Source: Aulosira sp. ZfuVER01
GTDB lineage: Bacteria; Cyanobacteriota; Cyanobacteriia; Cyanobacteriales; Nostocaceae
Assembly: GCA_034530615.2 (NCBI GenBank)
Contig: JAVRCV020000068.1
Coordinates: forward strand, 79,393 to 143,392
Length of the DNA: 64,000 nucleotides
Direction of reading: 5' to 3'
In this document: piece after piece, positions 1-64,000 of the stretch
Position numbering within the stretch: position 1 is the first letter of the stretch
How the letters are laid out: every line of letters starts with the position of its first letter
Notes under the pieces: model-generated
The model's database searches: none
The model's input: the letters and a program-made list of their open reading frames with translations, nothing else
What the model was told of the DNA's origin: nothing
Made by a program: the position numbers and the translations under genes

Positions 1-512
1 TGGTTTAAATTCTTTTTGAGGCGGTTCCCAGTCCGACATTGCACCTGGGAACCAGCCCATACAATTTGCCATACAGGCGGTGAACTAACTAACAGCGATC
101 GCCCAAAAGTTGTCATCGCCACTCGATATTTCACTGCACTGTCTAAACGATCGCTCTGGTTAAGTTGCGTAATCGTCACTAAAGCCTGATTTCGTTGCGG
201 ATAAACTATCTCTACCTTACGTGTTCCTACCTCTGATGCTGTATCATCAAAAGCACTCAAGGCGAGAGTAGCTGGATCGCTACCTTGGAGAGTAGAGTTA
301 ATACTTGCAAGCGGTATAGTTTTATAGTGGCTACGCTCTGGATAGGTTTCAACATCTTGAGATATCTGAGTTGCTGTTACCTGCTGTGCTTGACCATTTC
401 TCGTCTCAAGACTTTGTGCAGATGGCTGGTGTTCAGAGAAATAAACTCCTGCGCCAGCAGTGGCAAACAGACCTATCATCACAATCAAGAACAATTTCCA
501 CTTTACTGTCAT
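1..512 (-). CDS. Hypothetical secreted/membrane-anchored protein (3' end beyond window)
   Basis: Hand translation from ATG 512 (MTVKWKLFLIVMIGLFATAGAGVYFS...) stays open to position 1; hydrophobic N-terminus. Confidence 0.7.
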   Translation of the reverse strand, partial: MTVKWKLFLIVMIGLFATAGAGVYFSEHQPSAQSLETRNGQAQQVTATQISQDVETYPERSHYKTIPLASINSTLQGSDPATLALSAFDDTASEVGTRKVEIVYPQRNQALVTITQLNQSDRLDSAVKYRVAMTTFGRSLLVSSPPVWQIVWAGSQVQCRTGNRLKKNLN

Positions 513-813
513 AAAATTAAACAAAAATTTCAAACAAGTAAATTATTAATTTTGAATTTTAGATTGAAGCTTAACCGCCGAGCCTCTACCTTCTGGTTAT
601 CAGTAGCCTTTATTGTATGGTGGGTGATTATACGGAAAATAGAGATAAATAACAAACTCATTTGATTGCTGAACAACTTGCTGTGGACGTTGACTGTTAG
701 CTCATACTTTGCGATCGCAATTGCATCGTGAAGAACCATTGAGAATTGCTATATTATTTAGACCTTCATTTCGTCTTTAGGTTCCTTGGGCATGGGGCAT
801 TGGTGATTTGTCA

Positions 814-870
814 TTTGTCCTCCTTGTCCCCCTTGTCCTCCTTGTCCCCCTTGCCCCCTGCCTCCTGCCT
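814..870. repeat. STRR-type short tandem repeat (CCTTGTCCY, 9-bp unit)
   Basis: ttgtcctcc/ttgtccccc units in tandem upstream of pdhC. Confidence 0.8.
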
Positions 871-973
871 TTCTTGGTTAAAAATCTCCAACCTAAAACC
901 CTCGTGCCAAGATACAATTCGATCTGGTAAAAGCTGTTAAAGTCCATAAATTCATTGATTCTGAAACCACCCT

Positions 974-2275
974 ATGAGCATTTACGAAGTATTTATGCCG
1001 GCGCTGAGTTCCACCATGACCGAAGGCAAGATTGTTTCTTGGGTGAAGTCGCCAGGCGATAAAGTGGAAAAAGGCGAAACAGTGGTGGTTGTCGAGTCAG
1101 ATAAGGCAGATATGGATGTGGAATCCTTTTATGAAGGATATTTGGCTCACATCTTAGTGCAAGCTGGTGAATCTGCGGCTGTAGGAAATGCGATCGCTTT
1201 CATTGCTGAAACAGAAGCTGAAATCGAAACTGCTAAATCTGCTGCTAATTCTGGTAGCGCTGCTGCGCCTGCCACCACCTCTCCCGAACCAATTGCGGCA
1301 AGTGTTTCGGCTCCAACACCAGCTTTGGCGTCTCAAAATGGCTCAAACCACCGAGAAGGAAGGCTCGTAGTTTCACCCCGCGCTCGGAAGTTGGCAAAAG
1401 AGCTAAAAGTTGATTTGAAGACGCTTCAAGGCAGTGGCCCCTACGGTCGTATTATTGCTGAGGATGTGGAAGCAGCTGCAAATCAGGGTAAGCCCGCCGC
1501 TACCGCACCAGTTGCACCGCCACCATCTGTACCAACAACCACTCCAGTAGCACCACTATCTCGTCCAGCCGCACCCGCACCCGCCGCCGCTAGTGCTGTT
1601 CCGGGTCAGATAGCACCTTTCACTACTTTCCAGAGTGCATTAGTCCGGAACATGGTAGCTACCCTATCTGTACCTGTCTTCCGCGTGGGTTACACAATTA
1701 CCACTGATGGACTAGACAAGCTTTATAAGCAGATTAAATCCAAAGGTGTGACCATGACAGCGCTATTGGCGAAAGCTGTAGCAGTAACGCTGCAAAAACA
1801 CCCATTACTCAATGCTAGCTACTCAGAGCAAGGAATTGTCTATCATTCTGATATCAACATTTCCGTAGCTGTAGCAATGGATGATGGCGGATTGATTACA
1901 CCTGTGTTAAAAAATGCAGACTTAGTAGATATTTATTCCTTATCGCGCAGTTGGAAGTCTTTGGTAGACCGTGCGAGAGCAAAACAACTGCAACCAGACG
2001 AATACAACAGCGGCACTTTTACTGTGTCCAACTTGGGGATGTTTGGTGTAGACACATTTGATGCGATTTTACCAACCGGACAAGGTGCGATTTTAGCAAT
2101 TGGTGCATCTCGCCCGCAAGTTGTAGCAACACCTGATGGTTTGTTTGCTGTGCGTCAACAAATGCAGGTAAATATTACCGCCGATCATCGAATTATTTAC
2201 GGTGCTCATGCTGCTGCATTCTTGCAAGATTTAGCTAAATTGATTGAGACAGATGCTCAATCTTTGACACTGTAA
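974..2275 (+). CDS. pdhC: Pyruvate dehydrogenase E2 (dihydrolipoamide acetyltransferase)
   Basis: Lipoyl motif ESDKADM, E3-binding SPRARKLA/GSGPYGRI, Ala/Pro linker, catalytic DHRIIYGA. Confidence 0.97.
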   Translation: MSIYEVFMPALSSTMTEGKIVSWVKSPGDKVEKGETVVVVESDKADMDVESFYEGYLAHILVQAGESAAVGNAIAFIAETEAEIETAKSAANSGSAAAPATTSPEPIAASVSAPTPALASQNGSNHREGRLVVSPRARKLAKELKVDLKTLQGSGPYGRIIAEDVEAAANQGKPAATAPVAPPPSVPTTTPVAPLSRPAAPAPAAASAVPGQIAPFTTFQSALVRNMVATLSVPVFRVGYTITTDGLDKLYKQIKSKGVTMTALLAKAVAVTLQKHPLLNASYSEQGIVYHSDINISVAVAMDDGGLITPVLKNADLVDIYSLSRSWKSLVDRARAKQLQPDEYNSGTFTVSNLGMFGVDTFDAILPTGQGAILAIGASRPQVVATPDGLFAVRQQMQVNITADHRIIYGAHAAAFLQDLAKLIETDAQSLTL

Positions 2276-2951
2276 TCAAAATTTCTTAATCGAAGAAAGT
2301 TAAATTTTAGACTTGGAGATAAATCAACTCCAAGTCTTTCTATTTTGTTAGTTAAGTAAGTCGCTGGAGAAATTTATAGATATGTAACAAACAGTTCACC
2401 ATAAGAACGAAAGTTAAATCTTACACGTTACGTGCTGTAGTTTCACTTTCTCCTCTTGTTTAAATTCCATCAATCACAGCATAGGCAATGTATAACTCAT
2501 CCTCAAAAGTTTTCGAGGCTAGTTCATCTTTTTTAGGTGTTGCCACTCCAATACACGGCTACTCATATCGTTGTTACCGTACTAGATACATTATATGTAT
2601 TTACTTATCTTCACATAGTTTGGTTTTTTAAGTCTTTCTACTTATATAGAAGGATAGTTATTTATCATAAAAACCTATCTTTTGATAGATATAATCTAAG
2701 AGCTTTTATTATAGATTAACTTATATTAAGTCATAAGATAACAATATTAATAATTAAAAGTTAAATTTATAGCTATTAAAAACTGCTGATTAAATAATAT
2801 GAGTTAAGGGCTAATTTATTTTCAATATTTGACAATACTTATCAAAAAAATCTAGAGTCTTCTGATACTAAAACTTTCCAATCTCATGGAAATATAAAAT
2901 TTATTTGTAACTTTCCAAAAATTTATTTAGATAAATACTAATTTTTATTTT

Positions 2952-5167
2952 ATGAATAATCTTAACATAATCTTGCAATTAATTTCCCTTTTTTGGCCTT
3001 CGATATTTCTTTTAATTTTGATTATAGCTTTTACTATATATCCTTTTTATCATATAAGAACGAAAAAGATAGATTCTTATATTAGGGATATAAGAAAATT
3101 TACATTAGCTTTTATTAATAACACTATTGAATTAGCAACAATTATTATAGTTATTATTTTGTCGATAAGGCTATTGTTTAGCATATTCAATAATGAGTTT
3201 TTTTTAGATATAGTTAGAATTATAAAAAAAGACGAAATAAGTGTATTATTTAACTATATTGTAAATCTTTTACAGGTTATATGCATTATATTTTTACTGG
3301 GAACTATAGTTTTATTTTTAAGGTGGTTATCTAGTAAAGCCAAAGGTACAGTAATTCTTCCATTTGAGGATACAACAAACGAAAAATTTGGAAAAAAAGT
3401 CGGACAAGCAATTAGTGATTCTCTATCCTCCGAACTCCACCGAATTTGGCAAATTTATGTAAGTTATTCAGATATTCTTGAGCGTGAAGAAGAGTTTATA
3501 AGGCTTGAAACACAAAACCTGTTCTATCCTTCTCCAATAAGTTCTAATCAAGAACAACTTATAAATCAATTAGTTAATGTTGGAACTTTAGAGTATGGTA
3601 AGACAAAATTTTCTATAGGTGCGTTACTTTTAATATTAAAATATTTATGGCCTTTCGGTGGAGTAGAACGCTTAATTACAGGAAGTATACAAGCATTGGG
3701 TTCAAAGATTCGTTTAGTAGTTAAATTAGAATCTGGTAATGAAATAAAAATATGGGAAGTAACCCACGAAAATGTAGAGAATGGGTTATTCCCTGAAATA
3801 ATAAGAGAGCTTGCTTACAAACTTAGCCAATTTTTAATATCTAATAATCAACAAAGCTCATGGAAAGCATTTAAAAATTATACTGAAGCTATTTCTAAGT
3901 TTAATGAATATCGGACAAATAAAGACTTTTATAAATTAACGCAACAGTTTGCCGAACTAAATGAATTGTGTATAAATAACTCTTTGAAACAACTTGAAGA
4001 ATCATTAGGATATTGTTTGCAAGCTATAAATCATGACGTTTATAATCCGGATATTTCAGTTTTTATGTATTATCTTGGAGCTTCTTATATTGAAGTAGGA
4101 AAGCTTGATATTGCAAAAAAATTATTCACTTATGCTATGAAAATTGATAAAATATATATTTCTACATTGGTCTTGCAAATGTATACTTAAAACAAGAAAA
4201 ATATAATTATGCTAGCGAGTATTATGAATACGTTAAGGGGAAAGATGATAAATTACCTTATTCCTATAACGGGCTTGGAATTATATATGCCATAAAGGGA
4301 GAGTATATTAAAGCGCTTGATTATTATAATGAAGCTATAAAGCGAAAGGAAAATTTTTGGAAACCTTATCATAATAGAGCCATCCTATTATTATATCATT
4401 TTTCACACAATAATAAAGCTAGAATGATTGCAAGAATAGATATTGGGCAAGCCAAATCACATTCAAGATATAAAAATGCAGCACCTTATTCTGCACTAGG
4501 TTTAATAAATTTTCATGATGCAATTGAAAATAAATTTTCAAATAATGAAGGACAAATTGAATTAACAGAAGAAGGAAAAAAATTATTAACAGCGGCACGA
4601 TTAGAAATACAACAGGCTATAAATATTGAATATGAACCTTCTTATTATCCTGAATATTATTGGAATTTGGGCTTAATATTACTTTGGCAATGCAACTTAG
4701 AAGAAACTTATAATGCTTGGCAAAAGGCTTTCAGTTTTGCATTAAAATATAAAGAGAATGAAATTTGTAAAACTGTTTATGAATATGCTTTAAATATTTT
4801 AAATAATAAAAATACGACAGAGTCATCTAATACTTTTAATTATAAAGAATATTTGAGCAAAATTCAGACTCGTCTAAATGAAGCAGGACAATCATCTAAA
4901 ACCGGACGTATTGAAATGATGCTAGACGATCTTTACACAATTCAAGAAGCCGCAAATATTTGGAATAAAAAGCAATTATTGAACTTGGAAGAATTGGGAA
5001 AGATTATTGAAGTTTTTAAGGATAAAATTGGTAAGCATACAAAACCTCAAAATAATAACGAAGATAAATCTAAGGAGAATGATAGCAAGGTAGATAAGCT
5101 TTTAGATAAACTGTATTCAAGCTATTCTCATAAGGGGATGACAAATCAGATACAGCACACAAAATAG
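2952..5167 (+). pseudogene. Membrane-anchored TPR protein split by a frameshift near 4150-4161
   Basis: ORF 2952-4190 has N-terminal TM helices. The frame of ORF 4424-5167 is open back to about 4157 and reads as TPR repeats (YIGLANVYLKQEKY..YNGLGIIYAIKGEY). AT-rich. Confidence 0.7.
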
Positions 5168-5420
5168 AGGAGTATGATCGTTTTGAGATCACAGAATAGG
5201 TCAAGTCTTCTCAAAAAGACCTATCAAATGATAATTTAATCTCAATTCAACAAGAACTGCTTTCAAAATGTACTGGCACCCTTGCAGAAAAGATGCTCTC
5301 AATCTTAATTATGGTCGTTCGAAATAACAATGTTAATTTTACTCAGAAAATCATAACATCCTGACCAAAATAGGTATCTTTGGCGTAAATTTTCAAAGTA
5401 ATTGATAATAGGATACTTGT

Positions 5421-5789
5421 ATGGCAGACAAGGAAATTGTCAATTTTATTAGTGGACATCTAGACCTAACTCAGGCGGAATTTGATTTGCACTACCGCTT
5501 TTTGATTGATCGGGCTATCGAACAATATCAAAGTTTTGTTGTGGGAGATGCGCGAGGTGCAGATTTACTTGCACAGCAATATCTTTTTGCAAAAACAGAC
5601 GCGGTTGTTGTCTATCATATGTTCACGAGTCCTCGGAATAACGTTGGATTTTCAACTCGCGGTGGATTTGAAAGTGACGCAGAGCGAGATGCACAAATGA
5701 CACGTGATTCTCATCAAGATATTGCTTGGGTAAGACCAGGTAGAGAACGGTCTGGAACACAGGCGAATCTAGATAGAAGGTTCATATAG
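5421..5789 (+). CDS. Small SLOG/DprA-like Rossmannoid protein
   Basis: FISGH and VVGDARGAD motifs, and a terminal SGT..N, resemble the SLOG superfamily. Confidence 0.55.
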   Translation: MADKEIVNFISGHLDLTQAEFDLHYRFLIDRAIEQYQSFVVGDARGADLLAQQYLFAKTDAVVVYHMFTSPRNNVGFSTRGGFESDAERDAQMTRDSHQDIAWVRPGRERSGTQANLDRRFI

Positions 5790-5826
5790 CTTGGTAATTT
5801 CGTAAACTGCGGTTGTTTTCGGCAAA

Positions 5827-7308
5827 ATGCTCAATCAAAACCAAACACCATTAATAGACGCTTTAAAAGCTTGTGCAGCAAGCCCTCATACTCCCTTTTA
5901 CACTCCAGGACATAAACGGGGAGAGGGAATTGCTCAACCCTTAGCTGATTTACTTGGTAAAGCTGTGTTTAGCGCTGATTTAACAGAGTTAGGGGATTTA
6001 GATAATTTGTTTGCACCCCAAGGCGCGATCCGACAGGCGCAACAACTTGCGGCTGAAGCTTTTGGCGCTAAACAAACATGGTTTTTGGTCAATGGTTCTA
6101 CCTGTGGAATAGAAGCAGCTATTCTCGCTACTTGTGGCACAGGGGATAAAATTATTCTGCCGCGAAATGTGCATTCCTCTGCGATCGCCGGTTTAATTCT
6201 CTCTGGTGCTATACCAATTTTTCTCAATCCTGAATACGATCCAGTTTTAGATATTGCCCACAGTATTACACCAACTGCCGTAAAATCTGCCTTACAACAG
6301 CATCCCGATGCAAAAGCAGTGTTCGCACTGTACCCAACATATTACGGCGTTTGTGGAGATTTGGAAGCGATCGCCCAAATTACCCATAGCTACAATATCC
6401 CTTTACTCGTAGATGAAGCCCACGGCGCACACTTTGCTTTTCATCCCGAATTACCTACCCCAGCCTTAGCCTCTGGTGCAGATTTAACTGTACAATCCAT
6501 CCACAAAACTCTGGGTGCAATGACCCAAGCTTCCATGCTGCACGTTCAAGGAAACAGGATAGATTGCGATCGTGTAACTAAAGCTTTGCAATTAGTCCAG
6601 TCTACCAGCCCCAGCTATATACTTTTAGCTTCCCTGGATGCGGCACGTCAGCAAATGGCATTGCATGGCAAACAGCTCATGTCTCGTACTTTGCAACTTG
6701 CAGATGCAGCCAGAACCAGAATTAGCCAAATTTCGGGTTTATCGGTTTTAGATATTCCCCAAGTAAAATCATCTGGCTTTGTAGCTTTGGATAGAACCCG
6801 CCTCACTGTCAAGGTTTCTGGCTTAGGTCTAACAGGATTTGAGGCTGAGGAAATTTTAGATGAAAAACTTGGCGTTACGGCTGAATTCTCGTCGCTGCAA
6901 CATCTGACGTTTATTATTAGTCTCGGCAATACCCAAGCTGATATTGAGCAGTTGGTTCGGGGTTTTACTACTTTGGCTCAGATAACCCCACCGCTACCGG
7001 AAAAAAAGCAGTTCATTTTCTGGGATGATATTTTTAAGTTGGGTAATTCTGTGCAAATTTCTCCCCGTCAGGCCTTTTTTACCCCTACAGAAACTTTACC
7101 TCTAGAAGAAACGAGCGATCGCATCTGTGCAGAAATTGTTTGCCCCTATCCCCCAGGAATACCCATATTAATGCCTGGAGAATTAATTACTAAATCTGCT
7201 CTTGAATACTTGCGACACATCCAAGCAACAGGTGGATTGATTACTGGTTGCCAAGATTTGAGCCTCACAAATCTTAAAGTTCTCATAGAAGGAGACAACC
7301 TATTGTAA
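5827..7308 (+). CDS. PLP-dependent Orn/Lys/Arg decarboxylase family protein
   Basis: TPGHK, NGST, DEAHG, QSIHKT (PLP lysine), STSPSY, PYPPGIP motifs. Confidence 0.93.
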   Translation: MLNQNQTPLIDALKACAASPHTPFYTPGHKRGEGIAQPLADLLGKAVFSADLTELGDLDNLFAPQGAIRQAQQLAAEAFGAKQTWFLVNGSTCGIEAAILATCGTGDKIILPRNVHSSAIAGLILSGAIPIFLNPEYDPVLDIAHSITPTAVKSALQQHPDAKAVFALYPTYYGVCGDLEAIAQITHSYNIPLLVDEAHGAHFAFHPELPTPALASGADLTVQSIHKTLGAMTQASMLHVQGNRIDCDRVTKALQLVQSTSPSYILLASLDAARQQMALHGKQLMSRTLQLADAARTRISQISGLSVLDIPQVKSSGFVALDRTRLTVKVSGLGLTGFEAEEILDEKLGVTAEFSSLQHLTFIISLGNTQADIEQLVRGFTTLAQITPPLPEKKQFIFWDDIFKLGNSVQISPRQAFFTPTETLPLEETSDRICAEIVCPYPPGIPILMPGELITKSALEYLRHIQATGGLITGCQDLSLTNLKVLIEGDNLL

Positions 7309-7574
7309 TGAGGTTAGTAACGCTTAGTGAAATTCACAATTCACAATTTGTAATATCAATTTTAAAACAATAATGCGATAGATGAGTAAGGCACGAAGAG
7401 AAGAAGTATAGAGAGAATTTGGCGCGGCTTGACAAAGACGGAATGAGTTATGAAAATTATTTTTTAACTAACCGCAAAGTAGGCGAAGCAGAAAATTTTA
7501 CGAAATATGTAAGACTACTATATTTATCATATTGACATGAGAAATATTTCCGGAGATTATAGAAATATCTCTCG

Positions 7575-8132
7575 ATGAAAAAAGTATTAAAATTTTACTG
7601 TCCCATTAATAAGTTTACAAAAATAGATAATATGAAAATTAAAATTTTGATCTCAGTAGTTGCTATTTCACTAGTAACCACTGTTAACGGAGTAGTTTTT
7701 GCTCAAACTCCTAATAGGACAACTGCACCTGCTACAAATACTCAAGACCCAGATAAGATAAATAACATCAAGAAATTATTAGAAATAACTGGGACAAAAA
7801 CCCTCTCAAGACAAATCATCAATCAAATGCTAGTTGCTTTGAAAGGCGAATATCCTCAAGTACCGCAAAAATTTTGGGATACTTTTGTAGCAGAGCTAAA
7901 ACCAGAGGATATGACCAATGAATTTATTCCTATTTACAGCAAATATTTTACAAATGATGAGATAAAACAAATCATTGCCTTTTATCAAACACCAATAGGA
8001 CAAAAAACTCTTACGGTTCTTCCTCAGCTTTCTAGAGAATCGGCAGCTATTGGTATAAGATATGGAAAAGAAGCTGCCGCTAGAGCTATTAAGAAATTAG
8101 AAGCCGAAGGATATATTCACCGTCGTCAGTAA
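7575..8132 (+). CDS. DUF2059-like exported protein (true start may be the internal MKIKIL)
   Basis: Signal peptide; IYSKYFTNDEIKQIIAFYQTPIGQK motif. Confidence 0.75.
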   Translation: MKKVLKFYCPINKFTKIDNMKIKILISVVAISLVTTVNGVVFAQTPNRTTAPATNTQDPDKINNIKKLLEITGTKTLSRQIINQMLVALKGEYPQVPQKFWDTFVAELKPEDMTNEFIPIYSKYFTNDEIKQIIAFYQTPIGQKTLTVLPQLSRESAAIGIRYGKEAAARAIKKLEAEGYIHRRQ

Positions 8133-8136
8133 AAGT

Positions 8137-8748
8137 TTATTTAAACCTGATTTGATTTGCTTGTAGGTAAACGATTTGGTTTTTTAATCCTTGAGCTTCA
8201 GTAGCTGTTAAACCCTTCCATTGCTGCTGTGCTTGTTTTACACTAGGCACTGGTTTGAGTACGCCTGCTAGATCTAGAGTCTGTCCTTTTTTGACAACAA
8301 TTTTGTTTTCAGCAGTTCCTGCATCTAAATTGGGAGCTAAAACCACGAATACTCGTTGAGTATTACTTGAACCAACCCAAAAAGTGCGATCGCCTACTAC
8401 ACTTTGAACGTTCACATTTGTAAACTGCACTGGTCTATTTACCAGTGTCTGTTTGTTAGCATTGGTAATTAATAATACGTCCGTTATTGGTTCAGTCTGA
8501 ACAATAGTTGTCACTTGTGGGCTTGGGGTGACAACAACGGTAGTTGTTGGCTGTGGCGTAGCAGTAACGGTAACTGTTGCTTGTGGTGTAGGAACGACAA
8601 CAACATCAGGTTGCTTCGGCTCGGGAACACAAGCAGTAATTACACTACTAAATAGTGTTAAAATCGTTACTTTACCAAGCCAAGACTTTGTACTAATAAG
8701 ATTACTATAGCTTTGTATGATGTTTAAAGCGTACTTATGACTATGCAT
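8137..8748 (-). CDS. Putative lipoprotein with Pro/Thr/Val-rich linker
   Basis: Lipobox-like ITAC followed by PTPQ repeats. Confidence 0.65.
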   Translation of the reverse strand: MHSHKYALNIIQSYSNLISTKSWLGKVTILTLFSSVITACVPEPKQPDVVVVPTPQATVTVTATPQPTTTVVVTPSPQVTTIVQTEPITDVLLITNANKQTLVNRPVQFTNVNVQSVVGDRTFWVGSSNTQRVFVVLAPNLDAGTAENKIVVKKGQTLDLAGVLKPVPSVKQAQQQWKGLTATEAQGLKNQIVYLQANQIRFK

Positions 8749-8972
8749 TTTACTATTAAGATACTTAATACTAAGTTGATTTAACTATTAAGGCTTTTAG
8801 CATTTGAGACTTATAAAAATCCTAAGCCTAGATGCTCCAGGCGCAGAATAAAAGCTGGTATTACCTTAATATGCTTACTTTAAATAATAAGAAGATAATT
8901 TCGCTTCTATCTAACGGAATAATATCAAAGCAGAGACTATTCCAGTATTTTTGTGTAGTGCGATCGCGCTGC

Positions 8973-10979
8973 TCAGTTATGATGAAAATGTTTTTGTAAC
9001 ATTACCAGCCAGGCTTGAATAGCAGATTTTAATCTTGCTCTTTCAGTTTCTTTAATACCTTGAGGATCGAAGCGATCGCGGTAATGCAGTTCAACTAGCG
9101 ATGTCAAATCAGCAATTAAATCTGAGCTAGGTAATTCTTCTTCCAGTCTCTTGATCCAGTTTTTTAAAGACTCTGAAGGATGACGGCTTAAACCTAACTC
9201 TTGTAACCTTTTTTCAATTAAATAAAATTCATAATCTCTTTTATTTACATCAGATTTTGCAACTTGTTTAGTTAATATTTGTTTCGTAGATAAACGGCGA
9301 ACTTGATTCTTAGAATTAAACTTCCACAACCGCAGAAATATTAATGGCAAAATCAGCCACCATCCATATTTAAATAGATTGCTAACTAAACTAGAACGTA
9401 ACCAGCCTGAGAGTTTGAAACTAAAAAACGACCATAAATCAGAGATAAATGCTAATTTAGAAGCATTTGCATTCTCAATACTTGTCCAATCAGCAGGTGT
9501 GGTGTCAAAAGCTTGCCATCTACCATTTATATATGCCAATGTCCAAGCATGAGCATGGCGGCTACGAACTATGTATTGGTTCTCTAATTGGCTAAATTCG
9601 TGAACCGAATACCCTACAGCATAACGCGCTGGTATACCCGCCGCCCGTAAAAGCAGTGTGGTTGCAGTGGCAAAATATTCACAGTGTCCAGCGCGAGTTT
9701 TCAATAAAAATGTTGATAAAGGTGTTGACTGATTGTTTTTACCTGTAAGTTTCAAAGAATAACGAAAATTTTTAATCAAAAAGCTATCCACACGTTCTAA
9801 AATTGCTTGGGGCGATTTTCCTGTAATATCTAGTTGCCTAATAATTTGGTTTACTGCTTCTCTTTCTGATTTGGCTATTTGCAGATCGTCTTCTGTTGGT
9901 GGGCTATCCAAAGAAAGACTTTTATTAAATAAGATTCGGTAAGCGATCGCATCAGTTTTTCCCTCTACTTTCACCGTACCATATTTATTTTTCTCCATTT
10001 GGCTGACTGGTAATTCTTCAATTTCAAATGTTCCGTCAGCTAGCCTTAACAAGCCTTTACCTTGATTAAGGGTTGCAGAAATCGTAAGTTTTGAGCTATT
10101 GCCTGAGTTATTGCCTAAACGCCAACTCTTACCATTAATCTCAGGTTGTACAGGAGTAAAAGTAGAATTTGATGCCACCCAAAAAGCAGATTTATATTTA
10201 TCATAAGTTGCTTCTTTTAGCAGCCCGGGAGCAACTTTTTGACTATCAGCAGCAACTCGAAAAATAATCTCATTTGACTGTTTTAATGTTCCAATCTCAC
10301 CGATACTAGTTTGCTTTGTTGTTGAGTCTGTTAGTTGTCCAATACTGTTATTATTGCTTAACCATGCAACAACCGTATCTTCTAACTTCTGTTGTAGATG
10401 ATATACACCTATTTGTCCTATAAATCCCATAATTCCAGCAAGCAGAATGAGACTCAGCCAAATACCAGGTGAAAATCGTTGCGATCGGATATACCAAAAG
10501 GCAATACTTGTCAGTAAAAACATCCCGATATAAAAAGATATATCCCTAGTATTAGCGACTCCAGCAGATAAAATACAGAGAGCAAAATAGGGATAACCTA
10601 AACTAATAATGTAGCTGTTTGATTCTGCTTTAATGAGATTTTTTAATGATACAAAAAGTGTGCGAATATCAATACTTTCATTTACAGAGTATGTTTGAGC
10701 AGCCAGCAGGGGAAAAAATACTAATGGAAACCACTGCAACAGAGTATAAACTAAGTAAATTGAGCGTTGAGTAGTTAAAAGAGAAACAAATACAATAATC
10801 AGAATCATCAAACACAGATTAGCAATGCGTCGGAAATCATCAGGGGAGAAATCCCAACGCGAGTTAATCAAGCGATATCCTGATAAAATCGCAGCCATTG
10901 GTATGGCAAAAATCCACATTCCTGTCTGCCAACCCCAAAAGATTAAAGCAGCACTCAGGAGAAGCACTGGCGCTTTCAT
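8973..10979 (-). CDS. Transglutaminase-like membrane protein (TgpA type)
   Basis: Multiple TM helices; GHCEYFA, HAW and FDTTP catalytic-triad motifs. Confidence 0.88.
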   Translation of the reverse strand: MKAPVLLLSAALIFWGWQTGMWIFAIPMAAILSGYRLINSRWDFSPDDFRRIANLCLMILIIVFVSLLTTQRSIYLVYTLLQWFPLVFFPLLAAQTYSVNESIDIRTLFVSLKNLIKAESNSYIISLGYPYFALCILSAGVANTRDISFYIGMFLLTSIAFWYIRSQRFSPGIWLSLILLAGIMGFIGQIGVYHLQQKLEDTVVAWLSNNNSIGQLTDSTTKQTSIGEIGTLKQSNEIIFRVAADSQKVAPGLLKEATYDKYKSAFWVASNSTFTPVQPEINGKSWRLGNNSGNSSKLTISATLNQGKGLLRLADGTFEIEELPVSQMEKNKYGTVKVEGKTDAIAYRILFNKSLSLDSPPTEDDLQIAKSEREAVNQIIRQLDITGKSPQAILERVDSFLIKNFRYSLKLTGKNNQSTPLSTFLLKTRAGHCEYFATATTLLLRAAGIPARYAVGYSVHEFSQLENQYIVRSRHAHAWTLAYINGRWQAFDTTPADWTSIENANASKLAFISDLWSFFSFKLSGWLRSSLVSNLFKYGWWLILPLIFLRLWKFNSKNQVRRLSTKQILTKQVAKSDVNKRDYEFYLIEKRLQELGLSRHPSESLKNWIKRLEEELPSSDLIADLTSLVELHYRDRFDPQGIKETERARLKSAIQAWLVMLQKHFHHN

Positions 10980-12325
10980 ATATGCATTAGTTCCTCTTGT
11001 ATTTTTCCCAACTTCAAAAAGTGTAATTTTGTTATTTGATCGTTCATATAATCTGAATCAAACTTATCTAATTTACCTTCCTTATCTGTAACGATCAAAA
11101 CTAAAGTATGGATACCCATACTCTTGAGATAATTAACTAATCTTTTCCTATCTTCGTCCCAACAAAGAAATATACATATACAGCCACTCAACAAAGATAG
11201 TTTCTCCAGCACTACTGGAATAATAGAATCAAAAGATTTATCTCGACAGGCAACAACAGATGCGAGAATTTCTAGCATTTTGTCAGTATGGCTCAGTCCT
11301 CTGCCAAAGGTAAAACAATAAGCTTCATTACCAACAAACATCAAATCTAATAATGATTCTTGGGTTTGAACTTCACAAGCTAATGAAGCCGCAATTGATA
11401 TTGCTTCTTCTAAAATTTCGCTATAATTCACGCTTTGAAATGTATCTAAAATCAATGCGTGTCGAACAAAAAACTCATCTTGTTCTTCTTTGACAATTGG
11501 CTTTCCAACTTTTGCCCAGCTTTTCCAGTGAATTTTTCGCAGCGAATCTCCCAGACGATAATCGCGTAAAGACCTAAATTCCTCTGAATCACCTACAGAA
11601 GAGGCTAACGCCACACCACCAGATTGATGTTTCTTGACACCTGGAAGTTGAACTGGTGGCAGTTGATATAACTTAGGTAAAATCAATAAAGATTGGGGTA
11701 AAGAAATACTTTTACACGCTTTAAAAAGTCCAAAAGGATCGGGTCTAGCTACTGTCATACCCGTAATCCGAATAATACCTCTTTGAGTAGGTATGATTTC
11801 ACCAATAACTTCAGTTTTGCTATTTGGTACAAGGGGAGGTAAATCTATTGGTAAAGCGTTACCACATTGTTTGCGAGAAATTAACCACAGCCAACGATTG
11901 TATCCCAAAGAGCGAACAAATGAATTATGCCGAACTTTTCTATTTTCAAATGTTTCTATGAAATCCTTAAAACTTGGGCGAGGGTCAGCAAAATTTTCAA
12001 ATATTTTTAGTCCTTTTTGGATTTTGTCGCTTTTGTTATGAATTACAATTTTGTACTTCAGTTTTACACCCACAGTTGCGAATTGGGGTAGATTGCGATT
12101 AGCACTAAAATGATAGCGAAACAGCAAGCTTGAAACTACAGATATGATGAGAATAGATAGCAGAAAAGTGACTATCTGATAGTTCATGCTTTCATTACTA
12201 GAACCAGTTAAAGCGGCTGCGATCGCTATTACTGAAACAACCACGCCACTAACAGTAACTCGTCTGCTTAGTTTGCGGTGAATACCATAACTGAAATAGA
12301 AAAGACGATAGATAAAAAGTTTCAT
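10976..12325 (-). CDS. DUF58 protein
   Basis: EFRSLRDYRLGDSLRKIHWKSWAK motif; lies between moxR and the transglutaminase gene. Confidence 0.88.
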   Translation of the reverse strand: MKLFIYRLFYFSYGIHRKLSRRVTVSGVVVSVIAIAAALTGSSNESMNYQIVTFLLSILIISVVSSLLFRYHFSANRNLPQFATVGVKLKYKIVIHNKSDKIQKGLKIFENFADPRPSFKDFIETFENRKVRHNSFVRSLGYNRWLWLISRKQCGNALPIDLPPLVPNSKTEVIGEIIPTQRGIIRITGMTVARPDPFGLFKACKSISLPQSLLILPKLYQLPPVQLPGVKKHQSGGVALASSVGDSEEFRSLRDYRLGDSLRKIHWKSWAKVGKPIVKEEQDEFFVRHALILDTFQSVNYSEILEEAISIAASLACEVQTQESLLDLMFVGNEAYCFTFGRGLSHTDKMLEILASVVACRDKSFDSIIPVVLEKLSLLSGCICIFLCWDEDRKRLVNYLKSMGIHTLVLIVTDKEGKLDKFDSDYMNDQITKLHFLKLGKIQEELMHI

Positions 12326-12340
12326 CTTTCACGTTTGCTA

Positions 12341-13303
12341 TCAAACTGGAACAGGAACAGATTTGAGGATATCTTCAACAACACTGGTGGCGGTTCTACC
12401 AGAGAAACGCGCTTGCGGTTCCATAACAAGGCGATGAGCAATTACAGATACCGCAAGTTCTTGGATATGTTCTGGCGTGACAAATTCATAGCCATCAAAC
12501 AAGGCTAATGCTTGAGCAATCTTCATTAAAGCAATAGATGCTCTGGGGCTAGCTCCTAATTGCACGCCTTGGGCAGAACGAGTAGCATTGACAATATCTA
12601 CAAGGTAGGTTTTCAATTCCTGAGAAATACGAATTTGTCTGACCTGCCGTTTTAAAGTAATGATGTCCTGCAAGTCAATGCAAGGTTGAATTATATCAAT
12701 AGGGTGCTGTTGGATTTGGTCTGAAAGCAGGTTAACCTCGTCTTCCGGCGATATGTATCCCAAACTAAACTGAAGTGCAAAGCGATCCATTTGGGCTTCT
12801 GGAAGAGGATAAGTACCACGGGATTCCACTGGGTTCTGAGTGGCGATGACAAAAAACGGGTCTTTTAGTTTTCGCAAATTCCCATCAATGCTGATTTGAA
12901 ACTCTGCCATAGCTTCTAGTAGTGCAGATTGAGTACGCGGTGAAGCCCGGTTAATCTCGTCAGCCAAAACAATATGCGCGAAAATCGGGCCTTCGTGGAA
13001 ATGAAAGGTACGTTCGTTTGGGTCAAGCATCGAAATACCCAAGATATCCGAAGGCAAAAGATCTGGTGTAAATTGAATGCGCTTGAAACTTACATCTACA
13101 GAGTATGCTAGGGCTTTCGCTAAGGTGGTTTTGCCAGTTCCGGGATAATCTTCTAGGAGTACGTGTCCCCCACTAGCAAAGGCTGACAGCAATTTTCTGA
13201 TTGCTGCTGATTGCCCTTTTATAACCTTTTGAATGTTGTTAAAAATTCTTTGATAAATTTCTTTGCTGGGCAAATCATGAGGCTTCGGGTAAGAATTCTC
13301 CAT
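12341..13303 (-). CDS. moxR: MoxR family AAA+ ATPase
   Basis: PGTGKT, RIQFTPDLLPSD, DEINRA, ATQNP, YPLPEAQMDRF. Confidence 0.93.
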   Translation of the reverse strand: MENSYPKPHDLPSKEIYQRIFNNIQKVIKGQSAAIRKLLSAFASGGHVLLEDYPGTGKTTLAKALAYSVDVSFKRIQFTPDLLPSDILGISMLDPNERTFHFHEGPIFAHIVLADEINRASPRTQSALLEAMAEFQISIDGNLRKLKDPFFVIATQNPVESRGTYPLPEAQMDRFALQFSLGYISPEDEVNLLSDQIQQHPIDIIQPCIDLQDIITLKRQVRQIRISQELKTYLVDIVNATRSAQGVQLGASPRASIALMKIAQALALFDGYEFVTPEHIQELAVSVIAHRLVMEPQARFSGRTATSVVEDILKSVPVPV

Positions 13304-13457
13304 TTTCCTTCATCACACAGAATGTCATGAAGTTAATGTACCCATTTGCCCCATATAACTTTGTATTCTTCTCTGCATCATTGCAAAATGCCAGAGTCTG
13401 CGCTGAATTAGGTGAAAAAGAGCGATCGCAACCCACACAGCGATCGCTTCCCGAATA

Positions 13458-14153
13458 TCATTGCCTAGCAAAAGCTAAGTCAGATTCAATGAACTTTGCA
13501 CCTGTTAGGTTAGCCCCAGTTAAATTACAGAAGTGAAACTTTGCTCCTCTTAGATCTGCTAGCGCTAAATTTGCTCCTGTTAAATCTGCATTAGTAAGGT
13601 TAGCCTCACTTAAATTCGCCCTAGTTAGATTCGCCCCCCTCAGATTTGCTTGTTGCAAGTTTGCTTGAGTTAGGTTTACCCTGACTATCTGCGATCCTCT
13701 CAAGTTGGCTTCACTTAAATTTGCTTGGCTGAGGTCTGCTGCTGTTAAATCAGCTTGACTGAGGTCGGCTTGATTTAGTACAGCCCAACTTAACTGTGCA
13801 TGGCTCAAATTAATCTTATTCAGCTTCAATGATGTCAGCACTGCACATCTCAAGTTGGCATTAATAAAATTCCTTTCTCCAATTGCGTAACGTCGCAATA
13901 ATTCATCAGTGGTTAATCTGGCTAAAACAGCTTTTGTAGCGCCTTGATAACACCATGTAGCTTCTGTTAATTTGGCAGCAGTATTAACAGCAACCTCATC
14001 ACATTGGTCTAATATCACTCCATTACAACCATCCCATTGACCATTGAGCATTAGCGCAATTTCATTAGCAGCAACTATTGAATTAAATAGTAAAACAGAT
14101 TGTTTTTTGGAATTTAAGGAGCTAATCAAGCTAATTAATATATTATTTTTCAT
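13458..14153 (-). CDS. Pentapeptide repeat protein
   Basis: A(D/N)Lxx repeats after RRYAIGERNF. Confidence 0.9.
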   Translation of the reverse strand: MKNNILISLISSLNSKKQSVLLFNSIVAANEIALMLNGQWDGCNGVILDQCDEVAVNTAAKLTEATWCYQGATKAVLARLTTDELLRRYAIGERNFINANLRCAVLTSLKLNKINLSHAQLSWAVLNQADLSQADLTAADLSQANLSEANLRGSQIVRVNLTQANLQQANLRGANLTRANLSEANLTNADLTGANLALADLRGAKFHFCNLTGANLTGAKFIESDLAFARQ

Positions 14154-14301
14154 TTAGCTTTGGATACTAATTTGGACAATAAATACTGACACCGACCTGA
14201 TAGACAAATTGGTGCCATAGTACTATTGTATGCATTTAATTATAGAGAATTAAACTGGAGCAAAATTCACTTGTAAATTACCAAATTTTATAAGCGAATC
14301 T

Positions 14302-14691
14302 TCAGTCCAAACTTATTCTCCAGAAACCTTCAAGCGGATTAGACTGTTGCAATTGGCTGCTACTACCAACCCCATCATTGTCATACACCAACCCAACACT
14401 GAAATTTCTATTTATCGGAAATTGTCCTAGTTTACCAAAACCTACAATATTTTTGGAATCAGCGATCGCTTGCTGATTCAACTGTATAGTTGTTTGGTTG
14501 CCATCAGCAAAATAGATTGTTGCTCGTCTGTTGTGAAAGCTTACTTGAACGTTATAGATCCCACCAGTTCCATAATAATAAGCTTTTGCAGGTAGTTTTT
14601 GACCATCAATATTCTGCCCGTTGATCTCAACTGCGATCGCAGGCGTACTCAACAGCAACAAAGTAGGTAGAATTAACTCCAATAGTTTCAT
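14302..14691 (-). CDS. Hypothetical exported protein
   Basis: 129-aa ORF with signal peptide (PAIA cleavage-like site). Confidence 0.65.
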   Translation of the reverse strand: MKLLELILPTLLLLSTPAIAVEINGQNIDGQKLPAKAYYYGTGGIYNVQVSFHNRRATIYFADGNQTTIQLNQQAIADSKNIVGFGKLGQFPINRNFSVGLVYDNDGVGSSSQLQQSNPLEGFWRISLD

Positions 14692-14905
14692 AGGTGTACT
14701 AAAAAGCCCATTTTATCAACCTACTTTTAACTTTAAAACATAAATTTAATCTCTGGGGCTAATAAGCGATCGCCGCCCGAAAAAAAATTCATCATGTTTG
14801 AATGGCAAGCCGCGCTTTGCGATCGCTTATTATACTCATTTAAAAAATGTTTGCGATATATAAATTGTTTTCAAGGAACAATGTTCTCTAGTCATCTAAT
14901 GGGTA

Positions 14906-15997
14906 TTACTGGCATTCTTCTGGTGATGGTGTTTTTGGCAAAGATACAGTGGTGTTTTGTAAATTCTCTCGCAATAGCACTTTCAGTCGTTGATTATCTT
15001 CAGCAGCGATCGTTTCACCGTAGTGATGTTGCTGAAATAATTGGCAATAACGGTTTTGTTTAGCACAAATTAAACAACCGTAGGCATTATTACCATTTGC
15101 ACCGCATAGCCGATGTCCCATCACCGGGCCCAAGGAAATATTTTGCTCACTTGCAACTGTATTCAGGATGGAACGTAGCCGTGCTTCAAACTCCATTGAT
15201 AAAAACAGCTTACTTCCTGGTTTTGTACGATCCCATTGCGGCACAATTAATCCCTGTTTTAACAAACTCTCTTCAATTTCAGCTGACATAACAATGTTAG
15301 AGAGAATTACATGGTGGGTAACATTAGGCAAAAGTTTCCTTGCCAATTGCCACATTAAAGTCTCATCAAACCACTGTTCAACTAGAGGACGAAGATACCA
15401 ACAACAGGGAATGCCAAGGTTGACTAAATCTTGTAGCAGTTGTACTCGTCCCTGAATAGAGGCTTGCTCATATCCTGGTTTTAATGGTGGTAGACTAACA
15501 AAAACTGTGACTCGTAGGGAATTCGGTTGAGCTAAAGTAGCTTTGAGGCGCTCTAGAAATGATTTACCAGGGTGGACTTTGGTTGTAATGTAGACCATAT
15601 TCGCTGCTTGACGGTCAATCAGTGCATTCAAAATTGACAGTACACGTTCTCGATGCGCTGGGATAAAGGGATCGGAGTAGTCGCATAGAGAAATTGGAAA
15701 GCCATTTTGTCCCTCTGGAGTAGCAAAAATGCAGTCTAACAACCGATCGAGCAAGTCAGATGGAGCTAAAGTATTCTCAAAATTTTCTGGATGATGATGC
15801 CAGTCACGGTCTTGATGGCAGACACAATAAGCACATTCAACTGGACAACGGTTCAGGGTATTGGGTAGAAATGGATTCAGACTGAAGTATTTAACTGCAC
15901 GTTCTCGATCGGGAATTCCCAGTACAGGAAAGCCATGTAGCATATACTGACTCCCCTGTAATGAAACTTCAGACAGAGTAGATTGATAATTTGCCAT
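14906..15997 (-). CDS. Radical SAM superfamily protein
   Basis: CPVECAYC (CxxxCxxC) motif; SDPF and ITTK elements; extra C-terminal Cys cluster. Confidence 0.75.
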   Translation of the reverse strand: MANYQSTLSEVSLQGSQYMLHGFPVLGIPDRERAVKYFSLNPFLPNTLNRCPVECAYCVCHQDRDWHHHPENFENTLAPSDLLDRLLDCIFATPEGQNGFPISLCDYSDPFIPAHRERVLSILNALIDRQAANMVYITTKVHPGKSFLERLKATLAQPNSLRVTVFVSLPPLKPGYEQASIQGRVQLLQDLVNLGIPCCWYLRPLVEQWFDETLMWQLARKLLPNVTHHVILSNIVMSAEIEESLLKQGLIVPQWDRTKPGSKLFLSMEFEARLRSILNTVASEQNISLGPVMGHRLCGANGNNAYGCLICAKQNRYCQLFQQHHYGETIAAEDNQRLKVLLRENLQNTTVSLPKTPSPEECQ

Positions 15998-16216
15998 AAC
16001 CCTTTAACCATTAATCCATCTACGAAAAATCGCTTACATTAGGGTGGCTGGTGTAAATCTGGAGTGGCAATGATAGAAATACTTGAAAATCATCATTAAC
16101 TATTGCTTAAGAAATCAAAAATACTGAGGTATTATTGCTTATCCTCCAACGTAAATTCAAGTTCCAGGCTGGTAAAAATACAGCTGCCGAAAATTCAACT
16201 GTCAGGCGATCGCAAC

Positions 16217-16855
16217 TTACAAATATAAGGATTGAACAGCCAGATCCTTTAAGGTAATGGTAAAGTTACGCTGCTCTTGTGTAGCAATGAATGCGATAGT
16301 TGCCTCACACGCCACAGCAACAGTTAACATCACCAAATTTCGCGCTAGAGGATAATCACAGACATCATCATTGACATCAGAAGGAACGCGATAAACATCA
16401 TTCCAAATTACTTCTGCATAATCGGCTGCTAGTCCAACATGAAGGCAGGGAATTTTTGAACGATCGGCATAATCTTTCACTGCTTGACGTGACAAGCTGT
16501 TGTCAAAAACATCAATAATTAACTGGCTATCTTGAAGTAGTTGATCTGCATTTGCTGATGTCAACTCCTTTGTTTTGGCATCAACTTTAGTACCAATTGC
16601 TCGGTATAAATTATTTGCTAGGATTTTCGCCTTAATTGCTCCAACATCGGAACGGTAGTAAGGCTGGGTAGAAAGGTTACGTTCCTCAATGCGATCGCGA
16701 TCGATTACCGTAAGTTTATCAAAACCAGACCGAGCCAAGTTTTCTGCAATGTTAGCTCCTAACGCTCCAGCCCCACAAATGGTTATAGGATAATTCTTGA
16801 GCTTTGCCATCACAGCATTGCTGCGGTAAAGCTGTTCGTGAAAAAAAATACTCAT
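16217..16855 (-). CDS. ThiF/E1-like adenylyltransferase
   Basis: GAGALG, DRDRIEERNLSTQ, KAK, DVFDN motifs. Start placed at MSIFF, 5 nt after the upstream stop. Confidence 0.9.
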   Translation of the reverse strand: MSIFFHEQLYRSNAVMAKLKNYPITICGAGALGANIAENLARSGFDKLTVIDRDRIEERNLSTQPYYRSDVGAIKAKILANNLYRAIGTKVDAKTKELTSANADQLLQDSQLIIDVFDNSLSRQAVKDYADRSKIPCLHVGLAADYAEVIWNDVYRVPSDVNDDVCDYPLARNLVMLTVAVACEATIAFIATQEQRNFTITLKDLAVQSLYL

Positions 16856-16860
16856 TGTCC

Positions 16861-17694
16861 TTACCACTCTTGTTGTTCCATCACAGCCACTAAAGATTGC
16901 AAATCAAAATCGCGATCGCGTCCACTCAAGCAAATCCCAGAACTAATTACAGTCAAATCAGATTTAGCGATCGCACTAGTGTGGCGAACACCATCAGCCG
17001 TTCTCCAATCCACTGTCCAGTAATCACCGCGATCGTGAAATTGGCGTAATTCACCGCCACCCATTCGCAATGCTTTTCTTAGCCGTTTTTCATCCTGTTG
17101 CGGTTGTGCAAATCCCTCAATCCGCTGAGTTGCTAATTCATACAATGTCCGGATTTCTGGAGTAATCCCTTTGAACTGTAATTCCTCAGCAGGAGTCAGT
17201 TGCTTAACAGCAGATTGCAGAGTTTCCACAATTGCTGGATCGGTACGGCGATCGATTTCCTCAAACCAGCAGGATTGTCCATTCCAACGAGCGATAACTT
17301 GCTCAAAAACAACACCCTCAGTTACTAGATGTACTGCGATCGGTTTGACTACCTTCAACCGTTGACGCATATCTACTTCATTCACAGGATATGCTAACCA
17401 AGTTTGTCCTCGCAGTTGGTGTGCTAATCTCAGCCGTATTTGGGGAAAGTGTTGCAAGTATTCTGCAATTTGGGGTAAGTCTGCTTCTTCCACAACTGTT
17501 GCTGTCTTCGTATCGACTGGCTGAAAGATACCCCAACCTTCAAATTGATTATGCTTTGGCGTAAAGGTGTAAACCATCCCAGCTACTCGTGTGCGAACTC
17601 GTCCACCTTTGACACAAGGGGCGATAAATTGAGTTGCACACAACTGTGCTTCTGCACTAGCAATTTGGTTGATTAGCTTACGGATGTCAGTCAT
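16861..17694 (-). CDS. Hypothetical protein, C-terminal SGICLSG (possible E2-like Cys)
   Basis: 277-aa ORF tightly coupled to the ThiF gene; family not recognised. Confidence 0.75.
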   Translation of the reverse strand: MTDIRKLINQIASAEAQLCATQFIAPCVKGGRVRTRVAGMVYTFTPKHNQFEGWGIFQPVDTKTATVVEEADLPQIAEYLQHFPQIRLRLAHQLRGQTWLAYPVNEVDMRQRLKVVKPIAVHLVTEGVVFEQVIARWNGQSCWFEEIDRRTDPAIVETLQSAVKQLTPAEELQFKGITPEIRTLYELATQRIEGFAQPQQDEKRLRKALRMGGGELRQFHDRGDYWTVDWRTADGVRHTSAIAKSDLTVISSGICLSGRDRDFDLQSLVAVMEQQEW

Positions 17695-17765
17695 AGCTCA
17701 CGCATAGACGCAAAGAGGATGTTTATACGTCAATTCAGCAAAGTTAGAGAATTTATATAATTATT

Positions 17766-17975
17766 TCCCGCGTGCAAGTTGGTGGAGCATTGCGTGTTCT
17801 CAGTTACTAGGGGGACTCCGCTGGTGAGTTGTTACACACTCTTTCAAAGATGGCTACTTTTAAGCCCATTTTCCAGGTTCTTCGCACTCCCCGTTCACAC
17901 ACGCCCACTGTATTTGACAGTGTTACTTTTCCTCTCGTACTAGTATGTAGGCTCCAAGAGTTAGGGCACGCAGGA
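17766..17975 (-). ncRNA. Scaffold RNA A: carries sarcin-ricin-loop mimic and 23S H42-44 mimic
   Basis: Terminal stem UCCUGCGUGC/GCACGCGGGA; CCUAAC/AACUU loop; CUAGUACGAGAGGA at 17943-17930; 56-nt GTPase-centre-like segment at 17876-17821. Confidence 0.85.
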
Positions 17976-17979
17976 TATT

Positions 17980-18006
17980 TATATAATACAACATACTACA
18001 AAAAAT
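17980..18006 (-). promoter_or_regulatory. Candidate promoter/operator (TGTAGTAT + TGTATTAT) for RNA A
   Basis: Minus strand reads TTTTGTAGTATGTTGTATTATATAAAT just before RNA A; the same motif occurs at 23809-23857. Confidence 0.45.
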
Positions 18007-18178
18007 AAATACCAGAGATTAAAAGAGATATGTTGCAGTAGTGCGATCACTGCCGCTTCATATACCTACTTCATTTCGCTCATCAATATCAACTCCTTAA
18101 GTTGAGCGATCATCCGAATTAGAAAACATAACTTTATTTATGCTACAACAAGTTACATATGTATTAATGAATTAGGTT

Positions 18179-19546
18179 TTGATGATGTCTGAAAATATAT
18201 ATTTCACAAAAAAAGGTAAATTTAGCCATGAGCTAGCATTGAACGATCTCAAAGAAATCCAAACTTCAGTCCGCTCAATCGCTAGTGAAAAACCTTTGAC
18301 GATGAGTCATACAAATTCAGATGGTGTATCAGAGGTTATTGAATTGACTGAATTGCCTTTAGATATTCTTCTTAACCAGAAGCAAAAACAGGTGGTATCT
18401 AACATAGCTAAGAGTTTTGCAAAAGGGAATAGCTTTGAAGAAAATGTTTCTAGTAATTTTATTTATGAAAAGTTTCTGAAATTACTAGCAAAAGAAAATT
18501 TTTATTTAGCTGATACATTTACTGTTTCTGATTCATTATCTCTTTTTGAAAATTTGAGGGTGATAATTGAGCAAGAAATTTCAACTGTAAAGCTGAATAT
18601 TATTACTGTAATTGGGGCATCTCTTAAGAAAGGCAATATCTGTGAAATTGGCTCAATTAAGTTTATGAATCCGTCGGACTTTATTGACAAGCATAAACTT
18701 TTGTTTGAGAGTCTTGTTAATTATAATGAAGGATTGCAAACTTATCTAGAAGTTTTTCATAAATCTGACTTAGTAGCACAGGTGAGCATTAAAAATAGGG
18801 ATACTGCTACATCTAAAATGGTAACAAATGAAATAATGAAAAGAATCTACACCCTTATTAGATTAACTATCCCAAGTAGTGGGGGACGATATAACTTTTT
18901 TGGGACTCTTGGTGAAGAATATTTAGAATCTAGATTTTCTTTCTTATTTCATACTGATTCAAGCAACGAAGAAATAGTAAAATCTATATCAGTTGAACGC
19001 ACAAGTAATCGGTTTTCAGATAGTAATATAGATTTAATAGAAACTATACTTCCTCATAAACAAGTAAATCAATGGTTTACTCGTATTGAGCTAATCATTA
19101 GTAAATTTGTTAATGATAAAAAATTAACTGATTTTGAAAAAAGGATATGGACAGCCCTTTATTGGTATGGAGAATCTATGTCAGAAAGAGAATTAAATCC
19201 TTTGATAATTAAATATGCTACTTGTCTTGAAGCATTATTTAATAGTCGTGAAGGTGGAATAAGTGAACAAATTTCTGAGTTTACTGCTTATGTGGTTGGT
19301 AAAAACAAAGATGAAAGGATGAAAGTCTACAGTAATATTAAGAAACTATACAGCTTAAGATCTACTGCTGTACACGGAGGCTCTGTTGTAGGACATGTGG
19401 ATAGTAATTTTCTATCTCAGATTATGTTAATATGCGAATCTGCATTGCTTCAAATGGCATATTATTCTCAAGAGGATTACTATCAAAATTCAAAAGGATA
19501 CGAAAAATTTGTGCAATACATTCTTAGAGAATATAGGTTTATTTGA
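18179..19546 (+). CDS. HEPN-domain (ApeA-like) ribonuclease
   Basis: C-terminal CLEALF ... LYSLRSTAVHGG (RxxxxH) motif; AT-rich; antisense to its neighbours. Confidence 0.8.
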   Translation: MMMSENIYFTKKGKFSHELALNDLKEIQTSVRSIASEKPLTMSHTNSDGVSEVIELTELPLDILLNQKQKQVVSNIAKSFAKGNSFEENVSSNFIYEKFLKLLAKENFYLADTFTVSDSLSLFENLRVIIEQEISTVKLNIITVIGASLKKGNICEIGSIKFMNPSDFIDKHKLLFESLVNYNEGLQTYLEVFHKSDLVAQVSIKNRDTATSKMVTNEIMKRIYTLIRLTIPSSGGRYNFFGTLGEEYLESRFSFLFHTDSSNEEIVKSISVERTSNRFSDSNIDLIETILPHKQVNQWFTRIELIISKFVNDKKLTDFEKRIWTALYWYGESMSERELNPLIIKYATCLEALFNSREGGISEQISEFTAYVVGKNKDERMKVYSNIKKLYSLRSTAVHGGSVVGHVDSNFLSQIMLICESALLQMAYYSQEDYYQNSKGYEKFVQYILREYRFI

Positions 19547-19579
19547 ATTTAATTAATCTGATTTAAAGGTATTAGTAAA

Positions 19580-19603
19580 CAGGGATGAGATTTACTCATC
19601 CCT
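19580..19603. terminator. Hairpin between convergent HEPN and TROVE-like genes
   Basis: agggatgag-attta-ctcatccct inverted repeat. Confidence 0.6.
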
Positions 19604-19610
19604 ACTAAAT

Positions 19611-21185
<1,575 letters not shown>

Positions 21186-21301
21186 TTAATAAAGGTGTAT
21201 GTGTCTAATTCATCTTCCTTATCTTTCCTTTGCGCTCTTTGCGTCCTTTGCGGTTCGTTTAAAAAGAATCTCACGCAAAGATGGAGAGAGAAAAGATAAG
21301 A

Positions 21302-21702
<401 letters not shown>

Positions 21703-21731
21703 AGTTTACTCATAATTGATAAAGAATAAAA

Positions 21732-21861
<130 letters not shown>

Positions 21862-21866
21862 AAACT

Positions 21867-22653
<787 letters not shown>

Positions 22654-22716
22654 TGAATTCACCTCCATATATGCGATTGAGTTAAGGTATAGGATAAATA
22701 CAATTTAAATAATTGG

Positions 22717-22860
22717 AATTCCGCACAAGTTAGCAAAGCAGTTTTCACAATTGCCTTTACCATTTTGGCTACGCTCCCATATAAGGGAGCGACAGGAATC
22801 GAACCTGCATATCCTTTCACAGATAGTGTGTGTATGCTTCACAAGTTAGGGCGCGGAATT
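22717..22860 (-). ncRNA. Scaffold RNA D: circularly permuted tRNA cargo (YrlA-like topology)
   Basis: Order is T arm GCAGG-UUCGAUU-CCUGU, loop-closed acceptor CGCUCCC-UUAUAU-GGGAGCG, UA, D arm GCCAAAAUGGUAAAGGC. Confidence 0.85.
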
Positions 22861-22876
22861 AAATCTTAAATGTTTA

Positions 22877-23055
22877 CCATGCAAGTTCAAGAAGCTTTTT
22901 ACAACTACGGTCGCTCTTACCAAATATTGGCAGTGGGCACGCACGCTAAATCTGCAAGAGACTTAGAAATCATGCTTCGCTGGTTCGATCGCTCGAATTT
23001 TACTACCTTAGGGCCGTTATCAATGTGTATGTATGCTTCTTGTGTTAGGGCACGG
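22877..23055 (-). ncRNA. Scaffold RNA E: permuted 23S rRNA H67-H71 (H69) mimic cargo
   Basis: AUAACGGCCCUAAGGUAGUAAAAUUC at 23020-22995 and GGUAAGAGCGACCGUAGUUGUAA near the 3' side, inside the scaffold arms. Confidence 0.8.
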
Positions 23056-23068
23056 ATGATTAGGCGTA

Positions 23069-23284
<216 letters not shown>

Positions 23285-23339
23285 TTAAATTACGAATGGC
23301 TTTCTTAATTTTGAATTTTGAATTTTGAATTGGGATTAG

Positions 23340-23548
23340 TGGATCTGATCGGGATTGAACCGATACCCTCCCTGTGAGAGTTGCACTCACACCTCATGCG
23401 AGTTGAAAAAGCTGTGGTAACACACGCAGGAATCGCACCTGCACTTATCGTTTAAAAAGCGATCGCTCTACTATTGAGCAAGTATGTAAGCTTCTTCTGT
23501 TAGGGCACAAGTGAAATCCGGGATCTCTACCGTTAGAGCTACAGACCC
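23340..23548 (-). ncRNA. tRNA-like shell with its anticodon loop replaced by scaffold RNA F
   Basis: Acceptor GGGUCUG/CAGAUCC-A, D arm GCUC-UAACGGUA-GAGA, T arm AUCGG-UUCAAUC-CCGAU. Confidence 0.75.
23393..23511 (-). ncRNA. Scaffold RNA F: tRNA-Lys(UUU)-like cloverleaf cargo
   Basis: CUUGUGC/GCAUGAG stem, CCUAAC/AACUC; D arm GCUC-AAUAGUA-GAGC; anticodon loop UUUUUAA; T arm GCAGG-UGCGAUU-CCUGC; internal ACCA. Confidence 0.8.
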
Positions 23549-23611
23549 AAGTTTGCATGATTGCTCTGCTCTGATTGCAGTCATTGCAACTTCAATCAAA
23601 GTCAAAGCAAG

Positions 23612-23692
23612 TGGAGCCGTCGGGAATTGAACCCGACTCCTGCAACCGTCCGTTTGTTGGTTTCGGAGCAGTCGAACGCCAATCGCGGCCCC
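23612..23692 (-). ncRNA. Minimal tmRNA tRNA-like domain (no tag ORF)
   Basis: GGGGCCG..UGGCGUUCGAC 5' end; GGAGUCGGG-UUCAAUU-CCCGA-CGGCUCC-A 3' end; G3.U70; stemless D loop. Confidence 0.75.
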
Positions 23693-23807
23693 AAAAGTGG
23701 GCAGTGCCTATGAGAGTTGTTAAGCTTCACTCTCAAACAGTGGCATCTATGCAGTTGTCACAGTTATGAGAGGTTGTAGTTTTGCCTCTTGAGGAGGCTT
23801 TTTTGTT

Positions 23808-23860
23808 GATACTACATTTGTAATACAAAAGCTACATGATGTCAAGGGGATACTACAAAA
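23808..23860 (-). promoter_or_regulatory. Candidate promoter/operator of the RNA-array operon
   Basis: TTGACA at 23845-23840 flanked by two TGTAGTATC copies (23857-23849, 23816-23808); -10 assignment uncertain. Confidence 0.45.
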
Positions 23861-24054
23861 TTTTTTGAGAATGCTTGTATTCCCTGCACAGTCTAAGGTA
23901 GAGCGTGGAGATATGTACTACACTGTTCTATAGCTTGTAGACAACAAACTCTGCGCGATCGCTCAAAAAGAGCAACAACCACTGGACGAATTATTCGACT
24001 ACAAGGCGAACAAGTCGGGAAACCCGATCCCGTTTCTAGCGTTGTTATAAAAAC

Positions 24055-24264
24055 TCAATCGTCTAACAAACTCATCAATGCTTGCACTTCGTGGTCTTGC
24101 GACTCGGATAACTTATGCCGTAATTCTAATATTTGATTTTCTATGGATTGCGCCGTATAGGCCATATTAGATTTTTGTGCAATTTTTAATTGATTTTCTT
24201 TAACTCTGATTTTCCTCAGCAATTCATTGACATGAGAAATCGGCTCATAATCTTGAAAAATCAT
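24055..24264 (-). CDS. Small coiled-coil hypothetical protein
   Basis: 69-aa helical ORF with AGGGT SD-like sequence. Confidence 0.6.
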   Translation of the reverse strand: MIFQDYEPISHVNELLRKIRVKENQLKIAQKSNMAYTAQSIENQILELRHKLSESQDHEVQALMSLLDD

Positions 24265-24563
24265 ACCCTTAAACCTATAAACAATTTCAGGGGTAAAGTT
24301 AAACTTGTCGCTTATATATGTTACGTGAAATGGGTTAGTTAAATCTTCATTAGGAATTATATATATTGTTTCAAACCAATAAAACTGATTCTTATAAAAA
24401 ACTTATTGTTAAGTTGGCGATCGCCTGACTGAGCCTCGAAGGCTTACTGAGTCAGACGTCATTAATTATTGTCCTTGTTTCTCTTGTCTTCCTTGACTCT
24501 TCAAACCTGGCGACTGAAAGTAGTTTCCTGTACCTCTGTTATCTAAATTCCCAATTGCTTATA

Positions 24564-25058
24564 TCATTTAGGAATTTTACAAGCATTCAAAATTTGCGGG
24601 AAATCCTTTTTTCTTGGACAGCTAGGTATACCTAAGCGAATCATTACAGGATAAGCATTTCCGTAGGAAGGGCAAGGGTCGAGGAATAAAATAACGTTAC
24701 CTTGTTTAATAATCTTACTATTTAACAAACACTTATCTTCTACAGGGTAAGAGGGTGGAAATTTGATAATATCTTTTGTAATTTCTCCTTGGGGACCTGG
24801 CGCACCCCAAATATCAAAAATATTAACTTTATTTCCTTTTTGTATCAGTTCATACATTGCAAACCCACCACGGAAACTATTTAAGTTTATACCGGGTTGT
24901 TGTTTGTTACCTTCTGCAAAGCCCAACACCCATCCTCCAGTAAGACTGCGTTTGGTCGCTGGTTTTGCCAGAATAGATTGTGTATTTAAAACTATATTTG
25001 CAAGCAGACCTACAGTTACAGAAGCTATAAAAATAGTTTTGAAAAATTGTTTTTTCAT
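24564..25058 (-). CDS. Hypothetical exported protein
   Basis: Signal-peptide-like N-terminus; four Cys. Confidence 0.6.
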   Translation of the reverse strand: MKKQFFKTIFIASVTVGLLANIVLNTQSILAKPATKRSLTGGWVLGFAEGNKQQPGINLNSFRGGFAMYELIQKGNKVNIFDIWGAPGPQGEITKDIIKFPPSYPVEDKCLLNSKIIKQGNVILFLDPCPSYGNAYPVMIRLGIPSCPRKKDFPQILNACKIPK

Positions 25059-25347
25059 GGTTAATCTGGGAGGATTCTCCCCTTATGATTCCCCATAAAA
25101 CACCAGCGATCGCCTTTTAAGCGTGCCAATTTAGATTTTTGTTGTTACTCCGGTAAAGAAGCAAGCTATAGAACTCAACGCCACTTGATAGCAGGTGCGT
25201 GACTATCGCTTAAAACCAAGGGGCGTTTATTTTGCATTTCATAAAGTTATCTTAGTTTTCTCTTAATATCAATAACTCAATCTCTCGATGATGACTATCA
25301 ATTGATCTACTACCAATAGACTTGATTCAAAAATTAAGGAGCATTTC

Positions 25348-26607
25348 GTGACCTTATCAAGGCGTCAATTTTTTACCCTGGCAGGCGCATCGGCTACAGG
25401 GGCTGTTCTTCTATCTCCTTTGCAAGCATTCTATGCTAAACCCGCGATCGCTGCGGGTCCCTACGGTAATTTAGTGCCAGACCCATTAGGAGTATTAGAT
25501 TTACCATCTGGATTCCAGTACAAAAGATTGTCTGAAACAGGTCAAACAATGACTGATGGGTACAAGGTACCAGGTGGTCATGATGGTATGGGTGCTTTTG
25601 CCGGATCTGGTGGCAATACAATTCTCATTCGCAACCATGAACTGGATTTCTCTTCTGCCAATCCTCTAAACGCTCCCAGTAGCAGCAAATACAATACCAA
25701 TGGGAGAGGCGGTTGCACTAAATTAGTTGTTGATTCTTTCCGCAACCTGGTAGAACATAGGGGAGTCCTGGCAGGAACTGTTCGCAATTGTGCCGGTGGT
25801 CCTACACCCTCAGGTTCTTGGTTAAGCTGTGAGGAAACCTTTCAAACCAATAACGGCAAGAAGCATGGTTATGTGTTTGAAGTTCCCAGTAGCGCAACTA
25901 CTTTTGTCAACCCCGTTCCCCTAACCGCAATGGGGCGCTTTAATCACGAAGCTGCTGCTGTAGACCCCAACACAGGGTATATTTACATGACAGAAGACCA
26001 GCCAAACGGGCTTTTCTACCGCTTCATTCCCAACAACATAAACAACCTGAGTGCTGGCGGTGCGCTATACGCCTTGAGGATTGTAGGGTCGTCTGGAATC
26101 AACACAGCTACGGGTTTCCCAAAAAATACGCCTAAAGCAGTGAACTGGGTACAGATTGCCAATCCCGACCCCAGCACTGATACTGTCAGAACAGCAGGGT
26201 ATAACAGCGGTGCAGCCAGATTTTCAGGTGGGGAAGGCATCTTTTATGGCGGTGGTTATGTCTACTTCACTTGTAAGAGTGGAGGTAGTACCGCAGATGG
26301 GCAGATATGGCGTTATTCACCCACTAATAATACTGTTGAGCTTTATATCGAGCCTAACAATTCTGGTACTCTGGACAATCCAGACAATATTGTGGTTTTC
26401 CCTGGCCGGGACATCTTCCTTTGTGAAGATGGGGATGGAACGGATTACATTCTGGGTATCACTCCCAGTGGCAGTCTTTACAAGTTTGGCAAGAATGCCC
26501 TCAACTCCTCAGAGTTCGCTGGAGTTTGCTTCTCCCCCGATGGTCAGACGATGTTTGTGAATATGCAGACACCAGGAATAACCTTTGCTATCTGGGGTCC
26601 CTGGTAA
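25348..26607 (+). CDS. phoX: PhoX/DUF839 family alkaline phosphatase
   Basis: Tat signal SRRQFF; RNHE, NCAGG, WLSCEE, GRFNHEA, DNPDN, CEDG, EFAG, NMQTPG. Confidence 0.88.
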   Translation: MTLSRRQFFTLAGASATGAVLLSPLQAFYAKPAIAAGPYGNLVPDPLGVLDLPSGFQYKRLSETGQTMTDGYKVPGGHDGMGAFAGSGGNTILIRNHELDFSSANPLNAPSSSKYNTNGRGGCTKLVVDSFRNLVEHRGVLAGTVRNCAGGPTPSGSWLSCEETFQTNNGKKHGYVFEVPSSATTFVNPVPLTAMGRFNHEAAAVDPNTGYIYMTEDQPNGLFYRFIPNNINNLSAGGALYALRIVGSSGINTATGFPKNTPKAVNWVQIANPDPSTDTVRTAGYNSGAARFSGGEGIFYGGGYVYFTCKSGGSTADGQIWRYSPTNNTVELYIEPNNSGTLDNPDNIVVFPGRDIFLCEDGDGTDYILGITPSGSLYKFGKNALNSSEFAGVCFSPDGQTMFVNMQTPGITFAIWGPW

Positions 26608-26748
26608 CTCTACGTGCTGTTTTAGCTTGGTCAGAGTAGAGAGCGATCGCATACATTTTGCCCGATCGCGACTCACAATTTTCGGTGCGTTAGGATTAAT
26701 ATCCATAACGCACGCTACTAAATTCTCATTGAACAGTTTGATCTCAAA

Positions 26749-27402
26749 CTACCTGTTCTCCGAAGGTGCTGGGCGATCGCCTTCACCTGGAGGATGAGGC
26801 GGAACACCAAGTGCATCTTTTAATTGTTGTTCAGTCACACCTAGCTTTGTCGCTGCTGCTTTAAAATCAGGGCGAGGTGGACGTTGATTGCGATCGCCTT
26901 CACCTGGAGGATTAGCCGGTACACCCAGCGCATCTTTTAACTTTTGTTCAGTCACACCTAGCTTTGTCGCTGCTGCTTTAAAATCAGGGCGAGGTGGACG
27001 TTGATTGCGATCGCCTTCACCTGGAGGATTAGCCGGTACACCCAGCGCATCTTTTAACTTTTGTTCAGTCACACCTAGCTTTGTCGCTGCTGCTTTAAAA
27101 TCAGGGCGAGGTGGACGCTGACTTCTGTCACCCTGACTTGGAGGATTAGCAGGTACTCCTAGTGCATCTTTTAACTGTTGTTCAGTCACACCCAGTTTCG
27201 CCGCAGCTGCTGCAAAATCAGGATGATGTGGTCGCCGCTGTCTGTCTTGTCCATTCTCTGGTTGGTTAGGCTGTTGTGAAGCCTGGGCAATGCGATGAGA
27301 TGGATTAGCAGCATTTACCTGATTCAGGGAAATCAAACCAAATGTGCCAGTTAGAACGGAAATTGCTGTTACGACCACTGCTTTATTAATATTCATGTTC
27401 AT
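26749..27402 (-). CDS. Exported protein with about four 39-aa repeats
   Basis: Signal peptide; RPPRPDFKAAATKLGVTEQKLKDALGVPANPPGEGDRNQ repeats (117-nt unit). Confidence 0.85.
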   Translation of the reverse strand: MNMNINKAVVVTAISVLTGTFGLISLNQVNAANPSHRIAQASQQPNQPENGQDRQRRPHHPDFAAAAAKLGVTEQQLKDALGVPANPPSQGDRSQRPPRPDFKAAATKLGVTEQKLKDALGVPANPPGEGDRNQRPPRPDFKAAATKLGVTEQKLKDALGVPANPPGEGDRNQRPPRPDFKAAATKLGVTEQQLKDALGVPPHPPGEGDRPAPSENR

Positions 27403-27513
27403 CCCCCGAAAGATTTAGTTGTTGATGTTTCTGATTTAACCGACTTAAAATTACAGTTCACCTTGCTTCTGAATTACAATTTTGTAATTTTTGTGCATAG
27501 TACCCTACTCCAA

Positions 27514-29013
27514 TCACGCCATTTGAAGCCCAACATCAAAGGTTGCTGTGTAACCTTGTCCATTCTTGGCGAGCTTCAGCAACATTTGCTCGCCACCATC
27601 TTGAAAAATTCCGTCATCAGCATTCTTCTGCGATCGCTGTCCTTTGCTGGCGTAGGGTGCTTGAGCGTACACGCGATCGCTTATCGCATCATCAAAATAT
27701 AGCTGGGATGTAAACTCGTAACCCTGCCCTGAAGTCCCATCCGTGCGGACTTTAAAGTGAATATGGACAGTTCTACCTTGATACCAACCAGGGTAAATGG
27801 TTGTGAACTGCACATTTCCCTGAGCGTCGGTTACTTGATAGCCACGCAAAAACTTTTTGCCAACGGTATTAAAACTGCGGTCTGTTACGTCCGAATAAAC
27901 ACCCAGTGCGTCACAATGCCAAATATCCACGATCGCACCAAACTGCCGAATGCAGTATCGACGAGAATCATCACCTGAAAGTGCTGGGTTAATTTTTTCG
28001 GCAAACAGAAAATCTGCTTTAATCCCAACTGTGCAGGAGAGGAAGTACCTTTTCCCCTCCATACACGAAAACTCCAAGGAATTCTCCACTGACCAACAAC
28101 CAAATACACCACAACCAAATGCAAGCCTCGTTTTCCGTTGTAGACACGGATTAAATCTTTAAATTGCGGAAATTTGCCACATTTTTCTAAAGTTGTCAGG
28201 TCAATGATGACTTGCAGACAAGGTTTACGTCCTTTTGGGCAGTAGGACAAAATCTCTTCAATAATCCGAGCGCGCGTAGTACGAATTACACCACGAGTTG
28301 ACCAATGATAAATATTCAGAAATCGGCTTAATGCACTGGCAGACTTACTTTGGGAGTGTTCAGGTAAAGGATGTCCTTGTGCCTGTAGGAACAATCCCAA
28401 CATTGCTTCTAAGTTCTGTTGCTGATATCTAGATGGCATCAATGACAGCAGAGTGTAAACTAGCTTTTGGGCGTGGGCAAGAATTGAAACCATTTTTCTT
28501 GCTGTTAATTATGCTTTTCACGCCCTTTTTTCTCATATTTGTGATGTTCAGTGCAAATCCATCTACTCTTTCAAGTTAGCGTTCGTCAAAGACGTTGGCG
28601 CAGCCATCGCCTGCTCTTTAGTAATTTACGTAATCTCACCCCTTATTTAGTTATATAAATTTCTTTTGTCTACTTAAACACTTGCTCACTGCTGAAGTCA
28701 CTTTTTTACACTCTTATTTGCCTATTAGTGGTCTATTCCCAGAGGTGCAAGATCTGAGATCCGCTGGATCGGAACGGATATCTGAGCGATTGAGCTTTTC
28801 GTCTACGAAATATGGCCCTTCAGTTTGCTGTGGACTCACGACACACGCAGGTGTAGATGATACTGGGACGGCTACAATCGTCTGTGCTTGTGTGGAACTA
28901 GACTTTCTCGGAATGCATCCCACTACAAATATTGCGGTTCCGACTGCTCTAAATAAAGCAAGTGCTTTTCTTCGAGTTAAAATCCTGCCTAATTGATGAT
29001 TTTTGTTTTTCAT
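27514..29013 (-). pseudogene. Intradiol ring-cleavage dioxygenase-like gene interrupted by an IS remnant
   Basis: 5' part (Tat-like TRRKAL, TEGPYF..RSDIR) at 29013-28760; 3' part (VDIWHCDALGVYS, LRGYQ, YPGWYQGRTVHIHFKV) at about 27940-27514. Confidence 0.85.
27940..28758 (-). mobile_element. Truncated DDE insertion sequence (IS701-like)
   Basis: Transposase N-half from 28493 (SASALSRFLN, IIDLTTLEK, LVDTAFG) breaks off at about 27940; likely end CTCAGATCTTGCAC at about 28758. Confidence 0.75.
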
Positions 29014-29112
29014 GATCTCTAACTTTTAAGTATTCGTAATTAATTCTCAGATGGGAATTTAAACCTCACTTGAAACTCAACAACGTGTAGGTGTCGTGTC
29101 TTTAATTACGCA

Positions 29113-29331
29113 TTACGAATTAGGATGATGAGGTTGCGGAAGACGCTTTTGCTTTTGTGGGCAGGGTTGGCGATGCTTTACCTATGGTTTTTCATTCGGT
29201 CTTTGCTGTTGTGCAATCTGTGCGTTGCGATCGCGTGGATTAGCAGCGTTTGCTTGATTGGGTGTAACAAAACCGAATGTACCAATCACAAAAGGAATCG
29301 CTACCACAGCTAAAACTCTACGAATATTCAT
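29113..29331 (-). pseudogene. Small exported peptide gene with in-frame TAG after codon 49 (or a 49-aa CDS)
   Basis: MNIRRVLAVVAIPFVIGTFGFVTPNQANAANP.. resembles the N-terminus of the 26749-27402 protein; GAGG SD. Confidence 0.5.
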
Positions 29332-29475
29332 CACAATTAACCTCGAAAATTAATGTTGCTGACATTTATGATTAATCCACTTCAAAATGACATCTTGCCT
29401 ACTTTCTAAATTACAGTTTTGTAATTTGGGCTAAAGAGTAATCAATCTAAAATGGAACAATAGATGAAGTAATGA

Positions 29476-30165
29476 ATGCTTGTGAACGTTCTGTTTGTCG
29501 AAGATGAAGCAAAAATTGCTAACTTCGTCCGGGCTGGGCTGAAGGAGCAGGGATTTGTCGTAGACTACTGCGACAACGGTGATGATGGATATCTGCGAGC
29601 ATTAGATAACGAATATGATGCGATTATTCTGGATATCATGGTGCCGGGAAAAGATGGACTATCGATTCTCAAACAATTGCGGCGGGAAGGGCGCAATACT
29701 CCGGTGATTTTATTGACGGCTCGCAATGAACTAGACGATCGCCTGCAAGGTTTGAACTTGGGAGCTGATGATTACATTGCCAAACCGTTTTTTGTGGAAG
29801 AGTTAGCGGCTCGCATTCATGCGGTTGTGCGTCGGAGTATAGGCGATCGCCAAAATTTGCTGGCGGTTGGGCCGATTAAATTAGATCGCATCACGCGGGA
29901 AGTTACTTGCAATCAACGGGCGATAGAACTTACCAGCCGCGAGTTTAATCTGCTGGAATATCTTATGCGCTCTCCCGGACGAGTTTTTACCCGTACTCAA
30001 ATCCTAGAGCATATTTGGGGCTATGACTTTAACCCCAACACCAACGTTGTGGATGTATGTATCCAGCGAATTCGCAAAAAAATTGACCCGATTGATGAAG
30101 CTAGTTGGATTGAAAGTATTCGCGGCGTTGGCTATCGGTTTCGCAAGCCAGAATCTTCATCGTGA
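29476..30165 (+). CDS. OmpR-family response regulator
   Basis: VEDE, LDIMVP, GADDYIAKPF, winged-helix IRGVGY. Confidence 0.95.
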   Translation: MLVNVLFVEDEAKIANFVRAGLKEQGFVVDYCDNGDDGYLRALDNEYDAIILDIMVPGKDGLSILKQLRREGRNTPVILLTARNELDDRLQGLNLGADDYIAKPFFVEELAARIHAVVRRSIGDRQNLLAVGPIKLDRITREVTCNQRAIELTSREFNLLEYLMRSPGRVFTRTQILEHIWGYDFNPNTNVVDVCIQRIRKKIDPIDEASWIESIRGVGYRFRKPESSS

Positions 30166-31625
30166 AACAACTTCGTTCATTTCGGCTCCGGATTGCTCTG
30201 TTATCTGCGGCTCTAGCTGGCAGTACATTAGTCGGGTTTGGTGCAGTTTCCTGGTTTCAGATTTACAATGCCAAGATTAGCCGCCTAGATGCAGAACTGT
30301 TAAATCAGTTGATGCGGGCTAGTCGTCCACCTGAGCGAGAGCGAGACTCCGAAGGAGTCGCTCCGCGATCGCATCTCCGCCCAGAACTATTACCCAACTT
30401 CGGAACCAATACCAAAACCCCTATTGCTCTGTTGGTACTTGATGCTAACGGCACCACAGTCTATCAATCTAACTCTCTACCTGCTGATATTGAGGTGAAC
30501 AATCTGCTAGTTAAGCGTCTTCAGTTAACACCTCTGCTAGCACCACCTCCTAGAGAACGACTAAATTCACCAGTAGAGCCACCGCCTTTTCGCCCACTTC
30601 CCCCGCAATTTGTTACAGAAAAGACAGTAACAGCAACTTGGCGAATTGGAGCAACTAAATTTCCTAATAGTCAGGTTGCTCTGGCTGTGAGTTTGCAAGC
30701 CGTCAATCAAGAGATGGCTAGCATTCGTAATATCTTCCTAGTTTCTATTCCAGTCGCATTGCTACTCGTGGCTGTAGGAGCATGGTTAATTTCTGGCGGG
30801 GCGTTGCGTCCCATCGGTCAATTAACGAGTGTTATTCAACAAGTGACAGTCAAAGGGTTAGATCAGCGCATTCCCATTGGCACAACTGATGTTGAATTTG
30901 TCGAATTGATTCAGGTGTTTAACCAAATGCTGTCACGCCTGGAACGCAGTTTTACTCAAGCCTCCCGCTTCAGTGCTGATGCTGCTCACGAACTGAAAAC
31001 CCCATTGACGATTTTGCAAGGCGAACTGGAAAGAACGCTGCAACAAGTTGACCCTGGAAGTGAAGTGCAACAACGCCTCAGCAATCTGTTGGATGAAGTG
31101 CGCCGCCTGAGTGGAATTATGCGCAAACTCTTGCTGCTATCTCTAGCAGATGCAGGACAAATGAGTTTGTATTTGGTTGAGGTGGATATGTCACAGTTGC
31201 TGATGGAGATGGTAGAGGATGTGGAATTATTGGCTCCTCACTTGAGTTTACAAACTGACATTCCTGCGGGATTGAGGGTAAAGGGCGATCGCGATTTGCT
31301 CATGCAAGTTCTGCAAAATCTGTTGAGTAACGCCATCAAATACAATCTTGCCAACGGCTGGATCGAAATTCACGCTCATCAAACCCAAAAAACTCTCCAG
31401 GTGACAATCGCTAATGCATCAAAAGACATTGCAGCTAGCGATCGCGATCGCCTTTTTGACCGTTTCTATCGCGGCGATCCTGCTCGTACCCGTAAAGTAG
31501 AAGGAATCGGACTCGGACTCAGCCTCGCCCGTGAAATTGCTCGCGCCCATCGTGGCGACCTCACCCTGAATTCTACATCTGATGGTCAAACAGCATTCAC
31601 TCTTACCTTGCCGATTACTAAATAA
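30162..31625 (+). CDS. HAMP sensor histidine kinase
   Basis: Two TM helices, AAHELKTPL, NLLSNAIKY, GIGLGL; overlaps the regulator stop codon. Confidence 0.93.
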   Translation: MKQLRSFRLRIALLSAALAGSTLVGFGAVSWFQIYNAKISRLDAELLNQLMRASRPPERERDSEGVAPRSHLRPELLPNFGTNTKTPIALLVLDANGTTVYQSNSLPADIEVNNLLVKRLQLTPLLAPPPRERLNSPVEPPPFRPLPPQFVTEKTVTATWRIGATKFPNSQVALAVSLQAVNQEMASIRNIFLVSIPVALLLVAVGAWLISGGALRPIGQLTSVIQQVTVKGLDQRIPIGTTDVEFVELIQVFNQMLSRLERSFTQASRFSADAAHELKTPLTILQGELERTLQQVDPGSEVQQRLSNLLDEVRRLSGIMRKLLLLSLADAGQMSLYLVEVDMSQLLMEMVEDVELLAPHLSLQTDIPAGLRVKGDRDLLMQVLQNLLSNAIKYNLANGWIEIHAHQTQKTLQVTIANASKDIAASDRDRLFDRFYRGDPARTRKVEGIGLGLSLAREIARAHRGDLTLNSTSDGQTAFTLTLPITK

Positions 31626-31632
31626 TTACGAA

Positions 31633-34600
31633 TTACGAATTATTTTGACGAACAGGTATTTGAATCAGAAATTCAGTACCTTGATTGGGTGTGGAAACAC
31701 AATTCAACTTACCACCATGTTTTTCTGTAATGATTTGATAACTAATAGACATCCCCATTCCCGTGCCACTACCAACAGGTTTAGTTGTAAAGAATGGATT
31801 CAACATTTGTTTTTGCACCTCTAATGTCATACCGATACCATTATCTGCGATCGCAATTTCTATCCAATTAGTATCGATGGCTGAAGTACGAATGATAATT
31901 TTGTTGGGGTTTGCTTGTCTTTCCTCACAGGAGCGTGCCTTATTTTTTTCTTCTATTGCGTCAATAGCATTTGCCAAAATATTCATAAACACCTGATTTA
32001 ATTGCCCGGCATAACATTCTATTAAAGGTAATTTGCCATAGTCTTTGATAATTTCAATATTTGGGTGTTTTGCTTGTTCTCTGAGGCGATGCTGTAAAAT
32101 TAATAGTGTACTTTCGATGCCTTCGTGAATATCAACCTTTTTAAACTCGGCTTCGTCCATGCGAGAAAAAGTTCGCAGCGATAAAACAATTTCACTGATG
32201 CGCTCAGTACCCACTTTCATGGATTTGAGAGTTTTTGGTAAATCTATCTGGATGAACTCTAAATCAAGCTCATTCAACAATTTTTGAATTTCTGGCTGAT
32301 TTAAATTGTGTTGTTGATACAGGTTCATCAACTGCAATAAATTTTGGGTATATTCTTCCACATAGGTAATATTGCCATGAATGAAACTGACCGGATTATT
32401 AATTTCATGCGCTATACCTGCTACCATCTGTCCCAATGCAGACATTTTTTCACTTTGGAGCATCTGAACTTGGGTGCGATGTAATTCTTCTAAGATATTC
32501 TGCAGTTGATTGTTTTTCTCACTTAGTTCTTGGGTGCGTTCTTTAACTTTATCTTCTAGTTCCATAAAAGCTTGTTGTAAAGCTGTGTACAGACGAGCAT
32601 TTTCTAAGGATATTGCTGCTTGAGAAACTAATAAATTCAAAACTTGTACTTTATCAGTTGTAAATGCTCCTATAGTCAGGTAATTTTCTAAATATATTAT
32701 GCCGAGCAATTCACCTTGCTGCATAATTGGCATACACAACATACTCTTGGGCTTTTCTTGTTGAATATATATATCAGCACTCCAACTATTTTCTGTAGTG
32801 ATATCTTTAATAACTAATGTATCTAAAGTATTTTTGACATAGTTAATGATGCTATGAGGAACATCATTGCTATCTTTAAAAGGGACAAATTGTAAAATAC
32901 AATTTTGATTGTTTTTGAGGTTAGTAGTTGCTTCAATAACTAAATTGTTATCTCGTAATAACATCAATACAGATTTAGTAGCACCTGCACTTTCTAGAAC
33001 AATCTGCATTATCTGAAAAAGTAATTTTTCGAGTTTAATTTCACTCGATATTGCTTGGGATGCTTTGATGATTCCTGGTAAATCGAGAAATGATGAGGTA
33101 GTTATGGTAGTTGAATGAACCGTGCGTAAAGAAGTTAAGGCAATGCTTTCATTCGTTGGCAGGGAATTGTGTTCTTGTTGCAGGATGGGAGTAAGTAATT
33201 GGGAATAATGTTTTTCCAAGTCTAATACTTTGGCTAGGCTTCCCCAACGGGTATAGCAATAGTAAGCCTCCTGCATATAGGCTGCGGCAATCTTTTCTTT
33301 GCCCCATTCTAGATAGAATTTCGCAGCGAGTTCATTTGCTAATGCTTCTTCTTGGAGATATTGGTTTTGTTTGGCAAGTTGAATGGCAAGATCGTAATGT
33401 TCTGTAGCATCGGTTTTCTGAGCTAAAACTCGATACTTTTCTGCTTCCACCAAATGAAACTTATGTAAATGATTCATGGGGGCGTGATCTGCCCATTTTT
33501 TGATTTTTTTCTGGTTTGCTACTACACGTTTGAGAATTCGTTTTTTGTCTTGAGGAGAAGCTTGGCTAGCAAGTGCTAAAGCAGTCAATGAATCGTAAAA
33601 ATAGAAAATAACTGATGTGACTAAGCCGATACCTGCTTCTAAATTTTGTTGAGCTTTTTCTAGAATTTCTGCTCCATACTCTAAGTCTGTAAATAAGTAG
33701 CTTAAAATGGCCTGATTTACATAAGCAATAAATAATCCCGCTTTGTCGTTTTTGGCTTGTTGCTGTGCCTCCATACGACTGAGAGAATACAAATCGCCTT
33801 CAAGTCGAGATGCTTGGGTTGATTTGCCTAGCAAGGTAAGCACTGCTTGATAGTAAATTTTGTGAGCTTGCAGTGCTGTTTCTTGGTTAAGTTGAGTAAT
33901 TGCTTGACTATAAAACTCATACTTTTGCTCTATGTCTGCCAGATTTGTACCAGCAAAATAGCTATGCGCGCAATAGCCAAAAACTGACCAAGCTGCAAAT
34001 TCTTTATCTCCGCTATCTAATCCTGCTTGGTAGCTTTCTAATAATGGTTCTAGGGTTTCTCTAACGTGCTGTTGCCAAGGGTAGATAAAGCAGTGAACAG
34101 CGTTGACGACGCTGGCTTTAATTTCTTTTGCATCAAATTTTTCTACCAATTTGAGTGCTAATTGACCAAATTGATAGCCGGATTTAATATCACCTAAAAA
34201 ACCACAGAGAATTACTCCATACCATGTATAAATAAACGCAGATAAATTAGTGTTACCATATCTGGCAAATAAGCCAACTGCACGAAAAACTAGCAATGGT
34301 AATAGATTAGGTGCGCCATTAAAGGCAGCCGATATAGTTTTTGACAACACTTGAACCACAATGATTTTATCTGGTGCTGTCATGGTGGGTAGGGCTTCTA
34401 GAGATGCGATAGATTTACCCATTAAAGCCAGTTTAGTGTCTATTAAGCCCAGCACAATCTTTGTTGTAGTTGGCTTGTTAGGGAATTTGACACCAAATTT
34501 TTTGACCACCGTTACAGCGATTTTGACTGCTTCTACAGCTTGTCCTTGAAACATCAATGCTTGGATTTTGGTTTCATAGACTTTCGCTGTGTCTAGATGG

Positions 34601-37113
34601 GAGCGTCCGTTTTCTAGGACTACTTTGATAACTTGCTCCATCTGCGGAAAATTACCAGACAAAAATGTGGCGCGTGCTAATTCATTGGAAATCTCTAAAG
34701 CTAATGGGTATTGACTTTGCCAGCAATCTGTATTTAGGAGTTTTTGGCTGGTGTGGAGATAGTCTATGCCTGCAACATAAGCAGTAGAAGCGATCGCTTT
34801 TTTTGCAGCTTGCAAATTTAAGCGAGCCAGCTGCTCTTGTTCTAATTTATCAGTAATCAGGGGCAAGCCAAAATTTAGCTGATTGGCGATCGCAAAAATC
34901 TGCTCTTCCCGTTCAGCTGCATCAAGATTTGCCAGCAAGAGTTTACCGATTTTGAGGTGAGTATGTTGTTTTTGCTGGTCAGGAATCAAAGAATAAGCGG
35001 CTTGTTGGACGCGATCGTGAAAAAATCGATACCTGGCTATTTGGTGAGTATTAGTTGAAATTTGTTGTAAATTTGCTGGAGTGTCATGGGTCTGATAAAA
35101 CTTATAAACTTCACTAACTGGGAGAATTAAACCTTCTTGTAAAGCTTTCCATAAAGCTGTGGCTGTTGCTACTGGAGATTGTTCACAGACAATTGCTAAT
35201 GTCTCTAAATCAAATTGAGAACCAATACAAGCAGATAACTTCAAGACAGCTTGAGTTTCTAATGGCAACTTTTGCAATTGCAATGCCATAAACTCAACCA
35301 CATCATCAGTAAATGCCAAAGCTTTAATTTTCGCAATATCACAAAGCCAATATCTAGCCTCTAAATCAAACTCAATCAGCCCATCTTCCGATAATGACTT
35401 GAGAAACTGTGTACTAAAAAAAGGATTGCCTTGAGTTTTTTGATATAGCAATTCTGTGAGAGGTTTTGCCAGTGCTATAGAACAATGGAGGGTATCTGCT
35501 ACTAGTTGATTTAAATCGGTTTTCTGGAGAGCGTTAAGAGTAATATTATTAATCTTTGTACCAATTTTATGAATTTTATCTAAAGTCAGCATCAAAGGAT
35601 GAGCAGGTGTAACTTCATTATCTCGGTAAGCACCAATGAGTAACATATAAGCAGAATTAGCTTCACTCATTAATAATTGCATCAGTTTCAAAGAAGCAGA
35701 ATCTACCCACTGTAAATCATCTAGAAAAATTACCAAGGGATGCTCTTTAGTTGTAAAAATCTGAATAAATTTCTGAAATAATAAATTAAATCTATTTTCT
35801 GCGGCTGTTCCTGAAAGTTCCGATGCTGCTGGTTGTTCACCAATAATTTTCTCTAATTCAGGAATCACATCAATAATTACCTGTCCATTCTCCCCGACAG
35901 CCGCTAAAATCAGACTTTTACATTGCTGGATTTGAGTATCACTTTCACCTAATAATTGCCCCATCAAATCCCGAAAAGCTTGGACAAATGCTGAAAAAGG
36001 AATACTCTTTTGAAATTGGTCAAATTTCCCTTTGATAAAATATCCCCGTTGCCGCACAATCGGTTTATGCACTTCATTGACAACCGCAGTTTTACCAATT
36101 CCAGAGAACCCAGCAACTAGCATGATTTCGCTGTTACCATCAGCTATTCTTTCAAAGGCTTGTAGCAAGGTTTCTATCTCTTGTTCTCGACCATAAAGAT
36201 TTTCTGGAATCAATAATCTGTCGTTGATATCTCGACTACCTAAGATAAAATCTGCGATCGTGCCTGTGGTTTGCCATGCAGATAAACAAATTTCTAAATC
36301 ATGCTTTAAGCCCGCCGCACTTTGATATCTATCTTCGGCATTCTTTGCCATTAATTTCATCACAATATCTGAAAGCATCTGTGGAATTTCTTCCCTGTTC
36401 CCCGTTCCCTGTTCCCTCTTCCCCAATACCATAGGCATTTTAGCGATATGAGAATGCACTAATTCGATTGGATCGTTAGATAAAAATGGTAATTCACCTG
36501 TGAGTAATTCGTAGAAAGTCACGCCTAAACTATAAAAATCAGTGCGATAATCTATACCCCGATTCATCCTGCCAGTTTGCTCAGGAGAAATATAAGCGAG
36601 AGTGCCTTCTAAGACGTTAGGATTTTGTAGTTGTGGAGTTTCTCTAGGTAGTAGGGATGCAATGCTAAAGTCAATTAATTTAATTTGATGATTTACGGGA
36701 TTAATTAGGATATTGGCAGGTTTAATATCTTTATGAATAACTTGATGGTGATGTAGTGCCTCTAAGGTTGTGGCTATGGCAATAGCAACTATTAAGAAAT
36801 TGCTCATGGAGAATTTCTGATTTTCTATTCCCCACTCTTTGAGGGAAATACCACCAAAATCCTCCATGACAAAAGCGTAACTATTGCGGTATGCTTCTAG
36901 ACTGATTGGTTTGATGATGCCTGGTAAGTCTAAGTTTTTTGTGATGGTGTACTGGTTGCGGAATTGTACCAGTTCGCTAAAACTGGGATAAGGATTTTTC
37001 AGCAGTTTAATCACTACTGGTTGGTTGTCAATCTCTCGGTATCCGCGATAAACCAGAGTTCTAGAACCGTTGTAAAGTTCTTCGCTTACTTGATATCCGA
37101 GAATTCCAAACAT
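31633..37113 (-). CDS. Ser/Thr kinase-AAA-GAF-histidine kinase hybrid (HstK type)
   Basis: HKDIKPAN, GFSGIGKT, LDDLQW, GAF, AHEINNP, FFTTKPVG. Confidence 0.95.
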   Translation of the reverse strand: MFGILGYQVSEELYNGSRTLVYRGYREIDNQPVVIKLLKNPYPSFSELVQFRNQYTITKNLDLPGIIKPISLEAYRNSYAFVMEDFGGISLKEWGIENQKFSMSNFLIVAIAIATTLEALHHHQVIHKDIKPANILINPVNHQIKLIDFSIASLLPRETPQLQNPNVLEGTLAYISPEQTGRMNRGIDYRTDFYSLGVTFYELLTGELPFLSNDPIELVHSHIAKMPMVLGKREQGTGNREEIPQMLSDIVMKLMAKNAEDRYQSAAGLKHDLEICLSAWQTTGTIADFILGSRDINDRLLIPENLYGREQEIETLLQAFERIADGNSEIMLVAGFSGIGKTAVVNEVHKPIVRQRGYFIKGKFDQFQKSIPFSAFVQAFRDLMGQLLGESDTQIQQCKSLILAAVGENGQVIIDVIPELEKIIGEQPAASELSGTAAENRFNLLFQKFIQIFTTKEHPLVIFLDDLQWVDSASLKLMQLLMSEANSAYMLLIGAYRDNEVTPAHPLMLTLDKIHKIGTKINNITLNALQKTDLNQLVADTLHCSIALAKPLTELLYQKTQGNPFFSTQFLKSLSEDGLIEFDLEARYWLCDIAKIKALAFTDDVVEFMALQLQKLPLETQAVLKLSACIGSQFDLETLAIVCEQSPVATATALWKALQEGLILPVSEVYKFYQTHDTPANLQQISTNTHQIARYRFFHDRVQQAAYSLIPDQQKQHTHLKIGKLLLANLDAAEREEQIFAIANQLNFGLPLITDKLEQEQLARLNLQAAKKAIASTAYVAGIDYLHTSQKLLNTDCWQSQYPLALEISNELARATFLSGNFPQMEQVIKVVLENGRSHLDTAKVYETKIQALMFQGQAVEAVKIAVTVVKKFGVKFPNKPTTTKIVLGLIDTKLALMGKSIASLEALPTMTAPDKIIVVQVLSKTISAAFNGAPNLLPLLVFRAVGLFARYGNTNLSAFIYTWYGVILCGFLGDIKSGYQFGQLALKLVEKFDAKEIKASVVNAVHCFIYPWQQHVRETLEPLLESYQAGLDSGDKEFAAWSVFGYCAHSYFAGTNLADIEQKYEFYSQAITQLNQETALQAHKIYYQAVLTLLGKSTQASRLEGDLYSLSRMEAQQQAKNDKAGLFIAYVNQAILSYLFTDLEYGAEILEKAQQNLEAGIGLVTSVIFYFYDSLTALALASQASPQDKKRILKRVVANQKKIKKWADHAPMNHLHKFHLVEAEKYRVLAQKTDATEHYDLAIQLAKQNQYLQEEALANELAAKFYLEWGKEKIAAAYMQEAYYCYTRWGSLAKVLDLEKHYSQLLTPILQQEHNSLPTNESIALTSLRTVHSTTITTSSFLDLPGIIKASQAISSEIKLEKLLFQIMQIVLESAGATKSVLMLLRDNNLVIEATTNLKNNQNCILQFVPFKDSNDVPHSIINYVKNTLDTLVIKDITTENSWSADIYIQQEKPKSMLCMPIMQQGELLGIIYLENYLTIGAFTTDKVQVLNLLVSQAAISLENARLYTALQQAFMELEDKVKERTQELSEKNNQLQNILEELHRTQVQMLQSEKMSALGQMVAGIAHEINNPVSFIHGNITYVEEYTQNLLQLMNLYQQHNLNQPEIQKLLNELDLEFIQIDLPKTLKSMKVGTERISEIVLSLRTFSRMDEAEFKKVDIHEGIESTLLILQHRLREQAKHPNIEIIKDYGKLPLIECYAGQLNQVFMNILANAIDAIEEKNKARSCEERQANPNKIIIRTSAIDTNWIEIAIADNGIGMTLEVQKQMLNPFFTTKPVGSGTGMGMSISYQIITEKHGGKLNCVSTPNQGTEFLIQIPVRQNNS

Positions 37114-37343
37114 ACTGCTAAATCCTTGAGACTTTCAGATTTATTTTTCCCAGATATAGCAATCCTCAAACAACAAGAACCCAATTCGTAATTCGTAATT
37201 TGTAATTCGTAATTTAAAATACATGGATTATGAATTAATTCAAGAAGCCCATGCAAGTTTCTAAGCGACGGTAAGCCACCTACATAACTGGTTACTCAAT
37301 TCATTGATGAAAAAAGCCCCCGGATTCATTCGTGGGGTAATAA

Positions 37344-38723
37344 TTACGAATTATTTTGACGAATAGGTATTTGAATTAGAAACTCAGTACCTTGATTCGG
37401 CGTTGAAACACAATTCAACTTTCCGCCATGTTTTTCTGTAACAATTTGATAACTAATAGACATCCCCATACCAGTACCATTACCAACAGGTTTGGTGGTA
37501 AAAAATGGATTCCATATTTGTTGTTTAACTTCATCATTCATTCCTATGCCATTATCTGCGATCGCAATTTTGATCCAATTAGTATCGATGACTGAAGTAC
37601 GAATGATAATTTGGTTGATATTTCCCTGTATTTCTGCACAAGAACGTGTTTTATTTTTCTCTTCTATTGCATCAATCGCATTGGTAAAAATATTCATAAA
37701 CACCTGATTTAATTGTCCGGCATAACATTGTATTAAAGGTAATTTGCCATAGTCTTTGATAATTTCAATACTTGGATTTTGGGCTTTTTCTTTGAGGCGA
37801 TGTTGCAAAATTAATAGTGTACTTTCGATACCTGCGTGAATATCAACCTCTTTAAACTCGGCTTCGTCTATACGAGAGAAAGTTCGCAAAGATAAAACAA
37901 TTTCTCGGATGCGCTGAGTACCCACTTTCATGGATTGGAGAGTTTTTGGTAAATCTGTCTGGATGAATTCTAAATCAAGCTCATCCAACAAGTTTTGAAG
38001 TTCTGGCTGATTTAAATTGTGTTGTTGATACAAGTCAATCAACTGCAATAAATCTTGAGCATATTGTTCCACATGGATAAGATTACCGTGGATAAAATTG
38101 ACAGGGTTGTTAATTTCATGTGCGACTCCAGCAACCAATTGTCCCAAGCTCGACATTTTTTCTGATTGCAGCATTTGGATTTGGGTGCGTTTGAGTTCTT
38201 GGAGAGTGTCTTCTAAATTTTCTGCTTGTTTGCGAAGTTGGTTTTCCATTTGTTTGCGCTCGCTCATATCTCTAGCGACAACAACAACAGTATCTTCTCC
38301 CATCACAGCAATACTGGCTTCAAACCAAACTTCTCGTTCGCCAATGGGCAAGCTATATTCTATTTTCACAGTTTTTTTGGTTGCGATCGCCTGTTGAATG
38401 CAACTAAGAAAATAATCGGCAAAGCCAGAAGGTAAAACTTCATGCATAGTTTTACCCACCAGTTCCACAGGAGGTTTATATAATGAAGGTGCACTACTAG
38501 GTGCAATTTTTAAGTATCTACCCTCAGCGTTGAGAACCATAATTACATCTTCTATGGCATTGAATAATGCAAGTAATTCTGTTTGAGAATTATTGAGGGC
38601 ATCATGTTCTTGCTGAACGATGATGGCTTGATATTTCTGATTACATTCTGCTAACTGCTGCTTTAATTGAGCATTTTCCCGACGGAGGAAAGCAACTTCG
38701 TCATCTGGTACTTCTTGAGCCAA
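37344..38723 (-). CDS. PAS histidine kinase
   Basis: PAS (ELVGKTMHEVLP..ARDMSERK), AHEINNP, HATPase; TTG start with AGAGGTG SD. Confidence 0.9.
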   Translation of the reverse strand: MAQEVPDDEVAFLRRENAQLKQQLAECNQKYQAIIVQQEHDALNNSQTELLALFNAIEDVIMVLNAEGRYLKIAPSSAPSLYKPPVELVGKTMHEVLPSGFADYFLSCIQQAIATKKTVKIEYSLPIGEREVWFEASIAVMGEDTVVVVARDMSERKQMENQLRKQAENLEDTLQELKRTQIQMLQSEKMSSLGQLVAGVAHEINNPVNFIHGNLIHVEQYAQDLLQLIDLYQQHNLNQPELQNLLDELDLEFIQTDLPKTLQSMKVGTQRIREIVLSLRTFSRIDEAEFKEVDIHAGIESTLLILQHRLKEKAQNPSIEIIKDYGKLPLIQCYAGQLNQVFMNIFTNAIDAIEEKNKTRSCAEIQGNINQIIIRTSVIDTNWIKIAIADNGIGMNDEVKQQIWNPFFTTKPVGNGTGMGMSISYQIVTEKHGGKLNCVSTPNQGTEFLIQIPIRQNNS

Positions 38724-38745
38724 AATATCACCTCTTTTTGTACTG

Positions 38746-41700
38746 CTAAACAGGGATTTTAATTATAAATTCAGTACCTTGCCCTAAAAAGGAATTGCAC
38801 TCTAGCGAACCAGCGTGTTTATCTACTACAATTTGCCGCGCGGTCGCCAGTCCTAATCCCGTACCTTTGCCTACTTCTTTAGTAGTAAATAAATACTCAA
38901 ATATTTTTTGTTTAACTTCTTCATTCATCCCCTGAGCATTGTCAGCAATGCTAATTTTTACCTGGTTGTTCTCTACTGAAGTGGTAATTTTAATTTGATT
39001 GGGATTGACTTCAATTTCTGCAAATTCACACCCAGTATTTGATTCATCTAATGCATCTATTGCATTAGCAATAATATTCATGAATACTTGATTTAATTGC
39101 CCAGGAAAACACTCAATTTTTGGCAAATTACCATAATCGATAATTATTGAAATACCTGGACGTTGTTTATTAGCCTTGAGCCGATGTTTGAGAATTAAAA
39201 TTGTGCTGTCGATACCTTCGTGAATATCAAAAAGCACTTTGTAATCTTTATCTGCACGAGAGAAAGTTCGTAAACTAGTACTGATATTTTTTAATCTATC
39301 GCAAGCCAAAATCATGGAGGCAATTATCTTGGGCAGGTCTTCTAAGCTATAATCTAAGTCTATTTTTTTGGCATGGTTGAGAATTTGCTGATGGGTATGA
39401 GTTGAGCTTTCTTGATATAGCCGCAAATGTTCAATAATATCTGTCAAGATGGGTTGAGCTTGTTCGAGGCTAGCGGCAATAAAACCGAGGGGATTATTCA
39501 TTTCATGGGCTACCCCAGCAACAAGATTACCCAATGCAGACATTTTCTCATGTTGCACTAATTGCAATTGGGTTTGCTGGAGATGTTGGAGTGTTTGTTC
39601 TAGTTGGGTTGCTTGTTTTTGAGTTTCTATCAATAAATCTGTTTGTTGGAGTGCAACTCCCATTTGTGCGCCAACTTGCTGGGCAAATTGAATTTCAAAA
39701 GGTTGCCAATGGCGTGGGCGATCGCATTGATGAATGCAGAGTAAACCCCAAATTTCATCATCTTGCATAATTGGTACTACCAAGGATGCTTTAACCTGGA
39801 ATTGTGCTAGAAGTTCTCGATGACAATCTTTTACCGTATCTGAGTTGACATCGGTTATGGCACAGATGCGTCCTTGTCTATACAGGGTGGCAAAGTTTTC
39901 ACCAAAGCAATTATCTTGAACTTTCACTGCTAAGGCAGAAGAAAATTGTGGTAGTACATCCTCTGCGATAAACTCACCATATTCATAATTTGCATCTAAA
40001 TAGAACTGATAAATACCGACGCGATCGGCATTGAGAATTTGACGAATATTTTGGGTGACTGCACGAAAAATCGCATCTAAGTCTAAAGACTCGCGAATTT
40101 GAGTAACAACCTTAAATAAGGTTTTTTGTTGCTGGAGAGATTGTTGTAGCTGTTGGGCTTTTTCTTGCGATTCTTGATACAGGCGGGCATTTTCCAAAGA
40201 AATAGCGGCTTGGGCTGATAACATTTGGATAATTTCTAGGCGATCGCTATTAAATACACCACTTATTAGTTGATTTTCTAGGTAGAGAATACCTACTAAA
40301 TTTCCTTGATGAATAATTGGCATACACAATACACTCTTAGGTTGTATTCTGTAGATATATTCTCCAATTATGCCTGGAATATCTGTTTGGCAATTATCAA
40401 TGACAATGGTTTTCTGAGTATTTTTGACGTAATTGATAATATTTTTGGGAATATCTTGGCAATTATCTATTGTTTGGGCGTTAATTGTAGTTTGAATATC
40501 ATCAATAAAATTGGCTTGATGATTGATGAAAGTAATTGCCTTAACTTGCCAATTGCTTTGTGCTTCGGGGAGAATCAAGGCACATTTTTTAGCCCCAGAG
40601 TTTTCTAAAATAATGTGAGTCAGACTAGCCAGTAATTGATCTAATTCGATGGTACTGGAAATAGTTTGAGCCGCTTTCAGAGCAGAGGAAAAATTTAGGG
40701 CATCAGTAATGCTGGTGCTGTGAGTAGTGGATATTTGCGCAATAGTGGCAATGGTTTCTGAAGGATGGAAGTTGAGTCGTTGCTGTTGCAGGATGGGTTT
40801 GAGTAGTTGAGGGTAGCGTTTTTCTAGCTCGTCAGTTTTGGCTTTTGCGCCCCAGCGAGCGTAGCAGTAGTATGCTTGTTGTACATATCCTTGGGCAGCT
40901 TTTTCTTTACCCCAATTGAGGTAAAATTTACCAGCGAGTTCATTGGCGATCGCTTCTTCTTGGAGATAACCGTTGGCTTTAGCTTCGGTAATGGCGCGCT
41001 CGTAAAGTTCCAGGGCTTCCAGATATTTTCCGGCAATTCGCGATCGCTCTGCTTCGACTAGCAAATACTTATGCAAGAAGTTTTCTGCACAGCTTTCTGA
41101 CCATATTTTAAGTTGGGCTTGATTAATTTCAATCTGCTGCAAAACATGACTACGTTCTGCTTCTGGCAAACTGGGATAGTGCTTGCACATAATCAGAGAA
41201 CCGTAGTAATAGTAACCGGCAGAAGTGGTAAATCCGGCACAACCATTCAGAAATTTCCGCGCCTCTGTTAGATAGTGAATGTCCGGCTTGCAGCCCTGAA
41301 TTAGGCAAGCTCGAAACATTTGCAGAATGTAATAAGTGCCAAGGGCTGTATAAGATTTCAATGCCTCAGAACGTTCGACCCAAGCCTGCTCTGCTTTTAC
41401 CAGATCTGGTTCTGGCTCATCTAAAGATTGTGAAAGTTGGTTAACAAAGAAACGGCTAGCAGCAAGGATGCTCAGTAAAAAATCATGTTTTAATTTCTCT
41501 CCAATCAACCAATATTTATCAATGTCGAGCGCAATATCTGACAGGTTTTCACCTTGAAATAGCCGATTCAAAATATTACCGTATAAATTATATCCAGCAT
41601 GGATAATTTCTCCGGATTCCAATCCTGCTAAAAACCCTTGATAGTTGATCTCAGCCGCTCCTTGTATTGGTTTTGCCCAAACTTGAATAGCGTAACTTAA

Positions 41701-44700
41701 GATAAAGCAAGCCCTAGATTGTTGAAATTTATTATTGAGCTTATAGCTTAATTGCAGGGCAAGGTCAGCAAACTCAAGTCCGCGTTGGTACTGACCATGT
41801 ATCAGTCCAATTAGAAAACCGTAGGAAACATACGCTTTAATGGATTCAGCGGTGTTACCCTGTTCAATCGATAAACGGACAGCTCGGAATGTTGCGAAAC
41901 TGTACAGATCAAAATCAGAGACAATATAGGCGGGTGGTTGCAAAATAATCAATAATTCGATCGCGGCTCGAACTTCTGGATTCGTTACCGCAGGCAAATC
42001 CAGCAAGGTGGCGATTGAGCAATTTTTCAAGCTGTCTTCAACAATGGCAAACTCTTCTTGAGCCAATTGCCTTAAAGTATCTCGGTCGAATGTTATACCA
42101 AGACTTCGCAACCCGGCCAAACCCGCCTGGATAGATTCTACAAACTGCCCTTGCAAAGAGTACTGATCAACCCTCAGAACAGAAATTTTGGCTCGATCGA
42201 TATTTGAGTTGGCAAATTCGAGTAAGGTTGATACCGTCTCTTCTAACAACTGGAAATCTCCACTCATCAACGCGGCTTCTGCTAAATTGAAATGGAGAGC
42301 AAACGCTAGATGATACGCAGCAGTCCAAGCATCTTTGGAGAGCAAGTTTATCCCGATTTGGGAATAATTCTTTGCCGCTTCATAGGCTGTGGAAGCTTTC
42401 GCTTTTTGACCCGCAGTTAAATTGAGTTCTGCAAGCTGTTGTTTTTCGCTTTCATCTTGAAGTAAAAATTTCCCAATGTTGATTTGGTTAACGACATTAA
42501 ATATTCTGTCATCCAGTTCTGTGGTTGATAGGTTTCTTAGCAGTAGTTTGCCGATGTGGTAGTGACTTGCTTGCTTTTGGTTTTCCGGAATCAAAGAATA
42601 GGCGGCTTGTTGAATGCGATCGTGCAGAAATTTATAGATAACTTTTTCGGAATTTTCTTGAGTAATATCTTGATTATCTGACCCTAAAAAAAACTTATAA
42701 ACCTCACTTTGAGGTAAGATTAAACCGTTTTGTAAGGCAATCCATAAACAAGTAGCAGTTTCTATTTTTGATTTTTGAGATACAATTGCTAAGGTTTCTA
42801 AATCAAAAGAATTGCCTATGCAGGCAGCTAACTTTAAAATAATTTGAGTTGATTCTGGCAATTTTTGTAATTGCAATGCCATGAATTCGACTACATCATT
42901 TGTGAGCGATCGCTGATTAATTTCTGCTAAGTCACATTGCCAGTGTCTTTGCTCATAATTAAAATAAATCAGCCCATCTTGGTGTAATGCTTTAATAAAT
43001 TGTGTAGAAAAAAATGGATTACCTTGAGTTTTTTGGTAGATTAATTGTGCGAGTGGTAAGGCTAAATTTTCTGGACAAGCTAAGGTATCGGCGACTAACT
43101 GATTCAGTTTAAATTCATTCAGCGGTCTTAGATTAACTGTATTAATTTCCGCACCATTTTTTTTGATTTCATCCAATGTCAATATTAAATGATGGGCCGC
43201 AGACACTTCATTATCTCGATAGGCACCAATGAGTAGTAGATAGCCAGAATTTATCTCACCTATTAATGATTGCATCAGTTTTAATGAGGCAGAATCAATC
43301 CATTGGAGATCGTCCAAAAAAATCACTAATGGATGTTCTTGATTAGTAAATAATTTAATAAATTTTTGTAAAGCTAAATTAAATCTATTTTGTGCGGCAC
43401 TACCTGATAATTCTGGAGCAGGTGATTGTTTACTAATAATTAGTTCTAGTTCGGGAATTACTTCGACAATTATCTGAGCATTATCTGCTAATGCTTCAGT
43501 AATTTTATGTTGCCATTTTTGTAATTGTTGAGCGCTTTCTGTTAGTAATTGTCCCATTAAATCGCGGAAAGCCTGCACAAATGCCGAAAAGGGAATATTC
43601 CGGTTAAATTGGTCAAACTTGCCTTTAATAAAATAACCCCGTTGTTTAACAATGGGTTTATGGACTTCATTCACAACCGCAGTTTTGCCAATGCCAGAAA
43701 AACCCGCCACCAGCATAATTTCAGTAGCACCATTAGCAACGCGATCAAATGCTTTTAGTAGAGTTTGAACTTCATGTTCACGACCGTAGAGTTTTTCGGG
43801 AATAATAAAGCGATCGCACACATCTCGCTGGGCAATATTAAAGTGTTGAATCTGACCAGTTTCTTGAAGTTGAATTAAGCAATTTTCCAAATCATACTTC
43901 AATCCCAAAGCACTCTGATATCTGTCTTCAGCACTTTTCGCCATCAATTTCTGAATAATATCATCCAAAACTTGAGGAACTTTTTCACTGTTAACTGTTA
44001 ACTGTTGACTGTTAGCTGAAGGAGGGATTTTCGCAATATGACAATGCACCAGTTCCATCGCATCTTTTGATTGAAACGGTAATTCTCCAGTGAGTAATTC
44101 ATAGAAAGTAACACCTAAAGAATAAAAATCAGTCCGGTAATCAATCCCCCGATTCATTCTTCCTGTTTGTTCTGGAGAAATATAAGCAAGTGTCCCTTCT
44201 AAGACCTTGGAACTAATAAGTGTTTGAGTTTCCCGTGGTAACAAAGATGCAATACTAAAGTCAATTAGCTTTACTTGTTTAGTTTTGGGATTAATTAATA
44301 TATTGTTGGGTTTGATGTCTTTATGAATAATGCAATTTCGGTACAGTGTATCTAAGGTATCGCAAAGAGATATAGCAATTGGCAAAAACTCCTGTAGAGA
44401 CCCAGCATATTGCCTCTGGGGTGAGATGAAATAATCTTTGAGGGAAATTCCCCCAAAATCTTCCATCACTATTGCATAGCCATTCTGGTAAGGTTCCAGG
44501 CTATAGGTTTGGATGATTCCAGGTTGACGAAGATTTTTGGCAATGCTGTACTGATTGCGAAACTGCACCAGTTCGCTGAAACTAGGATAAGGATTTTTCA
44601 GCAGTTTAATTACTACAGGGTTGTTGTCAATCTCTCGGTATCCGCGATAAACCAGGGTTCTACAACCGTTATATAGTTCTTCGCTGAGTTGATATCCGGG

Positions 44701-44712
44701 AATTGTCAACAT
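38746..44712 (-). CDS. Ser/Thr kinase-AAA-GAF-GAF-histidine kinase hybrid (HstK type)
   Basis: HKDIKPNN, GFSGIGKT, two GAF domains, AHEMNNP. Confidence 0.95.
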   Translation of the reverse strand: MLTIPGYQLSEELYNGCRTLVYRGYREIDNNPVVIKLLKNPYPSFSELVQFRNQYSIAKNLRQPGIIQTYSLEPYQNGYAIVMEDFGGISLKDYFISPQRQYAGSLQEFLPIAISLCDTLDTLYRNCIIHKDIKPNNILINPKTKQVKLIDFSIASLLPRETQTLISSKVLEGTLAYISPEQTGRMNRGIDYRTDFYSLGVTFYELLTGELPFQSKDAMELVHCHIAKIPPSANSQQLTVNSEKVPQVLDDIIQKLMAKSAEDRYQSALGLKYDLENCLIQLQETGQIQHFNIAQRDVCDRFIIPEKLYGREHEVQTLLKAFDRVANGATEIMLVAGFSGIGKTAVVNEVHKPIVKQRGYFIKGKFDQFNRNIPFSAFVQAFRDLMGQLLTESAQQLQKWQHKITEALADNAQIIVEVIPELELIISKQSPAPELSGSAAQNRFNLALQKFIKLFTNQEHPLVIFLDDLQWIDSASLKLMQSLIGEINSGYLLLIGAYRDNEVSAAHHLILTLDEIKKNGAEINTVNLRPLNEFKLNQLVADTLACPENLALPLAQLIYQKTQGNPFFSTQFIKALHQDGLIYFNYEQRHWQCDLAEINQRSLTNDVVEFMALQLQKLPESTQIILKLAACIGNSFDLETLAIVSQKSKIETATCLWIALQNGLILPQSEVYKFFLGSDNQDITQENSEKVIYKFLHDRIQQAAYSLIPENQKQASHYHIGKLLLRNLSTTELDDRIFNVVNQINIGKFLLQDESEKQQLAELNLTAGQKAKASTAYEAAKNYSQIGINLLSKDAWTAAYHLAFALHFNLAEAALMSGDFQLLEETVSTLLEFANSNIDRAKISVLRVDQYSLQGQFVESIQAGLAGLRSLGITFDRDTLRQLAQEEFAIVEDSLKNCSIATLLDLPAVTNPEVRAAIELLIILQPPAYIVSDFDLYSFATFRAVRLSIEQGNTAESIKAYVSYGFLIGLIHGQYQRGLEFADLALQLSYKLNNKFQQSRACFILSYAIQVWAKPIQGAAEINYQGFLAGLESGEIIHAGYNLYGNILNRLFQGENLSDIALDIDKYWLIGEKLKHDFLLSILAASRFFVNQLSQSLDEPEPDLVKAEQAWVERSEALKSYTALGTYYILQMFRACLIQGCKPDIHYLTEARKFLNGCAGFTTSAGYYYYGSLIMCKHYPSLPEAERSHVLQQIEINQAQLKIWSESCAENFLHKYLLVEAERSRIAGKYLEALELYERAITEAKANGYLQEEAIANELAGKFYLNWGKEKAAQGYVQQAYYCYARWGAKAKTDELEKRYPQLLKPILQQQRLNFHPSETIATIAQISTTHSTSITDALNFSSALKAAQTISSTIELDQLLASLTHIILENSGAKKCALILPEAQSNWQVKAITFINHQANFIDDIQTTINAQTIDNCQDIPKNIINYVKNTQKTIVIDNCQTDIPGIIGEYIYRIQPKSVLCMPIIHQGNLVGILYLENQLISGVFNSDRLEIIQMLSAQAAISLENARLYQESQEKAQQLQQSLQQQKTLFKVVTQIRESLDLDAIFRAVTQNIRQILNADRVGIYQFYLDANYEYGEFIAEDVLPQFSSALAVKVQDNCFGENFATLYRQGRICAITDVNSDTVKDCHRELLAQFQVKASLVVPIMQDDEIWGLLCIHQCDRPRHWQPFEIQFAQQVGAQMGVALQQTDLLIETQKQATQLEQTLQHLQQTQLQLVQHEKMSALGNLVAGVAHEMNNPLGFIAASLEQAQPILTDIIEHLRLYQESSTHTHQQILNHAKKIDLDYSLEDLPKIIASMILACDRLKNISTSLRTFSRADKDYKVLFDIHEGIDSTILILKHRLKANKQRPGISIIIDYGNLPKIECFPGQLNQVFMNIIANAIDALDESNTGCEFAEIEVNPNQIKITTSVENNQVKISIADNAQGMNEEVKQKIFEYLFTTKEVGKGTGLGLATARQIVVDKHAGSLECNSFLGQGTEFIIKIPV

Positions 44713-44820
44713 ACCACTACATCCTTGAGACTGTCAAATTTAGTGTTCCCAGATAGAGTAATGCTCAAACAACAATATCCCCGACTTCTTAGAGAAGTGT
44801 GGGATCTGATAGTAATAAAT

Positions 44821-45488
44821 TTACACAGGAATTTCAATCAAAAATTCTGTACCCTCACCCAGAATAGAGTTGCAGGTTAATTTTCCACTGTGGGTTTCTT
44901 CAACGATTTGCCGCGCGATCGCGAGTCCTAATCCTGTGCCTTTACCCACTGCTTTGGTAGTAAATAAATTATCAAAAATCTTGTCTTTGATTTCTTCATT
45001 CATTCCTTGACCATTATCAGCAATTATTATTTTTACATAATTATTCTTCGAGACTTTATAATTTTAATTTGGTTGTTAACTGCTGTAATTCTATACAGTT
45101 TTCGCTGATTATTCGAGCCTTATGAAGCATTAATTGCATTTGCAATTATATTCATAAATGCCTGATTTAATTGTCCAGTAAAATATTCAATTTGCGGTAA
45201 ATTACCATACTCAGTTATCACCTCAATAGCTGGACGTTGTTCATTAGCTTTCAGGCGATGTCTCCTCAGATTCCAGAGAGAATAAGCCGCTTGTTGGACG
45301 CGATCGTGCAAAAATTTATATGCTACAATCTCAGAACTTTCTTGATTAATCGCTTGATTTACTTCTCCAACATAAAACTGATAAATATCATTTTGGGGTA
45401 AGATTAAACCTTCCTGCAAAGCATTCCAAAAGCAACTAGCAGTTTCTAGTTCGAGAGTATCCAGGAATGGCGATCGCCAAATCCACAC
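44821..45488 (-). pseudogene. Collapsed remnant of a third HstK-type kinase
   Basis: FLHDRVQQAAYSL fused directly to RHRLKANEQRP (HATPase start), then a separate FTTKAVGKGTGLGL fragment. Confidence 0.85.
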
Positions 45489-45661
45489 CTATATTCATAT
45501 CGACTGACTCCATTTGGATGTCTATTTCTATGAGTCAGTATGCCCATCTAATGTATAGTATGTAACGTTGCACGAATGCGATCGCCTATCCTCAACACGT
45601 AGTTTCAGCTGAAGTAGGGGTTTAAATTCTCAACTCCAGTTGTCTTCAAGTTGAATTGTTA

Positions 45662-46414
45662 TTACTGGCGTTCACATACCAAGACTGTCTCCCGTTCTCC
45701 ACAAGTGATGCGTAGTTCCTCATCAAGATAGAGAATTTCTAAACTACGTTTAGGCGATCGCTTCATGGTAAAAGAAACTTCTCCAGTTTCTAAATTCATT
45801 CCTTGGGGAGGAACTAAACCAAACATCAGCCTCAATAAAGCCGACTTCAATTTTTCTTGCCAACTTATACCTGAAGGCGGTTGTTGATTGCCAAAAACTG
45901 CTTCCCAATCTGCCATGTTTGTTGACTCTTGCGGTGCTAACGTGCCTCCGGTAAATTGTACGTGCAGCACTGTGTCGTTCAGAGGAGAACAAACTCCTCG
46001 GTTGCGAACAATACCAGCTAGCTTAGGAAACGATTCATCAATTGTCGTAAATTCCACAATGATATCGTGGCTGTGCTGTTCTCCATTTCCCAGCAGAAAG
46101 ACAGGTTGTACCACTCGCTTAATAACTACTTTTAGTCCTGTGGGTTGAAACATATTAAAAGCTATGCGACCAAGAGTGTAGGCAAAGCTACCATCTGGAA
46201 GTTGCTCCCCTCCTGGAAAATTTGAAGCACTAATCAATAACCAATTACCATCTAGTAGAGTACTGCTATGGGTGGGTGCGATTGTCGGGTTGAGAATTTG
46301 CAGATTCTCAATAGCACCAATTACGTGTTTGTCTTTAGTATTTCCACCACAAGCAGCAAGCGCCTGACGCAAATCTTGTTTTGCAGCTTCACGTTTTCTC
46401 GTATCTACTGTCAT
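45662..46414 (-). CDS. PAP/fibrillin family protein
   Basis: IENLQILNPT..LLDGNWLL and ILYLDEELRIT motifs. Confidence 0.8.
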   Translation of the reverse strand: MTVDTRKREAAKQDLRQALAACGGNTKDKHVIGAIENLQILNPTIAPTHSSTLLDGNWLLISASNFPGGEQLPDGSFAYTLGRIAFNMFQPTGLKVVIKRVVQPVFLLGNGEQHSHDIIVEFTTIDESFPKLAGIVRNRGVCSPLNDTVLHVQFTGGTLAPQESTNMADWEAVFGNQQPPSGISWQEKLKSALLRLMFGLVPPQGMNLETGEVSFTMKRSPKRSLEILYLDEELRITCGERETVLVCERQ

Positions 46415-46538
46415 AGTTTGAAATGGTCTAGTTCACCTAATGTTACTTTAGACCATCGGTTGCGGAAGGGTTTATACCAATTTACAAAAATCTTGATACA
46501 GGGTTTAGCATTACTCAACCCTCACCTGTGTATTTGTA

Positions 46539-47090
46539 TTACTCAACGATTCCCCATTCAAATTTCAAAGATTCCAGCTTGGGATTTTTCACACTTAATC
46601 TTTTACACTCTTCTAAAAATTCTTTTACCTGTTCTTCGTTGAGAGTCAATCCACCATCTTGAAGTTTATTTATGTAAGTGATGATGTCGGAAGTTGTGAG
46701 AGAAGAACTTATTTCTTCCAGTAAAATGGCATTTCGGACTTCTCTACATACTAATTCGATATCAGATGATGTAAATCGTGCACTTTTCTCAGCTATAATT
46801 TCAAAATTAATTATCTGGTCAAAATCAATTTTTGCTAGATAGTGTTTAAACAAATCTCTTCTTTCAGATTCATCTGGGGGAAAAATAGGTATTTTCCAAT
46901 CCAATCTGCCAGAACGCTTCAAGGCGCTATCAATTCTACTTAAATAATTAGTAGCAGCAATCACAATCACATCACTATTTCTCAGATCGTTAAGTTCAAT
47001 TAGCAGTTGGTTAATAGTAGCTTTTTGGTCTGTATGAGCATTGTCTTCATTACGGTTAAAGCCAATACTATCTAACTCATCTATAACAGA
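46539..47090 (-). pseudogene. AAA+ ATPase C-terminal fragment
   Basis: DELDSIG..INQLL..IAATN..DSALKRSGRLD present; Walker A and N-terminus missing. Confidence 0.75.
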
Positions 47091-47091
47091 T

Positions 47092-47159
47092 TGGAAGCAT
47101 AACTTTTCTGAAGTGGATTAGAAGCATCAGCCTTCCGTGACGGAAAAGTTATGCTTCCA
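47092..47159. mobile_element. 68-bp element bounded by perfect 17-bp inverted repeats (IS-end/MITE scar)
   Basis: tggaagcataacttttc (47092-47108) / gaaaagttatgcttcca (47143-47159). Confidence 0.6.
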
Positions 47160-47246
47160 GTGACAATCATCTTCATGGAAAAAGCCCAATTCTATGAGTC
47201 TGTGGTATTCATCCAAACTGAAGCGTTTAGCCTGAGCAATACTCAT
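47160..47246 (-). pseudogene. Uma2-family endonuclease N-terminal fragment
   Basis: MSIAQAKRFSLDEYHRLIELGFFHEDD, truncated at the inverted repeat. Confidence 0.6.
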
Positions 47247-47343
47247 ACATCTTGCTCCTCTAGGAAAAGTTGTCATAACACTTATTCTAAATTTGCCAGA
47301 ACCTTGATATGCTAAGAGCCGAGACTAGCTATATTGTCAAACC

Positions 47344-49368
47344 ATGCCTGCGCCTACTATCACTCCCAAAATCACTTCGTTTCCCCTGACCGCCGTAGTC
47401 GGGCAAGAAGCGATTAAACTAGCTTTACTATTAGCTGCTGTCGATCCGGGATTGGGTGGAGTAGCGATCGCAGGTCGTCGCGGTACGGCAAAATCTGTGA
47501 TGGCACGTGCAATCCACGCCCTGCTACCACCTATTGAAGTTGTTCAAGGCTCCATTAGCAACTGCGACCCCAGTCAACCTCAAGATTGGGACGATCTACT
47601 TTTAGCAGAATACGCAGATAAAGATATTCAAGATGTCCCTACCGCAATCATCCCTGCACCTTTTGTACAAATTCCACTAGGTGTGACAGAAGATAGACTC
47701 CTCGGTTCTGTGGATGTGGAAAAATCGGTAAAGCAAGGAGATACTATATTTCAGCCGGGGTTACTCGCCACAGCCAACCGGGGTGTCTTGTATGTCGATG
47801 AAATCAACTTATTAGACGACCAAATTAGCAATCAACTACTGACAGTATTATCTGAAGGACGCAACCAAATTGAACGGGAAGGCATAAGTTTTCAGCATCA
47901 GTGTAAATCGCTGTTTATTGCTACCTATAACCCAGAAGAGGGGGCATTAAGGGAGCATTTGCTAGATAGAATTGCGATCGCACTCTCAGCAGACGGAGTC
48001 CTGGGCTTAGATCAAAGAGTACAAGCAGTAGAGCAAGCGATCGCTTATTCTGTGTCTCCCCAAGAATTTCTGCAACAATACAACGAAGACTTAGACGCGC
48101 TCAAAACTCAAATTATCTTGGCGCGGGAATGGTTGAAAGATGTCACTATTACCCACGATCAAATTGCCTATTTAGTCAATGAAGCAATTCGTGGGGGAGT
48201 TCAAGGACACCGCGCCGAGTTATTTGCTGTGCGCGTCGCCAAAGCTGCTGCTGCATTGGAAGGACGCAACACCGTCAATGCAGAAGACTTGCGCCGTGCT
48301 GTAGAATTGGTGATTGTCCCACGGGCGACAGTTGTGCAGACACCACCAGAAGAACAAGCACCACCGCCACCTCCACCCCCACCACCAGAAAATCAAGACG
48401 AATCTGAACAAGAGGAACAGGAAGAGGAACAAGAACAAGAGGAACAAGAACAACAAGAACCACCCAGCATTCCCGAAGAATTTATCTTCGATCCGGAAGG
48501 GGTGATACTTGATGAAAGTGTGCTTTATTTTGCCCAAATGGCTAAAAGGCAAGGAAAATCTGGCAGTCGTAGCATCATCTTCTCGGAAGACCGGGGACGC
48601 TACATTAAGCCAATGTTGCCTAAAGGCAAGGTGAGACGAATAGCCGTAGATGCCACATTGAGGGCAGCGGCTCCGTATCAAAAAGCACGCAGAGAAAGAC
48701 ACCCCGATCGCAAAGTGATAGTTGAACAAGGAGACATTCGCGCCAAGCGTTTAGTACGCAAAGCTGGGGCGTTGGTAGTATTTGTAGTAGATGCTTCTGG
48801 TTCTATGGCCCTCAATCGGATGCAGTCAGCTAAAGGTGCAGTGATGCAACTTTTAACCGAAGCATATCAAAACCGCGACCAAGTGGCGTTGATTCCTTTC
48901 CGTGGCGAACATGCAGAGGTATTATTACCCCCGACACGTTCCATTGCTTTAGCACGTAACCGTTTGGAAAGGCTGCCTTGTGGTGGTGGTTCGCCATTAG
49001 CGCATGGTTTAACCCAAGCTGTGCGCGTTGGGTTAAATGCTCAAATGAGTGGAGATATTGGGCAAGTAGTAGTTGTAGCGATCACCGATGGGCGGGGTAA
49101 TATTCCCTTAGCGCGTTCTTTAGGTGAACAGCTAGAACCAGGAGAAAAACCAGATATCAAAAGCGAATTGTTAGAAATTGCTGCCAGAATTCGCGCTTTG
49201 GGTATGCAACTATTAGTAATTGATACTGAGAGTAAATTTGTTTCTACTGGCTTTGCTAAAGAATTAGCACAAACCGCCGGAGGTAAGTATTATCATTTAC
49301 CAAAAGCGACCGATAAAGCTATTGCGGCTATGACTAAAGGTGCGATCGCTGATTTAAAATCTCGATAA
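47344..49368 (+). CDS. chlD: Magnesium chelatase subunit D
   Basis: AAA module, poly-Pro/acidic linker, vWA DASGSM. Confidence 0.97.
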
Positions 49369-49401
49369 TAAGTCAAGAGTCAATAATCTTTAGACTTTTG
49401 A

Positions 49402-50187
49402 TTATGACCCGGTTGCTACAGCTTGTGGTTGCAAATAGCAAATTAGATCTTGAATGCCCTTTTGCAGATATCGCGTTACCGTCATCGGACTGGTGCCAAT
49501 ATTTTTAGCAGCATCTTTACGTGAAAGTTCTTTTAAAAATACTAATTCAACTGCCATCCGGGGCTTTTCTTCTAATAAACTAATTGCCCCTTGGAGTTGT
49601 TGACGTTCTTCTTCTTGTTGCTGAAGACTACTAGAACGAGGACAAGGAAGGGCTTCACCCAAAGTTATTTGGCAATCAACATAGTGAACTGCGGTAGCAT
49701 CTAAACTTAAAGGCATCCGATTTTGTGCAGCTAACTTGGTTTCTTGCCATTCTTGTACAGATACTTGAAGCTGCTTGGCAATTTCCGAATCTTTAGGAGG
49801 ACGACCTAAAGCAATTGCTAATTCTTTGCGAACCTTTTGTCCCTCATTATATAGTTCTTGCCAACGCCGGGGAATTTTTAATAAAGTACTGCGATCGCGC
49901 AGAAAATGCAGCATCTCACCACGAATATATGGTACAGCAAAGGAACTAAACGCATATCCTTGGCTGGGATCAAAGCGCTCAATTGCCCTAATTAAGCCAA
50001 AATAACCAATTTGTTCTAAATCTTCATAAGGTTCATTACATTGATGGCTAAATTTATGTGCCATCTTCCGCACTAAACCAGTATGTAGCTGTACAAGTTG
50101 ATTACGTAGTTTAATAGAGGGATTCTGGTGGTATAAGTGCAATAACTCTATACCATCTATTCGCACAGAGGACTCACTTGCTGCCAT
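49402..50187 (-). CDS. sigJ: Group 3 (SigF/SigB-type) sigma factor, probably SigJ
   Basis: EDLEQIG..AIERFDP..FSSFAVPYIRGEMLHFLRD. Start placed at MAASES. The SigJ vs SigF call is from recollection. Confidence 0.75.
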   Translation of the reverse strand: MAASESSVRIDGIELLHLYHQNPSIKLRNQLVQLHTGLVRKMAHKFSHQCNEPYEDLEQIGYFGLIRAIERFDPSQGYAFSSFAVPYIRGEMLHFLRDRSTLLKIPRRWQELYNEGQKVRKELAIALGRPPKDSEIAKQLQVSVQEWQETKLAAQNRMPLSLDATAVHYVDCQITLGEALPCPRSSSLQQQEEERQQLQGAISLLEEKPRMAVELVFLKELSRKDAAKNIGTSPMTVTRYLQKGIQDLICYLQPQAVATGS

Positions 50188-50731
50188 ATAAAAATTCCTT
50201 TGTTGTAACTCCTTTTCCTGAAAAAATGGAGTTGCGTATAGTGTCATCAAAGCTGTCATTATTTTCCTTAGACCGCGCTGAATAAACCATCGTCGTTATA
50301 CTGAACTTATCAGGGTCTCAAGTCTATGATTCAGTATTTTCACGCATGATTTTTGATAAATACGCCGATTTTTTTATAATTATCTGTCGTGGATTAATTT
50401 TATTTTCTAGATAACTCTTGCGGTGAATCATCGTCTTTATTTACTGCAACAAAACTCAACTATTTCTGCTTTCTGAATTTACTCAGTGAAGTCTCTCTAG
50501 TGTTACCATTCTCTTTTGCCAGAAAAACCCAAGAATATGCTGTCAGTACGAAGGATACTGTGGAGTCTTTAGCTTTTGAAGACTACGATTGTTTAGAAAG
50601 AAACCATTTTTATGATTTGGCAACCATACTGACAAACATAATTTCTCTAGTTTGACTTACTGGTTACTAACCACAAATATTGGTAAAAATGGGAGTAGAT
50701 AGAACGTTTATCAGCGAAACACGTTTTAAAG

Positions 50732-51460
50732 ATGAGCAATACCAGCAATTTTCGTGACGCTATTCGTGAGGCTAAAACTCAAGCCCTAGTAGGCCCAAAT
50801 GTAATTGCCAATGCCCTTCCCTATGTTGGTGGCGGTCTTGTGCTGACCGCATTGGGAACCTACGGAGGTTTGGGAGTTATCCGTACTAACCCCGGATTGT
50901 TTTTCCCCACCTTCATTGGTGCGGTCATCCTGGAGTTAATTCTGTTTTTTGTGGCCCAAAATGTTGCTGAAAAAGGCAATAAGGGTCTAGCACTTCCCCT
51001 ACTAGCTACCTACAGCCTCTTATCTGGATATACTCTCAGTGGCTTAGTGTTTGTCGCCTTGAGAACCCAAGGTGTAGGTATTCAAGGCATTGGTTTGGCG
51101 GCCCTTGGTTGTGGTGTTACTTTTATCGTCGCCCGTCAAATTGGTTCCAATCTTTCTGAACAAGACGGGATGGCTTTAACCAAAACCATCTCTCTCGGCA
51201 TCATTGCCTTGGTGGTGGTTTGTCTGACTCAATTTGTGTTTGCCTTGTTTGGTGTCTATACACCAACTTGGCTAGAAATCGCCATTTCTGGTTTGGGAGT
51301 ATTTCTGTTTGCTGGGGCATCTGTGGTTGATTTCTACATCTTGCCACGTACTTATCGCAACGATCAGTACTTGCCTGCGGCTTTGTCTATGTACCTCACC
51401 TACATCAACCTGTTTATCTTTATCTTGCGGTTGCTAATTGCCTTGAATGGCCGTGACTAA
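50732..51460 (+). CDS. Bax inhibitor-1/YccA family membrane protein
   Basis: About seven TM helices; AALSMYLTYINLFIFILRL. Confidence 0.9.
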   Translation: MSNTSNFRDAIREAKTQALVGPNVIANALPYVGGGLVLTALGTYGGLGVIRTNPGLFFPTFIGAVILELILFFVAQNVAEKGNKGLALPLLATYSLLSGYTLSGLVFVALRTQGVGIQGIGLAALGCGVTFIVARQIGSNLSEQDGMALTKTISLGIIALVVVCLTQFVFALFGVYTPTWLEIAISGLGVFLFAGASVVDFYILPRTYRNDQYLPAALSMYLTYINLFIFILRLLIALNGRD

Positions 51461-51633
51461 GAATCTTTAGTTACTAGAGAAAAGTAAAGTTTGATAAATT
51501 ATCACCGTGGTTGTTGAGGTTCAACCACGGTTTTTTAATTGGATGAGATATGAATTTGTGTAATACAATATGTAGTAATCCCAATTTGAAAAAAGAATGC
51601 GACAGATACACAGCCCCAAACCATTGTCCTGTC

Positions 51634-51773
51634 TGAATTCTTAATTTTGAATTTTGCGAAAAGTTGCGTGCGGTGAGTCCATTCCTGAAGGTGGGTTTCC
51701 CGCCGTAGGGAACTGGCGAACCCGAAGGGGGGTTCCCCCCGTTGAGCAAACTTTTCAAGACGAATTTTGAATT
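51634..51773. repeat. Nested palindromic dispersed repeat within AATTTTG heptamers
   Basis: gaaaagttgc..gcaaacttttc arms with GC-rich hairpins inside. Confidence 0.55.
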
Positions 51774-51806
51774 GGTATAAGTTGTTAGCTGTAAGTGAGC
51801 AACAAT

Positions 51807-52914
51807 ATGCTGGAAGTCCCCAATATCAAACGCGAAGTAGAAAGGTTATCAAATATCCTAAGCAAAGCTGAGGATTGTCTTTGACCTGGGAGAAATAATT
51901 ACCAGAATTAAAGAATTAGAACAAATAATTTCTCAATCTACTTTTTGGGAAAATAGCTTTAATGCTTATCCAGCAGTAAGAGAGATTGAATCTCGCAACG
52001 CCAAAAAGACACAATATCAGCGATCGCATTCACTTATAGAAGATATCAAAGCTGCTTTAGAACTGTTGGAGTTCTCACCTGATAAGCAATTAATGTATGA
52101 AGTGCAAACTAACCTAATCCAGCTTCAAAAAGAACTCAAAACACTAGAAATACAACAGTTACTAGTTGACTCCTACGACCAAAAGAGCGCATTTCTTACT
52201 ATTACTGCTGGGGTTGGCGGAATACATGCCGAAGATTGGACTTCGACTTTATTTAGGATGTAGCATCTTTGGGCAAATAGCCACGATTACCGAGTACGTC
52301 TACTCGAATATTCTTACGGAGATTCAGCTGCAATTAAATCTGCCACGCTAGAAATTACAGGTCTTTACGCCTACGGCTGCCTAAAATCAGAACAAGGAAG
52401 CCATGTAAGAATAGTCAGGATTTCTCCTCAAAATGGTAATGGTAAGCGGCTCACTTGCGTTGCAAGTGTAGAAGTTAGCCCTGTTTTAGATAAATCAATG
52501 GATTTGGAAATTCCAGAGAAGGATTTAGAAATAACTAAGTGGCGTTGGAATTATGACAATCTTAAAAGTTCCGCAATATGGGTGCGAGTGCTTCATATTC
52601 CTACCGGAATCACTGTGGATTCTAGTGAGGAACGTAATCAGATGCAAAACCAAGAGAAAGCCTTAGCTATTCTCAAAAGTAAGCTATGGGCTTTAATGCA
52701 ATCCCAAGGTGTTCAAGATGTTGCCGAAATTCAATCCGCCAAAATAAAATTTCTATCCGAAAAGCCCATCCGCGAATACATTTTGTATCCGTACACCAAG
52801 GTGAAAGATTTGCGTACCAATGTGGAAACAACATCTGCAACGGCGGTTTTGAATGGCGACATTGATTTGTTTATCAAAGCTTATTTGCAAAAGCAATATC
52901 AAATCCTGGAGTGA
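51807..52914 (+). pseudogene. Divergent RF2 (prfB) paralog lacking GGQ, with CTT-TGA frameshift site and one in-frame TAG
   Basis: ATG 51807, CTTTGAC at 51879-51885, +1 frame colinear with RF2, TAG at 52261-52263, same frame continues to 52914. Confidence 0.8.
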
Positions 52915-53087
52915 GCAAATAGACTTTTGTTTCTTACTTGGTGGTATTGCTGGATAGTTCCAGTAATTTTAGCAACTTATACAAATGCAATGCGAGAACT
53001 GGCTCAACTACAGCTAAAATCAAAAAGGCAAATAGAATTTAGGGCAAATTCTTAACAATTAGAAGCCCTCTATCTTTAGTAAACACT

Positions 53088-54210
53088 ATGGATGTTTTAG
53101 AACTCAAACGCGAAATCGAAACGTTGTCTTATCGCCTGGGTAAAACCCAGGACTATCTTTGACGTACCTGCACTGAATGCCAAAATTCACGACTTAGAAC
53201 AAATTTCCGCCCAGCCAGAATTTTGGAACGATCAAACCACAGCCCAAGAAACGCTGCAAGAACTCAACGACCTGAAAGCCCACCTCCAGCAGTATCATCA
53301 GTGGCAAAATAATCTGGAAGATACCAAGGCTGTGGTTGAGTTGTTGGAGTTAGAAACTGACGAATCGCTGTTGCAAGAAGCGGAATCTACCATTACCAAA
53401 CTCAATCAAGAACTCGATCAGTGGGAGTTACAACAATTACTTTCCGGCCCCTACGATGATAAGGGGGCAGTACTGACAATTAACGCTGGTGCTGGTGGTA
53501 CGGATGCTCAAGACTGGGCGTTTATGCTGATGCGAATGTATACTCGTTGGGCAGAAGCTCACGGTTATAAAGTAACTTTGGCAGAAGAGTCAGAAGGTGA
53601 TGAAGCCGGCATTAAATCGGCTACCTTAGAAATTACTGGACGCTATGCTTATGGGTATTTGCGATCGGAAACAGGCACGCATCGCTTAGTGCGAATTTCA
53701 CCATTTAACGCCAATGGTAAACGCCAAACCAGTTTTGCTGGGGTGGAAGTAATGCCACAAATAGATAGTTCCGTGCAGCTGGACATTCCCGACAAGGATT
53801 TAGAAATTACTACATCCCGTGCCGGTGGTAAAGGTGGACAGAACGTCAACAAAGTAGAAACAGCAGTGCGAGTTGTTCACCTTCCCACTGGTCTGGCTGT
53901 GCGCTGTACAGAAGAGCGATCGCAACTGCAAAATAAAGAGAAAGCACTCACCCGACTCAAAGCTAAGTTATTGGTGATTGCGCGAGAACAACGCGCCCAA
54001 GAAATTGCCGAAATTCGCGGCGATATGGTGGAAGCTTCTTGGGGGAACCAAATCCGTAACTATGTGTTTCACCCATACCAAATGGTCAAAGATTTGCGTA
54101 CTAATACAGAAACTACTGCCATTACCGATGTCATGAACGGCGACCTTGACGCTTTTATCCAAGCCTATCTGCGACAAGAAAACCAATTGGTAGAAAGTAC
54201 TCCGGCTTAA
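53088..54210 (+). CDS. prfB: Peptide chain release factor 2 with programmed +1 frameshift
   Basis: ATG 53088, TAT CTT TGA C at 53154-53163; SPF and GGQ motifs. Confidence 0.97.
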
Positions 54211-54438
54211 TTGGGAACAAACAGCAGGTGATTAGGGACTAGGAATGGGGGACAAAAGGGACGCGGAAACGTGGGGAAATTATAAATGACCCTTGACCCT
54301 TGAACGCCAGTTGATTTAACGGAGAGAACCTCCGCACGTGACTGGCTCCCCTTGACCAATAACAAATAAGCAAAATGACAGTTTTACGCTAGGTTAACTG
54401 TTACATTTATATATAAAAGAGTTTGTTATCAAATCATC

Positions 54439-54594
54439 ATGAGCAACTCTCCGTCACCGGAAACTCAACCTAGTTACGTAAAACTTGCCATGCGCAATAT
54501 GGTGCGCAAAGGTGGTACTTCCATAAAACATTTTGTGCTTACCACCATAGGACTTTTAGCTGTCTTCGTTGGTCTTGCTTACCTAACTCGCTAA
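54439..54594 (+). CDS. DUF3285-like small membrane protein (51 aa)
   Basis: PSYVKLAMRNMVRKGGTSIKHFVLT..LAYLTR, upstream of ybeY. Confidence 0.85.
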   Translation: MSNSPSPETQPSYVKLAMRNMVRKGGTSIKHFVLTTIGLLAVFVGLAYLTR

Positions 54595-54636
54595 TCGTTA
54601 ACCCAAACCCCGAGTTACAAGGAGACTTTGTAGCTA

Positions 54637-55164
54637 GTGCAAGTTGAACTAGATGTACAAGATTATTTTTATGAATCGTCCCCAGAAAAAACTGAAGATT
54701 TTGGGGCTAATGATGACCGGATAGCTGGTGAAACATGGGAACACTGGTTTAATTGCTGGTTAGAAATACTTCATCCATATCTTCCATCAGCGCCAGGTTA
54801 CGAAATCGGGCTGCGGTTGACAGATGATACAGAAATTCAGTCGTTAAATGCCCAGTATCGTCACCAAGATAAACCTACAGACGTTTTAGCCTTTGCTGCC
54901 TTAGAGGTAGACAGTCCTCAAAGTGAGGAAATGTTTGCCTCTATGCCTTTATATTTAGGGGATATTGTAGTATCAGTAGATACTGCCCAGCGCCAAGCCC
55001 AACAGCAGGAGCATAGTTTGCAAACCGAACTAGCCTGGCTAGTCGCTCACGGTCTACTGCACTTATTAGGCTGGGATCATCCTGATGAAGAAAGTTTAGT
55101 AAGAATGTTAAAGCAGCAAGTAATATTGCTGAGAGAAATAGGTATTGCTCTTGACATAGAGTAA
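54637..55164 (+). CDS. ybeY: rRNA maturation RNase YbeY
   Basis: LNAQYRHQDKPTDVLAF, LGDIVVS, HGLLHLLGWDH. Confidence 0.96.
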   Translation: MQVELDVQDYFYESSPEKTEDFGANDDRIAGETWEHWFNCWLEILHPYLPSAPGYEIGLRLTDDTEIQSLNAQYRHQDKPTDVLAFAALEVDSPQSEEMFASMPLYLGDIVVSVDTAQRQAQQQEHSLQTELAWLVAHGLLHLLGWDHPDEESLVRMLKQQVILLREIGIALDIE

Positions 55165-55271
55165 CCACTATTATTTATCTCTGTTCTCCAAGAACATCTC
55201 AATAAAATTGCTTAAAACTTAATTACGCCATTAAAATCGGCGAATATTCCAACTTTACCTACTTCGACTCT

Positions 55272-55748
55272 ATGATCTTTAAGCCTATGTCTCAACAAGT
55301 TTCTCCGCCACCAACGTCAAACCGCTTACCAACACTTGTGACTAAAGAACGGGAATTTTCCTGGCAAGTCGCCACTAATTTATTGATTAGTTTTAAGTAT
55401 GCCTGGGCTGGAATTAGTTATAGTTTTAAAACGCAACGCAATTTTCGCATTCATGTAGGTGTTGGCGCTGTGGCGATCGCCTCCAGCATTGTTCTACATT
55501 TATCAGCTGTGGAAATAGCGGTAATTGGGATTACTAGCGGTTTAGTTTTGGCTTTAGAGTTACTAAATACAGCCCTGGAGTCACTGGTTGATTTAACAGT
55601 CAAGCAGACGTATCACGAACTGGCGAAAATTGCTAAAGATTGTGCGGCTGGTGCTGTACTGGTTTCGGCTTTAGTCGCTGTTCTGGTAGCCGGGATGCTC
55701 ATACTCCCACCTCTGGCAACTTTAATTATGTCGGCTTTCTCTGTGTGA
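55272..55748 (+). CDS. dgkA: Diacylglycerol/undecaprenol kinase
   Basis: QRNFRIH, ELLNTALESLVD, AKIAKDCAAGAVL. Confidence 0.93.
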   Translation: MIFKPMSQQVSPPPTSNRLPTLVTKEREFSWQVATNLLISFKYAWAGISYSFKTQRNFRIHVGVGAVAIASSIVLHLSAVEIAVIGITSGLVLALELLNTALESLVDLTVKQTYHELAKIAKDCAAGAVLVSALVAVLVAGMLILPPLATLIMSAFSV

Positions 55749-55844
55749 CCTTTTTATCCCATAATTGATGACGGTTACAGCAATTTAAATCTGGTGCCAA
55801 ATAAACAAAATAATAATCAGTAATCTAACCAGGAGTTATCAGCT

Positions 55845-56444
55845 GTGATTATAGTCATCGATAATTACGATAGTTTTACTTATAATTTAGTGCAGTATCT
55901 AGGAGAACTAGCGGCAGAGTTCCCTGTAGCGTCAGATATTAAAGTTTTTCGCAACGATAAAATATCTGTAGAGGAAATTCGGGCTTTAAATCCTGAGCTT
56001 GTAGTTATTTCTCCTGGGCCTGGCCGTCCAGAAGATGCCGGTATTAGCCTAGATTTAATTGAGCGGTTAGGTTCTAACGTGCCGATTTTGGGCGTATGTT
56101 TAGGACATCAAAGCATTGGTCAGGTATTCGGTGGTAAAATCGTTTCTGCTCCTGAATTGATGCATGGCAAAACTTCTCAGGTATCACACACTGGGGTGGG
56201 AGTTTTCCGAGGATTAGAAAATCCTCTCACTGCAACCAGATATCACAGTCTGGTGATTGACCGCGAAACTTGCCCCGATGTGTTGGAAATAACTGCTTGG
56301 GTGGAGGATGGTACTATTATGGGAGTACGACACAGGAACTATCCGCACATTCAAGGCGTCCAGTTTCACCCAGAGAGTGTTTTAACATCTTCAGGCAAGC
56401 AATTGCTGCGAAACTTTCTGGAAGAATTACAGTCGAGAGAGTAA
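55845..56444 (+). CDS. trpG: Anthranilate/aminodeoxychorismate synthase glutamine amidotransferase
   Basis: [29 protein letters not shown]. Confidence 0.95.
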
Positions 56445-56447
56445 TTA

Positions 56448-57215
56448 ATGAAACGACGACAATTGATGGGCTATGCTGGGGCGGGTTTGGCAACAGCTTT
56501 CCTGACAAACTTAGGTTCTGCATTTCCATCTGACGCGCAATCTAGCGGTTTATCAGTTCAGTGGTTGGGTCATACTTGCTTTTTGTTGACGGGTAGCGGC
56601 GTGAAAATTCTCGTCAATCCATTTCGACCTGTTGGCTGTACGGCGGGGTATCGTCCCCCGAAAGTTGCGGCAGATTTAGTAATGATTAGCAGTCAATTGC
56701 TAGATGAAGGTGCAGTAGATGGACTCCCAGGAAAACCAAAACTCATCTATGAGCCTGGAGTTTATGAGTTCCAAGGCATTAAGTTCCAAGGAATTGCTAT
56801 AGACCACGATCGCAAAGGTGGTAAGCAGTTTGGTGTCAATACGGCTTGGAGTTGGAAGCAAGGCGGAATTAATATCCTGCACTTGGGAGGCGCTGCTGCA
56901 CCCATTTCCGTTGAACAAAAAATTCTTATGGGGCGTCCCGATGTAGGATTTATTCCAGTTGGGGGTAGTGCAAAAGCATATAATGCCCAAGAAGCCAAGC
57001 AAGCGGTGGAAATTTTAAATCCCAAGCTGGTAATTCCTACTCACTATCGTACACAGGCGGCTGATGCTGCTAAGTGTGAAATTTCTCCAGTAGATGACTT
57101 TCTCAACTTGATGCAGGGTATAACAGTACGTCGTAGCAATAGCGATAGTATTAGTATTAGCCCTGGTAATCTACCAGAAAATAGCGTAATTCAGACTTTG
57201 AGTTACAAATTTTGA
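56448..57215 (+). CDS. Metallo-beta-lactamase-fold protein with Tat-like signal
   Basis: KRRQL, WLGHTCF, IPTHY; metal ligands degenerate. Confidence 0.85.
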   Translation: MKRRQLMGYAGAGLATAFLTNLGSAFPSDAQSSGLSVQWLGHTCFLLTGSGVKILVNPFRPVGCTAGYRPPKVAADLVMISSQLLDEGAVDGLPGKPKLIYEPGVYEFQGIKFQGIAIDHDRKGGKQFGVNTAWSWKQGGINILHLGGAAAPISVEQKILMGRPDVGFIPVGGSAKAYNAQEAKQAVEILNPKLVIPTHYRTQAADAAKCEISPVDDFLNLMQGITVRRSNSDSISISPGNLPENSVIQTLSYKF

Positions 57216-57483
57216 TGCACATCAGCAAAAAAAGAACCACAGTTAAACACAGATAGTTTATCTGCGTGCATCTGTGGTTTCATCTCAAAAACACCATATC
57301 ACTCTGAGATGAGATATTAATGTGACGGTAGAATTACCTTGAACTTCTAGTGTGTTCCGGAGTGAAACTTTTTATTTAAAGGCTATTGAGTAGAAGTAGA
57401 AAAACATTGAGGCTCAACTCTACCCAATTTAGCTACCATAGCCTAGCGAGTCTTTGTGCGATCGCGAATCAACCAACTATTTT

Positions 57484-58806
57484 CTAGAAAGTCATCCACT
57501 TTTTCAAAGGCACACCATCCGGGCCTAGTATGGGATTACCATCTTCTCCTACTTGTACAGGGGAAAGCTTATCTGCGTCTGCAACAGGAGTTCTGGTTAC
57601 TGTTGTACCATCTGCATTTGTTGTCCAAATCTCATCCGCACCTGTGCCGTAATCGCGCCAGTAGATATCGGTTCTACCATCATTATTGAAATCGCCAAAT
57701 GTTGCTTGCGCAGTTGTTGAACTGGGTGCGAGGAAAGTCTGAGTAACAATACTTCCGCCATCCATTAGCCATGTGGTGTTTTCACCAGTGGCCTGATTGC
57801 GCCAGAAAATATCAGTCTTACCATCGCCATTGAAATCAGCAATGCTAGATGTCCAGTTTGAGTCAAGTGTAGTTAGAGATGCTTCGGTGAAGAAGACGTT
57901 ATTTGGTATGAGAGAATTTGTTAGCCAAACTTTGTTCTCACCTGTTGTCGTGTTCCGCCACAAGAAGTCAGAACGCATATCACCGTTAAAATCGCCAACG
58001 GTAAAATTCCAGCTTGGGTCTTGTGATTGCAGAGAACTCGCATTGACTTGCGTACCATTCATGAACCAAGCGACGTTTTCACCAGTGGTACCGCGCCAGA
58101 AAACATCTGTTATGCCATTACCGTCGAAATCCACCATAGTAGGACTCCAACTTGGATCGACAGTGTCTAGCATGGTTCCGCTTTTAATTACTTGGCCTGG
58201 GTTGCTACCATCTACCAGCCAAATAGCATTTTGACCTGTTTGAGTGTTACGCCAGAAGATATCAGTTTTGCGATCGCCATCGAAATCCCCAATCAGCGGC
58301 GTCCAAGATGAGTCTAGGGTATCTAAAGGAATCAGACTGGCAACGTTTGTGCCATCCATGAGCACAATGGTATTTTGACCTGTTACCTGATTGCGTAACA
58401 AGAAGTCAGTCTTGTTATCGCCGTTGAAATCCCCAATTTTGTAAACTGTTGATGCTAGATCGATTTTTCCCAAAGAACCTTTAGCAGCAACGGTTGTTCC
58501 ATCCATCAACCAAACCTGAGTTTCACCAGTTTGCGCATCAACCCAGATTTTATCTGTTTTGCCATCGCCGTTGAAATCAGGCACAATCGCTGCACTAGTT
58601 AAGTAAGGATTGGGATTAGGATTTGCTCCTCCAAATAGAGATTTTGCGGATACTGAATTTGTAGCAGTATTTGGGATTTCACTTGTTAGTTCTTGTGCTG
58701 AACTGCTATGGCTATAAAACGAATTAGAAGCTTGATCAAAAGGAGATGGAACTTGTAAAGATGCAGCTGACAAGCTGCTCTTTGTATCCAATGTTTTATC
58801 AGACAT
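57484..58806 (-). CDS. FG-GAP/VCBS repeat protein
   Basis: Repeated GDFNGDGKTDIFWRN..TGEN..WLMDG units. Confidence 0.92.
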   Translation of the reverse strand: MSDKTLDTKSSLSAASLQVPSPFDQASNSFYSHSSSAQELTSEIPNTATNSVSAKSLFGGANPNPNPYLTSAAIVPDFNGDGKTDKIWVDAQTGETQVWLMDGTTVAAKGSLGKIDLASTVYKIGDFNGDNKTDFLLRNQVTGQNTIVLMDGTNVASLIPLDTLDSSWTPLIGDFDGDRKTDIFWRNTQTGQNAIWLVDGSNPGQVIKSGTMLDTVDPSWSPTMVDFDGNGITDVFWRGTTGENVAWFMNGTQVNASSLQSQDPSWNFTVGDFNGDMRSDFLWRNTTTGENKVWLTNSLIPNNVFFTEASLTTLDSNWTSSIADFNGDGKTDIFWRNQATGENTTWLMDGGSIVTQTFLAPSSTTAQATFGDFNNDGRTDIYWRDYGTGADEIWTTNADGTTVTRTPVADADKLSPVQVGEDGNPILGPDGVPLKKWMTF

Positions 58807-59439
58807 GGTGTGTTTTTATGGCTGGTTGTTATAAAGGTTGTAGCTTTTTTGGATAAATAATTTCTGTTCTTAAATAACATTTATTAGCCATTAAATATTT
58901 TTTTATGATTATTTATTTTTGCTTAAGGTCAGCATCTACAAACATTTATGCTTATTCTTGTAGTTGATTCGTCAAATATTATCAAGCTCATTATAAGCAA
59001 TTAGAAAAAACATTTTGCTTATGTCATGTTTTATGGATACAGCAACAAAGTCAGGCATTAACATAAAAACAGATTTGGTAATGCTACATATAAAACTTTG
59101 TCCACAATCGCAAACATGATATTTAAATCATGATATTTAATGCAAATACTTTTAGATGATTTAGCAGCATCAACAAATTTTGAAGACGAACAAAATATTT
59201 TGTTGCTATATGATACAATTCGGATTTATGAAAATTTTAATAAATGATAAATTTCTGTTTTGAAAAGATGATGCCGAAAGTCTGCTATAATTACCTATAG
59301 CAATCACTACTTACTAGTAAAATCAAAAAATATTGCTTGAGATACTAGAAATTAGCAACTACTTATAATAAGTGTAATATCTGCAATCTGTATTGTTCAA
59401 ACGTTAAGATATCAGCATAATTTGAGATATAAAGTAGCT

Positions 59440-60747
59440 ATGCAAGCAGAATATCAAAAGCGTCGTCAGCAGTTGATGTCAAAACTTGGTAATGGTACTG
59501 CCATTTTTCGGAGTGCGCCAATGGCGGTAATGCACAACGATGTTGAATACACTTATCGCCAAGACAGTGATTTCTTCTATCTGACTGGTTTTAACGAACC
59601 GCAAGCAGTGGCGGTTTTAGCACCCCATCACCAAGAACATCAGTTTGTGCTGTTTGTCCAACCCAAAGATCGCGAGAAGGAAGTGTGGACTGGCTATCGC
59701 TGTGGGGTAGATGCAGCCAAAGAAATTTATGGTGCAGATGAAGCTTACCCCATCAGCGAACTAGATGAAAAATTGCCTCAGTATTTGGAAAAAGCCGATC
59801 GCATCTACTATCATCTAGGACGCGATCGCACTTTTAATGACACAGTTCTCAAACATTATCAAAGTCTGCTGCGGACTTATCCCAAGCGGGGTACAGGGCC
59901 AATTGCGATAGAAGATACAGGCGCAATTCTGGGCAGCATGAGATTGGTAAAAAGTGAAGCTGAGTTGGAATTGATGCGTCAAGCAGCTGCGATCGCCACA
60001 GAAGCCCACAATTATGCACTCCAAGTCACCGCACCTGGACGTTATGAATATGAAATCCAGGCAGAAATAGAACATATTTTCCGGCTGCGGGGTGCGATGG
60101 GGCCCGCCTATCCGTCAATTGTGGCTTCTGGTGTGAATGCCTGCGTATTACACTATATTGAGAACGATCGCCAAATGGAGGATGGAGAATTACTGTTGAT
60201 TGATGCAGGTTGTGCATACAGCTATTACAACTCAGATATTACGCGGACATTTCCTGTAGGTGGGAAGTTTACGCCAGAACAAAAGATATTGTATGAGATT
60301 GTTTTAGAAGCCCAGAAACAAGCGATCGCGCAAGTTCAACCTGGTAATCCCTTCAACTTAGTTCACGATACAGCAGTGCGCGTCCTTACAGAAGGCTTAG
60401 TTGAAGTTGGTATCCTCAAGGGCGAAGTTGACAAATTAATTGAGGAAGAAAAATATAAGCCCTACTATATGCACCGTACCAGTCATTGGTTAGGCTTAGA
60501 TGTTCATGATGTCGGTGTTTATCAGCACGGTGAAAACCCGCAGATTTTACAGCCAGGGCAAATACTGACAGTAGAACCCGGACTTTATATTGTGCCAGAT
60601 ACTAAACTCGCAGAAGACCAACCCCAAACCGATCCGCGCTGGGTGGGGATTGGGATTCGCATTGAAGATGATGTGTTAGTAACCAGTACGGGACATGAAG
60701 TGTTAACGGCTGGAGTTCCCAAAGCAGTGGATGAAGTGGAAAGATAA
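59440..60747 (+). CDS. pepP: Xaa-Pro aminopeptidase
   Basis: YRQDSDFFYLTG, DAGC, SDITRT, HWLGLDVHD, EPGLY, RIEDD. Confidence 0.96.
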   Translation: MQAEYQKRRQQLMSKLGNGTAIFRSAPMAVMHNDVEYTYRQDSDFFYLTGFNEPQAVAVLAPHHQEHQFVLFVQPKDREKEVWTGYRCGVDAAKEIYGADEAYPISELDEKLPQYLEKADRIYYHLGRDRTFNDTVLKHYQSLLRTYPKRGTGPIAIEDTGAILGSMRLVKSEAELELMRQAAAIATEAHNYALQVTAPGRYEYEIQAEIEHIFRLRGAMGPAYPSIVASGVNACVLHYIENDRQMEDGELLLIDAGCAYSYYNSDITRTFPVGGKFTPEQKILYEIVLEAQKQAIAQVQPGNPFNLVHDTAVRVLTEGLVEVGILKGEVDKLIEEEKYKPYYMHRTSHWLGLDVHDVGVYQHGENPQILQPGQILTVEPGLYIVPDTKLAEDQPQTDPRWVGIGIRIEDDVLVTSTGHEVLTAGVPKAVDEVER

Positions 60748-60884
60748 CTTTATTGAGAAAGCGATCGCTACAATTAATTGATTATGCCTTCGCCGCCAAC
60801 CTGCCAGAGAATGAATGATGCTGTGAGTTAATCAATATGATGGGTTGAAATACTCAACAGAGAAACCTTTGTTTTACCGTTTTC

Positions 60885-61112
60885 TCTCGCCCTGCAATAA
60901 ATTGCGGGCTAATAGCTCAAGTACGCTAAAACGCACTGAAAATATTAGAGATATCGCATCTGCTGGGTTATAATCCCCACCCAATTCGCCCACAGCATCT
61001 TGAATTACAAGCCTAATAGCTCAACTAAAGTCTACTGAAGTGAACTCAGGTGCATATTCTAGTCCACTTGAGTGGACTTACGCTATTAGACCTACACTTC
61101 AGTGTAGGGCGG
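60885..61112. repeat. Cluster of short palindromic (REP-like) intergenic repeats
   Basis: ccctgcaataaattgcggg, agtccacttgagtggact, cctacacttcagtgtagg; ctaatagctcaa occurs twice. Confidence 0.55.
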
Positions 61113-61433
61113 GATATCGGTAAGCACGATACTATTCCTCTGGTTCCAGCAATTCCCAAATCAGGAAGGCTAACTCAATCGCAACACCACAACCAGGGAC
61201 AAATAAATCAGCAATTAAAGGAATCAAAAATAACACAATTGCCATCAGCTTCTTAGCTTTCATTTACTTAACCTCAAACGCTGAAGCAAAGGTAGATTTG
61301 GGGTAGTAAATAGAAGCAAAAGCAGGTGTTTTTTGGCTGTAATGCGTGAATCCGCCGAGGTTTGAGTTTGGGGATGCTAGATTAAGTTTGGGGAATCCCT
61401 AAACTTTGTTGCAAATTTGGGCAAGAATAACCG

Positions 61434-64000
61434 ATGGCGCGTGTTAGCTATGGTGATGAAGTCGAAGCGCGGGTAAGAAAACTTTTAGAAAGGTTTTTGG
61501 CTTATGTAAATGACGAGTTAGAAGACAGTGAACTGTATAAAATTGCCCTCAACTGGGAAACTCCGCAGCAAGTAATAGTAAGAACACAGCTAAGAGTTCT
61601 GGCAGAACTTAGCGGTTTAAGCAAAGAACAAGTCCGAGAAGCATTAAATGCACTCAAAGATTTTGTAGAAATTCGCGAAGATTTGCGCGAACACAAGCGA
61701 GGTTCAGAAGATTGGCACTTTCGGCTGAAGCTTTGGCATGATAAAAGCGACAAACACGGGAATTTGCAAAAATTTCATGCAGAATGGCAACGCCGACGAG
61801 AAGAATTACCTGGTGTGCAGCGTGGAAAAGGTAAAAAAACTCAACCCACGCCTACCCGTTACGAAAATATTCCCTGGAGTGGGGTAACAAAGTTTGTTGG
61901 AAGAGAAACGGAATTACAAAACCTCCATCAGCTGTTGCAGAAAAATCAGCAGGTAGCGATCGCAGCTATTGCGGGGATGGGTGGAGTCGGGAAAACAGAA
62001 CTAGCACTGCAATATGCGAATTTGCACCGCGTCACTTATCAAGGCGGAATTTGCTGGTTGTCTGCATTACAGGATGTGGGGGTGCAATTGGTGCAGTTTG
62101 CTGTTACTAAACTGCAATTGAACATCTCAGATAATTTAGATTTAATTGGGAGAGTGCAACACTGTCTAGAAAAATGGCATCAGGGTGAAGTTTTACTGGT
62201 AATTGATAACGTCACTAACTATCGAGAGGAAGTTAGGTGTTATTTAGAGTCTGTTCCTTCTCGGTTTAAGCAGTTAATTACCACCCGAGAAAAATTACAG
62301 CCGCCAATAGTGCGATTAGATTTAGATGTGCTGACACCACTAGCGGCAATGCAGTTATTAAAATCTATTATTGGTAGGGAACGACTGCGGCGTGAGGCGT
62401 TAGTTGCGAGAAAACTTTGTAAGTGGCTGGGATATTTACCCTTGGGTTTGGAATTAGTCGGGCGTTATTTGTTAGGTGATGAGGAATTATCCCTAGCAGA
62501 AATGCTGCAAGACTTAGAAAATGAGCGTTTAAAGCATGAGGCTTTAGAACAAGTTCCCCAAGAAATGACTGCTAAGTTGGGTGTCGCTGCTGCTTTTGAG
62601 TTAAGCTGGCGACGGTTGCGAGAAAATGCTCAACGTTTAGGCTGTCTTATGAGTTTATTTGCCCTAGCTCCGATTCCTTGGGAGTTGGTGGAGCATATAA
62701 CAATAAATAATGCGGCTCAAGATTGGAAAAAAGCTAGACGAGATTTGTTACAGTTACACTTACTTCAGTCCAAAGGTGAGGGAATCTATCAACTACATCC
62801 CCTGCTGCGGGATTTTTTCCAAGATAAGCTTACAGGTTTAGAAAAGACAGAGGAATTTAAGCGAAGTTTTTGCGGGGTAATGGTAGCAGTTGCTAAAAAT
62901 ATTCCTGACACTCCCACAATTCAGCAAATTCAGGATGTCGCCCCCGCCATACCTCATATAGCTGAAGTAGCAAACAATCTCATTCGGTATGTTAGCGATG
63001 ATGATTTAATTTGGGCTTTTGTTGGCAACGCTTTTTTTTATAAGGGTCAAGGATTGTATGATAAAGCAGCACCTTGGTATGAGCGGTGTCTAGTAGCTAC
63101 TAAAAAGCGATTGGGAAAAGAACATCCATCTGTTGCGGCTAGCCTCAACAACCTCGCAGGACTCTACCGTTCCCAAGGTAAATACAGTGAAGCCGAACCT
63201 CTGTACATCGAAGCTTTGGCACTGACGCGTAAACTGCTGGGCGAAGAACATTCAAATGTCGCAACTAGCCTCAACAACCTCGCCTTACTCTACCAATCCC
63301 AAGGCAGATACAGCGAAGCCGAACCTCTGTACATCGAAGCTTTGGCACTGACGCGTAAACTGCTGGGCGAAGAACATTCAAATGTCGCAACTAGCCTCAA
63401 CAACCTCGCAGAACTCTACAAATTCCAAGGCAGATACAGCGAAGCCGAACCTTTGCACATCGAAGCTTTGGCACTGAAGCGTAAATTGCTGGGCGAAGAA
63501 CATCCCCATATCGCACAAAGCCTCAACAACCTCGCAGTACTCTACTACCATCAAGGCAAATACAGCGAAGCCGAACCTTTGCACATCGAAGCTTTGGCAC
63601 TGAAGCGTAAATTGCTGGGCGAAGAACATCCCGATGTCGCAGCTAGCCTCAACAACCTCGCAGCACTCTACAAATCCCAAGGCAGATACAGCGAAGCCGA
63701 ACCTTTGTACATCCAAGCTTTGTCACTGACGCGTAAACTGTTGGGTGAAGAACATTCAAATATCGCAGCTAGCCTCAACAATCTCGCAGGACTCTACCGT
63801 TCCCAAGGCAGATACAGCGAAGCCGAACCTTTGTACATCCAAGCTTTGGCACTGTGGCGTAAACTCCTGGGCGAAGAACATTCAAATGTCGCAACTAGCC
63901 TCAACAACCTCGCAGGACTTTACGAATCCCAAGGAAAATACAGCCAAGCCGAACCTTTGTACATCCAAGCTTTGGCACTGTGGCGTAAACTCCTGGGCGA
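61434..64000 (+). CDS. NB-ARC (STAND) NTPase with 42-aa TPR repeats (runs off window)
   Basis: ATG 61434; GMGGVGKT, LLVIDNV, GYLPLGL; 126-nt repeats ATSLNNLA.LY.SQGRYSEAEPLYIEAL. Confidence 0.92.
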   Translation, partial: MARVSYGDEVEARVRKLLERFLAYVNDELEDSELYKIALNWETPQQVIVRTQLRVLAELSGLSKEQVREALNALKDFVEIREDLREHKRGSEDWHFRLKLWHDKSDKHGNLQKFHAEWQRRREELPGVQRGKGKKTQPTPTRYENIPWSGVTKFVGRETELQNLHQLLQKNQQVAIAAIAGMGGVGKTELALQYANLHRVTYQGGICWLSALQDVGVQLVQFAVTKLQLNISDNLDLIGRVQHCLEKWHQGEVLLVIDNVTNYREEVRCYLESVPSRFKQLITTREKLQPPIVRLDLDVLTPLAAMQLLKSIIGRERLRREALVARKLCKWLGYLPLGLELVGRYLLGDEELSLAEMLQDLENERLKHEALEQVPQEMTAKLGVAAAFELSWRRLRENAQRLGCLMSLFALAPIPWELVEHITINNAAQDWKKARRDLLQLHLLQSKGEGIYQLHPLLRDFFQDKLTGLEKTEEFKRSFCGVMVAVAKNIPDTPTIQQIQDVAPAIPHIAEVANNLIRYVSDDDLIWAFVGNAFFYKGQGLYDKAAPWYERCLVATKKRLGKEHPSVAASLNNLAGLYRSQGKYSEAEPLYIEALALTRKLLGEEHSNVATSLNNLALLYQSQGRYSEAEPLYIEALALTRKLLGEEHSNVATSLNNLAELYKFQGRYSEAEPLHIEALALKRKLLGEEHPHIAQSLNNLAVLYYHQGKYSEAEPLHIEALALKRKLLGEEHPDVAASLNNLAALYKSQGRYSEAEPLYIQALSLTRKLLGEEHSNIAASLNNLAGLYRSQGRYSEAEPLYIQALALWRKLLGEEHSNVATSLNNLAGLYESQGKYSQAEPLYIQALALWRKLLG

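Follow-up and report, generated by a model that had tools for sequence, protein, structure and literature searches.

A structured non-coding RNA of about 210 nt, here called RNA A (17767..17975, minus strand, from the 5' strand to the 3' strand of its terminal stem P1), was found in the window, that is, the whole stretch of 64,000 nucleotides of the Aulosira sp. ZfuVER01 contig. RNA A joins copies of the sarcin–ricin loop (SRL) and of the GTPase-associated centre (GAC) in one fold of 210 nt, two elements that are about 1600 nt apart in 23S rRNA, and is best read as a new kind of Y-RNA-like Ro60 partner. The original prediction concerned the GAC copy; the SRL in RNA A, a scaffold shared with other RNAs of the locus and a Ro60-like gene go beyond it and change the most likely identity of the RNA. 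Our tentative proposal, which we hold at a little under an even chance, is that RNA A, as such a partner, offers a ribosome-free SRL/GAC module as bait for proteins recognizing that site.

Extent and fold of RNA A

Homologues of RNA A were collected in two alignments, A1 with 59 sequences and A3 with 27 diverse sequences. Of the 51 pairs that RNAalifold gave for the homologues, 25 show compensatory changes. With the hand-built structure, 97.3% of the cells were paired, compared with 33–52% when the partners were slid. RNA A is present as a single copy in the genome. Chance is excluded, because a single copy of the 12-mer AGTACGAGAGGA is present in the window and none in 100 shuffles, and the scaffold motif occurs five times in the window with zero occurrences expected.

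All elements of RNA A are located on the minus strand. The terminal stem P1 (5' strand 17966..17974, partner 17767–17775) comprises nine pairs, three of which show double changes, and was also recovered by alifold with the pair types CG, UA, AU, and GC. The adjoining internal loop is conserved; its 5' side (CCUAAC and four further nucleotides, 17956..17965) faces 17776–17783 (ACCAACUU). Stem P2 (GGAGC at 17951..17955, partner GCUCC at 17784–17788) is lengthened in RNA A by three covarying pairs according to alifold. Hairpin 2 (CACUGU/ACAGUG, 17906..17922) is a variable spacer arm, which remains paired throughout the diverse set while differing in length and sequence; its loop is closed by CG in 22 cases and by UA in another 22. 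Stem P3 (GCGUGU at 17899..17904, partner ACACGC at 17792–17797) encloses the H42–H44 arm and contains two pairs with double changes (GC 46/UA 12 and GC 56/UA 2/AU 1).

The copy of the GTPase-associated centre

The GAC mimic, corresponding to H43/H44 (E. coli 1052–1107), covers 17821..17876 on the minus strand. In cmscan, the 56-mer aligned to H43/H44 of the LSU without gaps, with maximal posterior marks throughout; of the 14 consensus pairs, two were non-standard. The best model was the archaeal LSU (1179–1234, E = 1.5e-10) with 39.9 bits, which is less than the LSU family gathering cut-off of 50 bits, a value intended for complete rRNAs. In three other genomes of the genus, the copies reached 52.3, 51.4, and 47.3 bits on the bacterial LSU (1093–1148). 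At gathering thresholds, Rfam reported two tRNAs and no LSU match for the window; an E-value scan of 1.8 kb missed the LSU match, which surfaced only with a stretch of 241 nt. Because 23S is absent from the assembly of this genome, same-genus relatives and E. coli MG1655 were used as 23S references.

The original prediction described the 56-mer as colinear with E. coli 23S 1052–1107 and identical at 39 of 56 positions, which is exactly what the comparison with rrlH gave. The changes listed there were likewise reproduced to the letter, namely 1053–1106 CG>UA, 1054–1105 AU>GC, 1058–1080 UA>AU, and 1092–1099 CG>UA together with 1072 C>U. A1067 and A1095, which had been named as retained, were found in place and are invariant in the 55 distinct 56-mers that are in register. 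The alignment to the Rfam LSU model bore out the gap-free H43/H44 register. At 1059–1079, where a mismatch had been expected, the window's own copy carries an A.C mismatch (GC>A.C compared with rrlH).

In comparison with same-genus 23S, 41 of 56 positions are identical. The 15 differences include three double compensatory pairs (1054–1105, 1058–1080, and 1092–1099), the change at 1072, and one new pair at 1062–1076. The U-A pair at 1053–1106 also occurs in same-genus 23S and is therefore not specific to RNA A.

In total, 92 homologous copies representing 60 distinct 56-mers were recovered from cyanobacterial genomes and metagenomes. When the Rfam H43/H44 structure was imposed on the 27 diverse homologues, 99.2% of 378 cells were paired (27–62% when slid), and double compensatory changes were detected at 6 of the 14 H43/H44 pairs. 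The covariation score of H43/H44 in this set was 0.286 compared with 0.146 in shuffled alignments, a value reached by none of 500 shuffles. Alternative pair types among the copies were UA (43) and CG (11) at 1053–1106, GC (52) and AU (4) at 1054–1105, GC (46) and AU (7) at 1055–1104, and GC (42) and AU (16) at 1058–1080. The triple 1072.(1092–1099), which we take to be the known tertiary contact of the 58-nt L11/thiostrepton fragment, was U.UA in 48, C.CG in 4, C.UA in 2, and U.UG in 1 of the 55 distinct in-register 56-mers; all four copies with C-G at 1092–1099 thus carry C1072. The loops that are functional in 23S are invariant in RNA A, and the stems are variable. The compensatory changes and the covarying triple support the earlier suggestion that selection acts on the structure and that the element is not decaying. 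It is considered a mimic and not rRNA, because it is part of a stand-alone RNA of 210 nt between protein genes, because it has no LSU match at the gathering score, and because 15 of 56 positions differ from the 23S of the genus.

The flanks of the 56-mer had been compared with H42, the L10 site. They form a covarying helix in the right place (5' strand 17877..17892, minus strand, 3' strand 17811–17820 according to the alifold pairing), which comprises GGGGA/UCCCC and two more pairs. Alifold paired the alignment columns 103–106 with 186–189 and 110–111 with 183–184, and the outer pair is GC in 18 and AU in 4 sequences. This part of the original prediction holds for the helix and its position, but in a comparison with the real H42 flanks of same-genus and E. 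coli 23S, the sequence resembles H42 only loosely.

The copy of the sarcin–ricin loop

The SRL (H95) mimic is located at 17924..17945 on the minus strand and includes the universal core AGUACGAGAGGA at 17930–17941. The stretch is identical over 13–14 nt to same-genus 23S and to E. coli 2652–2665. All 59 rows of A1, a set retrieved via the protein and not via the SRL motif, carry the core unchanged. The flanks of the SRL are complementary over two to six bases that vary among the homologues, which lends the stem weak support. Of the hairpin typical of H95, with its closing stem, bulged-G motif, and GAGA tetraloop, nearest-neighbour folding yielded no closing stem, and alifold paired the region differently; constrained RNAfold was uninformative here, since the motif is non-canonical. 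A search of viral contigs with a combined SRL and GAC pattern gave no matches.

The Ro60-like protein and the common scaffold

Upstream of RNA A, on the same strand, a gene for a protein of 477 amino acids (19611..21044, minus strand) was assigned to the Ro60/Rsr type (TROVE HEAT ring plus vWA domain) by profile and structure matches. The profile of this family matched Ro60 structures 9nen (E = 3.7e-16), 1yvp (7.3e-13), and 2nvo (1.7e-7). The AF2 model had a pLDDT of 90.3, and the top 12 Foldseek hits were all Ro60/TROVE proteins with TM values of 0.57–0.68. The protein is too divergent for the Pfam TROVE model. Its family comprises 1055 representatives at 50% clustering (E ≤ 0.001). Elsewhere, the Ro60-like protein is annotated merely as a vWA or hypothetical protein.

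RNA A shares its terminal stem/loop/stem scaffold with five other RNA units of the locus, all on the minus strand. A minimal unit consisting of the scaffold and a small hairpin (21105..21171) is located directly upstream of the Ro gene and was found in 74 of 81 sources. Two units carry tRNA-like payloads, called as tRNA-Leu with the anticodon UAA (21738..21854) and as tRNA-Lys with the anticodon UUU (23395..23508). The unit at 22722..22854 contains a YrlA-like (acceptor-closed) tRNA mimic with a weak match to the Rfam YrlA model (22753–22809, 23.1 bits compared with a gathering score of 69). The last, unit X (22878..23053), includes a 17/18 match to 23S 1916–1933; cmscan found no LSU match for it. 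Each of the window's six units contains the internal-loop motif, and 335 complete units with the scaffold and this motif, falling into six payload classes, were obtained from 81 sources. The median complementarity of P1 is 7–10 pairs, with 8–28 distinct P1 sequences per payload class. In the tRNA-like units, the position of P2 is occupied by AAAGC/GCUUU. The anticodon loops of the tRNA-like units are hypervariable among relatives (21 distinct loops in 59 units). The scaffold is a putative Ro60-binding handle.

Distribution and expression

In the window, a distance of 1.6 kb separates RNA A from the Ro-like gene, which precedes it on the same strand. This is within the distance of about 4 kb used as a criterion for Y RNAs, and the same order and orientation were found in 65 of 80 Ro loci. 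The other 15 loci, which may include cut contigs, had no RNA A match. A metagenome scan that started from the RNA recovered 32 true RNA A copies, whose flanks of 400 nt encode Ro in four, p277 in six, and p69a in two cases (for both proteins, see below). Among them are contigs of 56–63% GC with Ro proteins of only 58–60% identity. On one high-GC metagenome contig (L102), p277 with 51% identity is encoded beside RNA A, and on contig L091, RNA A is located between p69a and Ro.

The locus has a patchy distribution, occurring in 14 of the 401 genomes of the phylum, and the flanking genes are not conserved. Together with the hypervariable anticodon loops, this is more in keeping with an accessory or conflict system than with housekeeping regulation. 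A locus that looks mobile and the 41/56 identity to same-genus 23S would also be in line with a functionless relic, that is, decaying 23S fragments captured by a mobile element. A relic would hardly unite two distant 23S sites inside a scaffold that is not rRNA, nor would its functional loops be invariant while the stems vary; the 92 copies are conserved down to the lowest Ro identities mentioned above, with compensatory and triple covariation. We regard this explanation as very improbable.

The sequencing runs with RNA A matches had word shares of 0.06–0.19 and were evaluated as Logan contigs. RNA libraries of three studies yielded contigs of 172, 167, and 153 nt, one of them with a depth of 168, that cover only 17793–17962. 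These contigs, which come from relatives in metatranscriptomes, give a weak hint that RNA A is expressed. Run pieces that covered only 17823–17866 and had loose ends were rejected as RNA A, since they represent real 23S of other organisms. A promoter consensus scan of 17600–18200 detected no sigma-70-like sites.

Neighbouring genes

RNA A is followed by the gene for p277 (16861..17694, minus strand), a conserved protein present in 70 of 80 loci. Searches of Pfam (extended to E = 10), NCBIfam, PHROGs, and PADLOC assigned p277 to no family, and the Atlas search likewise brought no match of use. Its AF2 model, computed with 25 close homologues, was unusable (pLDDT 40.3). The end of the p277 gene is overlapped by the gene for a ThiF/E1-like adenylating enzyme (16217..16867, minus strand; Pfam ThiF E = 1.7e-27), which is present in 69 of 80 loci. 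This protein matched the E1–E2 models of PADLOC down to E = 3.8e-17 and was the only match of PADLOC in the locus. A third conserved protein, p69a (23069..23266, minus strand, 76 of 80 loci), has 65–66 amino acids and ends in Gly. It matched no family, and the Atlas returned unnamed clusters only; that it might be ubiquitin-like is an idea based solely on its size, the C-terminal Gly, and the E1-like neighbour. For p239, no family match was obtained either.

Two groups of genes were rejected as members of the system. The MoxR, DUF58, and pentapeptide genes (8973–14153) are found beside the Ro gene in only two to three of 80 loci, and the ORF of 455 amino acids between Ro and RNA A (18179–19546, plus strand) occurs in one of 80.

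From its position, RNA A could also form the 5' UTR of the p277/ThiF operon and, through a bound ribosomal protein, repress the expression of that operon. It ends 72 nt before the start of p277 on the same strand, this adjacency is conserved, and leaders of ribosomal protein operons can imitate rRNA. The only terminator-like site in a scan of 17600–18200 corresponds to hairpin 2 in plus-strand orientation, and thus none follows RNA A on its own strand. Against such a leader function, the two downstream genes do not encode ribosomal proteins, the five other units with the identical scaffold are not upstream of p277, and RNA A lies between p69a and Ro on L091. The RNA-library contigs end inside RNA A with no run-on to p277, which argues weakly in the same direction. 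A role as a cis-regulatory leader is therefore considered quite unlikely.

The genes downstream might instead encode an enzyme that modifies, repairs, or tags rRNA or tRNA, with RNA A and the tRNA-like units as its substrates, guides, or competitive inhibitors. Such an enzyme could involve p277, the ThiF-like protein, and p69a. The first two follow RNA A in most loci (70 and 69 of 80) and also on the distant high-GC contig, and TROVE proteins with a tRNA-like RNA are viewed as a repair platform in PMC7824862. The ThiF-like protein matched the model of the tRNA ct6A synthase TcdA with E = 1.8e-11, far below the cut-off of this model, and its best ThiF matches were generic. Furthermore, p277 has no recognizable fold, and no ligase, kinase, or nuclease domain was recognized in the locus. 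This substrate-mimic explanation is unlikely. Known defence effectors were not recognized in the locus either, and a Pfam scan of 11 neighbouring ORFs revealed no RtcB/RtcA domain.

A gene for a paralogue of bL12 (L7/L12) is located at 21302..21694 on the minus strand, 3.4 kb upstream of RNA A. It encodes the N- and C-terminal L12 domains of Pfam (TIGR00855 105 bits) and shares 48% identity with the canonical bL12 of contig C48, from which it differs in the hinge. The paralogue is present in 28 of 80 related loci and absent from 52. Paralogues of uL10 or uL11 are not encoded in the locus.

Comparison with known systems

The resemblance of RNA A to bacterial Y RNAs concerns location and architecture. 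According to PMC4201824, Y RNAs are encoded on the strand of the Ro60 gene, no more than 4 kb away, and contain modules that mimic tRNA. The bacterial Y RNAs YrlA and Yrn1, as described in PMC4201824 and PMC12135203, are located beside a Ro60-type gene on the same strand, have paired 5' and 3' ends whose stem contains an internal loop or bulge, carry a separate module that imitates an RNA of translation, and occur as several RNAs per locus; all of this applies to RNA A. In contrast to their tRNA-like module, that of RNA A imitates 23S rRNA (SRL plus H42–H44). The sequence of its scaffold is its own, and the stretch 17760–18000 matched neither the Y_RNA nor the YrlA model of Rfam at E up to 10. 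The co-conserved partners p277, the E1-like protein, and p69a further distinguish RNA A from the bacterial Y RNAs. The natural Y-RNA modules described so far imitate tRNA or bind PNPase, and we found no published report of a Ro-linked RNA carrying SRL/GAC copies.

Compared with the GAC of 23S (H42–H44, 1030–1124) and its 58-nt fragment, RNA A has the identical secondary structure, A1067 and A1095, and the U.UA or C.CG triple, but is encoded outside rRNA genes, has a shortened H42 part, and is fused with an SRL copy. With H95 and synthetic SRL oligonucleotides it shares the universal 12-mer and one or two flanking bases. The copy in RNA A, known here by its sequence, differs from them in being natural and genome-encoded; its putative closing stem is shorter and its 3' side departs from 23S. 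The L10 (rplJ) leader is similarly a transcript other than rRNA that imitates a ribosomal protein site of the H42–H44 region of 23S. Leaders of this type are cis-acting 5' UTRs of ribosomal protein genes and imitate the protein-contact part only, whereas RNA A is not located upstream of a ribosomal protein gene and contains complete H43/H44 and the SRL on a Y-like scaffold.

Possible roles of RNA A

The SRL and the GAC dock and activate every translational GTPase. Ricin- and sarcin-type toxins, VapC-type nucleases, and thiopeptide antibiotics act on these elements as well. Since the two elements together make up the factor docking site, RNA A looks like a decoy or tether for proteins that recognize this site.

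According to the preferred bait reading, RNA A would be trans-acting, with its paired ends forming the stem/internal loop/stem scaffold held by the Ro60-like protein. The SRL hairpin and the H42–H44 arm would branch from one junction and form a composite factor docking site, so that the Ro ribonucleoprotein (RNP) would display a ribosome-free factor site as bait. Proteins presumably bind to this SRL/GAC module, and RNA A may act as a decoy or sentinel. The targets would most probably be ribosome-targeting toxins or antibiotics of phages or competitors, such as SRL nucleases, glycosidases, and GAC binders; host uL11, uL10–bL12, and translational GTPases would bind as well. Damage or occupation of the bait might then be read by the Ro ring and the products of the co-conserved p277, E1-like, and p69a genes. 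Findings on isolated elements are compatible with parts of this scheme. According to PMC3496166, SRL oligonucleotides of 27–35 nt bind EF-G and IF2, and synthetic SRL mimics are specifically cut or depurinated by sarcin and ricin (refs 31–32 therein). PMC7824862 presents TROVE proteins with a tRNA-like partner as an RNA-repair platform directed against RNase effectors.

A further version, which we consider rather doubtful, is a Ro60 RNP with a miniature GAC, whose arms would be placed as on the 50S subunit and which would bind uL11, uL10, and the bL12 paralogue. Either translational GTPases would be trapped or activated by such a particle, or ribosome-targeting toxins would attack it first, and Ro60 with the E1/Ubl-like module would turn the attack into an immune or stress response. 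The locus as a whole would then be a display set, in which the sister units (tRNA-like, tmRNA-like, and possibly H69-like) represent the most attacked RNA sites of the translation machinery.

Alternatively, RNA A might serve as a tether or platform that gathers host uL11, uL10, and bL12 (the paralogue where present) into a ribosome-free stalk and recruits or sequesters EF-G, EF-Tu, IF2, and RelA-type factors near Ro. Its role would then be not to bait foreign toxins but to adjust the supply of factors or ribosome quality control during stress. Tethering of effector proteins to Ro60 by Y RNAs is described in PMC4201824 and 10.1101/312249, and the factor-binding centre is built of exactly the SRL and GAC regions of rRNA (PMC2330231). 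The binding of EF-G and IF2 to SRL oligonucleotides mentioned above, the invariant L11/thiostrepton nucleotides of the RNA A copies, and the retention of the N-terminal (dimerization and L10-binding) and C-terminal domains in the bL12 paralogue point the same way. The lack of this paralogue in 52 of 80 loci speaks against the tether, as do the patchy distribution, the unconserved flanks, and the hypervariable anticodon loops. A tether function is possible, though not probable.

Significance

The widespread cyanobacterial "vWA domain protein" can be re-annotated as a homologue of Ro60 that has six or more candidate partner RNAs. If RNA A binds the partners discussed here, it would be the natural counterpart of the oligonucleotides that serve in vitro as a "ribosome in pieces". 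In that case, RNA A would also provide a tractable system of 210 nt in which to study how factors are recognized, and could point to a novel class of decoys or sensors in bacteria, and the molecular mimicry of Ro RNPs would be extended from tRNA to rRNA.

GAC copy and its match to 23S rRNA

The 56 nucleotides at 17876–17821 (−) of RNA A, the structured RNA beside the Ro60-like gene, read exactly as quoted in the original prediction, which had described them as a gap-free copy of the 23S GTPase-associated centre (GAC, H42–H44; E. coli 23S numbering is used throughout). In a covariance-model scan of 17760–18000 against all Rfam families, 17821–17876 (−) was the sole match and lay without gaps on the H43/H44 part of large-subunit (LSU) rRNA. 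The top model was archaeal LSU (39.9 bits, E 1.5e-10; overlapping matches to two further LSU models from its clan were suppressed), a score under the LSU gathering cut-off of 50 bits, which is set for whole rRNAs. Besides true 23S genes, eight relatives yielded three isolated 56-nt matches to bacterial LSU (52.3, 51.4, and 47.3 bits; model positions 1093–1148), which represent RNA A in three genomes of the genus.

The predicted identity to E. coli, 39 of 56 positions, was exact in comparison with the real rrlH gene. The listed pair changes were all exact as well, but U-A at 1053–1106 also occurs in the 23S of the genus and is not specific to the RNA. No 23S was found on the contigs of the window's own assembly, and the genus 23S served as reference. 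Here, 41 of 56 positions are identical and 15 differ. Three pairs are doubly changed yet paired (1054–1105, 1058–1080, and 1092–1099), 1072 is altered jointly with 1092–1099, a new pair appears at 1062–1076, an A·C stands at 1059–1079, and six differences are unpaired (1056, 1061, 1065, 1068, 1078, and 1097).

Selection on the GAC fold

Copies of RNA A were collected by two independent routes. The first, via the neighboring Ro-like protein, covered the best 80 of 227 genomic loci, nearly all from Nostoc-type cyanobacteria and one from a member of the Leptolyngbyaceae; RNA A lies downstream of the Ro-like gene on the same strand in 65 of these 80. The second used the RNA pattern itself (core of the sarcin–ricin loop (SRL, H95), 45–75 nt, GAC loop) in metagenome contigs and gave 33 matches, comprising 32 true copies, some on contigs of 56–63% GC, and one chance match in coding sequence. 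Both routes pooled gave 92 copies with 60 distinct 56-mers, five with a one-base insertion and one partly deleted; 55 remain in register. The insertion is located in the 3′ strand of H43 (CCAUUCC vs. CCAUCC; loci L110, L075, L019, L030, and others) and throws a frame of fixed 56-nt length out of register. The A·C mismatch at 1059–1079 is peculiar to the window's copy, this pair being G-C in 55 of the 60.

Among the 60 distinct 56-mers, the stems vary as pairs: 1053–1106 is UA in 43 and CG in 11, 1054–1105 GC in 52 and AU in four, 1055–1104 GC in 46, AU in seven, and GU in two, 1058–1080 GC in 42 and AU in 16, and 1082–1086 UA in 56 and CG in two. For 27 diverse sequences, 99.2% of the 378 cells of the Rfam H43/H44 structure were paired, compared to 27–62% with slid partners. 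Double changes affected six of the 14 pairs, and the covariation score of 0.286 (shuffled mean 0.146) was reached by none of 500 shuffles. Positions 1072 and 1092–1099, which form a base triple in the L11-binding fragment, read U·UA in 48 of the 55 in-register 56-mers, C·CG in four, C·UA in two, and U·UG in one, with C1072 present alongside all four C-G pairs. The retention of A1067 and A1095 was borne out, both being invariant among the homologues. The observation of a GAC copy is thus confirmed, and its reading as selection on structure is supported by the compensatory stems, the paired cells, the shuffles, and the covarying triple: Selection acts to preserve the rRNA fold in this copy.

SRL and overall fold of RNA A

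RNA A is larger than first described, as an SRL, a scaffold, and a Ro60 locus are added to the GAC copy. The sequence AGUACGAGAGGA at 17941–17930, 63 bases 5′ of the GAC loop, is the universal SRL sequence. It is identical to the genus 23S over 13 nt and to E. coli 2652–2665 over 14 nt, occurs once in the window (0 in 100 shuffles), and does not vary across the 59 rows of an alignment of close RNA A copies, whose sequences were retrieved via the protein, independently of the SRL motif. SRL and GAC are about 1600 nt apart in the rRNA sequence and jointly form the factor-binding centre, as stated in PMC2330231.

RNAalifold predicted 51 pairs for the 27 diverse copies, and 25 of these pairs show compensatory changes. 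The predicted fold starts with a terminal stem P1, followed by a conserved internal loop, a stem P2, and a junction that gives rise to the SRL region and a variable hairpin; a long arm comprises P3, the H42-like helix, and H43/H44. Our own structure had 97.3% of cells paired in the 59 close copies (33–52% when slid). The weak point of the fold is the SRL hairpin: Energy folding does not predict it, RNAalifold pairs the region differently, and its putative closing stem has only two to six complementary bases, whose variation among homologues is compatible with pairing.

Incomplete forms of RNA A were also observed. Copies with 85–91% identity over the first ~180 nt (L023:9904, L056:3090, L069:9627, and L049:11041) keep the 5′ scaffold, SRL, and GAC and have a different 3′ end devoid of the 3′ scaffold strand; such a copy is an extra, second one in L023, L056, and L069 and the only one found in L049. 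At locus L009 (and L041), RNA A is reduced to its 3′ 132 nt (GAC arm and 3′ scaffold), and unrelated AT-rich sequence replaces the SRL and 5′ scaffold.

Sister RNAs in the same scaffold

The P1/internal loop/P2 scaffold (5′ side GYGCCCUAAC, 4 nt, RRRGC, UACAUAC; 3′ side GCYYY, then AACUUGCRC) encloses five further units in the window, all on the strand of RNA A. These are tRNA-like units called Lys(UUU) at 23395–23508 (−) and Leu(UAA) at 21738–21854 (−), a YrlA-like tRNA mimic (−) closed at the acceptor, which Rfam YrlA matches weakly (23.1 bits), a minimal unit (−) directly upstream of the gene for the 477-aa Ro60-like protein, and unit X at 22878–23053 (−), with a payload of no assigned type. 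The window and the best 80 of 227 loci contain 335 complete units in the six classes, with a median of 7–10 contiguous P1 pairs and 8–28 distinct P1 sequences per class. The anticodon loops are hypervariable on conserved bodies (loci L010–L089): 21 distinct 7-nt loops occur in 59 "Leu" units and nine in 17 "Lys" units. The anticodon called in the window units is therefore not a conserved identity.

Unit X, present in 40 of 81 sources (window plus best 80 of 227 loci), may be a second rRNA-imitating unit, judging from its sequence. Its positions 23003–23020 match 17 of 18 nt of 23S 1916–1933 (H69–H71 region) in both the genus and E. coli, with a BLAST E of only 0.14; cmscan gave no LSU match in the unit. 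By eye, in the region ~23340–23560 (−), the "Lys" unit sits inside another tRNA-like RNA, flanked by the acceptor and D arm of that RNA (5′ half) on one side and by the T arm and acceptor (3′ half) on the other. Its scaffold appears to occupy the anticodon-arm position of the outer molecule in a double-headed arrangement. An 84-nt RNA at 23609–23692 (−) aligns with the Rfam tmRNA model at both of the model's ends (positions 1–374 spanned; 43.8 bits, E 1.9e-15, gathering score 47) and corresponds to the tRNA-like domain of tmRNA without the mRNA part; a normal tmRNA is encoded on contig C37 of the same genome. Far from the Ro locus, a scaffold-type unit whose tRNA-like payload is permuted (5′ motif at C32:181117–181143) lies within an array of 28 tRNA genes on one strand of contig C32 (178953–181569).

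Ro60-like protein and gene neighborhood

The 477-aa protein encoded at 19611–21044 (−) is present in databases only as "vWA domain" or "hypothetical" protein, and Pfam recognizes solely the vWA domain. A profile of 48 members of its family matched human Ro60 (E 3.7e-16), a phage TROVE protein (1.2e-13), Xenopus Ro (7.3e-13), and Deinococcus Rsr (1.7e-7), and Pfam vWA_Ro60 was detected in 10 of the 48 members. The AlphaFold model (pLDDT 90.3) retrieved exclusively Ro60/TROVE structures among the top 12 Foldseek hits (E 3.5e-11 to 4.5e-9, TM 0.57–0.68). By profile and predicted structure, the protein is a Ro60 homologue.

Among the best 80 of 227 loci, p69a is kept with the Ro gene in 76, p277 (16861–17694 (−)) in 70, the ThiF/E1-like protein (16217–16867 (−)) in 69, p239 in 62, and a bL12 paralogue (21302–21694 (−)) in 28. 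Database and model searches gave no family or fold for p69a and p277. p69a (23069–23266 (−)) is a conserved protein of 65–66 aa with a C-terminal Gly, and it is conceivable that it forms a ubiquitin-like or sulfur-carrier pair with the E1/ThiF-like enzyme. The 455-aa ORF between the Ro gene and RNA A (18179–19546 (+); weak ATP-grasp match, E 0.0095; phrog without assigned function) is probably an insertion, because it occurs in only one of the 80 loci. The genes at 8973–14153 (−), for a MoxR AAA ATPase, a DUF58 protein, a protein of 668 aa, and a pentapeptide-repeat protein, accompany Ro in only 2–3 of 80 (MoxR/DUF58 in 2) and are a separate cluster adjoining the Ro locus.

In the 400-nt flanks of the metagenome matches found by the RNA, Ro was detected in four cases, p277 in six, and p69a in two; on one contig with 60% GC, RNA A lies between Ro (60% identity) and p277 (51% identity). 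The RNA A pattern occurs in 14 of 401 genomes of the phylum and in 8 of 45 of the window's own family (reversed-pattern control: 0 matches in the phylum scan). None was found in viral contigs.

Expression was assessed with Logan contigs from runs with small word shares. In three RNA-labelled libraries, each from a different study, contigs of 172, 167, and 153 nt fall entirely inside RNA A (17793–17962, 17794–17960, and 17812–17959), and none reaches the flanking genes; one of the three has a depth of 168. They weakly suggest that RNA A exists in relatives as a discrete, abundant RNA, and they fix neither its ends nor its strand. Pieces covering only 17823–17866 were rejected as real 23S of other organisms, as they run on into unlike sequence.

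Possible role of RNA A

Bacterial Y RNAs are described as encoded on the strand of the Ro60 gene and no more than ~4 kb from it, with a 5′–3′ stem carrying a bulge and, in YrlA, a module imitating tRNA (PMC4201824; PMC12135203). RNA A resembles them in its predicted scaffold and Ro60-type neighbor and would work in the manner of a Y RNA, but the curated Y_RNA and YrlA models do not recognize it. Because of this failure, and because Ro binding is putative, it is filed as Y-RNA-like rather than as a proven member. It imitates 23S GAC and SRL outside any rRNA gene and is not an r-protein leader. In the main texts of the literature searched, neither a natural trans-acting RNA that mimics SRL or GAC nor a Y RNA bearing an rRNA-like module was described; supplements or a 2020 Ro60/Y RNA review may contain an earlier mention.

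Both halves of the factor-binding centre, the GAC fold and the SRL sequence, are faithfully copied in one RNA, within a scaffold common to tRNA-like RNAs and next to the gene of a Ro60 homologue. This scaffold would serve as the Ro60-binding handle, and the SRL/GAC module would bind whatever binds SRL and GAC on the ribosome. Since EF-G and IF2 bind to isolated SRL oligonucleotides, which also retain the specificity of sarcin and ricin (PMC3496166, citing Endo 1988 and Munishkin & Wool 1997), a natural SRL/GAC RNA may plausibly bind both host factors and toxins. RNA A might, alternatively, be purely a tether or stalk platform. The bL12 paralogue fits this role where present: With 48% identity to the canonical copy on contig C48, it keeps both domains and has a charged stretch in place of the flexible Ala/Gly-rich hinge. 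The evidence does not discriminate between the two roles. We consider the platform less likely and tentatively favor a bait or sentinel, because the locus resembles an accessory or conflict island (patchy distribution, unconserved flanks), the sister units carry hypervariable anticodon loops on conserved bodies, and the payloads are classical targets of RNA-directed toxins. These payloads are tRNA anticodon arms, the tmRNA-like tRNA domain, SRL, and GAC. A bait or sentinel role is also favored because TROVE proteins and their tRNA-like partners have been proposed, as described in PMC7824862, as repair platforms against RNase effectors.

Follow-up and report, generated by a model that had tools for sequence, protein, structure and literature searches.

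A Ro60-associated, Y-like RNA of a filamentous cyanobacterium as a probable mimic of the sarcin-ricin loop and the GTPase-associated centre

Mimicry of tRNA by bacterial Y RNAs is established. Copying of rRNA outside the ribosome is found in the rplJ/L10-type leaders, which are 5' UTRs of an r-protein operon, are not known to carry a sarcin-ricin loop (SRL), and resemble the RNA of the present study in that they copy the L10/L11 binding region. In 23S rRNA itself the SRL and the helices H42-44 are more than 1,400 nt apart and together form the docking site of the translation factors. According to the respective reports, H44 is ADP-ribosylated by the Tre23 toxin (PMC8661411), SRLase1 acts with EF-Tu to cut the SRL (bioRxiv 10.64898/2026.09.18.752725), and one plant ribosome-inactivating protein (RIP) depends on the L12 stalk for its action on the ribosomes of E. 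coli (PMC12737465). For the bacterial YrlA and YrlB RNAs, PMC4201824 describes a 5' motif GNCGAAN0-1G.

The RNA presented here is encoded on the minus strand of a DNA stretch of 64,000 nt, which was analysed as a whole and is called the window in the following. It is very probable that it combines a mimic of the SRL with one of the GTPase centre in a Ro60-associated, Y-like RNA. In our reading it represents a new type of bacterial Y RNA, the effector module of which mimics a ribosomal factor-binding site and not a tRNA. In Rfam 15 no description of the RNA was found, and neither an rRNA- or SRL-mimicking Y RNA nor a cyanobacterial Ro60 RNA was found in the literature covered.

Structure and rRNA-like parts of the RNA

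The structured RNA, an A-type chassis RNA of 206 nt (17768..17973, minus strand), is composed of a terminal stem, the SRL hairpin, a small hairpin, a stem P2 and the H42-44 copy, and the covariance models R1 and R2 give 240 bits at these positions. Its structure is 94.9% paired over 100 sequences, as against 30-46% when the partners are slid, and compensatory changes are present in 25 pairs, which is reached by none of 500 shuffles. The MFE fold agrees in its architecture with the covariance-based structure, and the folding energy of the whole RNA is unremarkable (z -1.33). Homologues were found in 27 of 61 relatives and, among the matches listed, in at least 80 named cyanobacterial loci, which were retrieved with a pattern placed only in the H44/3' part; low-scoring covariance model matches in other cyanobacterial classes (L047-L051) proved to be true 23S segments and not members of the family. 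In RNA libraries of separate studies, contigs of 153-172 nt fall over their whole length within the RNA, one of them at a word depth of 167.6; these contigs are from relatives only, and the ends of the RNA are not deducible from them. A scan for promoter and terminator consensus sequences gave none at the ends of the RNA, with 16 promoter-like sites against 16.3 expected, and no terminator-like site was found 3' of it.

The sequence CTAGTACGAGAGGA is located on the minus strand of the window at 17943-17930. It contains the SRL core AGUACGAGAGGA (17930..17941, minus strand), with bulged-G motif and GAGA tetraloop, which we take to correspond to E. coli positions 2654-2665. The 12-nt core AGTACGAGAGGA occurs a single time in the window when both strands are searched with up to one mismatch, and 0.09 matches are expected by chance (100 shuffles). 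The SRL 13-mer TAGTACGAGAGGA of a 23S rRNA from the same genus (L031, 2578-2590 in the extracted rRNA) shows the identical sequence, the reference being a same-genus rRNA operon and the genome's own assembly being without 23S. Of 26 full-length homologues from relatives, 25 carry the core unchanged, and so do 95 of 100 aligned copies of the RNA, in which RNA positions 33-43 form the longest run of positions with at least 97% conservation. A chance match is excluded by this conservation across homologues. The sequence-only reading had placed the SRL core at 17943-17930, and both the position and the identity to the 23S rRNA of a same-genus relative agree with it. It had further located the motif at the start of a cargo, and the motif does follow directly on the 5' segment (ending UACAUACU) that is common to the sister RNAs. 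The same reading had named lack of conservation in homologues as the finding that would speak against it; the core is kept exactly in 77 of the 80 listed cyanobacterial loci, which were retrieved by a pattern without the motif.

The second rRNA-like part is a copy of 23S H42-H43-H44, the GTPase-associated centre with the L10/L11 site, at 17811..17892 (minus strand), as indicated by Rfam, by identity to 23S and by covariation. The Rfam LSU match covers 17821-17876 and corresponds to positions 1179-1234 (56) of the archaeal LSU model, with 39.9 bits (E 4e-10), which is below the gathering score of 50 set for the whole family. Compared to the 23S of a relative, RNA positions 87-155 show 73% identity (51/70 nt), and helices 8-11 of the copy covary. 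The SRL core lies 55 nt upstream of the Rfam-aligned stretch in the same RNA, and the earlier proposal that one RNA combines the SRL with the H42-44 mimic is thus borne out, for an RNA of about 206 nt. In a blastn-short comparison with 23S for other rRNA pieces, only H42-44 and the SRL were recovered; the similarity to 23S of the 9-mer UGAACGGGG and of GGAGUCC (E 3-9) is at the level of chance.

The predicted SRL hairpin (17924..17945, minus strand) has in the MFE structure a UACU/AGUA stem, an internal loop and a C-G pair closing the GAGA tetraloop, and the canonical SRL secondary structure is thus present in the MFE fold. Of 97 distinct rows, 96 have C-G as the closing pair and one has U-G, and helix 4 together with this pair is 94-100% paired and nearly invariant. 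In helix 4, the closing stem, which is 94% paired, three of the four pairs are without compensatory change; the compensatory changes comprise only two cells, in one pair, and single compensations can be made out by eye in the sequence listings. An energy test of the hairpin in which the flanks were swapped was weak (150/2000). Since the closing stem barely varies and the flank-swap test is weak, the GAGA/bulged-G fold predicted for the hairpin is compatible with the data and is not demonstrated by them. RNAalifold paired UAC with GUA inside the SRL core; these columns are invariant and therefore uninformative, and the SRL hairpin was substituted for this pairing in model R2. A helix UACUAG/CUAGUA, formed with a second CTAGTA at 17810-17805 (minus strand), had been suggested to mask the SRL. 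The pairing can indeed form in most members (91.9% of cells); no covariation accompanies it, 257 of 500 shuffles reaching the observed level, and a divergent subgroup lacks the 3' partner and retains the SRL. In Nostoc the masking helix is neither supported nor excluded.

Chassis, sister RNAs and neighbouring genes

The 5' chassis (GUGCCCUAAC ... GAGCCUACAUAC; 17943..17973, minus strand) is common to at least five other RNAs of the window and pairs with the 3' chassis (GCUCC..CAACUUGCACGC; 17768..17791, minus strand). Helices 1-3 of this terminal stem are 91.6-98.5% paired, with compensatory changes in six pairs. The sister chassis RNAs, all on the minus strand, differ in their inserts: a 22-nt insert at 21102..21175 (R1 20.5 bits), a tRNA-Leu(UAA)-like insert at 21735..21858 (R1 39.7 bits, tRNA model 48.6 bits, also called by ARAGORN), a YrlA-like insert, that is a permuted tRNA-like one, at 22719..22858 (R1 31.5 bits; the partial Rfam YrlA match, 23.1 bits and E 0.073, is below gathering), an insert corresponding to part of the 23S H69-71 region at 22875..23057 (R1 17.4 bits), and a tRNA-Lys(UUU)-like insert at 23392..23512 (R1 26.1 bits, tRNA model 51.1 bits). 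The H69-71-like insert matches the 23S of a relative in 23 of 26 nt (E 1e-4), and its class recurs in other loci. Two of the sister RNAs are currently called tRNA genes by standard tools. A chassis regular expression yielded 209 chassis RNAs in 81 sources, and model R1 gave 84 A-type and 82 lower-scoring matches on the 80 listed loci. An acceptor-like UACAUAC/GUGUGUG pairing, as in the tRNA-like sisters, was rejected for the SRL-bearing RNA, in which the 3' strand varies without compensation. From this arrangement we infer that the chassis stem is the Ro60-binding part and the insert the effector module.

The gene at 19611..21041 (minus strand) encodes a protein of 476-477 aa with a TROVE ring and a vWA domain; the listed ORF of 522 aa is over-extended, and the starts of the orthologues agree. 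Judged by profile and predicted fold, the 477-aa product is a Ro60/Rsr orthologue. Against the PDB, the family profile gave human Ro60 with E 6e-18, Xenopus Ro60 with 2.7e-14, phage Ro60 with 1.8e-13 and D. radiodurans Rsr with 7.8e-8. In the Foldseek search with the AF2 model (pLDDT 92.3) the top 12 matches were all Ro60/Rsr, with TM values of 0.60-0.71. The orthologue is so divergent that databases label it only as a 'vWA domain-containing protein'.

A Ro60 gene lies within 10 kb of the RNA in 46 of the 80 listed loci, on the same strand in 44; in the other 34 no Ro60 gene was found within this distance, and the sequence available on each side exceeded 8 kb in only 54 of the 80 loci. Among the 61 relatives examined, all 27 that bear the RNA have a Ro60 gene and none of the 26 without a Ro60 gene carry the RNA, counts that overstate the support, since kin are not independent.

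An L7/L12 paralogue with the Pfam N- and C-terminal L12 domains is encoded at 21302..21694 (minus strand) and is the second L12 gene of the genome, which has two PF00542 loci. The rplJ-linked copy, to which it shows 49% identity, has a different hinge; the N- and C-terminal domains of the paralogue are conserved, and judged by its N-terminal domain it may dock on L10. L10 and L11 are single-copy, no paralogue of either being found in the genome, and rplK, rplJ and rplL are on another contig (C48) and not at the RNA locus. Of the 80 listed loci, only 10 have the L12 paralogue close to the RNA.

At a distance of 73 nt downstream of the RNA lies the gene of a 277-aa protein of no known family (16861..17694, minus strand), for which none was found in Pfam, NCBIfam and PADLOC, the ESM Atlas gave no usable match, and the AF2 model is poor (pLDDT 49.5). 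It is downstream of the RNA in 37 of the 80 listed loci (35 on the same strand) at a median distance of 209 nt. The gene is overlapped by that of a ThiF/E1-like adenylyltransferase (16217..16867, minus strand; Pfam ThiF 1.7e-27), which is present in 29 of the listed loci and gives partial E1-E2 matches in PADLOC. Within the RNA array, a 239-aa protein of no known family (21867..22586, minus strand; no match in Pfam, NCBIfam and PADLOC) recurs in 25 listed loci, on the same strand every time. In other genera PARG (13/80), NADAR (8/80) and KptA (6/80) are found, PARG and NADAR always on the strand of the RNA and KptA in four of its six loci, mostly within about 2.5 kb. The median distance from the RNA to the downstream gene is 178 nt for NADAR and 255 nt for AAA.

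Possible roles of the RNA

The placement of the RNA as Ro60-associated and Y-RNA-like, which the sequence-only reading had missed, changed the mechanism that appears most likely. In our preferred mechanism, to which we give less than an even chance, the RNA would be a decoy or sentinel for rRNA-targeting enzymes. The Ro60-bound RNA would display a pseudo factor-docking site, consisting of the SRL hairpin and H42-44, as a surrogate target, and in some genera L11, L10 and the L7/L12 paralogue of the locus would be bound to this pseudo-site. The RNA would attract enzymes by which the real site is attacked or repaired (SRL nucleases, glycosidases and H44 ADP-ribosyltransferases), and the damaged RNA may then be processed or signalled by Ro60 together with PARG, NADAR, KptA/Tpt1, an AAA ATPase and the ThiF-like E1 with its 277-aa partner. 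The genomic context, with Ro60 and the L7/L12 paralogue here and PARG, NADAR and KptA elsewhere, fits a decoy or bait role. The explanation as a whole, identity and decoy/sentinel mechanism taken together, comes close to an even chance and falls just short of it.

The main rival to the decoy or sentinel is a tether or regulator that involves no toxin, in which the insert would bring L11 and L10-(L12 paralogue)n to Ro60 and, by way of these proteins, also EF-G, EF-Tu, IF2 or further translational GTPases, for ribosome or stalk quality control or for titration of factors under stress. The adjoining Ro60 orthologue and its co-occurrence with the RNA would suit such a tether, as would the L12 paralogue of the locus with its conserved, presumably L10-binding N-terminal and factor-binding C-terminal domains, although this paralogue is found in only 10 of the 80 listed loci. 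A precedent is the tethering of Ro60 to PNPase by a Y RNA, as given in PMC4201824, and isolated SRL RNA is reported in PMC3496166 to bind EF-G and IF2. The recurrent PARG, NADAR and KptA neighbours are, however, left unexplained by a tether, and so are the copies of further toxin-prone sites, such as tRNAs, in the sister RNAs; we consider it rather unlikely.

The remaining alternatives question the mimicry or its action in trans. Bulged-G/loop-E modules recur in many RNAs, and the AGUACGAGAGGA hairpin could be a generic bulged-G and GNRA block that serves the RNA's own tertiary fold, or Ro60 or another protein, and mimics nothing of H95; the stem flanking the SRL is indeed unlike that of 23S, its 3' side being GGAA versus GGACC in the relative. 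Such a block is improbable in view of the 12-13 consecutive nucleotides that match the universal H95 core without a difference, the four tetraloop bases among them, in 95 of 100 copies, and in view of the H42-44 copy in the same RNA and the tRNA and H69-71 copies in the sisters, which make mimicry the common theme. Slightly more improbable still is a cis-acting leader, in which the H42-44 copy would autoregulate the downstream gene (277-aa/ThiF, NADAR, KptA or AAA) in the manner of an rplJ leader. Leaders of r-protein genes that mimic rRNA are known, a same-strand gene follows closely in many loci, and the RNA has no terminator-like site after it. Yet the downstream gene changes between lineages while the RNA stays constant, the RNA is self-closed by a covarying terminal stem common to free-standing tRNA-like RNAs, the RNA-library contigs end inside the RNA and none runs into the gene, and an SRL is unnecessary for L10 binding. 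That both pieces are rRNA-like could also point to debris of rRNA genes, a functionless pseudogene chimera; we give this hardly any weight, as the SRL precedes H42-44, which is not the 23S order, the RNA has been kept, with compensatory changes, in many genera of cyanobacteria, its chassis frame is common to other RNAs, and it is present in RNA libraries.

Beyond the decoy or sentinel role of the single RNA, it is tempting to speculate that filamentous cyanobacteria use a Ro60-centred panel of bait RNAs as an innate immune sensor based on RNA mimicry, a wider proposal that we regard as doubtful. The panel would present tRNA bodies, H69-71, and the SRL with the GTPase centre and a dedicated L7/L12 paralogue on one scaffold; the bait would be struck by ribotoxins of phages or competitors, the damage would be detected by Ro60, and linked enzymes would reverse it or trigger a response. 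An RNA that joins both halves of the GTPase docking site leads to the testable idea that Ro60 RNPs present surrogate translation-RNA sites. If true, RNA mimicry would extend from tRNA to functional centres of rRNA, and Ro60 biology would be linked to the reversal of RNA ADP-ribosylation (PARG, NADAR). The RNA may also offer a minimal natural construct for recognition of the SRL and stalk by factors and ribotoxins. Independently of these proposals, a widespread cyanobacterial 'vWA domain protein' is recognised as an orthologue of Ro60, and its partner RNAs form a whole unannotated family.

Comparison with known systems

The bacterial YrlA/Yrn1 Y RNAs (RF02553; Chen et al. 2014, PMC4201824) are similar to the present RNA in adjoining a Ro60/Rsr gene, often with several RNAs per operon. 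In both, the 5' end pairs with the 3' end to a stem, and the mimicry of a translation RNA is confined to a separate module; the Y-RNA terminal stem with internal loop or bulge is present in the 206-nt RNA, and the sister RNAs in the window are tRNA-like, one of them with a partial YrlA match. Unlike in YrlA/Yrn1, the module copies rRNA (SRL and H42-44) and not tRNA, a tRNA-like effector module being absent from the 206-nt RNA, and the length of 206 nt exceeds the 80-130 nt given for Y RNAs in PMC4201824. The motif GNCGAA is absent as such from the RNA, which reads GCCCUAAC and has the 5' chassis GUGCCCUAAC, and the RNA gave no Rfam YrlA match even at E up to 10. Because motif and match are both missing, we file the RNA as Y-RNA-like and not as a member of YrlA.

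With H95 and H42-44 of 23S rRNA, it shares the identical SRL core of 12-13 nt and, at 73% identity, the same H42-44 helices and their covariation. It differs from 23S in that both sites are taken out of their domains, VI and II, and stand 55 nt apart, in reversed order and with a junction foreign to rRNA, and its SRL stem has only 3-5 A/U-rich pairs, unlike that of H95. From the rplJ leader it is set apart by being self-closed, linked to Ro60 and situated upstream of unrelated genes.

An SRL core and an H42-44 copy in one RNA

According to the sequence-only reading, a sarcin-ricin loop (SRL) motif lies beside a mimic of the GTPase-associated centre in a single RNA, and both parts were found in the 206-nt SRL RNA (17768-17973, minus strand). 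Around the site the minus strand of the window reads ...GAGCCUACAUACUAGUACGAGAGGAAAAGUAAC..., with CTAGTACGAGAGGA at 17943-17930 and another CTAGTA at 17810-17805, and the 12-nt core AGTACGAGAGGA occurs only once in the window with one mismatch tolerated (expected 0.09). The assembly of the source genome lacks a 23S, so an rRNA operon from another genome of the genus (23S at L031:288-3112) served as reference. The stretch TAGTACGAGAGGA of the SRL RNA is the same as the SRL of this 23S, and RNA positions 87-155 share 51/70 identities with its H42-44; no other likeness to this 23S rose above chance. Rfam, independently of this comparison, aligned 17821-17876 to positions 1179-1234 of the LSU rRNA model (39.9 bits, E 4e-10), and Rfam 15 holds no family spanning the SRL RNA.

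BLAST with a 236-nt query found full or near-full copies in 27 of 61 relatives. The core is exact in 25 of the 26 aligned full-length copies, the copy in L026 having a single G-to-A; a 27th copy (L017) is missing the 5' half. Because the motif itself could aid BLAST, species-representative genomes were scanned with a pattern confined to H44 and the 3' end of the RNA, which gave at least 120 stretches. All named loci among the 80 retrieved are cyanobacterial, with genera including Nostoc, Microcoleus, Tolypothrix, Calothrix, Fischerella, Okeania, Symploca, Coleofasciculus and Desertifilum. The exact 12-mer lies upstream of the pattern in 77 of these 80 loci, two have single substitutions (L074, AGTATGAGAGGA; L071, AATACGAGAGGA) and one (L095) has no 5' half. 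Of 100 copies aligned with a model, 95 have the exact core and five have one base changed, and RNA positions 33-43 (AGUACGAGAGG) form the longest run conserved at 97% or more in the entire molecule. The objection that the motif is not conserved in homologues, foreseen in the sequence-only reading, therefore fails. Among 151 genomes drawn from across the phylum and searched with a covariance model, 11 have full-length copies (150 bits or more), and none of the 11 is a genome of the same phylum outside the class.

Some copies vary in size or number. One variant (L052, 9964-10233) has about 60 nt extra inside the 5' strand of H42 and keeps the SRL core, and another (L094, 663-981) is a 319-nt copy with a large insertion. 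A second, divergent copy in one genome (L046, G048 contig 20, 1939-3853) is flanked by a stand-alone vWA gene and a gene for a TlyA-type rRNA 2'-O-methyltransferase.

Short contigs from RNA libraries of separate studies, which come from relatives and not from the source strain, fall wholly within the SRL RNA, and no difference from the SRL core is listed for them. They correspond to 17793-17962 (X3, 172 nt, word depth 167.6), 17812-17959 (X4, 153 nt) and 17794-17960 (X1, 167 nt, from a run that may be DNA). These contigs, which cannot show RNA ends, are no more than a hint of an abundant discrete RNA in relatives.

Fold and alternative pairing

The structure was obtained with RNAalifold and then refined. 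It consists of a terminal stem (CCY bulge, AA/UU step) that pairs both RNA ends, a GAGC/GCUC helix, the SRL hairpin, a small hairpin of 5 bp, stem P2, a long H42 whose G·G-containing internal loop is the same as in rRNA, and H43 and H44. Over 97 distinct sequences 94.9% of cells are paired, versus 30-46% with the partners slid, and 25 of 54 pairs have compensatory changes; none of 500 shuffles reached the observed values, in an alignment whose fitting to the model biases it towards the structure. Folded by itself, the window RNA has the same architecture at its MFE, including UACU/AGUA, a 4+4 internal loop and GAGA closed by a C-G pair; this is the canonical secondary structure of an SRL. The folding energy overall is ordinary (z -1.33).

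The SRL stem is nearly invariant, its four pairs being UA/UG, AU, CG and UA, the last with only 2 compensatory cells, and a swap of the 3' flank among 37 distinct flank pairs is a weak test, in which 150 of 2000 permutations did equally well. All data are therefore compatible with the SRL fold, which covariation does not establish. The alternative pairing UACUAG/CUAGUA, also put forward in the sequence-only reading, is formable in 91.9% of cells, but covariation was not found in it (257 of 500 shuffles reach the observed value), and its distal partner is absent in a divergent subgroup (including L022, L025-L027, L074, L096, L100, L105, L121 and L134) which retains the SRL and its local partner.

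Chassis RNAs, the Ro60 orthologue and other neighbours

Low-score matches of R1, the covariance model built on the SRL RNA, mark five further sites on the same strand of the window, all with common chassis ends (5' GUGCCCUAAC..AGCYUACAYAC, 3' GCU..AACUUGCAC) and different inserts. The RNA at 21102-21175 is chassis-only (74 nt, 22-nt insert) and sits within the over-extended 5' end of an ORF listed as 522 aa; orthologues begin at MNTAERDL (21041). Complete tRNA-like bodies, assigned by ARAGORN and Rfam to tRNA-Leu (UAA) and tRNA-Lys (UUU), occur at 21735-21858 and 23392-23512. Both are embedded in the 5'/3' chassis of the SRL RNA, so these "tRNA genes" are probably tRNA-like Y RNAs and not ordinary tRNA genes, and genome annotations may miscount such RNAs. 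The insert of the RNA at 22719-22858 partially matches Rfam YrlA, a bacterial Y RNA (E 0.073), and that of the RNA at 22875-23057 contains AUAACGGCCCUAAGGUAGUAAAAUUC, with 23/26 nt the same as the H69-71 region of a relative's 23S (E 1e-4). This RNA is a second rRNA mimic, and its insert class (128-135 nt) was found again in other loci.

Arrays of chassis RNAs are common. A simple regex gave 209 in the window and the 80 loci: SRL plus GTPase centre in 67, a T-loop in 64 and an H69-71-like insert in 10, with 26 short ones and 42 others, many of the latter being tRNA-like or H69-71-like by eye. Of the 166 R1 matches to the 80 loci, 84 belong to the SRL type and 82 do not.

Amid the chassis RNAs lies a gene (19611-21041, minus strand) whose product public databases call only a vWA-domain or hypothetical protein. 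Several lines show that it is a Ro60/Rsr orthologue. A single-sequence search matched TROVE-domain structures (entries 9kop and 9l5y, the latter given by Foldseek as Thermus phage phiLo Ro60); a profile of 60 diverse relatives matched human Ro60 (E 6e-18), Xenopus Ro60 (2.7e-14), phage Ro60 (1.8e-13) and D. radiodurans Rsr (7.8e-8); Pfam vWA_Ro60 was matched by 15 of the 60; and with a confident AF2 model (pLDDT 92.3) the best 12 Foldseek matches were all Ro60/Rsr structures over the full length (TM 0.60-0.71). Of the 80 loci, 46 have the gene within 10 kb of the SRL RNA, and in 44 it shares the RNA's strand. It is present in 35 of 61 relatives, among them all 27 RNA carriers, and none of the 26 relatives without it has the RNA; as kin are not independent, this is a pattern and not a statistic.

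Neighbours were counted by tblastn (E at most 1e-6, coverage at least 50%), with more than 8 kb on both sides in only 54 of the 80 loci: Ro60 orthologue 46, 277-aa protein 37, ThiF-like E1 29, 239-aa protein 25, PARG 13, L12 paralogue 10, AAA ATPase 9, NADAR 8 and KptA 6. Nostoc-type loci have the order 239-aa protein, L7/L12 paralogue, Ro60, RNA, 277-aa protein, ThiF-like E1. The housekeeping L12 gene lies with rplK and rplJ on another contig (C48), L10 and L11 being single-copy, and the locus L12 is a true second copy (49% identity to the housekeeping one), with conserved N-terminal (L10-binding) and C-terminal (factor-binding) domains and a charged linker in place of the Ala/Gly hinge. In Microcoleus- and Oscillatoriales-type loci the RNA is flanked by microbial PARG and NADAR genes; in several non-Nostoc loci (L037 of G040, 8156-10838; L038, L131, L121 and others) PARG, SRL RNA and NADAR share one strand, PARG being preceded by a gene of about 210 aa without a family. 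These flanks suggest a link to reversal of nucleic-acid ADP-ribosylation. In further loci KptA/Tpt1 and a 400-aa AAA ATPase come after the RNA.

Two genes of the window, of 455 and 363 aa, were ruled out as system members by their absence at the syntenic locus of one close relative. The 455-aa ORF (18179-19546, plus strand, no family), which separates Ro60 from the RNA and runs opposite to them, is on the same ground an insertion; near its C-terminus stands RSTAVH, which we take, by eye, to fit the Rx4H HEPN RNase motif. The 363-aa ORF (14906-15997, minus strand) carries CPVECAYC (CX3CX2C), radical-SAM-like by eye, and has no Pfam match. Genes for a MoxR AAA_3 ATPase and a DUF58 protein (10976-13303, minus strand), on the same strand 3-5 kb downstream of the RNA, are probably unrelated to it, as only one of 80 other loci has them near the RNA.

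Possible role and relation to Y RNAs

The SRL RNA is a selected SRL copy fused to a selected H42-44 copy; its scaffold is self-closing, covarying and common to tRNA-like RNAs, and the RNA is linked to the Ro60 orthologue. Debris of rRNA, a cis-regulatory leader and a purely structural motif are each considered unlikely. The scaffold may be the Ro60-binding part, and the insert would be recognised by the same proteins as the ribosomal factor-binding site.

Bacterial toxins attack both copied sites, H44 and the SRL. H44 is ADP-ribosylated by Tre23, which lowers EF-G GTPase activity (PMC8661411), and SRL cleavage by SRLase1 is aided by EF-Tu (bioRxiv 10.64898/2026.09.18.752725); the action of one plant RIP on E. 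coli ribosomes depends on the L12 stalk (PMC12737465). Since the copied sites are attacked by toxins, the loci encode enzymes that remove ADP-ribose as well as an RNA 2'-phosphotransferase and a second L12, and sister RNAs copy tRNAs and H69-71, we tentatively favour a role as decoy or sentinel. The main rival, judged less probable, is that the RNA tethers stalk proteins or GTPases independently of any toxin.

A Y RNA with a mimicry module is an already known kind of molecule. Rfam 15 has no rRNA-mimicking module that unites the SRL with the GTPase centre, and none appeared among the papers that the literature searches listed. Bacterial Y RNAs are described in PMC4201824 as modular, with a stem carrying the Ro60 site and a module, which mimics tRNA in YrlA. 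The SRL RNA does not fit the YrlA family itself, since it is without the GNCGAA motif given there for YrlA and is not matched to the family in Rfam. With its stem and module it agrees with the general plan of bacterial Y RNAs, but the module is new.

Follow-up and report, generated by a model that had tools for sequence, protein, structure and literature searches.

What is a piece of 23S rRNA, with its parts in the wrong order, doing between two arms that also enclose tRNAs? This question is raised by a short segment of the window, i.e. the whole stretch of 64,000 nt from Aulosira sp. ZfuVER01 that was analysed. An initial annotation, made from the sequence alone, had proposed that the segment encodes an RNA, here called RNA E, in which a circularly permuted part of 23S domain IV is joined to a scaffold through the helix 69 loop. 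The data given below show that RNA E is a real, conserved and structured non-coding RNA of filamentous cyanobacteria, probably of the Y-RNA type, whose partner would be a Ro60 protein and whose rRNA-mimicking module may act as a decoy or tether.

The 23S reference came from a relative within the genus whose genome is complete (L005:530-3355, matching the LSU model over its full length) and in which the gene was located by a short conserved motif; the LSU covariance model found no 23S in the own assembly. The head of the cargo (23020-22995) aligned without gaps to 23S 1842-1867 at 23/26 positions, which reproduced the match first proposed, and its Smith-Waterman score was 37 compared with 20.6 ± 2.1 (maximum 29) in 100 shuffles. 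A head profile built from 18 family members found the same 23S site with E 9.4e-6 as its best non-self match (8-Mb genome plus the 23S, 16-Mb search), and the PSSM score of the head at this site was 41.2.

The similarity claimed for the second half of the cargo failed in plain tests. For the tail, Smith-Waterman alignment to the whole 23S followed a gapped path elsewhere, unrelated to the proposed sites and with a score matched in 64 of 300 shuffles, gapped alignment limited to domain IV gave a score reached by 148 of 1000 shuffles, and nhmmer with a tail profile returned no 23S match at E ≤ 100. The Rfam LSU model (RF02541) had no match to RNA E at E ≤ 10, the order of the matching blocks is rotated, and a scan against Rfam (15) assigned RNA E to no family at threshold. 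However, permutation predicts the sites of the tail blocks, and position-weight scans with the family alignment placed both blocks there, so that the second-half similarity is significant with family profiles. The figures of these scans are somewhat flattering, since the limits of both blocks were set after viewing the alignment, and the margins are large: for block 1 (GCGUGCCCACUGCC against GCCUGCCCAGUGCC in 23S, 12/14), the best site in the whole 23S was 1757-1770, scoring 15.0 compared with -0.0 for the runner-up and equalled by 0 of 300,000 background positions, and for block 2 (7/8 for GCGACCGU of the window, 8/8 for the family consensus GCGRCCGU), the best 23S site was 1830-1837, with 0.009 such sites expected per 23S.

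In 23S, block 1 precedes block 2 and block 2 precedes the head, whereas in RNA E the head comes first, followed by block 1 and block 2. In the 23S piece concerned, the only stretch without direct counterpart in RNA E is 1838-1841, inside the helix 69 loop, and the ∼52 nt of 23S 1771-1822, most of helix 68, give way to a stub hairpin of 13 nt. With three blocks at the predicted 23S sites, in rotated order and with the 3′ rRNA part first, the cargo of RNA E is confirmed to be a circularly permuted miniature of 23S domain IV, opened at the helix 69 loop. The block mapping, together with covariation in 18 sequences (below), also bears out the permutation itself, the attachment of the scaffold at this loop, the shortening of helix 68 to a stub and the hairpin closure at the helix 67 end.

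On the minus strand, RNA E extends from 23055, where CCGUGC begins, to 22877, where its pairing partner GCAUGG ends, so the coordinates first assigned were exact to the base, scaffold end to scaffold end. The arms enclose the AUACAUACAC linker and a cargo of 130 nt (Table 1). The ends pair as a long stem in which P1 and P2 together make 15 pairs, with both-side changes in 7 and 90-98% of cells paired: in the alignment of 18 sequences P1 (helix 1) has 7 pairs, both-side changes in 4 and 97.6% of cells paired, and P2 (helix 2; CAAGAAGC / GCUUCUUG in RNA E) has 8 pairs, both-side changes in 3 and 90.3% of cells paired. In this stem CCUAAC faces CAACUU, and the two strands are not complementary. 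Examples of the 5′ motif of the stem are GUGUCCUAAC and GCGCCCCGAU; over 75 units, the YCC-R-A core is common with the motifs GGUCCGA and GNCGAAN0-1G given in excerpts of PMC4201824, and the overall pattern differs from them. A fixed third helix, UACA/UGUA, was inconsistent among homologues and was omitted from the structure.

Table 1. Positions, in the window, of RNA E with its parts, of its sister units and of two linked genes
Feature	Position	Strand	Remarks
RNA E unit (scaffold stem and cargo)	22877..23055	-	179 nt; from the arms and the homologue alignment
Scaffold outer helix P1, 5′ strand CCGUGC	23050..23055	-	pairs with 22877-22882
Scaffold internal loop/bulge, conserved 5′ side CCUAAC	23044..23049	-	family pattern G-Y-R-Y-C-C-Y-R-A-Y (profile, 75 units); candidate Ro60 contact
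Scaffold inner helix P2, 5′ strand	23035..23042	-	pairs with 22888-22895
Conserved linker AUACAUACAC and AUUG	23021..23034	-	UACAUAC common to all units; 5′ acceptor strand in tRNA units
Head: last three helix 69 loop bases, helix 69 3′ strand, following conserved strand	22995..23020	-	23S 1842-1867 of the relative
Helix 69 stem analog, 3′ strand ACGGCC	23012..23017	-	pairs with 22907-22912 (GACCGU)
GNRA-loop hairpin at the place of helix 71, UUCGA-GCGA-UCGAA	22984..22997	-	helix 5
Helix 67 analog, strand GCAUG	22971..22975	-	pairs with 22941-22945 (CGUGC)
Bridging hairpin CUAAGUCU-CUUGC-AGAUUUAG	22946..22966	-	closes the natural ends of the rRNA piece
Block 1: helix 67 5′ strand and helix 68 base	22929..22942	-	23S 1757-1770, 12/14
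Stub hairpin in place of ∼52 nt of helix 68 (23S 1771-1822)	22919..22931	-	helix 9
Block 2 GCGACCGU: helix 68 base 3′ strand and helix 69 5′ strand	22907..22914	-	23S 1830-1837
Scaffold inner helix P2, 3′ strand	22888..22895	-	pairs with 23035-23042
Scaffold internal loop, conserved 3′ side AACUU (of A-A-C-U-U-G)	22883..22887	-	profile, 73 units
Scaffold outer helix P1, 3′ strand GCAUGG	22877..22882	-	pairs with 23050-23055
tRNA cargo, anticodon UUU	23415-23488	-	
T-arm / closed-stem / D-arm RNA cargo	about 22725-22855	-	
tRNA cargo, anticodon UAA	21760-21834	-	
'Empty' unit, 23-nt hairpin cargo	about 21100-21175	-	just upstream of the ribosome-binding site of the Ro60 gene
155-nt cargo, starting with sarcin-ricin-loop sequence	about 17770-17970	-	
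66-aa protein	23069..23269	-	in 12/12 related loci; homologs named 'TGS domain-containing' in some sources
Ro60 homolog, 476 aa	19611..21041	-	HEAT-repeat ring and vWA, intact MIDAS motif; proposed scaffold partner

The predicted fold of RNA E alone has an MFE of -47.2 kcal/mol (z -2.49). For the alignment of the 18 RNA E sequences (A1), RNAalifold, given no prior structure, returned 34 pairs with compensatory changes in 16, and found both scaffold helices, the helix 69 stem analog, the hairpin that stands in for helix 71, and the helix 68 base with its stub. A test structure of 49 pairs was drawn from the 23S correspondence and compared with slid controls, in which the partners were shifted by 1-3 columns. 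In this structure 91.2% of 873 cells are paired, compared with 27.0-37.6% in the slid controls, and both-side changes occur in 19 pairs, compared with 2-8. Of 500 shuffles, 0 reached the observed value on four of five measures; the fifth measure, further pair types, was not distinctive (199/500). By a tally of per-pair counts, G.U makes up 77 of the 796 paired cells of the 49-pair structure, which fits an RNA of the minus strand.

Single helices of the module differ in how their pairing is kept. The helix 69 analog (helix 3) has 6 pairs, both-side changes in 3 and 92.6% of cells paired, and homologues keep the ACGG/CCGU pairing, on which the first proposal had depended, by compensatory changes at 57:167 (GC13/AU4/GU1), 58:166 (CG8/UA6/UG2, and 2 unpaired) and 59:165 (CG12/UA3/UG3). 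The window's own RNA E carries one A.C mismatch in this helix, and its MFE fold omits the helix. All cells are paired both in the helix 71-place hairpin (helix 5; 5 pairs, both-side changes in 2, 100%) and in the stub hairpin (helix 9; 7 pairs, both-side changes in 4, 100%), a covarying hairpin in place of ∼52 nt of helix 68. In the helix 67 analog (helix 6; 5 pairs, 90.2% paired) variation is one-sided, with both-side changes in 0 pairs. The hairpin said to close the helix 67 end is present at 22966-22946; it has 78.3% of cells paired (helix 7) and holds in the 13 closer homologues of 18, the 5 distant sequences being unaligned there. Pair 70:88, the analog of the 23S pair that closes the helix 71 region, had only 27.8% of cells paired and was dropped.

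Agreement with 23S extends to individual pairs. At the helix 68 base, pair 134:163 is CG14/UA4, i.e. it switches from C-G to U-A in four sequences, and the G.U 140:158 is invariant in the homologues, with a G.U at the same place in the Rfam structure of the relative's 23S. RNA E pairs align with this Rfam LSU structure at all 6 helix 69 stem pairs and at 7 helix 68 base pairs. The bridge and factor contacts named in the initial annotation are made by the helix 69 loop, and it is this loop that is interrupted in the window's copy. The copied part is the junction core, although distant homologues retain the full loop sequence.

A BLAST search of 121 family genomes, its own included, detected RNA E in 18, with 95-70% identity in the other 17; outside the family, complete units were seen in two families of the same order (L046, L047). 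A motif search in 401 genomes of the phylum gave many chance matches, and the 16 loci inspected comprised 4 RNA E and 12 that were not. In L046, L047 and two distant relatives from the own family, the helix 69 loop sequence is retained in full, on the side of the head and adjoining the scaffold, and the point of the break is therefore the same everywhere. The Ro60 gene is present in 41 of the 121 family genomes, and RNA E was found in 17 of these 41; conversely, in 17 of the 18 genomes with RNA E, the Ro60 gene lies less than 4 kb away, on one contig with RNA E and in the same orientation. All 8 inspected Ro60 loci that lack RNA E still carry arrays of scaffold units, and hence RNA E is an optional cargo.

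RNA E is present in RNA libraries. The unit is covered, with 85-99% identity, by contigs that three studies obtained from related organisms; a metatranscriptome contig of 197 nt spans 22880-23076 with 5 differences, and transcriptome contigs of 2.5-9.5 kb span the array, all of these being assembled contigs of relatives without strand or ends, in which DNA carry-over is possible. In the sequencing runs all holders had small shares (0.05-0.11). A promoter and terminator scan gave no excess over shuffles (16 compared with 18.9, and 9 compared with 5.8 ± 2.3).

Within the window the same arms flank five more cargos, on the strand of RNA E. Genome-wide, 7 scaffold units are convincing and 6 of them lie at the Ro60 locus; a genome-wide regex for units gave 9 candidates outside the array, of which only one was convincing (contig C32). 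Arrays hold 5 to 9 units and the cargo set differs between genomes, and the 'empty' 23-nt hairpin unit upstream of the Ro60 gene is conserved. In one genome a 25-nt filler occupies the syntenic place of RNA E. One sister unit (22753-22809) matches positions 30-81 of the Rfam YrlA model, its tRNA-like module, at 23.1 bits compared with a threshold of 69. In the tRNA cargos the conserved ACAUAC forms the acceptor stem's 5′ strand, and in one unit this stem is followed by an encoded ACCA. Their bodies are kept while the anticodon changes between genomes, and the anticodon columns are the most variable of the units: one tRNA position has UUU, UGA, CUA (x3) and GCA, and the other has UAA (x5), UGA, GAU, UAG, GAA, UCG and UCC. 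Such variation is more in keeping with decoys or baits that undergo diversifying selection than with tRNAs used in decoding. In the 155-nt cargo, the sarcin-ricin-loop sequence is linked to a 45-nt stretch that matches 23S 1082-1126 (36/45), the region of the GTPase-associated centre. It would be a fusion of two distant rRNA pieces that are adjacent on the ribosome, and an extra L7/L12 gene lies nearby in the array.

The protein gene about 2 kb downstream of RNA E on the same strand (ATG start at 21041) encodes a protein that public sources call only 'vWA domain-containing' or 'hypothetical', with 3305 relatives at E ≤ 1e-5. The 476-aa protein is a Ro60 homolog. A single-sequence search led to the Ro60 of a Thermus phage over ∼370 residues (E 1e-4), its closest solved relative; entries 9KOP and 9L5Y are identified in excerpts of PMC12135203 as Ro60 of Thermus phage phiLo. 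A 39-sequence profile reached human and Xenopus Ro60, phage Ro60 and D. radiodurans Rsr with E values from 6e-16 to 5e-7, and the top 12 fold matches of the AlphaFold model (pLDDT 89.9) were all Ro60, over the full length and with TM 0.60-0.70. Pfam vWA_Ro60 is matched by 9 of 39 family members and Pfam TROVE by 0 of 39 at E ≤ 0.01; the MIDAS residues are invariant in the family. The identity of this partner gene, absent from the initial annotation, recasts the scaffold as a Y-RNA-type stem.

Among 12 related loci, the Ro60 gene and the 66-aa gene are each found in 12, a 239-aa gene in 8, the extra L7/L12 gene in 5, and a pair of E1-like and 277-aa genes in 6. PADLOC gave no assignment for the Ro60 homolog, the 66-aa, 239-aa and 277-aa proteins or the L7/L12 paralog, Pfam at E ≤ 5 gave no match for the three small or uncharacterised proteins, and an atlas look-up of the 239-aa protein gave only unnamed clusters. 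A scan of 26 ORFs (5.8-38.7 kb) revealed no gene for an integrase, transposase, ligase or splicing endonuclease.

Y RNAs, as described in excerpts of PMC4201824, are encoded beside Ro60, which contacts the bulged 5′ strand of their stem (GGUCCGA in animals, GNCGAAN0-1G in bacteria); a further module tethers Ro60 to other proteins and is in bacteria a tRNA mimic, which meets the stem at a point other than its natural ends. The same excerpts take a location within 4 kb of a Ro60 ortholog as a criterion for Y RNA genes and report that a single precursor can give rise to several Y RNAs of a locus. The distance from RNA E to the Ro60 homolog, which follows downstream in the same orientation, is 1.8 kb. 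In our model, the two-helix stem with its bulge (G-Y-R-Y-C-C-Y-R-A-Y opposite A-A-C-U-U-G), common to at least 5 other RNAs of the array, is the putative Ro60 site. The module consists of the helix 67 analog, the helix 68 base with its stub, the helix 69 stem, the next strand and the hairpin standing for helix 71, with its natural ends at helix 67 closed by a hairpin and the stem attached at the place of the helix 69 loop. Such a module may imitate an rRNA surface of domain IV, and the Ro60 particle might then be tethered to, titrate or bait a protein that recognises this part of 50S, for which a host rRNA-handling factor or a foreign ribosome-attacking enzyme are candidates. Several observations speak against this model: the stem motif is similar and not identical to the published Ro60 site, family members lack a TROVE match at E ≤ 0.01, the Rfam YrlA and LSU models miss RNA E, only 17 of 41 genomes with the Ro60 gene have it, the A.C mismatch goes with an MFE fold without the helix 69 analog, and the interrupted helix 69 loop is the best-known functional part of the region. 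Moreover, linkage is just as universal for the 66-aa protein, and this protein rather than Ro60 could bind the stem.

If the stem is not a binding site for Ro60, it may be a processing cassette, a substrate of the RNase III or RNase P type that frees the cargo RNAs, with the Ro60 gene as a neighbour that handles them otherwise. The length of the stem (∼20 bp) would suffice for a double-strand RNase, RNase P together with 3′ processing could release the tRNA units with their ACAUAC acceptor strand and, in one, ACCA, and mycobacterial YrlA is cut by RNase P according to excerpts of PMC4201824. Mere double-strand cleavage, however, has no need of the stem loop sequences that are conserved over 75 units, nor does it account for a conserved empty 23-nt hairpin unit just upstream of the Ro60 gene. 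An acceptor end that could be processed is lacking both in RNA E and in the permuted tRNA-like unit, and permutation is sensible only if attachment to the stem matters; we regard this explanation as unlikely. Permutation would also be undone if the cargo was excised and ligated to a circle, re-forming a helix 69-like loop. Bases like those of the helix 69 loop stand at both cargo ends (the tail continues AGUUGUAA, the head starts AUUGAUAACGG), distant homologues keep the whole loop in the head, and two of the cargos are permuted. Yet a loop made by joining the ends would greatly exceed the 7 nt of the original, permutation is absent from the tRNA cargos, the 26 ORFs scanned (5.8-38.7 kb) include no ligase or splicing-endonuclease gene, and the RNA-library contigs, poor evidence for this point, contain no back-joined form, so that a circle seems very improbable.

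Still less probable than a circle are two further explanations. A DNA-level cassette or mobile inverted repeat might have caught a 23S fragment by chance, leaving a decaying pseudogene as cargo; variable cargos between genomes, empty units and the 25-nt filler would agree with this. But in at least 12 genera compensatory changes have maintained the cargo helices, and this covariation largely refutes a chance 23S fragment. G.U pairs are strand-specific, and helix 68 was replaced by a covarying stub, not eroded. No integrase or transposase was found beside the array, and the stem loop strands CCUAAC and CAACUU are non-complementary. Core sites of integron attC must be complementary; with these non-complementary core strands and no integrase among the 26 ORFs, an attC site was given low weight. 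The other explanation is a cis-regulatory rRNA mimic in an mRNA leader, bound by the L7/L12 paralog or the 239-aa protein. In rRNA-mimicking leaders of ribosomal-protein genes, which are a known kind, a short RNA reproduces local rRNA structure and is bound by an rRNA-binding factor, and an extra L7/L12 gene does lie in the array. However, 7 of 12 RNA E loci have no L7/L12 paralog and 4 of 12 no 239-aa gene, and in distant arrays RNA E is followed by further units and not by an ORF.

Returning to the Y-RNA-type reading, it can be extended, tentatively and with considerable doubt, to the whole locus: this may be a Ro60-centred bait panel that reproduces sites of the translation apparatus touched by toxins and factors. 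Its possible members are the anticodon-variable tRNA bodies, the tRNA-like domain of tmRNA, the chimera of sarcin-ricin loop and 23S, the extra L7/L12 and RNA E. If so, a Ro60 particle would sense or absorb damage to a bait, or binding of it, by an RNA-targeting enzyme of an invader or competitor, and RNA E would hint at an as yet undescribed enzyme with the helix 67-71 junction of 50S as the site that it attacks or recognises. Should the modules be baits for RNA-damaging enzymes, multicellular cyanobacteria would possess, in this array, a surveillance system of a new kind. Bacterial Y RNAs have so far been known as tRNA mimics. A permuted rRNA junction on a Y-RNA-type stem, with neighbours that copy other parts of translation, suggests that the design of stem plus mimic is general and modular. 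The array offers natural swappable modules whose partners can be fished directly, and the Ro60 assignment annotates >3000 sequences now labelled 'vWA domain-containing' or 'hypothetical'.

Among known systems, YrlA (RF02553) with Ro60/Rsr is similar to RNA E in the proximity of a Ro60 homolog (a few kb, same orientation), in the paired ends and long stem with a pyrimidine-rich bulged 5′-strand motif, and in a stem that bears a permuted mimic of a translation RNA with closed natural ends, YrlA being joined via the anticodon side and closed at the acceptor end. In contrast, the module of RNA E copies 23S domain IV while that of YrlA is tRNA-like, the stem motif is G-Y-R-Y-C-C-Y-R-A-Y and not GNCGAAN0-1G, the arrays here hold 5 to 9 units, and the Ro60 homolog is strongly divergent; RNA E has no tRNA-like module, and the YrlA model gave no match to it at E ≤ 10. 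Host 23S domain IV (helices 67-71) shares with RNA E the blocks at 23/26, 12/14 and 7/8 and the homologous pairs, including the G.U of the helix 68 base, but RNA E is permuted, lacks ∼52 nt of helix 68, has the helix 69 loop opened and carries a shorter GNRA hairpin for helix 71. Like rRNA-mimicking leaders, RNA E is a short RNA that copies local rRNA structure; unlike them, it has no fixed downstream gene, stands on a stem common with tRNA-like RNAs and copies a multi-helix junction instead of one protein site. The Y-RNA-like partners of phiLo Ro60, Yrl1 and Yrl2, are encoded upstream of the gene and are stem-bulge-stem RNAs according to excerpts of PMC12135203; they have a CGAA bulge and, in contrast to RNA E, no rRNA-like module. 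The papers found by full-text searches treat Y RNAs that mimic tRNA and structures of Ro60, and describe no Y RNAs with rRNA-like modules and no such cyanobacterial array; cyanobacterial YrlA candidates are listed in supplements of PMC4201824. A Y-RNA-type RNA that carries an rRNA-like module would be new.

The 155-nt cargo of one scaffold unit, i.e. the part lying between the two arms of the stem common to array members, starts at its 5′ end with CUAGUACGAGAGGA, which is the sarcin-ricin-loop sequence, and a further 45-nt stretch of it corresponds to 23S positions 1082-1126 of a complete genome of the same genus (36/45 identical positions, score 45 versus 21.5 ± 2.1). This cargo is thus chimeric, joining two 23S regions that are distant from each other. 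A scan of 13 loci, the present one included, shows the unit conserved in 7.

Features of the locus, with related units elsewhere (window positions unless stated)
Feature	Position	Strand	Details
Scaffold unit	17770-17970	-	155-nt cargo, begins CUAGUACGAGAGGA
Scaffold unit	22725-22855	-	permuted tRNA-like cargo
Orphan scaffold unit	same genome, contig C32:181019-181143 (outside window)	-	permuted tRNA-like cargo
'Empty' scaffold unit	21100-21175	-	23-nt hairpin cargo
Scaffold unit	another genome, L076 (G021:C64) 3980-4049, oriented locus		25-nt filler cargo only
tRNA gene inside scaffold stem	23415-23488	-	
tRNA gene inside scaffold stem	21760-21834	-	
Miniature tmRNA	23609-23692	-	Rfam tmRNA 43.8 bits, threshold 47
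Second L7/L12 gene, inside array	21302-21694	-	TIGR00855, 105 bits
66-aa protein	23069-23269	-	
E1-like (ThiF) gene and overlapping 277-aa gene	16217-17694	-	

The permuted tRNA-like cargo of the window comprises a GNRA hairpin, the T arm, a 7-bp closed stem and the D arm, and positions 30-81 of the Rfam YrlA model align to this unit with a sub-threshold score (23.1 bits, where 69 are required). The single orphan unit with such a cargo is distant from the Ro60 locus. The two tRNA genes borne inside scaffold stems have syntenic counterparts in other genomes that retain the tRNA body and differ in anticodon, CUA being among those found, and variability is highest in the columns of the anticodon.

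The 'empty' unit directly precedes the Ro60 gene's ribosome-binding site, a placement that is kept in related loci, and an autoregulatory site is a possible role for it. The filler unit of L076 occupies the syntenic place of RNA E, the unit with the permuted 23S domain IV cargo; it looks as though this genome had lost the module or exchanged it for another. The miniature tmRNA, located upstream of the array, has no scaffold arms and consists of the tRNA-like domain alone, with 24 nt in place of the 316-nt middle of the model.

Among the protein genes, that of the 66-aa protein is present in all 12 related loci. The protein has 298 homologs, a few of which are labelled 'TGS domain-containing' by one source, and its search against Pfam returned no match. 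The array L7/L12 gene is found in 5/12 related loci, the other copy of this genome being on contig C48. The E1-like (ThiF) gene and the 277-aa gene, which is of unknown family, lie downstream of the sarcin-ricin unit and occur as a pair in 6 of the 12; the E1 part matches the PADLOC Cap2 'E1-E2' models.

Follow-up and report, generated by a model that had tools for sequence, protein, structure and literature searches.

Analysis of a 64,000-nt stretch of the Aulosira sp. ZfuVER01 genome (hereafter the window; GCA_034530615.2, contig JAVRCV020000068.1, positions 79,393-143,392 of the forward strand) confirmed that a tRNA-like shell holding a second tRNA look-alike lies on the minus strand at window positions 23340..23548, as a preliminary description had claimed. 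This 209-nt nested RNA, delimited from the sequence, consists of an outer tRNA-like shell, a unit of a family that we call F and an inner cloverleaf. We read it, with a probability of roughly 55%, as a two-headed member of F, a previously unnamed Y-RNA-like family of noncoding RNAs. According to this reading, the F platform (a terminal helix, an internal loop and a second helix, helix 2) would bind a divergent Ro60/TROVE-vWA protein. The apical module of this member is a complete cloverleaf; helix 2 closes its acceptor end, and its anticodon can vary freely. Whereas sibling units end freely at the base of the platform, here the base runs into a second tRNA-like module with acceptor, D and T arms, G3.U70 and A73 but no anticodon loop, so that the docking helix would be sandwiched between two tRNA mimics. 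On the Ro60 ring, both heads may act as baits or tethers that engage tRNA-binding factors, a role also proposed for the tRNA-like domain of YrlA. The protein binding, the processing and the bait function of the nested RNA are what we infer, whereas its anatomy, conservation and covariation, the predicted Ro60-like fold of the neighbor and the co-occurrence of the two in genomes are what the analysis shows. The preliminary description lacked the context of the element, namely a cryptic Ro60 neighbour and F as its probable partner-RNA family.

The two halves of the shell enclose the F unit, and all features of the locus given here are on the minus strand. The 5′ half (23520..23548, from ortholog pairing) comprises the 5′ acceptor strand, the D arm (23539-23524) and UCCC (23523-23520), the 5′ strand of an outer anticodon-type stem whose partner strand GGGA lies at 23372-23369. 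The 3′ half (23340..23372, from ortholog alignment) comprises this GGGA strand, a variable region, the T arm AUCGG-UUCAAUC-CCGAU (23364-23348), the 3′ acceptor strand and the discriminator A at 23340, with no CCA encoded at the 3′ end of the shell. In the 7-bp acceptor, GGGUCUG (23548-23542) pairs with CAGAUCC (23347-23341). The acceptor, D and T arms are intact, as first described, and they are kept in 15 orthologous loci. The insert, put at about 140 nt in place of the anticodon loop, measures ~138 nt and is placed at the 3′ edge of a degenerate 7-nt loop, GAUUUCA (23511..23517, from ARAGORN after in-silico deletion), which lies left of the insert and overlaps the start of the helix extension.

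Both parts ascribed to the insert, scaffold F and an extra hairpin GUGAG-UGCAACU-CUCAC (23374..23390, from ortholog alignment), are present. The 5′ side of the F unit (23489..23512), recognized from copies of its 5′ motif, pairing and RNAalifold, contains a helix extension with a 4-bp basal helix (23512-23505), CCUAACA (23504-23498) and a helix 2 strand (23497-23489). The inner cloverleaf follows (23415..23488, anticodon UUU at 23456-23454), and the 3′ side (23391..23419, from pairing and RNAalifold) contains a 6-nt bulge UACCAC (23419-23414), the other helix 2 strand (23413-23405), AACUC (23404-23400) and the basal helix with its extension (23399-23391). CCUAACA and AACUC form the strands of the internal loop.

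When the insert was deleted in silico, ARAGORN called a tRNA for 16 of the 133 variants, with boundaries precisely at the outer G1 and the outer 3′ end, so F looks seated in a former tRNA gene, one of two readings of the shell suggested earlier. Candidate parents gave no clear winner (Ala-UGC 48/64, Lys-UUU 47, Ala-GGC 46); hence a local match of the shell's 5′ half to tRNA-Lys(UUU) is not diagnostic. A tRNA-like shell with an insert in the anticodon-loop region might also be an interrupted tRNA gene from which splicing would leave a working outer tRNA, but we consider this extremely improbable. The insert matched no group I or other intron family in Rfam at gathering score or at E up to 10, in line with the original statement that it is not a recognizable group I intron, and it is conserved in its own right as a member of an independent family. 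Neither is a canonical loop left after its removal: the remnant has A at position 33 and is not conserved, being GAUGUCA in most relatives and 6 nt long in one. ARAGORN made no call on the shell in intron mode (-i), which counts against the two-headed reading as well, and none on the nested RNA in tmRNA mode.

Of 32 sources, 15 from four genera carry the nested form intact, with both shell halves flanking the F unit at ~185-nt spacing, and in one more it is split by an IS, a distribution that favors the two-headed reading. Mean pairwise identity is 0.93 within the element, compared with 0.62 and 0.40 in the 60-nt flanks upstream and downstream, respectively. This recurrence, together with the identity contrast with the flanks, places the arrangement of shell and F beyond chance. 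A decaying relic, in which F inserted into a tRNA gene and the shell lost its function, would accord with an insert at the edge of a 7-nt loop in a recognizable tRNA frame, with the unconserved loop remnant and with the IS tolerated within the element of one genome. The element is thus dispensable at least there, a point that also weighs against the two-headed reading. Nevertheless, decay is distinctly unlikely for halves that stay 93% identical across 15 loci and four genera while their flanks fall to 40-62%, and whose outer stem shows compensatory change.

Within the shell, the acceptor pairs including G3.U70, the discriminator A73, the GG of the D loop and the canonical T loop are the same in all 15 orthologs, and the outer T arm and acceptor are unchanging save for one T-loop base. 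The stem of the extra hairpin is likewise invariant (15/15), its single variable column being a loop base that is C or U. The last pair of the UCCC/GGGA stem is C-G in ten orthologs, U.G in four and U-A in one, and compensatory change in this outer anticodon-type stem and in the basal helix supports the two-headed reading. Across the 15 orthologs 99.1% of the cells of the model structure are paired and three pairs carry compensatory changes, leaving 57 of the 60 model pairs without a double change; most shell pairs are invariant and therefore give no covariation signal, which counts against the two-headed reading. Folding raised further points against the model. The single-sequence MFE (−68.2 kcal/mol, compared with −56.3 for the model) pairs the outer anticodon/T region otherwise, and RNAalifold on the 15 orthologs kept the outer acceptor, D and T arms but favored a local hairpin, ACUCGCAU / GUGUGAGU, over the basal helix. 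This hairpin is an alternative fold of the region of the extra hairpin and basal helix.

The shell might be nothing but a cassette for processing and stability, with RNase P and RNase Z sites that release and protect the F unit in the manner of a natural tRNA scaffold and with no role as bait. Free tRNA-type ends lacking an encoded CCA and the tRNA call obtained once the insert is removed fit such a cassette. So does the occurrence of F units without any shell in 16 of the 32 sources, where they work without one, an observation that counts against the two-headed reading. The Mycobacterium smegmatis YrlA RNA, which according to the parts of PMC4201824 drawn on here is cut by RNase P and then receives CCA, fits as well. 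We find this alternative rather improbable, because the sibling units that would share its transcript lack such a shell and because the invariance of G3.U70/A73, the D-loop GG and the T loop in 15 of 15 orthologs is more constraint than cleavage sites need. Under the preferred two-headed reading the outer module, the only one with free tRNA-type ends, would let RNase P and RNase Z excise the RNA from a polycistronic transcript, and the shell would also lend it tRNA-like stability.

The inner cloverleaf was called tRNA-Lys(UUU) by ARAGORN (23415-23488) and scored 51.1 bits with the Rfam tRNA model (gathering score 29), which upholds its description as tRNA-Lys-like. The weight that had been placed on UUU as a known target of PrrC-type anticodon nucleases does not hold: the 15 orthologs carry eight anticodons (CUA in six, GCA and UCU in two each, and UUU, AGU, UGA, UCA and AUG in one each), and the anticodon columns are the most variable of the whole element. 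Such variation of the inner anticodon defeats the specific link to PrrC and tRNA-Lys. The internal ACCA that had been reported after the inner acceptor strand is present in the nested RNA, but it is absent from the sibling unit and from other genera.

A further alternative is that the inner cloverleaf is the precursor of a true tRNA that is cut out for translation, a spare tRNA that would act as a suppressor in some species. Its good tRNA scores point this way, as do tRNA arrays that adjoin F clusters in two relatives and surround one F copy of this genome. Yet 51 tRNA calls embedded in F units show 20 anticodons, including the stop-reading CUA and UCA, all on one acceptor sequence, rather than a conserved anticodon with a matched acceptor stem. 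In addition, pair 1-72 is U.U and the acceptor continues into helix 2; across 47 cloverleaf units the D, anticodon and T stems covary, while RNAalifold did not predict the acceptor stem. A decoding tRNA is therefore very unlikely, and the tRNA genes that annotators have called on F elements, including 'suppressor', 'Pyl' and 'SeC' types, are probably wrong.

The nested RNA is one of five F units in the window, with a sixth elsewhere in the genome and six copies of the 5′ motif genome-wide, and relatives have several F copies upstream of the homologous Ro60-like gene; this multiplicity argues for a family. F units share a plan of a covarying basal helix, a conserved internal loop CCUAAC(N)/AACUU, a second helix and an interchangeable apical module, which may be a cloverleaf, a permuted YrlA-type tRNA mimic or a 23S rRNA look-alike. 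The platform consensus is GYGCCCYAAC ... AACUUGYRC. In 43 distinct units 171 of 172 basal-helix cells are paired, and pair 2 is C-G in 22, U-A in 17 and U.G in 4; RNAalifold on the 47 cloverleaf units predicted 29 pairs, 17 of them with compensatory change. The only occurrence of the F motif in viral contigs was one chance match, with neither a Ro60 gene nor the F structure.

The siblings in the window illustrate the range of apical modules. One unit (21739..21854, from tRNA calls and Rfam) has a Leu(UAA)-type cloverleaf that is an F module and not an intron host, and its anticodon varies among relatives (UAA, UAG, UGA, UAU, GAU and GAA). F3 (22723..22854), identified from its sequence and a weak Rfam YrlA match at 22753-22809 (23.1 bits, gathering score 69), is a permuted mimic with T arm, closed acceptor hairpin and D arm, the layout reported for YrlA in the parts of PMC4201824 and 10.1101/312249 drawn on here. 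F2 (22879..23053) has an apical 26-nt stretch that is 24/26 identical to the 23S rRNA of relative G003 (score 37, compared with a shuffle maximum of 29), and Rfam LSU models gave no match on this unit. F0 (17772..17969) carries 23S rRNA look-alike modules recognized with Rfam LSU and G003 23S: positions 17821-17876 match positions 1093-1148 of the LSU_rRNA_bacteria model (36.8 bits, E 1.6e-9) and imitate a ribosomal-protein binding region. F0 is also identical to G003 23S at 36 of 45 positions. F0 also carries CUAGUACGAGAGGA, whose 12-nt core AGUACGAGAGGA is found nowhere else in this assembly, itself devoid of rRNA. The core is present in G003 23S, where the 18-nt motif searched matched with one mismatch, at the first base of the stretch.

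The probable protein partner is encoded 2.3 kb downstream of the nested RNA on the same strand (19611..21044, the ORF being open back to 21179). This 477-aa protein, annotated only as vWA or hypothetical, is probably a cryptic and distant Ro60 homolog with TROVE and vWA parts, as judged from phmmer and from Foldseek on a predicted fold. A phmmer search of the PDB matched the Ro60 protein of Thermus phage phiLo (E 1e-4, residues 71-440), and the top 11 Foldseek matches were all Ro60 (E 1.5e-6 to 1e-4), the next best having E above 0.015. Pfam vWA_Ro60 matched two of six family members (E 0.0025). Several results count against the assignment: the AlphaFold model is mediocre (pLDDT 65.7, pTM 0.37; TM-scores 0.37-0.43), Pfam TROVE gave no match in the 477-aa family, and a profile of the six family sequences retrieved the phage Ro60 from the PDB only at E 0.58, more weakly than the single sequence did.

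The protein had 3174 database relatives at E up to 0.001 among 7999 candidates scored. The F motif occurred in all 34 relatives with a full-length gene and in three of 27 without one, each of these three having one single one-mismatch match; the reversed-pattern control gave two matches in the 61 genomes. The presence of the motif in 34 of 34 gene carriers, together with a predicted fold of the protein that matches only Ro60, is the basis for reading F as a new Y-RNA-like family.

The nested RNA is preceded by a tmRNA-type tRNA-like domain without a message part (23609..23692, Rfam tmRNA). This domain scored 43.8 bits (gathering score 47) and matches the ends of the model only, with 24 nt in place of 316; a normal tmRNA is found elsewhere in the genome. 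Like the outer shell, its acceptor carries G3.U70. The combination of G3.U70 and A73 is the alanine identity set, and G3.U70 otherwise occurs in this genome in tRNA-Ala genes. The polycistronic transcript that we propose would run from the tmRNA-like domain through the nested RNA, small ORFs and further F units to an L7/L12 paralog and the Ro60-like gene. Joint transcription of the two outer halves, on which the preliminary description had staked its reading, is weakly borne out by an RNA-library contig of one relative (X2 record 12), which covers the equivalent of 23338-23698 without a break and takes in the upstream element as well as the insert with the shell halves on either side. In another relative, a 2.5-kb contig from an RNA library extends from within the nested element to the L7/L12 paralog. 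These contigs come from relatives, carry neither ends nor strand, may reflect DNA carry-over and have shares of 0.05-0.10. A scan of 23200-24100 for σ70 promoters found no site, which counts against the two-headed reading. TTGACA-17-TACAAA near 23845-23815, noticed by eye, fails the rule of the promoter tool. The sole PADLOC match was a ThiF-type E1, to E1-E2 models.

The position of F units relative to ORFs raises the possibility of cis-acting leaders, in which F would control translation by binding the Ro60-like or a ribosomal protein, similar to the ribosomal-protein leaders that mimic rRNA. Each F unit in the window precedes an ORF: the nested RNA lies 60 nt before a 66-aa ORF, and other units lie ahead of a 239-aa ORF, the L7/L12 paralog and a 277-aa ORF, the last of which had no match in the PDB. 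A hairpin with ..GCAACUC.. followed by GGAGG recurs between F units and start codons, and the mimicry by F0 of a protein-binding region of 23S rRNA would suit a leader; the motif GAGU-N3-12-AACUC is not enriched window-wide (six matches, 3.7 expected). On balance leaders seem unlikely, because successive units lack an intervening ORF in some relatives (L037, L043 and L045), one F copy lies inside a tRNA array, and no start codon follows the GGGAGGG stretch of the shell.

More broadly, and tentatively, the locus may encode a surveillance or decoy particle, a Ro60-type ring showing look-alikes of those RNA sites of translation that ribotoxic nucleases attack. The panel would include tRNA anticodon loops whose triplet changes rapidly between species; the tRNA acceptor/elbow and a tmRNA-type domain, both with alanine identity; the L11-binding GTPase-centre region, a sarcin-ricin-type loop and a further segment of 23S rRNA; and the paralog of ribosomal protein L7/L12. 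In this panel the nested RNA would present the two ends of a tRNA simultaneously. When a mimic is cut or captured, the attacker would be sequestered or its attack signaled. A response to attacks on translation would be in keeping with the physical link to tRNA arrays. The turnover of anticodons among close relatives in an otherwise frozen cloverleaf is what an arms race or relaxed decoding would be expected to leave. Whatever the function, a widespread cyanobacterial 'vWA/hypothetical' protein is exposed as a probable cryptic Ro60 with candidate partner RNAs. The targets of the tRNA-like modules of bacterial Y RNAs are still to be found, according to the parts of PMC4201824 and 10.1101/312249 drawn on here, and the natural module variants of F (permuted, unpermuted, open-ended, with or without an anticodon arm, rRNA-like) could make this binding question testable.

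In the full texts searched, neither the F family nor rRNA-like modules of Y RNAs are described, nor is any Y RNA with nested tRNA-like parts; the supplements of PMC4201824 list cyanobacterial YrlA candidates that may bear on whether the family is new. F resembles the YrlA Y RNAs that act with Rsr/Ro60, as described in the parts of PMC4201824 and 10.1101/312249 drawn on here, in adjoining a Ro60-type gene, in joining a protein-docking helix to a tRNA-like module and in having several paralogs per locus. The nested RNA likewise neighbors a gene of Ro60/Rsr type (TROVE plus vWA), the homology being distant and the 477-aa product far diverged from Ro60. The GNCGAAN0-1G / CGAA strand given for known bacterial Y RNAs in the relevant parts of PMC4201824 and PMC12135203 is absent from the F platform, which counts against the two-headed Y-RNA-like reading. 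The YrlA layout itself is found in sibling F3; the nested RNA does not follow the YrlA order (T arm, closed acceptor hairpin, D arm, no anticodon loop), and Rfam RF02553 (YrlA) gave no match on 23340-23548. Instead, a tRNA-like module sits at either end of its putative docking helix. The inner module is unpermuted and keeps a full anticodon arm, which YrlA lacks, and the outer module is open-ended, whereas YrlA has no open ends. As represented in the available parts of PMC4201824, the M. smegmatis YrlA is a precedent for tRNA-processing enzymes acting on the tRNA-like module of a Y RNA with a 7-bp acceptor; in that RNA, cleavage opens a closed acceptor hairpin, whereas the nested RNA's acceptor is already open, at the RNA ends.

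Like tmRNA, the nested RNA has a tRNA-like shell with G3.U70, A73 and a T arm, the halves of which are parted by a long structured insert that replaces the anticodon arm. In contrast to tmRNA, it has no tag reading frame or pseudoknots, its insert is an F unit and its D arm has a real stem; the only match of the Rfam tmRNA model was to the separate element upstream. Group I introns occur in cyanobacterial tRNA genes, which share with the nested RNA an insert in the anticodon-loop region of a tRNA frame, but here the insert is 138 nt long, belongs to the F family and matches no intron family. Finally, tRNA scaffolds engineered in the laboratory to express recombinant RNA carry a foreign structured RNA in the anticodon stem, and the cell processes and stabilizes this cargo. 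The nested RNA would be the natural version of this design, differing in that it is conserved and in that its cargo is a putative docking RNA with a second tRNA mimic.

Comparison of the nested RNA (209 nt at 23340-23548) with tRNA models revealed a cloverleaf held inside a tRNA-like shell, with all described features on the minus strand. Read from 23548 to 23340, the outer shell begins with the 7-nt acceptor 5′ strand GGGUCUG, followed by U/A, a D arm whose loop contains GG, the short strand UCCC of a stem, the degenerate loop GAUUUCA (7 nt) and an insert of 138 nt. On the 3′ side of the insert lie GGGA, the partner of UCCC, four bases that vary, a T arm whose loop, UUCAAUC, is canonical, and the acceptor 3′ strand CAGAUCC, ending in an unpaired A; no CCA is encoded at the 3′ end of the shell in 23340-23548. 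Within the insert, ARAGORN called a tRNA-Lys(UUU) at 23415-23488, which scored 51.1 bits on the Rfam tRNA model against a gathering score of 29. Because the parts of the shell are present in the sequence and the inner cloverleaf is called by both ARAGORN and Rfam, we judge the coordinates and anatomy of the preliminary description to be correct. The ACCA 3′ of the inner acceptor belongs to a bulge of 5-7 nt whose sequence differs in a sibling unit and in other genera.

The inner UUU anticodon had suggested a link to tRNA-Lys and to anticodon nucleases such as PrrC. Among 15 orthologues, UUU was found in the window only, the eight anticodons being UUU (1), AGU (1), CUA (6), GCA (2), UGA (1), UCA (1), UCU (2) and AUG (1). 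The anticodon columns are the most variable of the whole nested element, with the loop frame Y-U-NNN-A/G-A kept around them, and the 51 ARAGORN calls embedded in F units, the RNA family to which the insert belongs, carried 20 anticodons on one acceptor sequence when all sources were counted. This turnover leaves the tRNA-Lys/PrrC link unsupported and makes it very unlikely, at the level of sequence, that the inner cloverleaves are decoding tRNAs. A true tRNA precursor would suit the strong Rfam score of the inner cloverleaf and meets the same anticodon turnover, so that we hold it to be very improbable. The turnover itself could reflect either diversifying selection or drift of a triplet under no constraint.

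To test the shell objectively, we removed the insert in silico with 133 pairings of cut points, and 16 of the resulting variants were called by ARAGORN as a tRNA spanning exactly the outer G1 to the outer 3′ end. ARAGORN in intron mode made no call on the shell, even at a relaxed threshold, and an Rfam search of the insert matched no intron or other family, consistent with the earlier view that it is not a recognisable group I intron. A spliced tRNA, which the insert-deleted variants would allow and these intron searches do not favor, is hardly credible. The best likenesses of the shell among genomic tRNAs were Ala-UGC (48/64), Lys-UUU (47) and Ala-GGC (46), and no single one stood out as a parent. 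The outer acceptor features G1-C72, G2-C71, G3.U70 and A73 were invariant in 15/15 nested RNAs; elsewhere in the genome G3.U70 occurs in tRNA-Ala genes, and G3.U70/A73 is established as the alanine identity set. G3.U70 is also present in a tmRNA-type tRNA-like domain 60 nt upstream of the nested RNA (23609-23692, minus strand), which has 24 nt in place of the 316-nt body of tmRNA and scored 43.8 bits versus 47 on the Rfam tmRNA model, a normal tmRNA being present on another contig. A fuzzy search found this domain in the window and in three of the first 20 relatives' loci scanned (L027, L028 and L032).

The nested form was sought in the window and 31 fetched loci, with one 101-nt fragment excluded and two further genomes of the window's genus left out where their contigs end. 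The shell halves flank a Lys-type unit in 15 sources; in a sixteenth, from the same genus (L030, 2225-3520), they have been moved 1.36 kb apart by an insertion that carries a 303-aa transposase-like ORF and entered the D loop of the inner cloverleaf. These sources comprise 13 genomes of the window's genus and one from each of three other genera. A further 16 sources, of genera that are more distant, carry F units without a shell, shell-less Lys-type units among them, a distribution arguing that the shell is a later addition to a pre-existing unit type. That the shell is a mere processing cassette, supplying the RNase P/Z ends proposed in the preliminary description, agrees with its tRNA calls and with the F units of distant genera that do without it; this reading is unlikely. 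The other earlier proposal was that F inserted into a former tRNA gene; that the shell is a mere relic of such an insertion is likewise compatible with those calls and appears improbable. No insert-free shell was found in the orthologous loci searched (the window and the 31 loci). Mean identity of the 15 intact elements was 93%, compared with 62% and 40% for the 60-nt flanks upstream and downstream.

We tested a hand-built fold consisting of the outer acceptor, D, anticodon-type stem and T arm, the extra hairpin, and, in the inner part, the helix extension, basal helix, helix 2 and the acceptor, D, anticodon and T stems. Across the 15 orthologues, 99.1% of cells in this 60-pair model were paired, versus 32-51% after a shift of the partners by 1-3 columns. 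Double-sided changes affect three pairs: one in the basal helix, one in the inner anticodon stem and the last pair of the outer UCCC/GGGA stem (C-G 10, U.G 4, U-A 1). Because all other shell pairs are invariant, the predicted outer acceptor, D and T arms are supported by conservation and tRNA likeness, not by covariation. The minimum free energy of the window's nested RNA was −68.2 kcal/mol (z about −2.9 versus shuffles), compared with −56.3 for the hand-built model, and the corresponding fold pairs GGAUU with the outer T-arm region, a helix precluded in most relatives by a G at the place of the window's U. Run on the 15 sequences, RNAalifold retained the outer acceptor, D and T arms, helix 2 and the inner arms, and placed a local hairpin, ACUCGCAU/GUGUGAGU, instead of the basal helix; the predicted thermodynamics are thus not decisive between the hand-built and alternative folds. 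Within the window's genus, the inner D loop has AG rather than GG (~23469-23475, minus strand) and position 2 of the inner T loop is G rather than U (~23431-23437, minus strand). The sole orthologue from genus g3 has GG and U at these places, and the two differences, both at the tRNA elbow, may have changed together.

The F 5′ motif, GUGCCCUAAC-N5-6-AGCUUACAUAC, occurs in five copies in the window and one elsewhere in the genome, always on one strand, and every unit ends in ...AGCUU-N-AACUUGCAC. The common platform consists of a terminal helix of 10-11 bp (an extension, e.g. UCACUUC/GAAGUGA, plus GYGC/GYRC), an internal loop CCUAAC(N)/AACUU and a second helix of 8-9 bp, above which sits a variable apical module. 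Standard pairs made up 171 of the 172 basal-helix cells in 43 distinct units (25 loci), with pair 2 being C-G in 22, U-A in 17 and U.G in 4. For 47 cloverleaf-type units, aligned out of 59 distinct units of that size after exclusion of 10 lacking a plain-cloverleaf apical part and two near-duplicate nested units, RNAalifold predicted the terminal helix, helix 2 and the D, anticodon and T stems (29 pairs, 17 with compensatory changes). The inner acceptor stem was absent from this prediction; its 5′ strand is invariant and its 3′ strand just partly complementary.

A putative partner of F is encoded by the gene at 19611-21044 (minus strand). The ORF is open over 19611-21179, and relatives in databases point to a start at 21044, probably giving a product of 477 aa. 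Members of this family are named 'vWA domain-containing' or 'hypothetical', the closest named ones being from Nostoc and other cyanobacteria, and Pfam recognized only the C-terminal vWA domain. A phmmer search against PDB sequences matched residues 71-440 to Ro60 of Thermus phage phiLo (E 1e-4; PMC12135203). An AlphaFold2 model from a 14-sequence alignment was modest (pLDDT 65.7, pTM 0.37), with about 19 helices followed by an alpha/beta domain; the top 11 Foldseek matches in the PDB were all Ro60 (human, Xenopus, Deinococcus Rsr and phage; E 1.5e-6 to 1e-4), spanning about 500 columns, with the next match at E 0.015. TM-scores for these matches were low (0.37-0.43), a 6-sequence profile of the family scored weakly (E 0.58), Pfam TROVE matched no family member searched, and vWA_Ro60 matched two of six (E 0.0025). 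Taken together, the sequence and modelled fold suggest that the protein is a cryptic Ro60, with the TM-scores, profile score and TROVE result against this assignment.

Co-occurrence was counted in 61 genomes, namely that of the window and those of 60 relatives within its order; the relatives are not independent, although they involve 23 genera. The Ro60-like gene is full-length in 34, an 85-aa fragment in one more and represented by a vWA paralogue match only in another. The F 5′ motif (at most one mismatch) was found in all 34 genomes with the full-length gene, mostly beside it on the same contig, and in 3 of the remaining 27, each time as a single hit with one mismatch; a reversed-pattern control gave two hits in the 61 genomes. 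This co-occurrence, a sibling of YrlA type and the modular build lead us to read F as a candidate Y-RNA-like family for a divergent Ro60. The F docking sequence contains neither GNCGAAN0-1G nor CGAA and so is not the known one; because of this difference F was not filed under YrlA.

The apical modules of the five units in the window, all on the minus strand, differ widely. Besides the Lys-type cloverleaf of the nested RNA, there is a Leu(UAA)-type cloverleaf at 21739-21854, whose anticodon changes among close relatives (UAA, UAG, UGA, UAU, GAU, GAA). Annotation pipelines would label such Leu-type units and the CUA/UCA forms as tRNA-Leu, Ile, Ser, 'Pyl' or 'SeC' genes. Some relatives have a 30-60-nt insertion in the T loop of the Leu-type cloverleaf (at 21779/21780), as shown by an RNA-library contig (X5) and by a single fetched locus (L037, whose F unit lies at oriented positions 4323-4484). 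F3 (22723-22854) is permuted, with a T arm, a closed acceptor hairpin and a D arm, the order that defines YrlA (PMC4201824; 10.1101/312249); its score on Rfam YrlA was weak (23.1 bits versus 69). F2 (22879-23053) contains a 26-nt stretch identical at 24 positions to 23S rRNA in a relative (score 37, versus at most 29 after shuffling), with no match to the Rfam LSU model, and its offset to the sarcin-ricin-type loop places it roughly in the helix 69-71 region. F0 (17772-17969) mimics two 23S rRNA sites. It matches Rfam bacterial LSU positions 1093-1148, structure included (36.8 bits, E 1.6e-9), presumably the L11-binding GTPase-centre region, and also contains CUAGUACGAGAGGA, which we take to be the sarcin-ricin loop. 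The 12-nt core AGUACGAGAGGA is unique in this assembly, which lacks its rRNA operons, and is present in 23S genes of the relative G003, where the searched 18-nt motif met one mismatch, at the first base of CUAGUACGAGAGGA. This imitation of two 23S sites may outdo the nested RNA as the more remarkable feature. Hairpins of the form GAGU...(A/G)CAACUC recur on the minus strand upstream of the tmRNA-type domain (23714-23732), in the nested RNA (23374-23390), before an L7/L12 paralogue (21696-21711) and in the 23S-like part of F0 (17826-17841); the pattern was not enriched across the window (6 seen versus 3.7 expected).

Evidence of transcription comes from relatives' contigs only (shares 0.05-0.10). 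A 655-nt contig from a metatranscriptome (X2 record 12) spans 23338-23698, that is, the shell, insert and upstream domain, without a break and with 31 differences. Another organism's transcriptome contig (X5 record 14, 2542 nt, depth 260) aligns piecewise from 23422 to 21600, from inside the element through ORFs and sibling units to the L7/L12 paralogue. These data fit a polycistronic transcript of the locus, the contigs being without ends or strand and open to DNA carry-over in RNA libraries; a promoter scan of 23200-24100 found none. A rival reading, in which the nested RNA would be a cis-acting leader for the 66-aa ORF starting 60 nt downstream, we find quite unlikely. This ORF, directly 3′ of the nested RNA (23069-23269, minus strand), ends in ...VYG in many relatives, and downstream of F0 (14906-17694, minus strand) lie a ThiF-type E1 (PADLOC E1-E2 models, E 4e-17), a 277-aa ORF of no known family and a 363-aa ORF without a family match, raising the possibility, from sequence, of a ubiquitin-like conjugation module. 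A 239-aa ORF at 21867-22586 (minus strand) belongs to no known family. The ESM-Atlas clusters nearest to it (scores 0.94-0.95) consist of hypothetical proteins, with phage making up more than half of the classified members, which is no more than a lead. At 62986-64000, at least 7 copies of a 126-nt tandem repeat run off the window end, and tandem repeats of 117 nt (26773-27234) lie within an ORF for a repetitive secreted-looking protein (26749-27402).

The L7/L12 ribosomal protein paralogue (21302-21694, minus strand; NCBIfam L12, 105 bits) lies inside the operon, directly 3′ of an F unit and ahead of the Ro60-like gene, and a second copy of 50% identity on contig C48 is presumably the canonical one. 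The sixth F unit of the genome lies between tRNA genes of a long tRNA array (L005; contig C32 of G000, the window's genome, ~181000-181200), and in two relatives arrays of 13 and 30 tRNA calls (L037, 1-3100, and L057, 1100-4100) lie directly upstream of the F cluster and Ro60-like gene. Long tRNA arrays are reportedly induced under translational stress in Anabaena (PMC8421152, the accessible part of which leaves this locus unmentioned). It is conceivable, if doubtful, that the whole set acts as a panel of decoys or sentinels when the translation machinery comes under attack; its members would be the anticodon loops, the acceptor/elbow, the tmRNA-type domain, two or three 23S sites and the L7/L12 paralogue.

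In sum, the best-supported reading is that the nested RNA is a Y-RNA-like RNA with a putative protein-docking helix between two tRNA mimics, the outer of which would additionally give it its RNase P/Z ends. Full-text literature searches, with the supplementary lists of PMC4201824 outside their scope, found nothing on the F family, on Y RNA modules that resemble rRNA or on a nested Y RNA of tRNA-like form, and few YrlA RNAs were found in cyanobacteria according to Chen et al. 2014 (PMC4201824). We rate the nested RNA as a Y RNA and tRNA mimic with a putative Ro60-type partner, which is a known kind of RNA, and by its sequence it would be a new variation on that theme.
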